This document shows positions 1 to 32,665 of a DNA stretch of 32,665 nt, in pieces. Source of the stretch: Catajapyx aquilonaris. Taxonomy: Eukaryota. Every line of letters starts with the position of its first letter. Position 1 is the first letter of the stretch. The position numbers and the translations under genes are program-made. The notes beneath the pieces are model-generated. The model saw nothing but the letters and a program-made list of their open reading frames with translations. It was not told the DNA's origin and searched no databases. The stretch spans positions 1-32,665 of the forward strand of contig JYFJ02004357.1 of the NCBI GenBank assembly GCA_000934665.2. The letters are read 5' to 3'.

Positions 1-1279
1 AAGTGAAGCGCGGGAAAAGGTCGGGGCTCTTAGATCTTGATGAGCGTCGACCTCTGGCGGCGTAGTCTGAAATTTTAATGGTCTCTCCACTTAGGAGTAG
101 CATCGATCCTAGGGCGGTGCGGTGCGCAGCCTCCTCGGCGCTACCAGGGTTGCCCATTTTGCGCGCATCACCCCCCCTGCTCCCACCATCCCCCCCTCCT
201 ATTGCTGAGGTCTTTTTCCTTAACCTGTTGCTGCCCTCTCAATAATTTTTAGGCTTTTTTTGGGGGGGGGGGTGGGGTATGGTACAAGTGTGGCGGGATG
301 ACCTCTGGAGGAACGGAATTTTTTAAAAGCGGAGATGGAGTTTGGGTTTCAGGATGTGTCCCTCAGGATACATCGGGCGGTCAGATGAAACATGTAAGAA
401 GGAGGGGGTGTCTCTAGGGAGGCATGGAAAGCTAGGGTGTATAATCCTTGCGAGAGGGTGGGAAGGAGAAGCATTAAAAAATTTCATAACAGCCTTTTTG
501 CTGCATTTGCCATTCACAAAGACAATTTTGTCAGGATTTATGGGTGGAGGATGGGGAGCCGGGGAGGCTGGGTTCTCCCCCCCCTCCCCTGACTGCCTTT
601 ATGGCCTCCGCGCCGTTACAATATGCATGCAGGACGTATGCAGGCCCAGAAAGAAAAGAGCTGCTGCCGTACCCCCCTGGTACTTGGCCTTTACAGATTT
701 TTTTTTCTTTTTTTTATTTTTTAAAGGCGCGCTTCTTTTTCTTCGGTTGGGTGTGGGTGGCGGTGTTGGATATGACGGCCCAGATGATTGGGTCCCTGGT
801 TTGCAGGAGACAGCCGGGTAATTGGGTCCGCCATGAGATGCAAATGACGAAGGCTTCAAAATTTGACAAGGAATTGCTCTTCCTGTTTGTTTCCACCCCT
901 TGGTTTCTTCGGGAAGGAGGCTGCCGGTGACAGACCAAGAAATGTGGGGTGGGTGGGAGGGGAGTACCGGGGGGATCAGACAACGTGCACTTGTCGCGTG
1001 CTAGCCGAGTCTTAGTACCGGTGGTAGTTAACTCGTGCAAGAAGTCAGGCGGCTGGGTGGGTCGGCTTGGGTGTGCTGTAGTAGTAGAGTTATAGAATAG
1101 TGCGGCGGCATGTAATTGGGCGCCAGATGCTCCCTCCCCCGCCTGCCCTGCCTGCCTGCCTGCCTGCCTGCTGCCACCCACCCCGGCCAACCCTCCCTCC
1201 CCGTCCGCGAGCTTCTCTCTCGCAACATGTTGCCGATATTTAGCATATCCAACCCAGCCTCGTTATTCCCTATGTAGTT

Positions 1280-1345
1280 CCAATTGGGTCTAATCAGAGT
1301 TCAAGGATTGGCACTTGCCGGGTGACGTCATCCGCGCGCTTTAAG
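1280..1345. promoter_or_regulatory. Candidate internal promoter/enhancer elements: CCAAT-like boxes and perfect CRE palindrome TGACGTCA (1323-1330) in CpG-rich DNA
   Basis: Motifs read directly. The surrounding 1-2100 region is visibly CG-rich compared with the downstream introns. Function is inferred. Confidence 0.35.
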
Positions 1346-2243
1346 TAGGACGGAATGGCCTGCGTCGGACGGTTTCAAAATGCGCGCAATTTTTTTAAAA
1401 AACATTGTAGGTAATAAATGGGATTTCGTCCAGTAGTATATTGTCGCGGGTTTTTTTGGGGGACAGTTTGTGGAGTGGGTAGAGAGGCTAACCTCTTACT
1501 CTGGCCTGGTGCATTCCAAATCATAAACAAAGGGAAGGTTTTGGATGGGGGTGCAGAGGTCTTGGGGCCTTTCTTTCCCTGTTTCTTCCACTTTCTTTTT
1601 TTCTTTTTTCTTTCTCGGGGGTGAGGCGGTGGGTGGATTGGTAGGTACACCGGTTGTGGACGCGCGCGGGATTACAGAAGCGAGGCTAAAAGGAGAGAGA
1701 AACACAAAAGAGAGGGAGAGATATTGGTCCAGCTCAGCATCCCTTGGTAGGGGGCGCCAGATGCTCCCAATGGCTGCCCCCCCTCCTCCTCCTCCTCCTC
1801 CCTCTCTCCTCCCGTCCCCTTTCCTCCCTCCCCACTCACTCTCCTCTACTCCCCATTCCCCATGCCCGCCCCACCACCCACCCACCCACATCCCCAACCC
1901 CCACCTCCAGACTGGCCTACCAGAGTCTTCCTCCTCCCCCACCAGCCATGCCTTTCTTTTCGACAATCATGGAACACCTCGGTCCAGTCAAATTTTGGGA
2001 TGCCGGCCGGGGTTTCCTGAGAATGACAGGCAATGAATGTTGACACGACTGGTGGTACGTTGACTGACACGGTCGGTGTTATATGACTGAACGTATCAGG
2101 GAACGTACTATGGTGCAAATTGCACGGTGGAACTGTTGAGGTGAAACCACCAGCAGCAATGTTGGATGAAATGATTGCTAAAGCTTAGTAGCAGGTGTGC
2201 GTATGTGTACGTGTATAAAAAGACCTGTACTTGGAGAGCTTTA

Positions 2244-2303
2244 GCCCCTGAAAAATAATGGCAGAGTGCACCTGCACTCCCGGGTTCGATTCCCGGCGGG
2301 GGT
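2244..2303 (+). pseudogene. Degenerate tRNA-like sequence (tRNA pseudogene or SINE head)
   Basis: Intact T-arm/B-box CCCGGGTTCGATTCCCGG and pairing ends GCCCCTG/CGGGGGT, but no anticodon arm and only 60 nt long. Confidence 0.55.
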
Positions 2304-2774
2304 TGAGAGACTACTTCCATCTATGGGACTTTTTTTCCCTTTCTTCTTTTCTTTTCTTTTCTTCTTAGACAGATTGACACTGCTGCTTCTGGTCTGACTT
2401 ACACAATATTGGCTTTTTATTGGGACTGGGATATACACAGTGTTGTATGAGTCTGAACCGACACACACTACCTCCAGCTTCCCCATTGCGGTTTCTCAGC
2501 ATCCCTAACCTACCAGCCTATCCCACAATAGAGAGTAAAATCACCCAAAGGCAAGCTTGTTGATTCACAGACTCATGCAAGTAAAGTGACAATAGTTGCC
2601 ACTCATGAGTGCATGTAAGAAGGGAGAGGTTGGCCTAACAATGTATGGAGAGTATAAGGAGTGATATGGTTTTGCACATTCAACCTACTCTCCCACCGAT
2701 GTAGGCAACATGTCCGAAGGCTTTGATTTACCGTCGCATAAATAATCTGTCCCGATGCTCTACATTGCCTTTAG

Positions 2775-2871
2775 TACCAAGCGGATGACTTTGGCCAACA
2801 ACAGGACTCATCTTCACCACGCTATGCCTCTCCACCCAAAATGGGCGCTTATAGCGACTCCTACTTTCTCG
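2775..2871 (+). CDS. da: da exon ([32 protein letters not shown])
   Basis: Acceptor ttgcctttag, donor G|GTGAGT. The peptide resembles the E-protein segment 'DY.RDSPGY...K...S.F' that precedes the SDPWS motif. Confidence 0.75.
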
Positions 2872-5800
2872 GTGAGTATTTGATAGTTGTAGAGGGAAGA
2901 ATGTGAAAGTTACTATGTTTATTTGGAGAAACAGATAGTGGCAGTGGAGCAGCTGCCGCGGGAGGAGGAGAAGGGAGCAGTGGCGGGCCAGGAAGCAGTG
3001 ACCCGTGGTCAGGAGCAGGAGGACAACACCTACATCATCCACCACCTCCACCTGGGTATCCCTCAGTAGCTGGTGCCTCGTCGGGCTACACTTCCATGAT
3101 GGCGAGCACTGCCCACCAACCGTACCCACCTCCTATGCACTTGCCACACGAGCCAATGGTGAGTAGTTTTGCTTGCATGAAGCTAGAGGTGGGGGCTAAT
3201 GGACAATGGCTAATGAGTGTTCTTATGTGTCAGGGCTATGTCCCTGCTGGTGGACTGTCCATGTCTCCTGTGGGACACCCCCACCAGCACCCTCACCAGC
3301 AAGAGTCCATGTCGCCTTCGTCCTCCTCGTCATCGCTTCTGGTGGCAGCGGCTGCGGCCACCAGTCTTCCTCCCATGTCCAGCTTCCGGGGAGGTGGAGG
3401 GGGAGGTGGGGGTGGCGCTGCCTCCTCCTCCTCCCCTCACCACAGTCCAGTGGCGGCCGGAGGAAGCAGCGCTAACCCGGCCAGTAGCCAGCAAGCGCCA
3501 CAGCCGTCTCAGCAGACTGGGGATGCACTTGGGAAGGCACTAGCCTCGGTAAATATGCTTTATGTAAAGGTAGCCATTGGGATTGTACAGAGAGAGAAAG
3601 AGACTTCCTTTTATGGAGTACTTGCATAAGCATTACATTGACAAAGGAGAGGCACCACTAATGTGGTGGGCTGATGTGATGATGTAATTTCTAACATGGC
3701 AAGGTATAGGGTTGGGCACATCTGTTGGGCACATTTACAGACTCAAAATCTTGCAAATGTGTCACTGCTTGCAGTTATTTTTTAAAGTTTGTGTCAAACC
3801 AATGATATTAAATTGTTCCTGGAATTTGTGAACCATAATTTAATCGCAATCCACAAATAGCACGCTTAATTTATACTTCTGCACTGGTTTGACTGCTTGA
3901 CACACGATACCACAGATTCTTAAAAATCATAAGTAGCTGTAAGCTTTCTGTCCAGTTTGTCCTGGTCCAGTGTGTCCCAGCCCGTAGAGGCAAAGAAAAT
4001 GCTTTTGCAAAGACAGCTTGACTGGAACGTGGAGAAGTGCGTGCCATAGTAGGGGATCGTGCTAGTAAGGGGCATTTGTAATAAATCTTTTTGGAGGACT
4101 TGTTGGAACACATTTAAACAGGCTTGGAAGGTGTGATGACATATGCATGACTCTTGCTATGGTTGGTGTTGCACCTGAGTAATACCTACTTTATGAAAAA
4201 TGCCAAAATTAACAATTGAAAGTTGCTTCTTACTGCCATGAACGTAATTCAGACATACAACAAAGTTTAAGTACAAAGATAGGAGGATATCATTACTACA
4301 GAGACATAAAAATAAAATGCATTTGTTACTACTGTAACATGATGCTGCAACTGAGATGTGCAGCAATAGGCTGTAAGACACCACGCAATATGACAGGGGT
4401 GGCCAAACTTACTTAATGTAAGAGCCAAATGCGATAAACTTCAGACACTGAAGAGCCGTGAGACATGAACAAATATTACAGAATTACACATACGTTTTTA
4501 TTGGTCTATGATCATTCTTTTGCAAATAAGGAGTACATTTATGATTTTATGATGTAGTAGTACATATTCATGCAAGTCTTTTTTACAAGTGTTGCTTTCT
4601 ATTAGTTTAAAAAAACATAGCGTCATAGTCAGACATCCCTCGTACATGTAAGATGCAGTGCATCATTTAAAAAAATCCTGCCTGATTATTATTTTAACTG
4701 CATAGAGCTATGAAATATGACAGCATGCCAAATATGGTAATGAACAACAGAAACATCCAAGATAAATTACACGAGACTTCCCAAAATTCTGTTAAAATAA
4801 ATTTTTGTAATGATGTTTATTTTGTCTCGAGAAACATATGCTTAAATCACGGAGGAAAATATGTAGGCTAAACCAATAAAATTATAGCTATTTTAATCAC
4901 CTTGCAAAAGTAGTGTTTCATCATAATACTTTCATGGAATTGAAATTAGCAGGTCGGAACACACAAGCCCCCTGTTGGCTCCCGATTTGATTATACATAT
5001 ATTACTTAGCATTAACTTTTTTACTCACCAGCAAAGGAATAACCCCAGTCAGCATATGTCCGAGAGCTGCACATGTAATGTCAAAGAGCCTCATGCGGTT
5101 TGGCCACCCCTGTAATATGATAAGCTATAGTTAGCTGCATAGAATGCAGTAATGTCACAGTTTATGACCACAACTTGGGGCTTTCGTGAGGGGGTAACCA
5201 CTTTGTGGAACCGGTGTACAGGGTCCCTGTGGAACCAGGCTGGAACCTGCTTGGAACCGGGCCGAACTAGTGTACACTTGTTTGGGGAGTGGTTACCCCT
5301 TCCCTACCTACCCATATTCTCCTGGAAAGGTCCCCTCATCCTCAGGTCAGCAGTAAATGGAAGAATGTCATGTGTTGGTGAAAACTGGACATGTTTCTAG
5401 AAACTGTGATGTTACTGCCACTTCTTGAGCTGATAACAAGAGATTTTATAACAAGGCCAGACACACCAATCTATTTTGGTTAATAATAATGTGTATGGGT
5501 ACAGATTGACTTTTCGTATTCAGAATGGTTGACTGCAGTTTGCAGGTCTACTTTTAGGGTGGAAACAATGCATGTGAACAGTATTCAATCTTGTGTAGTG
5601 CTATTGGGGATTTGGTATAGCAGGGGTCGAATTTTAAAATTTTTGTCCAGATGCAAAGTTTGCACTCCTGACTTTTATCTGGAGTGCAAATTACATACTT
5701 GGAGTGCTTAATTTTTTATTACTGGGTATTGCCATGTTTAAAAGCAGGACCAACTGGAGTGCAAACTTTGCACTCCAAGGATCAGTTTGGAGTGCAGATG

Positions 5801-8800
5801 GCAATAATGGGAGTGCAAATTGCTCCTTTGCATCCCGAATAATTCGACCCCTGGTATAGATCATACAGAAAGACTTTGAATACGAATTTGCATTTTCTGT
5901 CTTGTGCTGCCATCAGCAAGCCACAGATCTTGTGAGTATCATTTCTCATTATTTTGTCCACTTTGTGTACAGTACTTGTACAGTGTGTTGGATATTCAAA
6001 GAATCTTAGTAAAAGCAACAATTTCAAGAGTTAGTGATGTGATAAGCCATGTGAAGTAATTGTTACTGCAATGAGAGTCTGCAGTTGCAATTATGGTGGT
6101 AGTGATGCCATTTTTCTTTTTGCTTATTCTCATTCTCTATTTATGTGGTGGGCAACAGATTGAGAGTATTGTGTCACGTAATTTACCATATCAGAAGACA
6201 TTAATTTGATCAAGTAATGTAAGGTATTTTTTTGATATATGATATTAATAGCAAAGACTTCAGGTGTATTAAGAGTCAACTGGATGAAACTCACTTGCAA
6301 AATAATTGACTGACATAATTTGCCTCATGCAATTAGAGCATTCCACTTTTTTTCAAGGACCTGACTATAACATGTACACAACATGGATTTCCTTTGTGTT
6401 TGCCTTTGGGCAGAGGAAAAGTGTTTGGGGGGGGGCTCCTGATGATATGCCAAAATACCCCATAAAGATTAGGCATTGATGTTTTATCTTATGTCAGTGT
6501 GGCAGTCACTAGAAAATGCATCATTATTAGTCCCTACGCCTTTTTCAAATTTATGACTGAAATCAAAGCCTGCCAGATTGAAAGTTTTATGAGGATGCCA
6601 TCAGTTTCATAGCCTGCCAAACCCTCCTCTACAGGTACCATCTGGTATGGATATGATGAACAAGCATAAGCACTAGCCAAGGGAGGAAAATAAAAACTTT
6701 GGGTCTTACTTATCAAACAACTTGATTAATTTATGGCAGAAGGCTGATGTGGTTTAGTTTCTCAAGATTATGTTCCCTAGATGTGAAATATGCATATTCA
6801 CTTGAATCCTAAGTGTGAATATGACTTGAATTAGCAATTAACTGAGCTTTATGAAACCAGCTTTTTAGAGTGAGGAATTTTGACAGGTAGTGTTATTGCT
6901 GCCTCATGGCAGTCAGTGTCCTAAGCATAAACAGTACGGGGCTAGTTTTGAATTCAGCTTATCCATAAACCCACTACATGCGTTACTTTTGTCAGACACA
7001 TGTTCACCTTGACATTTTGTGCCAAAAATTTAACCTAAGAATAAAAGCAAGGCAATTTTTCAGTGGATATTAATTCAGTTTTGTATCATCACATTGATTT
7101 TGGCACAACCAAATGTTGGAGATGAAAATTTTCTTGGTAGAGACATGGCAGCATAATTAGTGGTTTACTGAAAACACAGCTATATGGAGAGGAGTCGCTC
7201 ACCCTTGGAACAAGATGTCAAAGTTTCAGATTTCTTGTTGGGAACAGGCATGGATGTAGTGACTTAAGGTGATTCAAGCTCAGCAATATGCAGTTGTGAG
7301 CATAATGATGGATGCAGCCTTGGGCAGGAGCTCAAATGAGTGGATATGTGGTGATGTTTCTTCCTCAATGTGAGAATATGTTTTTGGGTGGTAAAGTGTG
7401 TCACGATTATGGCGCCTAGTCACCAGTTTCTCACAGAACTCATTCGAGCTCCTTTCCAAGTCTGTCTTCTTCATTATGCTCTTGATTGTACTTCAAGGTG
7501 AACAAGGATCATCATCACCCCACCATCCTTTTTTAAGAGGAGGAGAGTCTGTTGCCATTACTAATTTTTGTGTATGAATGTTAGGACTTGCATAAACTGT
7601 TGACAAAAATGCCAAAATAATATTGGTAGTGGGTTTCTAGAATGTTTCAAGTGTTGTTTAGTGCCAGAAGCAGACCCTGTTGTTGCTTTAAAAATGGGTT
7701 TAGTTTCCTTTGGATTTCCTGGAGTCACAGTTTTAATGTCTCTCATTGGATACTTAGTTTATGATGCTGCCAGATGTGATGAAGTATGATATGGTACTAT
7801 AATGGGTTTTTGGTGACACAAGACATGCCATAGTTACTTTGTCAGAAGAGCCACTGCCTATTTGTAAGTTAGTTGAAGCCATGGAAAAAGAGCTGTTGAG
7901 CTTGTCACACCACTAACATGTATTGCATCGTTATGTTTATTATTATGTTTCATTAGAAATATTTGTACAGTGTGAATTAGGGCTTCATTCTGTAGTTATC
8001 TCTTGGCTGGAGATTCACTGAATACATTTGGATATGTCTTCATCCAGGGGGATGTTTCGTGATTTTGTTGAAGACATTCTGGGCCATTTGGTGTGCCTGT
8101 TACTGAATTATGATCAAATTGCCAGTGTTAGTAACAAAAATGACTCCCAACTTCGCTTTTCCAATAGATCTACTCGGCAGCAACTGATCAGAGCGTCAGC
8201 AGTGGCTCGAATCCTTCGACGCCAGTGAGCTCTCCCCCACCCCCACTGACCGTGGTGCCTCCAGGCAGTGGTGGGGGCACTGCTGGCCAGTGGGCCTCAT
8301 CTCAGGGAGGTTACCATCACCATCACCATGCAGGAGGCAGTGACCGAACTCTCCACATGGTACAGGCTGTCAAGCAATTTGTTCTTTACTCTTTAATTTC
8401 ACATAATTTTGTGACTTTTCTGCACAATTGCATGGGTTTCTTTTGCATCAGAAGATGTTTTTATTAATTATGTGTTGAACAGAGTATTACATTATTTGGT
8501 TTTTGCGTGCTGCTACCTTTTCTTGAGGTTTGGTGTTGTATTTTGTGAAATGCATTTACTTTGCATTGAAGGGCTGTTTTTCAGTTCTGGGAATTTTTAT
8601 AAAAGCAGCCATGCAAATATACTAGGTTTGCAGTGGTTTTACAGCCGGTGCTTAAGGAGTCTCATACCTTCTGACACTTGGTTTGGGAATGCCATGTGAT
8701 TGTGGGTTGGTAATTCCCAGGCAGGTGCAGGAGGTGCTTCTATTCTCTTTGGAACAGGTCTCTGAGATTATGTTACATGTGCAGTGGCCATGAAACAAGT

Positions 8801-11800
8801 GAAGCTGTAGGGTGTTAAAAGCATTTGTATGGACATGCCATTGGATTCACTATTGCTTTCTTGCAAACTCAATTCATTTACTGGAGTGAGGGGTTACCTG
8901 GGGAGATGGAGAAAGGAGAAGGAAAATCTGCCTTTGCCTTCTGAACTTTACTTTGCATGCTATTGTTAGAGGGTTTGTGTCCATGTAATTAAAATCAAAT
9001 ATTTCCTTCCTCCTTTCTGTGACTCACACTATTGGGTAATTGAGAAAGAGTTTCAAAAAAGTAATACCTCTCTGGGCCTCACAACACAAGTTGTATCATT
9101 CATCTTCCAAGGACAAGTTGTTCACATTAGGTCCTAGTCGACAATAACAGTCACAGTCCACGGAGTGGACAGAGCACAGATGGAACTGATGTGAATGACT
9201 CCAATATGTAGTACCCAGGCTAAAGGGATAGACACCACTGTGTCAGTTTGTGTTGAAAATTATTTCTTGTGAGGTGCTAAGAGTCTGGGTGGGATGGGAG
9301 GGTCATCAGGCAACACTGGTTTGAAACTAATCCATCAACATTGAAATATTGGAACCCAAACATTCTTTTACTTCTGTGCTGTCAACTTCATGCACCTTCC
9401 TACCCCAGACTGGAGCACCTACCATGACTTGCTTTCTAGCACAGATTGATACAAGGACACCGACTATGTTGGCCTGGGCACTACATCCTTGGGTAAATCA
9501 TGTTAGGCCGTTACTTTAGTGTGATAACAACTGTGGATGAAGTTCCCAAAATCTGGGAGATCGTGGGTTTACCCATTTTTCGAAAATAATTTGAACTTGA
9601 ATAATGGTTGTTGCGAAGTAATTGTGCTTAAAACTCAAAGCAGAGATACAATGTTATTTGGGATGAAGGATGGATATGATCCTGAGACCACAGCTTTCTT
9701 ACACACACACATCATTGGAACATTGTGATGCATGACCTCCCTAGGCTATCCTACCTGGCCTCTCAGTTAGTAACTTAAAGTAATGGTCAAGGTCCAATAA
9801 GGCTCTGGATTGAGGAAAACCTGGCTATGTCTGTCCTGGGCTTCCACAGGACTGATACAAACTATGTCGTCTCCCCTGGCCCTTCCAACACCCTAGCCAA
9901 CTCCCATTTAGTGGGTGTAGAAGGTGTCACAACATACAAAGTTGTGACAATTATTATTGCAGTAGATTTTGGCATCAATGTAAACCTTGTTACTGCCTGA
10001 ATTGACGATTATGAGGAACACTGTTGTATGGTCCTCATGCAGCTTTCCAATTATTCATCCCATCACTTCATCCTACTGACAGTCAGTGTGACAGGATACC
10101 TTCAGATACATTCACTAGCACCTCATTAGCAAATTGCACTGAAATTAAAATGAGATTACTCAAGTACCCTCTGCGGCAATTCCATTGTTCGATTCTGACT
10201 TCAGTTTCATGTAGAGACGATGTGGTTCAGTAACGTTCAACTAGTAGGTCTGCTGGAGGATATCATAAGTCATTCTGATCGTATTATTCACATATTCTCT
10301 TGCTAAACGTGAGCAATGTAGGTACAGTAATTCTTCGTAATTCAAGTAATATTTCTGTGGAATGTTTTGTTACATTGTGAAGGATATTTTAGTATGTTGG
10401 CTTAGATCCTCCTTTAACCAGAGGGTGTGTAGTATGCTTATACACTGTGCCAATAGTTTTATGGAGAGTAAAGCTATCTAAATGAAGCTAATGAACTGTT
10501 GTTGCCTCTTATACATCTAGAGGTAAAATATAAGCTCTTTTAGATGAATTTGTGTTCAGTCTGCAGCTTTAAGTGGTGACACTTCTTCCAAATTTGATGT
10601 TGCAAACCCTTTATAGGTAAATAGGAGGTTGTATTTTGGTCCTTATTAAGTAGAAGTGGCATGTCACACCAGGGAAATATGTTCATATCAACAGACCATG
10701 TTATTGAATTGCTGTGGCATTGTACTTGATGTCATAGTGATGTCAGTTTTTGTACCAACTGGTATGCTATTTTCTCAGAACAGTGAAGATGCAATTTTTC
10801 TGTGTGCAATGCTTCAAGTACCGTCAGGTGACAGTAGAGTGGTTGGCTAGGAGTTTCCACATTGCATTATGCTTGTCTTGAATGTTAACTCATATGATTC
10901 AATCCCTTGTACTTTTTGACATGATGTAGCATCCTCCAGACTACCAAAGGGTGCATTAGCCAATTACTGGCAAGTACCTCTTTAGGAGAGTAAGAAGAAG
11001 TACACGAGTACCATTACCAGGTTTAGTTGAAAGTGAGCAATGGGAGAAATTAAACAGCTGTACTTAGTGAGGTCAGGCTGATAATAGGGACGTAGGCACA
11101 CAACAATATTTTGATAAATTGTGTGAAAAGAATTAGCATTGAAAATGTTATGAAATGAATGTAATGAATTGGCAGAGGACTCTTTATGTTGGTCCACAGG
11201 CAGGATACTGTTATTCACGGAAGTGCCGGTGCATGTGTTTGACCATTATAACAAGGTTAATGAGGATGCTGAATATTTCAAGAAAGCTACGGCTAGTCCG
11301 ATTGGGATTTCGCTGGTGGTCTGGTATGACACTATTTGCTCATTGGCAATTTGATTAGTTTAATGAATGCTCACCTCTGAATGGATGGAGCAATAATTAT
11401 ATTCTATGCTTGTTTCAAGCACTGTAGTTGAGTGTGTTATATGGTCCATCTTTCTTTAAAAGGGCAGCTCTCACCCACCACCTTGTACGAATCTCACCCC
11501 TTCCAGACCACCCACCACAATAACTGAGTGGGTGGGATTCAGATAAGGCCATAATGGGAATCACATCTATTACAGCTATGTGTGTGACCAGGGGAGACAG
11601 TTCTTTAAACTAATGACCCTGGCTCTACATTATTTTAGTGTCTAGTAGTTAAGGTAGACATTAAATATGTGGTTTTTACTACATTGGTCAATTGCTGGAA
11701 GCAGTCACTCTTTTGTTGCACAGTGTATGTCACAACTCATTTAATTCTTCCCATGATGCTGCTTGGTAGAGAAATTCAGAGCACTGTAAGGCTTAAAGCT

Positions 11801-14489
11801 TGCAGTTACTAATGGTACAGTGTTGGACATTAATCGAGGCATACTGCTAGGGCATTTTCTGAAGCGGCAGGAGAAGGAACCGAAGATAAGGATATTGCAA
11901 GTCGGGCGAGCAAGATTCCTTCTTCTGCCGCTTTGGAAAATGTCGCTAGCAGTACGCCTCGATTAATGTCCAACACTGTACCATTATCCTACATATGTAT
12001 CTTACATACAGTGCCAGTACATAATATGTGGGCAACATGTTTTATGTTGGGAAAAGTTTTGGATGCATATATTCTTTTACTATGCATCATCTGCACCAGC
12101 AAGATGAATTATTTACAGTGATAGGTTGCATTTGTGGAAAAATAAATAAATTTGGACTCAGAATTCATTGGAGAAAATGTGTCTGAAACAGAATGTTGAA
12201 CGGAGATGTCAGGGCAGACTTGACTCCTGCAGCACCTGCGCTGGTCTTTTATCAAACAATGCATCCTTCCAGGAATGTTGTGCATGTGTGTGTTTAATTT
12301 ATTTGCATTTTTGTTTCTTTTTGTTTGGTCGACACAACAGCCAGTTCCTGAGCAACAAAGCTTAGATGACGCTATAGGGCTTCTCAGAGATCATGCAGAG
12401 GTAATTATAGTTGTTTTTGCTGTCAAGTGACAGCATTAACTCTGCTGCATGTTTTTTAAACGTTCCGAAACTCTTGACATCCGAATAAGCCAGTATTAGA
12501 TGTGGTGATAAAAATGAGTTGTGCATCTTGTGTCTTCATATTATTCAGCTACTATGATTTTTTCCCTGTTTACTGCATGAATTGTTGAAGTGTGTCAGGA
12601 GAAGTGAGAATTCTCCATCTTACCACGATGCAGCTGATATGTATGAAGAGGTTCAGGTCACATGTGTTGCACACTGTCTAACTAGCTCTTGACACCAATA
12701 GTAAGGAGCACCTGTGATTCCAGGGGACACGCATGGAGGAGGAACGACTAGATGATGCCATTAATGTCCTGCGCAACCATGCAGAGAGCCCTCATCAAGT
12801 GGCAGCAGCTGTAGCAGCGTCTCTCCATCACCATCAGGTAGGTTCGCAAAAAAGTGTAAGGGTTGCTTGTTGTACCACAATTAACGATGGCAACACTAAT
12901 GTTCCTGCAGGGCCATGCCCACCCCCACCCTCATGGCCACCATCACCACCTGCAGCAGGCACATTCCAACGGCATCTTGGTGGCTCCCTACCATTCGGCT
13001 GGGCTCGACACGCACCACATGGTATTCGTTGTTTCTGGCCATGTAACCATCCTTGTCCCCTGTCTTGGTTCCACTCGTTCTGTATTTTGTTGCCTGCCTG
13101 CAGTGGACGTTTCTGTCCTTCTTTCGTTTTTCTTTTTAAACGAGCCACCTGCCAGTCTGCTGTGTATTTTGAAGTTTTGGTGCATGATTCACATGGCCAT
13201 TGTGTGGGAGTAGTGATTTATTTCTCTGGTGTTAGTCTTGTTTCCAACACTGCATGTCCAGCATGGTTATCCATCTGGTGACCCTAACAACCCAACCTTA
13301 TTCCTGGAGGTGTGCTGTATATTTCACAGTTGAGCGCTTGGCCTGAAAATTGATTGATAGTGTTTAATTGCATCTCTCTGTGCTTTCAGCCTAGCCCTGG
13401 GGGCACTTCAAGTGCAAGCTTCACGGGACTAGCTCCACCACCACCACCACCACCTCATTCAGCATCTCAAGCAGCTGATACCACCTCCAGCACAAGTGAA
13501 GGAGGACCCTCTAAATTGGAGCAACGGCCAGGTGGAGGAACCAGTAAGTCAACTTTGGTGTGAATGATCTTGCACTTAGAGGATAGCTGGCTTGACTCAG
13601 GTAGTTTCCCCCCCTCCAGAGAAGCGAAAGGAACCACCCGATGCCTCACTCAAGTCAGAATCGCAGCAGCTGGGAAGTGGAAGTGGAAGTAATGATGATG
13701 GAAGTGGAGGCAGTGGAGGGAACCCCTCTGCTGGCTCCTCTTCCACTGTGCCATCCAAAAGTACAAAGAGATCTCGCCGGTAGTAAGTTGCTATTGTCTT
13801 TGGTTTGTGTAGTGGTATCCCCACTTGTTAACAGAAAGGCAGCTGACGGTTGTCTGGGCGTTAAATAGCGATCTTGCTTCTAGTGCTGACGAGGAAGAAG
13901 ACCCTGAGATCAAGGCACAGAGGGAGAGAGAAAGGAGGCAGGCTAATAATGCGCGGGAAAGGTGAGAAAGTGTCTAAAAGGGTAAGATGTAATGTGGCTA
14001 ACCCCATTCCTCCTTAGGATAAGAATCCGAGACATTAATGAAGCCCTGAAGGAGCTGGGAAGGATGTGCATGCAACACCTCAAAACAGACAAGCCTCAGA
14101 CCAAACTGGGCATTCTCAATATGGCTGTCGAGGTCATCATGCAACTGGAACAGCAAGTCAGAGGTGAGTGTAGTTGGTTTTATGGCATGGGACATTCATT
14201 ATAGGACATTATTAATATTATGCACCTCCCACAGAGCGGAATCTCAATCCCAAGGCTGCTTGCCTGAAACGTAGGGAGGAGGAGAAGGCCGAAGATGGAC
14301 CCAAGATGGCACCACACCATTTGGGCCATCCGCCACCACCACCACATGTAGGAGCCACCTTTGGTTCTGTGCCCGTAAGTGTTAGTAGTTGAGAGGCAGG
14401 TGGCTTCCAGGTGAGCTTGTGACTAATGCCCTCTCTCCCATTTGCAGACTGCGCAACAACCCCCTGTGCCACATGGCCAGCCGCAGTAG
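2775..14489 (+). CDS. da: Daughterless / class I bHLH E-protein (TCF3/TCF4/TCF12 family), 5'-partial, spliced. Exons: 2775-2871, 2935-3158, 3234-3548, 8168-8359, 12341-12400, 12724-12837, 12911-13021, 13390-13543, 13620-13782, 13869-13961, 14018-14163, 14235-14374, 14448-14489
   Basis: Spliced translation gives E-protein hallmark motifs: [15 protein letters not shown]...[24 protein letters not shown], b[80 protein letters not shown]. All introns are GT-AG and the phases are compatible (1851 nt, stop TAG 14487-14489). No N-terminal start exon recognised in the window. Confidence 0.95.
2935..3158 (+). CDS. da: da exon (DSGSG...SSDPWSG...HEPM)
   Basis: Acceptor aaacag, donor ATG|GTGAGT, SDPWS motif typical of E-proteins, in frame with neighbouring exons. 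Confidence 0.8.
3234..3548 (+). CDS. da: da exon (GYVP...[10 protein letters not shown]...[12 protein letters not shown])
   Basis: Conserved LPPMSSF and [12 protein letters not shown] motifs, acceptor tgtgtcag, donor TCG|GTAAAT. Confidence 0.92.
4394..5112. mobile_element. hAT-like non-autonomous DNA transposon (MITE)
   Basis: TIR CAGGGGTGGCCAAAC / GTTTGGCCACCCCTG, 8-bp TSD CAATATGA/TAATATGA (7/8), subterminal AGAGCC repeats. Confidence 0.85.
5191..5299. mobile_element. Small MITE-like element
   Basis: Inverted ends GGGGTAACCACT / AGTGGTTACCCC and internal GGAACC repeats. No clear TSD. Confidence 0.5.
5621..5853. mobile_element. MITE with perfect 13-bp TIRs
   Basis: CAGGGGTCGAATT / AATTCGACCCCTG flanked by direct GTATAG on both sides, with several internal GGAGTGCAAA repeats in both orientations. 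Confidence 0.82.
8168..8359 (+). CDS. da: da exon ([27 protein letters not shown]...DRTLHM)
   Basis: Acceptor ttttccaatag. IYS...[10 protein letters not shown] is the motif that follows ALAS in E-proteins. 192 nt, phase 0/0. Confidence 0.92.
11818..11978. mobile_element. Tc1/mariner-type fold-back MITE
   Basis: TA|CAGTGTTGGACATTAATCGAGGC... / ...GCCTCGATTAATGTCCAACACTG|TA with ~60-bp imperfect inverted arms. Confidence 0.85.
12341..12400 (+). CDS. da: da 60-nt candidate cassette exon ([20 protein letters not shown])
   Basis: Long U-rich tract then caacag acceptor, GAG|GTAATT donor, phase 0/0. The peptide is a clear paralog of [13 protein letters not shown] in the next exon. Confidence 0.85.
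12724..12837 (+). CDS. da: da exon carrying the loop-helix/AD2 motif ([21 protein letters not shown]...)
   Basis: Acceptor gattccag, donor CAG|GTAGGT, conserved LDDAI.VLRNHA. Confidence 0.93.
12911..13021 (+). CDS. da: da His-rich exon ([21 protein letters not shown]...)
   Basis: Acceptor ttcctgcag with ctaat branch point, donor ATG|GTATTC, phase 0/0. Confidence 0.8.
13390..13543 (+). CDS. da: da exon ([10 protein letters not shown]...PPPPPPP...GGT)
   Basis: Acceptor tgctttcag, donor A|GTAAGT, phase 0/1. Confidence 0.82.
13620..13782 (+). CDS. da: da exon (KKRKEPPD...KSTKRSRRY), NLS-like basic patches
   Basis: Acceptor ccccctccag, donor TA|GTAAGT, phase 1/2. Confidence 0.82.
13869..13961 (+). 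CDS. da: da exon, acidic patch plus bHLH basic region ([28 protein letters not shown]). Alternative acceptor at 13884
   Basis: Canonical E-protein basic region, donor AG|GTGAGA. Confidence 0.92.
14018..14163 (+). CDS. da: da exon, HLH domain
   Basis: [17 protein letters not shown]...[24 protein letters not shown], acceptor cctccttag, donor G|GTGAGT. Confidence 0.96.
14235..14374 (+). CDS. da: da exon, C-domain ([18 protein letters not shown]...)
   Basis: Highly conserved E-protein C-domain, acceptor cccacag, donor CCC|GTAAGT. Confidence 0.95.
14448..14489 (+). CDS. da: da terminal coding exon ([13 protein letters not shown])
   Basis: Branch point ctaat and acceptor ctctctcccatttgcag, in-frame TAG. 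Confidence 0.75.
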   Translation, partial: TAQQPPVPHGQPQ

Positions 14490-16734
14490 CAGCGGAAGCG
14501 AAGTGTCGTTTCCAGTGACTATCAATTCAACTTCCGTTGCGGCTTCCCAAACGTTTCCTGTGCGGTGGAGGAGGACGGACCGTGGAGGTTGGGTGAAAGA
14601 CCCAAACGACGACGGCCGATGACGTTGTGTACAGAAGGGCCCATAGACTTTAATCGGACGGCGGCATGAAGACAGAATGGCTTTCATAGCCCCGCTCGGT
14701 GCACCGCTTGCGTTTCGTCGTGCCGCCGGTGGCCGAGGTAGCTTTTCCCTCCCCCTCACCCCCTTATTATTATAATTTTTTTTCTGGTTAGATGCGGCAG
14801 CAGTATCGTTATTTTATAGTTTTTAGATCACCTTTACTTGTGTTTCTTCTTTCGTTGCATAATCACTGAAGGTTGTAAGCTGCATCTATAGCGGGTGTGA
14901 ACCCGCAAGATTCCTCATGATACGGAGAAAAAAAAACTTTCCTCTTTGAGAGTAGGTTACTTTTTACCAACAGGGGCATTCTTGTTCCGCTACTTTTTAT
15001 GTGCAGCTTGTTTTCATAATGAGAGTATTAAATCGACTTGTTTTGGATGCCATCTGGTTGGTTCGTTTCGGGGCCTCGGGCGGGGATGGACGGACGGACA
15101 GACAGACAGCAATGACGGTGCGCTAGATTTAAACCGTTTACCTCCTGTAATTCAATAGAGATTTTGAATCTTTGTAATTTAAGCTATATCTCTGCACATA
15201 TAGCTCATTAGCATTTACCTCCCATTCTTCCTTTCCCTCCATACCATCCCTTCCCATCCAACTACCTACTCCTGCCCCTCCCTCTCTCCCCACCCCTCCC
15301 CCCCACCCCCGAAAATAATGTCATAGCCCCTGGAATAGGTTATCACGATGAATTGGCTTCCATGGAATCATTGCCTTGTCAGCAGCTGTTTGCTGAAAGA
15401 TTCATACTATAAATGTGTTGGTTAACAGCACTTCTATCATGCCTTGTTACAAATGTACAAGAATGGCAGTTATGGGTTGAATACACCATCTTTTAGGTTT
15501 TCTTTTGGATGGATGGAGTAAAATCCCACTGGAAAATAAGGTAAATAAATGTGCCATTTTTCCATAACGCCCCCACGGCCTTTATTGCCCGTAGCCCAAC
15601 ATAGCCTAGGCAAGTGCCACTTGGTTGTCCCACATTTCTTCCATATTGTGAATTTTATCAAATTTTTTTTCCCACTATTTTATTCGAAGTGTATGGATGG
15701 GTGGGCATGAAGGATTAGAATAGGTGCAAAGTGAATGATATTCCAAGCGAATATGTCGCTTGAAAGAATCCACAGAGATGAGTGGGTGTTCATCCATTAG
15801 ATAATTGTTTCAAAAGTGGCATCGACATTGCAGGGCCAAGATGGGGGAGTGGAGCTGAGTTATGCAATTGTTGCTCAAAAGCCAGTTTTTTAATTTATTG
15901 GTGTTTATCTTTGATTTGGCATTGCATGGATAGCGTCATGGAAGAAGATTGCACATATTCCCACTTTGGATAAGTACGGCATTGTTGTTGGACCGTTTTT
16001 TGAATGCAACTTGGTGAAATAAAATGTGCCACATTTTTTACAAACATTGTTAGTGTGGGAATATTGCCTTGCCAGAAGGCTTGGAACAAGTAATTATAAC
16101 TGCATTGGCAGCTGCTTCTACGAGGGAGAACATGTCACTACGCTACGCATCAGTGCTTCATGGAGGTGACCCCTATTGTAGAAAAGCATCAGGTACTGAG
16201 AATGCATGAAGATGCACTACTTGTTATCCTGAAGGAACAGTATGTGGGTCTGAAAAATTGATAAATATGCTGGATGCTGTCAAGGGTATTAGAAACAAAT
16301 TAAACATATCACAATGTTAATATTTTCATCTCTAAAATTTGTTACACACCAAGTCCAGTATCACTCAAGGCAAGACTTGCTTATCAATCATCATGCAGTG
16401 TAATCTGATGAACAGGAGGAAATAATGTGTTTCATGGTGTTCAGAAGACAATGCAGTCACGCAGTAATCTTGCTGAGTCATGTCAAGAATTTTACGCAGA
16501 ATTTCAATCTTTGTGACACCTGATGTAGCCGGTTTCAGTTTCCATGTACATCTGAGAAGGTCTACTTTATCGGTGCAGGTAAGTATGTCTGATGACCAAG
16601 GCTTACTTTGCTTTCATTTCAATATTATTAGAAGGAAGGTAAACTATGCAGCAGACCCAATGTGTATGGGATTGAAGGCATTCTTTCAAATGCAGAAAAC
16701 TAGGTTATCTTGCTAACAAATAATAATAATATGT

Positions 16735-17030
16735 TTTTTTATATTTTTTTATTTATTGTTACCCCGTGCTCGAGCCATTCGGCTCGTTTTGGGGGGAGGG
16801 GAAGGTTTCCCAGGGGCGGTTCCTTGGTTTATAGTCACTCACAACTCTCTCGGATACACCAGACTTTTTCTCTGGCCCCGGGCAGCTAAGGGAGTGCAAT
16901 GCTGCCCCGGCGTGTCGGGTGAAAAGCGGAAAAAGACCCAGCCAAGCAGAGGTGACGGGGACGGGATTTGAACCCCGGCCTCCCGCTTGGCTAGCCAGTG
17001 GCGTAACCACTAGACTACCATGCCGCCCTT
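16735..17030 (-). mobile_element. tRNA-derived SINE (family A, copy 1)
   Basis: Minus-strand tRNA head with A box (TAGTCTAGTGG) and B box (GGTTCAAATCC), A-rich tail, 17-bp TSD AAATAATAATAATATGT at 16718-16734 and 17031-17047. A homologous copy lies at ~24.5-24.9 kb. Confidence 0.9.
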
Positions 17031-17093
17031 AAATAATAATAATATGTCCTCTGTTTCTTCTGTATCTGCAGGGTACACTTTCATGCGAAGATT

Positions 17094-17678
17094 CTGACAA
17101 GGGAAGGTCACAGGGTGATAATGACGGATCTTGATGAAATTTAACATGCTAATACAGGACAATATATGATCCCCAAAAATGAAATATTTCGTGCGGAGGC
17201 CCATATTTGCAAAAGTTATGACGTCTTAAAGTTAAAAAAAACAACATTTCTATTGAGTTCATAATGGGATTACATTAGCGACCACATATAAGACCACATT
17301 GAAGTGTGTAATCAGTTTCTACACTTTGTCTCATCGGAAAAAAAGTCCTTCATAACGGCTCTGTATCTCTTACGGTTTAGGCCTTGATACCTGTCCACAG
17401 ACGGACGGACGGACAGAGCCGTTCTGTAGCACTTTTTTCCGATGAGAAAAGGTGTAGAAACTGATTACACACTTCAATGTCATTATATGTGGTCGCTAAT
17501 GTAATCCCATTATGAATGAAAATGTATTATTTTTGGAACTAAGACGTCATAACTTTTGCAAATATGGGCCTCCGCATGAAATATTTCATTTTTGGGTATC
17601 ATAATTATATTGTCCTGTATTAGCATGTTAAATTTCATCAATATCCGTCATTATCACCCCGTGACCTTCCCTTGTGAG
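17094..17678. mobile_element. Fold-back element with ~270-bp inverted arms
   Basis: CTGACAAGGGAAGGTCAC... / ...GTGACCTTCCCTTGTGAG. Arms 17094-17364 and 17413-17678. The 48-nt spacer contains (ACGG)n. Confidence 0.85.
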
Positions 17679-18288
17679 ATATACCACTTGATTGCTTAAC
17701 ATTCCCTATTCCCCCCACCCAAGTGCCACGTTTCATCTGCACTTTTTCTATAGATGTAATATAATAGTCCTGTAAGGAGCTTAGTCACCTGTGAGATGTG
17801 CAAAATATGTTAAAAGTTGTTACATGATTCCTCCAGAATGATTTCTGGGAGGATTTTCCACGTGTCCTGGGAGTGTCAGCATGCTGGCTTCATAGATATA
17901 CTGTCTCTCTCTTTCACATGACTCCTTTTGATCTGTTTACAAATTCATGTCAGCAGTGAGAGTCTTAAAAACTGTAAGATGCACTGAGGTAATGCAAGTG
18001 AACTGCGAGTCCATGTGTGCATCAGAGTCAATCACTTACATGGTAAATAGTGTTCTGGTAGTCTGAGAGCTACTCTGCCTTCCCCACAGCTAATTTCTTC
18101 CACACACATGTCATTATGCCCCTAATCTCTTCATGTTAGACTTGGGATAGCTGGTAATAATAATCTGGGTAGGCTTTCACTGTCAGGCATATTACATGGA
18201 CCTTGATTAATGACTTTGTACCCAGGCACCAATATTCATGTAGTAGGTGCACACTGAGAAACATTACACAGCTGATGAGAGTCATCAG

Positions 18289-18515
18289 CAGTGCCGGATT
18301 TACCATTAGGCAGAAAGGCAATTGCATAGGGGCGGCTGCAAAAAAAACAACAACTGGGATATAATTTAAAAAACAACAACATAAATTTACATAAAAGAAA
18401 GAACACAAGAGAAAAATTGAATTTGTAAGGGGCATATGGGGGAGGAGGGGTGGATCTTACGAGCCTAAGGGCGGCTGGGGGGGGGGGGTGTATATCCGNT
18501 GTATATCCGGTGCTG
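18289..18515. mobile_element. hAT-like MITE
   Basis: Imperfect TIR CAGTGCCGGATTTA / TATATCCGGTGCTG and perfect 8-bp TSD GTCATCAG (18281-18288, 18516-18523). Confidence 0.85.
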
Positions 18516-20988
18516 GTCATCAGTTATTTGCGACTTGGCGAATGCATCCAGGCATGTGTCTCTTTCATTCCCAATTGCAGGTGCCTAAGAAAGCAATAGT
18601 TTTATTTGGAGCAATTGTAATAATGGAATTAGTGATGCTGTTGGAGATTTCATCCATTGTTTTAACAAATTTGCGCAACGTTATTCCAAAGTTTTTGAAA
18701 AAGCCTGCGCCTGAGAGAGAGTCAAATACATTTAAAACTTATAAAACACTTCTGCTGCAACATGTGTTGGGTGGGAAATATTTTCTACCTTTACTTGGAC
18801 CTGAACTTACTGTAGTTTGAGTTAGGAGTATGCCTGCAGAGTGAAGAGGTCAGCTGGACTACGACTGGACTGGTGTTCTTGTAGTAATTTTTTGAAAACT
18901 TAACTAGTAGTTGGTGAGGCTTAGTGTGAGCTCTTTATCCTGAAATTAGGTCATGGTCGCCAATATATATTTTATTTACAGAATTATTGTGCACAAAAGA
19001 CAACAACAAAAAGACTGAAGCCAGAAAAGGTGTTGGGCTTATTTTTAAAATCCCTTTTTGTAGTTTAAGATGTCATGTTTTTCTTACAATCATTGCATGA
19101 CAAGAGCTGGGAATGAAACCGTGTTTATTGTTTACATTTGCTAAGGGAAGATCACTTATGGACACTTATACTGACACATGGTGTGTTTGACATCAGCTGG
19201 TATGTTACTACCCTATGAGGAAAATGCCCAATGTGAGGAAATAAATAAGGAGGCTATATTATAGATGAGCTATGTTGTGATTATGAGATCAATGACATTA
19301 AAAAAAAAACAGACACCGTACTGGTAGACATCCATCTGGAGTTTATATAAACTTATTTTATGACTATGTAAATGTCACATTGACAAATAGACAAAATTCC
19401 AATGTTAAATGATGAACATTCACTTGATCACTGCACATTTAGGAACATATTCACTGAACATTAGTGTGTTACGGGCTGGTACGGTGATCCCTGCGTATCA
19501 TGCCTGAAACGGTGCGGCGAAGGGTCCATTTTGGTCCTGCCACTCGTATCAACCCCATTTGGACCATGAGTAAAGAGGACACTTGTTGGGATACTTATGT
19601 TTTACTAGTTTTATTTGTAACCACATCTGCATGCTGTTCACACTCATTAATTTGACAACCTTATAAACCGTCTAATCATTTGTATCAGTACTCGTACGAT
19701 TGCTACGAAGTGATGTACCATTACTAAATCATTTGCATCAAATCTCCAGGAAGTAAACTGGTATGGTCAGATTGAAGGGTTACGTGCTTTGCATAATAAT
19801 TATTTTTGTCGGCTTCTCAAAAGCTGTACGTAAGCCGTACTTTAGATATTTCCAACACTGCGACTCTAGCGCCATCTTGTATCTAGAATTTGTAACACCA
19901 CAGCCCGAGAGCCGTTTGTTTTTTCCGTACTTTCACGTAGAGGGCAGCATCATCAGCTAAAAGTTGCTACCAAAAAGCTGCTTTCTTCTTCCAATCATCA
20001 TTAGTTACCCAATTAACACATACCAATTTGGGCAAGAACCTGTAACCAAACACGTTACACACACATATATCAGCTCATACTAGCTCCCACAATAGATCAC
20101 AATAGTCATAGCTAAATACTACAATCATACTAACATACAGCATACCATATTTTCTATAACTGTTATTATAATTGCGAGTATTAGCTGCTTACTCTGGTGG
20201 TTCCTAAGCAGCTTAAGTAAGCAGCGACGTTGGCTGCCGTGCATCAGAGCAACAAGTTGCTGAAAGTTGTATTAGATTTTTGGCTAACATTTTCAGGGCG
20301 AAATGGACCGAGGTTTGTGGGTACCGGAGGATCTAGCAAGTTGGAGGTGATGGGTGGACGGCCTGATCCGCCGATTGGCAGCGATGCTGTCATGTTAGGA
20401 ATTCCAAGAGAGGTAGCTGGTTATCCTTGGGCTGCTCAACTACTCATTTCGTGTACACCTTTTTCCGTACAGGAAGCACAGCAGGATAACAGTGTGGTTT
20501 GGACAATGTTTGGGGTGATTGGTTGAATCACTGTCCGTTGGGAATGGGTAACCTTTTTGATGTTGACGCAGAGGGTGTTGATGAGACGCTTGTCAGATTA
20601 AGAATTTTTAAGTTGGGTCGGAACACCTTGCGTTACTTGACCTGCATGTGTTGGAGATACGATTTTCTTCTGGATGAACTGAAAGAAGCTATGTGACTAA
20701 AAGTGTATTAGAGAATGTTGGAACAAGTATGATGGTTCATTTTTTTCATTGCATGCATATTAATATAAGTGATTTTTCAGGAATATCCCAATGGGACTTA
20801 GTATGAGGACCTGCCGTGATGGACCAGCACTTGGAAATGTTGGACGAGACTGGGAGCAGTACAGGTGACCCTCCAAACAACATTGTTTTGGAACTTGTGG
20901 TTTGTGGTATGTGTTGTTTTCGACAAAAGTTAGTTGAGGTACGTAACCTTTGTGTGGTACAGTGCTGGACGTATTAGCAGTCCCTAAA

Positions 20989-21174
20989 TGTTTACTTGGT
21001 TGCCAGGTAACTCCAGCATCGCCAATGCCGAAAAATAAACATTTAGGACTGCTAATACAGTGCAGAAAACGAAACGGTAATCTGACATCATCAAGGTTGC
21101 CATGGAAATACCCTCACAGTACAATATGAGTAAACAGTAGCAACAAAAGGCAGCAATGTAAGCAACGATGACGT
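20989..21174. promoter_or_regulatory. Cluster of RFX X-boxes and forkhead sites, candidate promoter of the XKR gene
   Basis: GTTGCCAGGTAAC (20999-21011), GTTGCCATGGAAAT (21096-21109), TGTTTAC (20989), ATAAACA (21035), GTAAACA (21130), CCAAT (21022), TGACGT (21169). Confidence 0.55.
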
Positions 21175-21790
21175 CCGATCGTCGTTTGGTTTTCCGCACT
21201 TATGTGCAGCACTACAGGCATACCTGTGTTAATCTGAGTAGAGGTCTAATGATAATTGCTTGCTTTGCGTGTGTGCTACTTTGACATTTGTACATAAGTG
21301 TTGCTCTATGCTCTATCCATGTGAACATTTGTGGTTGACTCTTCTCTTTCTCCAATGTCACCTCCACTTGATGGGTTGCACCTGAATTCACTCTCTACTA
21401 CCTACTGATTGAGCATTCATTAGCTAGGCCACAATGCTGTGTAGCCTGTGTGACCTGCTGATGGGCTATGTTGCATTCCTGTCCATTCCTGTTAGCTGTG
21501 TGAACAGGCTTGGCTATCTTGCGCCAGGAAACGTCCTGGCCAAAGGTTGTTCTTGTGAATGCGCATCATGCGTGTTGAGTAGCACCAATCATGTAAGGCC
21601 TCAAACCTGCTGATGCATGGCCAAAGAGCTTTGACATATTAATTAACAACATCATGAGGGGCATATGAGCTAGGGAAGAGTAACTAGTACCTAAGGACTA
21701 GCTGGAGGGATATAACTGATCAGAAAAGGCTAGACATAATCAGTCTTTACCACCCACCCCAACTAGGATCAAACATTATCTCTTGTCATA

Positions 21791-22176
21791 AGGTACGTTT
21801 ACACGGGTGCAAAATTCCTAGGAAAGAAGATTCCACTAAAAGTAGATTCCAAGTATTTTCCAACTTCCCAGTGGCCTTGGGCCTCACGAGCCAGGTTAAA
21901 ACAGATGAAACACGCAATCCGCGCAACCCAACAACGAGAGGGGGAAAAGGAGCAGGGGTGGGGTGTCGGGGGGAGGGAAAGGCGGCATGCGGTCAGAAGT
22001 CATGTGACTCCACTTTCCATGTTGGAGCGAGATTCCTACTTTCTCCAACTTTGAATCTTTTCCAGCTTGGGGCAGACTTTCCGAGTTTGTACTTTCCCGT
22101 TTGGACGGGTGACAAAACCTGGAATTCAACTTTCCAGGCACTTTCCTAGGAATTTCGCGCCCGTGTGAACGTACCT
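21791..22176. mobile_element. PIF/Harbinger-like MITE
   Basis: ~36-bp TIR AGGTACGTTTACACGGGTGCAAAATTCCTAGGAAAG / CTTTCCTAGGAATTTCGCGCCCGTGTGAACGTACCT with 3-bp ATA flanks. Confidence 0.8.
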
Positions 22177-22446
22177 ATATTTGCTTTCTGACTAGTAGAT
22201 GCTATGGCAACATTACCATTTACTATTGCCCTTTCTGGAACTTTGAGTGGGTCCACAATCACTGGTCACCCTAACTCCTAAATCTAACATGTACTGCTCC
22301 CTAACTTCTAAGAATGCCATAAACAGGCAACAAATCAGTGGCGTGCTTGCAGAAAAAAGACCCTACCGAAGGGGACTAGAATGGGATGTCAACCCTGGAT
22401 GCTAGATCTCCTGCTTATATGGCCGGTTTTTTAATTGTCGGGGGAG

Positions 22447-23559
22447 GTCGGGCTTGATCCTGAATAAATCTACCATCCAGCCAAGCAGACAAGGCCCTCT
22501 CAAGATGCAGTGGAAGCCACCTGCTGATTCCATCAGATCCAATTAGGTATTTTCTTGCAGGTCCTATTTGTGGTAGGCAGTTCATTGTTGTTCCGTAGAT
22601 ACGCCACTGATTGTTGCCCAACAATTAATGACAAGTGTTAAATTGCATGTACTGTTCTATCCCATATCATATGTCTGAAGGTGAGGTAGCATCGGTGCCT
22701 ATAGCGGAAAGGAATGATGGGCACATTGGCACGGCCGGAGAGAATCACCAGAAGAAGTAACATGACCAAGATGGAATGATATATCTTACAACGACTGGAT
22801 GGGTATGAATTCAATATATATCAGAATGGGCTGTCTGGTACCCGATATATGCCAATACACTCATGCTGCTGGGTTATGACCGATGCCTCCTCAGCCTGAC
22901 ATGACAAGCTTTGTAAGCCGAGCCCTTTTTCTGCCAAATGTTGGTCAGTACATTGCCTTCATGAGTCAGGGTGGGTTTCTTGGATTCTATCGAGGTTTGC
23001 CTCGTATCCCCGACAGAATCCAAGAAACCCATCCTGACTCATTATGAAGCCAATGTACTGACAACCATTTGGCAGAAAAAGGGCTCGGCTTACAAAGCTT
23101 GTCATGTCAGGCTGAGGAGGCATCGGTCATAACCCAGCAGCATGAGTGTATTGGCATATATCGAGTACCAGACAGCCCATTCTGATATATATTGAATTCA
23201 TACCCATCCAGTCGTTGTAAGATATATCATTCCATCTTGGTCATGTTACTTCTTCTGGTGATTCTCTCCGGTCGTGCCAATGTGCCCATCATTCCTTTCC
23301 GCTTTAGGCACCGATGCTACCTCACCTTCAGACATATGACATGGGATAGAACAGTTCATGCAATTTAACACTTGTCATTAATTGTTGGGCAACAATCAGT
23401 GGCGTATCTACGGAACAACAATGAACTGCCTACCACAAATAGGACCTGCAAGAAAATACCTAATTGGATCTGATGGAATCAGCAGGTGGCTTCCACTGCA
23501 TCTTGAGAGGGCCTTGTCTGCTTGGCTGGACGGTAGATTTATTCAGGATCTAGCCCGAC
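22447..23559. repeat. ~1.1-kb near-perfect palindrome (inverted repeat, arms ~545 bp, spacer <=18 nt)
   Basis: 22447-22992 is the reverse complement of 23011-23559 with about a dozen differences. The ORF track shows the same peptide on both strands (22415-22624 minus, 23382-23567 plus). Confidence 0.95.
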
Positions 23560-24505
23560 TCTTGTGAAAATTTTAAAAGGCTTAGTAAAACCTTTAGTTG
23601 ACTGTAAATTTGGAAGAATACAGTGAATTTGGTTGGATCAGGGTTATCATGATGAAGCAATTTAAATTAAGCCTGAAGCATTATAGTATTTCAAAGGAAA
23701 GAAAAATAGGAAGAAATTATATACCAACTACAGTAGGGGTAAGCTAACTTTTGGGACTTGGCTTGTGTCCTTGGCGACCATAATTAGCCCCGCCCCTTAC
23801 CATTTACGCTAACGTATAAAAAATTCAAGAAAGGTCTAATTTTCAGCCCCTTCCAAAATTTCGCGGTTTCCTTTCTTCCCGCGGTATTGCGCAATATGGC
23901 TGAAACTTGACACGTACGGTTATACGTCATAGGTACGTTCAGCTGTGATTTATTTCGGCAAAATCCGAGATGATCTAGCAACTTCGATTAGGAAAGACCA
24001 CCTATATTTTGATGACTTTGGTTTTCTGACTGTCCCAAGCTAAAAAAAAAGTTCAGACAAAATGAATCGTCATTATGAGTTACGAGTGCCCTTACATAGT
24101 AGGCTATATAATAAAGATCATACATCTAAAGAAAATTATATTTTCACTCTCCAAAGAAAGCTCATTGACTTTAACAGAAAGTGCTCACTGGCACCTCCTT
24201 CAAGTGGCGCCCAGGGCACGTGCCATGCATGCTATACCTTAGTTATGCCACTGCCTGGACCACCAGTCAGTAGAAGAAGGTTCTTTTCACAAGTGATTTG
24301 AAGTTTGAAGTGTTTGAGTCCAACAGGACTATTCCGTTGGTGTATGAAATTAATGCGTGTATGTCATAAGAAAGCCTGATAAAGGGGATGAACTGGGTGC
24401 CAACAATTCCTGATGTCAATGTTCAGACCCTAGTTGTTCAGAGGTTTGGAAAAAGGAGCTAGTTTAGGATTTTATGTGGTCTTGTGCAAGGCTGAAAAAT
24501 TCCCC

Positions 24506-24544
<39 letters not shown>
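24506..24544. repeat. (AAT)n microsatellite (SINE tail)
   Basis: Read directly. Confidence 0.9.
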
Positions 24545-24889
24545 TGGGTAGTGCGGACCTCATTCGAGGTATTGCACGGACCTTTATTTATTTTGCAATT
24601 TTTACATACAGTTTTTTTTCGTCGCAACGCCCTGGTCCACGGGCGTATGGGGAAGGGTAGCTTCCCAAGGGAGGGCGCTCTCATGTAGTTTCTAGTCATT
24701 GCAGACCCTCTTAAACACCAGACCTTTTCTCCTGGCCCCGAGCAGAGAAGGGAGTGCAATTCTGCTCCGGCATGTCGGGTGAAAAGCGGAAAAAGACCCG
24801 GCCAAGCAGAGGTGACGGGGACGGGATTTGAACCCCGGCCTCCCGCTTGGCTGGCCAGCGGCGTAGCCACTAGACCACCATGCCTCCCT
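24507..24889 (-). mobile_element. tRNA-derived SINE (family A, copy 2) with extended 3' end and (TTA)n tail
   Basis: Strong similarity to 16790-17028 across head and body, (AAT)n at 24506-24544, TSD-like AAAAATTCCCCA / AAAAAATCCCCA flanks. Confidence 0.85.
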
Positions 24890-25030
24890 AAAAAAAAAAA
24901 AAAAAAAAAAAATCCCCAGTGGCCCAGTGATGCATCAGATTCTTGTTACATATAAATAATTTTTTGTTTTTTGTTTCCAACAGTGATTTCTAACAATTAA
25001 TAAATTGCTCCAATCACACTCTTAAAAGTA

Positions 25031-25199
25031 CACTCGACTCCGGATATAACAACCTGTTGGTTATAGCAGACTCAAATTGCTGGTCCCACCATACTTCCAT
25101 GTGTGGCCTATGTGTATTTGGCTGTCAGAGACCTTTGTTATAGCAGACTGATTTCTGCAGGCCCTAGAAGTCTGTTACCGGTATATCTGGAGTCTACTG
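25031..25199. mobile_element. pogo/Tigger-like MITE
   Basis: TA|CACTCGACTCCGGATATA ... TATATCTGGAGTCTACTG|TA with internal direct repeat GTTATAGCAGACT. Confidence 0.7.
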
Positions 25200-25205
25200 T
25201 ATATA

Positions 25206-25535
25206 CAGCGTGTTTCAACATTTTTGTCTGAACAGTTATCGGAAAATTGCACGTAGCTGCTACTTTGTAAGCAGTGACTTGCAAATTGTGATTTTTCGGA
25301 GGATCGGGGAATATTCCCTGCGAACCGTAGGTTGAAATGGCATACGTGCTGCCCGCTGAAAATTGAGGGTCAAGCCTGGAAAAAAGAGGGTCACACATGC
25401 CATGGGATGTGTGACCCTCTTTTTCCCCATTCCCCATTCCTCCGACAAATCGCCGGTTGCAAGTCACTGCTTACAAAGTAGCAGCTACGTGCAATTTTCC
25501 GATAACTGTTCTGACAAAAAAGTTGAAACAGCCTG
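25206..25535. mobile_element. Tc1/mariner-like fold-back MITE with internal hairpin
   Basis: TA|CAGCGTGTTTCAAC ... GTTGAAACAGCCTG|TA, ~100-bp inverted arms, internal ~20-bp stem at 25378-25426. Confidence 0.87.
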
Positions 25536-26127
25536 TATAACCAATATCGTAGGTATCATTGGGCCGCAGGGGATTTTATTTGTCATGCACACGTGACTAT
25601 GGAATATCTGAAATTAGCTCCTTTTCCCAAACTGCTGAACAACTGGAGTCATTGAAAACTAAAAGTGATATAATTATCTTTTACCTCAATTATTGAGATG
25701 AAGAATTGTTGGTACCCAGCTCGAGTGCTCTTGAATCAGTGTTTCTCGTGACATATGACATGACTTTTTAAATGCGTCAGTATTTGTGCAATTTGGGTGC
25801 CAATTATTGAGGTGACATTTTTGTATTTCTGAGGTGGATAGTAGGTGATTCACTTTCTATGAACACTAGTGTACTACTAGGTAATATTTAGAATTACAAG
25901 GATCATCAGCATTTTAAAATACATTTTTAAGGCATTTCTTATTAGTCTACTAAAATTCAATAATCTTGATGATGGAACCTGCGTTACAGGAAACCTTTTT
26001 GTATGCTTCAGGTTGTGCAAGAAGTCACCAGCTGCACTTCTTATCTAAAATCTGAAGGACCACAACAGACATTAGCTTAGTTTCTTTCGTCAATGGAAGC
26101 TGCACATTTACGGGAGTTCTCTGGAAC

Positions 26128-28284
26128 ATGGCACGTGAATTCCTGCCCCTCTGTGACGTATTATTTAATATCATCTCTCTGGCACTCTACTTTTGCGATG
26201 TGGTATTTGATGTCCTCACAGCATACACACTCTATGAAGAAGGACGTGAGCTACTGGCTGTATTGGCCTTGGCCCTCGTGAGTTCTTCTTTGTTGGCCAG
26301 TCAAGCTTTTTCTGTCTGGCACCACATACAGAAGAATAGTGCTGGGGACAATGATGTTGGTGTACCTGGAAAGGTAGCAGTGGTTTTTATGCACGTTATT
26401 CAGTGTGGTGTTTTGTGGCGTTACTTTAAACTGTTTGTCCCAGTCCATTTTTGTCGAGTGAAGCGTGAAGTGCGGGACTTGTGTGTGTTGCGCTTGCTGC
26501 ATGCATTTTGTGAAGCGGCACCCATGCTTTTGCTGCAGTTGTATGTTGTAATGCAGAAAGAGTCTTCTGGTGAGATTACAGATCTAAACCTGGTGTCCAC
26601 AATACTCTCACTCTTTAATGTGTGTTGGGCATTGGCATCATTTAGCAAGTATGTCCAAAGACATAATGTCCATCGCTTGGTGCTGACATGGCTTGGAGTG
26701 CTGTCCCAGTTCCTGTGGCGACTAGGCACGGTCACATCGCGAGCCGCAGCACTCACTGTATATGCTGTAGTGTATGGTCACTGGTTGTTTCTTGTCCTTG
26801 GGTTACACTGGATCAGCATGTTCCTGTGGCTCATCTCACCACGCAATGTCTTTCGCAGTGAGGACACGGGGTTCTCAAGAACAAGATGGGTTGCATCCTC
26901 GGGTCTGGTTGCTTTTATCTATATATTTTGCTATGTTAATGTACAAGAAGTGAATTCCAGGCAAAAGATTGTAGCTTATTATATTACAATGTTTTTGGAA
27001 AATTCTCTCTTGATAGCTGTATGGCTGGTAGGCATACATAGCGATGCTAATGTGTGGTACAGAGACTTTATTGTGATTTCTGTGTTCGCTTCGTTTGGAA
27101 TAGGCTTAATTTTTATGCTTCTGTACTACCGTTACTTTCATGTCAAGAGACTGAAGTATGTCCAAACCACCTCAAGTAGTTTTCAAAGCCAGGTGCCCCA
27201 TGGAGATGGAGAGCTTGCCAACTCTCCTTCATTGTCAAAGACAGTAAATGTGCCATCCAGCAGAATTGAAGATCCCAAGTTACTTGCAAAGAAGACATAT
27301 GGACACTGTCGACACAGTCACACCAATGGTGATCCACCTTTGCTGCCGCCATATGTTCCAGGTGTGTTCAGTTGTAGATTCAATCCTGCCATGAAGCGAA
27401 AAAAGAAAAAACCAACTTCATTTGTGCCACCTCCTATCCCTGTTGTGCCGTCATTGGGGCCAGTTACTGATGGACGGATGCTCGAGCCATTTTGGAAGAA
27501 ACCCTTGCCCCCTGCAAGTGCTCCAAGTGAGAATGAGAGCAGCGTTGGCTCCAGAGTCAACATCCAACAGAAGTTACGAGAGAAGAAGCAGCAGCAATTG
27601 GCTAAGCTGCGAATGATAGAGGAGGAGATCAGGCAGGGAAAGTTGAAACGACCCAACCCCAGTGACATATCAGACTCGGGGACATTACGCCAACCCATTC
27701 CACGTGCCAAGAAGCAGCCATGGGTATATTCTGATCCCTTGCATGTGCCTTATGTGATGCCGCCACTGCACAAGCAGCGTTCCCAAACACCTGAAATTCT
27801 CCTCTCACCCCAGTACCTGGAGAATGCTTTGGCATATTATGAGACTTTTCGTGACTTCGATTGGAAGTTTGGCATGCCTTACACTCATGACTTGGACCAA
27901 TATTGCAGTGGAAACAATTACATGGGCTTTTCCCAGAGAGAGGAGCGTCCCAGCAAGAATGTGGACAAGAATGTGTACAAATCGTACCGTATCCCCTCTG
28001 ATTTAGATAGTCAGATATCACTTCCAAGATCATACACTCTTCCCCGTGAATTTAGGTACCACAGGAAGTTGAGGCCAAGGAAAACTGTTCGATCCGACCA
28101 TTTTGTGCCTTCAACAAACTCAAGTGATGGTGACGTTGATTCAGCAGAGGACAATGATGCTGATGTGCCTTATGAAGATGAAGAGCGTGTACTTCGACAT
28201 TCTTGTTTGGGAAGGGGAGCCAATGTGATAGGGGGAGGACTAGCCATGACCGGAAGGAACAAACTGCATGAAACAAAATTGTGA
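26128..28284 (+). CDS. XK-related (XKR) multi-pass membrane protein, putative phospholipid scramblase, with long cytoplasmic C-terminal tail. CDS has no introns
   Basis: 718-aa ORF with strong start context (AACATGG). N-terminal ~340 aa hold multiple hydrophobic helices and XK-family motifs (YFCDVVFD, LRLLHAFCEAAPMLLLQLY, FLWRLGTVTSR, MFLEN, FMLLYYRYFH). C-terminus ETKL. Probable upstream splice acceptor at 26010-26011 (tatgcttcag). Confidence 0.93.
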   Translation: MAREFLPLCDVLFNIISLALYFCDVVFDVLTAYTLYEEGRELLAVLALALVSSSLLASQAFSVWHHIQKNSAGDNDVGVPGKVAVVFMHVIQCGVLWRYFKLFVPVHFCRVKREVRDLCVLRLLHAFCEAAPMLLLQLYVVMQKESSGEITDLNLVSTILSLFNVCWALASFSKYVQRHNVHRLVLTWLGVLSQFLWRLGTVTSRAAALTVYAVVYGHWLFLVLGLHWISMFLWLISPRNVFRSEDTGFSRTRWVASSGLVAFIYIFCYVNVQEVNSRQKIVAYYITMFLENSLLIAVWLVGIHSDANVWYRDFIVISVFASFGIGLIFMLLYYRYFHVKRLKYVQTTSSSFQSQVPHGDGELANSPSLSKTVNVPSSRIEDPKLLAKKTYGHCRHSHTNGDPPLLPPYVPGVFSCRFNPAMKRKKKKPTSFVPPPIPVVPSLGPVTDGRMLEPFWKKPLPPASAPSENESSVGSRVNIQQKLREKKQQQLAKLRMIEEEIRQGKLKRPNPSDISDSGTLRQPIPRAKKQPWVYSDPLHVPYVMPPLHKQRSQTPEILLSPQYLENALAYYETFRDFDWKFGMPYTHDLDQYCSGNNYMGFSQREERPSKNVDKNVYKSYRIPSDLDSQISLPRSYTLPREFRYHRKLRPRKTVRSDHFVPSTNSSDGDVDSAEDNDADVPYEDEERVLRHSCLGRGANVIGGGLAMTGRNKLHETKL

Positions 28285-29881
28285 TCATTCTCTACCAATA
28301 ATTTCAGAGCAAAGCAAATCAAATCCAGAGTTAGAGTAGTCAAACTGCATGTTGACTGTGCATGCCGAAATATTTTTGAAGCAATTGAACCACTTGTTTT
28401 TGCTAATGATGGTATTCTGACTGGTTCTACAAATATGCACATTTCTGACTCGAGTGCAGTACAAATATTTTCAGTGCTTTTGTGACAAAAGTTGACATTA
28501 ACAATCCACATAATTTCTTGTCTTGGCAGAAATTTAAATTACATATTGTAAAGAATATTTGATTTTTTCAGGATTGGTGTGATTCTAATTTAGAAGCATT
28601 GCTAATGAGAATCTGGATTATTATAATTATTTTTGTTTCCATGCGATGCAAAAAATAAATTTTCAGATTACAGTTTGTAGTCATGTTTCATGGTCCATTT
28701 AGTAGGTTGCGTATCACTTCTTACTTGATTAACTGAGTGTCTTCCCAGATTCACAAACAACTTTGTCATTGCTTGACTCGGAAAATGCAAAATGAGCATC
28801 TCATACGATGCAAGTTTATATGATTGTGACTAATATTCCAGTATTGAAGCAATGTTGAGCTCTAGTTTCTCCAAATTTTTTGAAGTGCTTCTTGTTGCAA
28901 AGCTTCATTACTTTAGCAATGCTTGATTTATTGTTCTAATATGTGGATATGGATTGATTTGCTCTGTGACTTCCCCATTGCAGAGTATTTACTGTGATGG
29001 CTAATCCTTTCCGTCCTTTCCGTTTGATGCAGGCTGTGTATGAAAATTTGAATTTGAATGTGCTGGTTCAGCTCCGTGAGGGGTACTACTTTAATTCACA
29101 TGTGGGGCTATGAATCAGTGTAGCAGCTGCCTTGGCAGCCACTACTGCCTATTTATTACACCAGTTTAACTTTTCTGAGAATAATCATAAATTTACAACT
29201 TTCTGTTTGTACTTTTAATTTTGCATAATGCGAAGAATGGTGCATAATATTAAGCATATAAAGTGCATTATTATATCCTTCCTATTTATTGCCTTGTTAA
29301 TTGACATCAGCTGTATTTTTATGTAAAAGGTTTTGATATCGTACATTAAAAGTGAATGGGAGCAATTACTGTGCGATGATTTTACCTTTCATTTTCAGCA
29401 ATATACTACCTACATGTTACTGTTGCTGAATGCATGTAAGATTATCGGGTATTTGGGTATACAGCTCACAAATTTTGACGTAAATTAAGCCAAAAAGTTT
29501 TGTGATAGTATTTCAAAAGTGTAGAGAAATGATATCTTAGGCCTGGGTTACACCAGTTTTAACCTTTTTTTTTCCAAGTTAATTCTCAAAACTTTTTTCA
29601 GATACTCGTCATTGCGATGAATTATTATTAACAGGTGTCCAGTTCTGGAAAATTGAATTCCTACTTCCATGCCTTTCTTTCATGCTGACAGCGGTTCCAT
29701 ATGCCTGGATTGAACGGCCTCGTGGAATGAATTAAGTTCGAATTACGAGGTACCCATGTATTACAATCATTGTGTATTATTTAAAACGGTCAAAACTGAG
29801 TAATAGATATGAGCATTAGCTCTTGATATGAATGGAGACATAGAAATGCAAGTGATCGAAACCAGTTTCATAATTGATAGT

Positions 29882-30879
29882 TAGTAAAACTTCTAGAAGT
29901 CGAACTTCCCTAAGTCGAAGTTCTCTATAAGTCGAATGAAATAATTTTATGAGCTTGGTTGGTCACAATGTATAGGAAATAAACTTCCCTAACTCGAAGT
30001 TCTCCATAACTAGAAGTGCAGGCAGGGCCTTACGATGGGATATCAACACCTTTCGTCGCTGGATATAAAGGTAGGCATCCTTATAGAGTTGTGTGTTTGT
30101 CACAGTTGCATGTGACGTTGGGGCAATTTGACCATTGCCTTTCCTCCCGGCAGACCGAGTTATCTGACCTTTCTTGAACAGTCCCTTTTTTTGCTTCGGA
30201 TTCACTCCCTTTTTGTGCTTCATGATGTGAGGGTGTCCGGAGAAGCTGCTGATAACTGACATTTAAGTATTAAGTGTTATATTGGGTCCCCTTGCTGATG
30301 GTATTGTTGAACCGGGATTCAGGGTTCATGGTTGAGGGATTTGGGGGCAGGTTGAACGCACATCAAGTGTGAGGTTCAGTGAAATAGTATGATTGTCCTA
30401 TTCCCTATTCGTCCCAGGGTTATATCATCAGGTATTCTTTATTTTTGGGGGAAATGTTGAACGCACTGTAAAGTGTGATGTTCAGGGAATGTGTGCAACC
30501 GATCCTCCCCCATTATTGCAGCATTAAGGTTCTTTATTTTTGGAGTCCATTGTTGCAAGGTTAAATGAGTTATGTATGCATTGAGCCATTGATTGTGACA
30601 AGGTATTATTTAGTTGATGTTTTGGATGCAACAGGGGAAAGGAAGGGGGATTACCAGCATATGCCATAGTGTGTTGAAAAAGCAGATGCAAGGTCAGGGA
30701 TGTGTGTGTTATGTTTTTGTTGGGCATTAAATGGGGCAAATAGCGGGTGCGCTTGATTTATCACGAACCTATGACCTTATAGGTTCCGTTTGGGCCTCCT
30801 CCTCTCCTTGTCCTGTGACAGTGTTTAAAAAATTCCAAACTTCTCTAACTCGAATCTTCTATAACTCGACGTTTTACTG
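29882..30879. mobile_element. pogo/Tigger-like non-autonomous element
   Basis: Ends TAGTAAAAC / GTTTTACTG|TA with repeated subterminal CT(A)TAA(G/C)TCGAA motifs at both ends. Confidence 0.6.
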
Positions 30880-31507
30880 TATTTAATTTCTGGTACGTAG
30901 TTCAGTATTTGTCTATTATGGTGACCTAAAAATGTTAAAAAGCGTGGTAATATCATTTTACAATCTGCACAATAGAAGGATGCAGGAGGTGGGAATCGCG
31001 ACATTTTTTTATCTGTCGGTTTCCTTGGATGAACTGATTCGGCCTTAATCCCGAGAACATTAAATATGCATTAGAATCCTACTCAAGTTTTGGCATGCCT
31101 CACTTAACGATCCGCACAATGGTAATGGTAAAAGTTTGGGTGTGGGCGACACCAGTATTTTTGAACTCTCATGTTAGCTAATACAGTGAACCCTGCTTAT
31201 AAATGTATCGCTCCTTATCGCAAACATCATTCCTTATTAACCCTTTCATTCCCTCATTTTTTGGGCCGTTTCTTCTCTTTTTGAAGAAAATTTGTAGTAG
31301 GAGTGATATAATGAAAAACAATATATGCTTCAATATTTATCATTTTTACTCGTGGTGGTCCTTTTGAATATAAAAATGCCGAAAACATTCACCTACAGGG
31401 TGTTCCAGATTTTTTAAATGCAATTAACTTTAAATGCAATTAAATTAATTTAAAATTTTAAAATCCCCATAAAATTGTTACGATGGTTGCAAAATAATAC
31501 GAAAACA

Positions 31508-31716
31508 CTGTAGGGGAGACCGGGGCACAGTGGACCACTTTTGCACATTTGAATTTTTATATACTTACCTGTTATACCTACACACCCAATATTTTTCAGG
31601 CATGGTGGAGATACTCCTTGGTAATATAAGTCACTACTATATTCACAGGCAGTGCCATCCTTTTGGCTTTAAAAAAAATTAGAAGCGACCCCCTGCAAAT
31701 GGTCCACTGTACCCCG
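31508..31716. mobile_element. DNA-transposon (pogo-like) fragment with inverted repeat
   Basis: CTGTAGGGGAGACCGGGG terminus-like sequence and 17-bp inverted pair CGGGGCACAGTGGACCA (31521-31537) / TGGTCCACTGTACCCCG (31700-31716). Confidence 0.55.
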
Positions 31717-31728
31717 ATAGGTACCGAA

Positions 31729-31920
31729 GCAGGTTGGCATAGTGGATAAGGCGTCCGATTGCCAATCGGGAGGTCCTGGGTTCGAATCCCGGGGCCGGCA
31801 ACCTTGACCGTGGGACACTCTGTAATGACGCCGCCGGGTGGGGGGGTTGTTTACCTTTCAAGGGCGCGAGCAAAATACTATAACAATCCGACTTTGTGGG
31901 TGCTGAGTCACCATCTACTA
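31729..31920 (+). mobile_element. tRNA-derived SINE (family B). Head 31729-31800 resembles tRNA-Gly(GCC)
   Basis: A box TGGCATAGTGG, anticodon arm TCCGA-TTGCCAA-TCGGG, T arm CTGGG-TTCGAAT-CCCGG. The acceptor stem is mismatched, no T-run terminator follows, and a GC-rich body continues downstream. 3' end approximate. Confidence 0.65.
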
Positions 31921-32665
31921 GATGGCACAAGAAGTTTGACCCACAGAGTTTGCCTAATTTGCATGCGAACGCTTTGCCGCCAGATTAATTGTTGCCATAT
32001 GGCTACGGTGGGAATGACAGGGTTAATGAACAGGTTTCCGGTATTCAGGGTGTTCCAAGTATTAGGGTTGTTTTTAGTTACGGTATCGCTAATATCATCC
32101 AAAGTAGCTATTTTTAAACTTATTGCGCCCGGATACATATTCCAAAAGTTCAAAACTGCAAGAATCGTGACACAAACCATACGCGTATTGCATTTTTCGT
32201 CAGTGACACCTGAAATGCGTATTTCACACTATTGCCGCATGAATGCCGCAGACTAGTAGGTCTCGATTCAGCAAGTAGTAGCCTCTCCCACCTAGTCAAG
32301 TTAATTAACAGCGTACAGAGTGATAAACTATTTTAATATTATCAACAATCAATATTAGGACCTCTTGAGGTCAGAGTGACGACCTAGCGAGGTCAGATCT
32401 CAAATTCGCCCCTAGACGTGGGTGACCTAGAGATAGTGGGGAGGTTAACTGCGAAAATCATGGCTGCACCCTCTTTGTCTATTTGGGCATAGCGACGCTC
32501 TGTGTCTGAGAGCGTACGCGAAGCAAATGCTATTGGTGCCTCGGATCCGTTTGGCATCGTGTGGGCCTACACCGCCCCCAGTCCATAAGGTGATGCGTCA
32601 CAACATACCACCAGGGGCTTCTCTGGGTCGTAATGAGTCAACAACGTTGATGACTGCAACAGCGC

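Follow-up and report, generated by a model that had tools for sequence, protein, structure and literature searches.

Organization of the E-protein locus

The window, a 32,665-nucleotide stretch of Catajapyx aquilonaris DNA (contig JYFJ02004357.1, positions 1 to 32,665 of the forward strand), carries a class I bHLH gene of the E-protein type, the orthologues of which give Pfam HLH matches. Gene models nearest to its exons are those of springtails. An XK-related gene, whose nearest clusters are from arthropods, adjoins the E-protein gene. Transcript evidence came from two run sets of spliced contigs, one derived from the same species (X2, 0 mismatches), the other from a relative (X1). The features read in the gene are the following (exon in capitals, intron in lower case, exon borders marked by a slash):

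2935..3158 (+), upstream coding exon (spliced contigs, frame check)
3234..3548 (+), upstream coding exon (spliced contigs)
8168..8359 (+), upstream constitutive exon, 64 codons, ending ..DRTLHM and followed by gtacag (spliced-contig joints)
12300..12340 (+), 3' splice region of the cassette exon, a T-rich tract ending ...caacag (direct sequence reading)
12341..12400 (+), cassette exon, 60 nt, phase 0/0, 20 residues, putative second copy of the AD2-1/LH-type helix
12401..12408 (+), 5' splice site of the cassette exon, GAG/gtaattat
12724..12837 (+), AD2/LH exon, 38 codons, preceded by ...ttccag (spliced contigs)
12911..13021 (+), second cassette exon, His-rich, 37 codons (translation, spliced-contig joints)
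13390..13543 (+), coding exon (contig joints, frame check)
13620..13782 (+), coding exon (contig joints, frame check)
13869..13961 (+), coding exon with the basic region (contigs, frame check)
14018..14163 (+), coding exon with the helix-loop-helix (contigs, frame check)
14235..14374 (+), coding exon (contig joints, frame check)
14448..14489 (+), terminal coding stretch, stop codon at 14487-14489 (contig joints, frame check)

The cassette exon is located between the exon ending ..TLHM at 8359 and the AD2/LH exon (12724-12837). Its borders read ...tttgtttctttttgtttggtcgacacaacag/CCAGTT...GCAGAG/gtaattat (12341-12400, forward strand), with an AG acceptor and a GT donor; pyrimidines make up a fraction of 0.53 over positions -20 to -4 of the 3' splice region. 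The upstream, cassette and AD2/LH exons are each a multiple of three nucleotides in length and of phase 0/0, and the reading frame is open through the bHLH region to the stop codon, with or without the 60 nt. The encoded peptide fits the type [PA].PEQQ.LDDAIG.LRDHAE. Frame preservation, AG and GT splice sites and a location between a ..[IL]HM exon and a G[TS].. exon of a class I bHLH gene are the features of arthropod E-protein LH duplicates, and all are found here. The initial annotation had proposed a 60-nt phase 0/0 exon encoding 20 residues at this site, the skipping of which would keep the frame, and had placed an LDDAI-type helix beside the canonical one. Splice sites, translation, the reading of the coordinates and the comparisons given below bear out these points, and 12341-12400 is confirmed as a genuine exon.

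Conservation in arthropods and beyond

A 40-residue read-through translation of the window stretch, used as query, gave one match among five candidates, the Allacma fusca protein P0005. Residues 255-274 of this protein lie at the equivalent position and are identical at 19 of the 20 cassette residues, a likeness far beyond chance. The AD2/LH exon has 22/24 residues identical in Allacma; the 64-residue upstream exon aligns with the same protein over 25 residues only, 16 of which are identical. Cassettes in hexapod proteins annotated as transcription factor 12 / daughterless (Allacma fusca P0005, Ooceraea biroi X3 P0008, Zootermopsis X5 P0026) match the window in position and length, share 16-19 of the 20 residues, and are flanked by ..[IL]HM and G[TS].. 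as well. There are differences: after QQ the window carries S instead of R, as do Allacma and Nilaparvata, and it has GLL for GFL; some insects have 2-3 extra residues at the junction (LVQ, AT, VN, VI), and the window has no such alternative site.

The two units occur in tandem in all of the 120 matches listed for a search seeded with the cassette, a figure biased to unit-bearing isoforms as the query was the cassette itself. The second motif, L[DE][DE]A[IVLM], is strict in 116 of these matches and variant in 4. Orders represented among the 120 are Collembola, Hymenoptera, termites, Hemiptera, Orthoptera, Phasmatodea, Neuroptera, Coleoptera and Trichoptera. A search with the canonical exon alone retrieved 29 matches, 9 of which are short fragments; the unit is found in 13, and absent in 7, of the 20 full-length proteins. 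Many RefSeq insect models carry the cassette, and the exon is thus not unannotated in general.

A profile search of 1.84 billion representatives yielded 264 matches at E<=1e-3, 150 of which were listed and 30 of these named. The 30 named matches add Lepidoptera, Diptera, a mayfly, a louse, a barnacle, ostracods and a stomatopod, as well as mites, a centipede, an abalone and a nemertean. The unit is diverged in crustaceans, mites and the centipede; the abalone and nemertean proteins feature an LH-like unit at the cassette position. No clear helix unit was found at the cassette site in the chiton Liolophura, the tubeworm Ridgeia and the whelk Nucella. P0269 and P0272 are fly-like proteins without the unit. 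P0181, P0191, P0257, P0259 and P0264, bacterial-type repeat proteins with 5-11 matching stretches each (e.g. EQGRIDNAIAVVRPHAEA), were read as unrelated helical-repeat proteins and set aside.

Relation to the canonical AD2/LH helix

The canonical unit of the window and the Allacma cassette have 11 of 17 residues alike. At the DNA level, cassette and canonical unit of the window share 32 invariant columns out of 60; most synonymous sites differ between them, which argues against recent gene conversion here. Among the 120 hexapod sequences used for training, the canonical unit occurs in a single, invariant form, the cassette in 20 variants.

The 50-residue tandem was modelled by AlphaFold2 with a mean pLDDT of 83.5 as two helices, spanning residues 7-23 (pLDDT about 90) and 26-49, with a break at the exon junction. 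The AD2-1 peptide of E2A, EDHLDEAIHVLRSH, binds KIX with a Kd of 17 uM, and the changes L397A, I401A and L404A make binding 5-6 fold weaker (PMC4066744). Where this KIX-binding helix has Leu397, Ala400-Ile401 and Leu404, the cassette likewise has L, A-I and L, so that the hydrophobic L..AI..L pattern is found on the predicted helix. The extra helix may accordingly be a candidate for co-activator binding, as far as can be inferred from sequence. Pfam Ank models gave no match at E<=1 in P0008, P0277, P0005 and P0185. The arthropod cassette and the vertebrate insert discussed below match none of these ankyrin models, and both are predicted to be helical.

Comparison with exon 15 of vertebrate TCF12/HEB

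Exon 15 of TCF12/HEB is a 72-bp exon, encoding the 24-residue 'ankyrin-like' insert of HEB-beta/REB-beta (PMC5852603, PMC3346973, PMC13231128, PMC12699894). It is optional and in-frame, and it borders the AD2 helix exon on the 5' side (..SLHSL / insert / QSRMEDRL..), as does the arthropod cassette. Positions were compared at the protein level, by aligning P0277 (Balaena) and P0267 (Crotalus) with the window; the exon status is taken from PMC5852603. The insert peptide and flanks given in the initial annotation match both vertebrate sequences, and the correspondence in position holds at this level. The insert resembles the LH helix and, like the arthropod cassette, contains EQQ, FL and D. In contrast, lengths do not match (24 residues, or 72 nt, vs. 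20 residues, or 60 nt, in the window), a 4-residue indel being required, and the insert has moved much further away from the canonical helix than the arthropod cassette has. In the Crotalus fragment model the insert lies inside one long helix (residues 77-132).

HMMER aligned the Balaena and Crotalus TCF12 proteins in one stretch (profile positions 11-44), and the 14-mer of the insert falls on the cassette unit. With BLOSUM62, the same 14-mer obtains 35 when compared with the consensus of the hexapod cassette and 24 when compared with the canonical consensus, a value of 35 being reached by none of 100000 shuffles. With single-sequence HMMs like pairs with like: the insert obtains 10.2 bits with the cassette model and 6.6 with the canonical one, whereas the values for the vertebrate canonical unit are 15.6 and 21.5 bits, respectively. 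The HMM built from 20 hexapod cassettes gave the insert -0.6 bits, a score reached by 284 of 2000 shuffles, and did not pick the insert out of full vertebrate proteins. Cassette-only and canonical-only hexapod HMMs rank the two units in the order opposite to the symmetric test, and are not comparable because trained on 20 unique rows and on one, respectively. Position, HMMER co-linearity and like-to-like single-sequence profiles moderately support homology between cassette and TCF12 insert.

What is known of exon 15 effects on DNA binding and dimerisation, of its neuronal bias and of its repression by PTBP1 and QKI relates to vertebrates only. Rat REB-beta is reported to have lost DNA binding and dimerisation, according to citations of Klein et al. 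1993 (PMC13231128, PMC12699894); the idea of an extra KIX helix does not predict such a loss. Specificity of the exon for the neuronal lineage and its repression by PTBP1 in glioma are described in PMC12699894; in T-ALL, the exon is included more often upon QKI loss (PMC13231128).

Single or repeated origin of the exon

Orthology of the arthropod cassette and TCF12 exon 15, the HEB-beta insert, is the reading to which these sequence comparisons incline, by a modest degree. Alternatively, the two exons may not be orthologous, the AD2/LH exon having been duplicated or gene-converted repeatedly at the same intron, so that the shared position would reflect the mechanics of tandem exon duplication. 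This reading is less likely but a serious rival, and several data fit. With single-sequence HMMs, the canonical unit is a better match than the hexapod cassette for the first unit of Haliotis (12.1 vs. 7.1 bits) and for that of Strigamia (10.4 vs. 7.3 bits), Haliotis keeps the canonical MEERL start, the deep cassette profile gives the vertebrate insert the negative score reported above, and no unit was seen in Liolophura, Ridgeia and Nucella. However, EQQ, an F in front of L and a D following R/K, which are specific of the pancrustacean cassette, recur in the vertebrate insert, the vertebrate canonical unit carries canonical-specific residues, and the symmetric profiles pair each with its counterpart; the synonymous differences between the two window units likewise leave no room for recent conversion here.

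An origin of the cassette before the protostome-deuterostome split is plausible, because an LH-like unit is found at the same spot in the abalone and the nemertean. The initial annotation had suggested an ancient bilaterian duplication. Conservation, likeness to AD2/LH and the abalone and nemertean units agree with it; a single origin is the part which the Haliotis and Strigamia scores and the -0.6 bits do not sustain. There is about an even chance that exon 15 of TCF12/HEB is not ankyrin-like but a diverged orthologue of an optional exon common to Bilateria, one which arose as a tandem copy of the co-activator-binding AD2-1 helix. Helix switching would in that case have lasted for more than half a billion years, the arthropod version representing the ancestral state.

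Optional use of the exon

The cassette exon can be skipped. The skipping junction 8359->12724 is present in one spliced contig each of X2 and X1, as is the joint 3548->8168 in spliced contigs of both sets. Annotated isoforms that lack the unit come from at least six species. They include isoforms of Microplitis, Cotesia glomerata and C. typhae, and 1/11, 1/5 and 1/7 isoforms in Oratosquilla, Phlebotomus and Cimex, respectively; one Microctonus gene model also lacks the unit. In wasps, Cimex, Phlebotomus and Oratosquilla, the annotation of one species comprises both kinds of isoform. A second switch may be seen in the neighborhood, both included and skipped forms of the His-rich exon (12911-13021) being assembled in X2 contigs (joints 12837->12911, 13021->13390 and 12837->13390).

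No contig of the two run sets covers 12341-12400, but Logan contigs lose minor isoforms, and missing cover is no evidence of absence because rare forms are those lost. Inclusion in the mRNA of this species is inferred. The splicing switch put forward initially is supported by the skipping contigs and by the isoforms of both kinds annotated elsewhere; the included form was not seen in the contigs of this species. That the exon is a silent relic in this species, no longer spliced into mRNA, would account for a skipping junction found alone in two run sets, and is nevertheless improbable: neither the splice sites nor the frame is broken, no conserved residue has been lost, the contigs tend to lose minor isoforms, and an unused 60-nt stretch would not remain 19/20 identical to a springtail, given the diverged neighbor exon. 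Constitutive use, with no switch, is hardly tenable; the unit is included in most annotated isoforms (Oratosquilla 10/11, Phlebotomus 4/5, Cimex 6/7), but X1 and X2 contigs join 8359 straight to 12724, and unit-free isoforms are annotated in the species mentioned above. A chance open frame within the intron, for which only the shortness of the exon and the missing read cover speak, is practically dismissed by the Allacma match at the equivalent position and by the presence of the unit across arthropod orders.

Taken as a whole, 12341-12400 is probably a conserved, frame-preserving cassette in an E-protein (daughterless/TCF12-like) gene of bHLH class I, by which the protein would toggle between one and two helices. 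Inclusion would set 20 residues directly before the AD2/LH activation helix. As these residues would be an old copy of that helix, splicing would determine whether the protein has one co-activator-binding helix or two side by side. Alternatively, the two forms could be viewed as a short and an N-terminally extended AD2 helix.

Implications

A full-text literature search retrieved no paper in which the vertebrate insert is connected with the AD2 helix or with an exon of invertebrates, though Klein et al. 1993 or Parker et al. 2006 may contain an earlier remark. TCF12 exon 15 is a subject of current interest. The papers cited above still denote it as 'ankyrin-like', and in one of them its consequences are said to 'have not been extensively explored'. 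The locus also illustrates that a 60-nt exon missed by ORF scans can be recovered through cross-species conservation. If exon 15 is a copy of the KIX-binding AD2-1 helix, a concrete biochemical hypothesis follows, in which the extra helix would bind KIX, SAGA or ETO. If exon 15 has a strongly conserved counterpart in arthropods, genetic models would be at hand in which the exon could be deleted. The arthropod cassette, almost invariant in hexapods, would then be a tractable system to address the role of the human exon.

The E-protein gene and its cassette exon

The plus strand of the window holds a class I bHLH gene (an E-protein, daughterless/TCF12-like), the exons of which are closest to springtail models. 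The exon set was defined by spliced contigs from two public runs, of the window species (X2) and of a relative (X1), with splice sites and frame checked.

Exons of the E-protein gene, from spliced contigs except for the cassette (sequence and translation)
2935-3158, plus strand, exon
3234-3548, plus strand, exon
8168-8359, plus strand, exon upstream of the cassette, ending ..DRTLHM
12341-12400, plus strand, cassette exon, 60 nt, phase 0/0, 20 residues
12724-12837, plus strand, exon downstream of the cassette (AD2)
12911-13021, plus strand, optional exon, 111 nt, 37 residues
13390-13543, plus strand, exon
13620-13782, plus strand, exon
13869-13961, plus strand, exon, basic region
14018-14163, plus strand, exon, helix-loop-helix
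14235-14374, plus strand, exon
from 14448, plus strand, last coding stretch, stop at 14487-14489

The cassette resides in a 4.4-kb intron (8359 to 12724), with junctions ...tttgtttctttttgtttggtcgacacaacag/CCAGTT...GCAGAG/gtaattat (slashes mark exon borders). The initial annotation had placed a 60-nt phase 0/0 exon between the ..TLHM and AD2 exons and held that skipping keeps the frame; sequence and translation bear out both, the frame being open through the bHLH region with or without the 60 nt. A second frame-preserving cassette, 12911-13021 (plus strand), lies just past the AD2 exon, and X2 contigs carry it included (joints 12837 to 12911 and 13021 to 13390) and skipped (12837 to 13390). Introns 2872-2934 (63 nt) and 3159-3233 (75 nt), on the same strand, are both very short and removed from an apparently continuous 240-codon open frame (2907-3629); both lengths are multiples of 3, so that the frame is kept if they are retained.

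Conservation in hexapods and origin by duplication

As the 20-residue cassette peptide is too short for a protein search, the unaltered 40-residue read-through translation of 12308-12427 was used. It found one protein among five candidates, a bHLH protein of the springtail Allacma fusca, where the cassette is identical at 19/20 residues and sits at the same position. Just 25 residues of the upstream 64-residue exon aligned to this protein, 16 being identical; the cassette is thus far more tightly conserved than its neighbour and, judged by this conservation, is a real, conserved exon.

A second search, with Allacma residues 236-300, gave 297 matches at E<=1 among 318 candidates; its query contains the cassette, which biases the result to cassette-bearing isoforms. 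Among the 120 matches listed, all feature tandem LH-type units and 116 the strict second motif, and the first unit is variant in four (LDDVI in two Folsomia isoforms, FDDAI in Halyomorpha, LDAAI in Schistocerca). In the consensus of these matches the cassette, [PA]APEQQRLDDAIGFLRDHAE, stands ahead of G[TS] and 18 residues; they come from Collembola, Hymenoptera, termites, Hemiptera, Orthoptera, Phasmatodea, Neuroptera, Coleoptera and Trichoptera. In many Hymenoptera isoforms, with or without the cassette, the AD2 exon opens with three additional residues (LVQ), and beetles, caddisflies and stick insects have two (AT, VN or VI) past the cassette (related proteins P0035-P0099, P0136, P0139 and P0140). 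These additions resemble the use of alternative 3' and 5' splice sites that lie a few bases from one another.

The canonical unit, the AD2-1 helix of exon 12724-12837, shares 11/17 residues with the cassette. In the DNA alignment of the two window units 32/60 columns are invariant and many synonymous positions differ; the copy is therefore old and free of recent homogenisation. Over 120 hexapod training sequences the 17-residue canonical core is invariant; the cassette core occurs in 20 variants.

Optional use

One contig in each of X2 and X1 joins 8359 straight to 12724; X2 contigs show no mismatches to the window, and those of the relative are roughly 90-95% identical. This shows that skipping occurs and that the cassette is not constitutive. 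In these two runs, whose contigs drop minor forms, none covers 12341-12400, and the small depth in the cassette bin equals what would come from the initial 12 bases of the following exon by themselves. Predicted annotations of insects and of a mantis shrimp include both forms. The cassette is present in isoforms X2, X7 and X12 of Microplitis mediator, X6 of Cotesia glomerata, and X1 and X4 of Cotesia typhae, and missing in X8 of each (annotation labels, unrelated to the contig sets). It is found in one of two Microctonus gene models, and in 10/11 Oratosquilla, 4/5 Phlebotomus and 6/7 Cimex isoforms. A search with the canonical exon only gave 29 matches, nine of them short fragments; of the 20 full-length proteins, 13 have the cassette and seven lack it.

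Wider distribution

From an alignment of 13 protein segments (A1), a profile of 50 positions was made for the tandem region and run against 1.84 billion representative proteins, giving 264 matches at E<=1e-3, of which 28 reach E<=1e-10 (150 listed, 30 of those named). A first LH-like unit directly precedes the canonical one in Lepidoptera (Papilio, Eumeta), Diptera (Phlebotomus, Megaselia, Condylostylus), the mayfly Neocloeon, the louse Menopon, Cimex, the scale insect Parthenolecanium, the barnacle Amphibalanus, the mantis shrimp Oratosquilla, the ostracods Darwinula and Cyprideis (the latter from a separate, canonical-exon-seeded search), the mites Leptotrombidium and Medioppia and the centipede Strigamia, and, outside arthropods, in the abalone Haliotis rufescens and the nemertean Tubulanus. 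The proteins found by the profile in the chiton Liolophura, the tubeworm Ridgeia and the whelk Nucella lack a clear unit at the cassette site, Liolophura having just a 7-residue optional piece there. The 30 named matches include no deuterostome invertebrate and no cnidarian. Five long repeat proteins (P0181, P0191, P0257, P0259, P0264) have 5-11 LH-profile stretches each (e.g. EQGRIDNAIAVVRPHAEA), a helical-repeat motif resembling the E-protein LH helix, presumably by convergence.

Comparison with exon 15 of vertebrate TCF12

TCF12 exon 15 is described in PMC5852603 and PMC3346973 as an optional 72-bp exon encoding a 24-residue 'ankyrin-like' motif. The profile search retrieved three insert-bearing vertebrate proteins (P0277, Balaena mysticetus; P0267, Crotalus horridus; P0224), which read ..SLHSL followed by insert and canonical stretch (47 residues); the insert peptide, length and flanks given in the initial annotation are all confirmed by them. 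In the HMMER alignments these proteins cover positions 11-44 of the tandem profile in a single stretch, with 14 insert residues falling on the cassette's RLDDAIGFLRDHAE. With BLOSUM62 this 14-mer gets 35 when compared with the hexapod cassette consensus, a value reached by 0/100000 shuffles, and 24 with the canonical one; for the vertebrate canonical unit the values are 46 and 59, respectively. Symmetric single-sequence HMMs give the insert 10.2 bits against the cassette (0/5000 shuffles) and 6.6 against the canonical unit (4/5000), and the vertebrate canonical unit 15.6 and 21.5. By these comparisons the vertebrate insert is significantly LH-like, in the same place as the cassette.

The tests of unit identity are mixed. 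One ancient origin of cassette and insert is the more economical reading, and the one we lean towards. Repeated duplication or conversion at the same intron, a less economical account, would fit the 20-sequence hexapod cassette HMM, which gives the insert -0.6 bits (reached by 284/2000 shuffles) and does not pick it from full vertebrate proteins, as well as Haliotis and Strigamia, whose first units match the canonical unit better than the cassette in single-sequence HMMs. Against it stand the insert's higher BLOSUM62 and single-sequence scores with the cassette, and its unit-distinguishing residues, which are cassette-type (EQQ vs MEE, F vs V, D vs N).

The 'ankyrin-like' reading is not supported for either exon. 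Pfam finds no ankyrin match at E<=1 in ant, whale, springtail and abalone proteins, HLH alone being above cutoff. AlphaFold2 models point to plain helices: 7-23 and 26-49 in the arthropod tandem, interrupted where the two exons meet (mean pLDDT 83.5), and one long helix, 77-132, enclosing the insert in a Crotalus fragment (block pLDDT 83-93, whole-model mean 56).

The cassette is already in many automatic insect annotations, and is no new database object; the window adds a member to this set, from a genome where the ORF scan missed the exon. In full-text searches, which did not take in Klein 1993 or Parker 2006, three points appear unreported: the link of the arthropod cassette to exon 15, the reading of exon 15 as an AD2-1 copy, and the near-invariance in hexapods.

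Other features of the window

A 516-nt inverted repeat (22447-22962 / 23044-23559; arms 98% complementary, 81-nt spacer) is a foldback-type element. A single 718-codon open frame (26128-28281, plus strand) encodes an XK-related (PF09815-type) membrane protein, with arthropod clusters nearest in Atlas, and ARAGORN detects a tRNA-Gly(GCC) at 31729-31800 (plus strand). The near-identical minus-strand translations of 16759-17028 and 24472-24945 (..TPLASQAGGRGSNPVPVTSAW..) suggest a dispersed repeat. An ambiguous base at about 18480-18500 (X in translations) is an N in the assembly.

Proposed function

According to PMC4066744, the MLL/PCET site of CBP/p300 KIX is bound by the human E2A AD2-1 peptide EDHLDEAIHVLRSH with a Kd of 17 uM; L397A, I401A and L404A weaken this interaction 5-6 fold, and affinity tracks transcriptional activation. 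The three hydrophobic positions are all kept in the cassette (L-D-D-A-I-G-L-L in the window; L-Q-D-A-M-S-F-L in the vertebrate insert). In our best reading, inclusion would supply a second co-activator-binding helix beside AD2-1, or a longer AD2 helix, and may alter co-activator avidity or partner choice.

Reported vertebrate phenotypes are the following. E-box binding and dimerisation are reduced in rat REB-beta (Klein et al. 1993 as cited in PMC13231128, PMC12699894); HEB-beta goes up in myogenic differentiation, and its loss lowers MyoD transcriptional activity (PMC5852603); exon 15 is included in neuronal lineages and repressed by PTBP1 (PMC12699894) and by QKI (PMC13231128). Not all these phenotypes are predicted by a simple extra-KIX-helix model; they do show that the switch matters.
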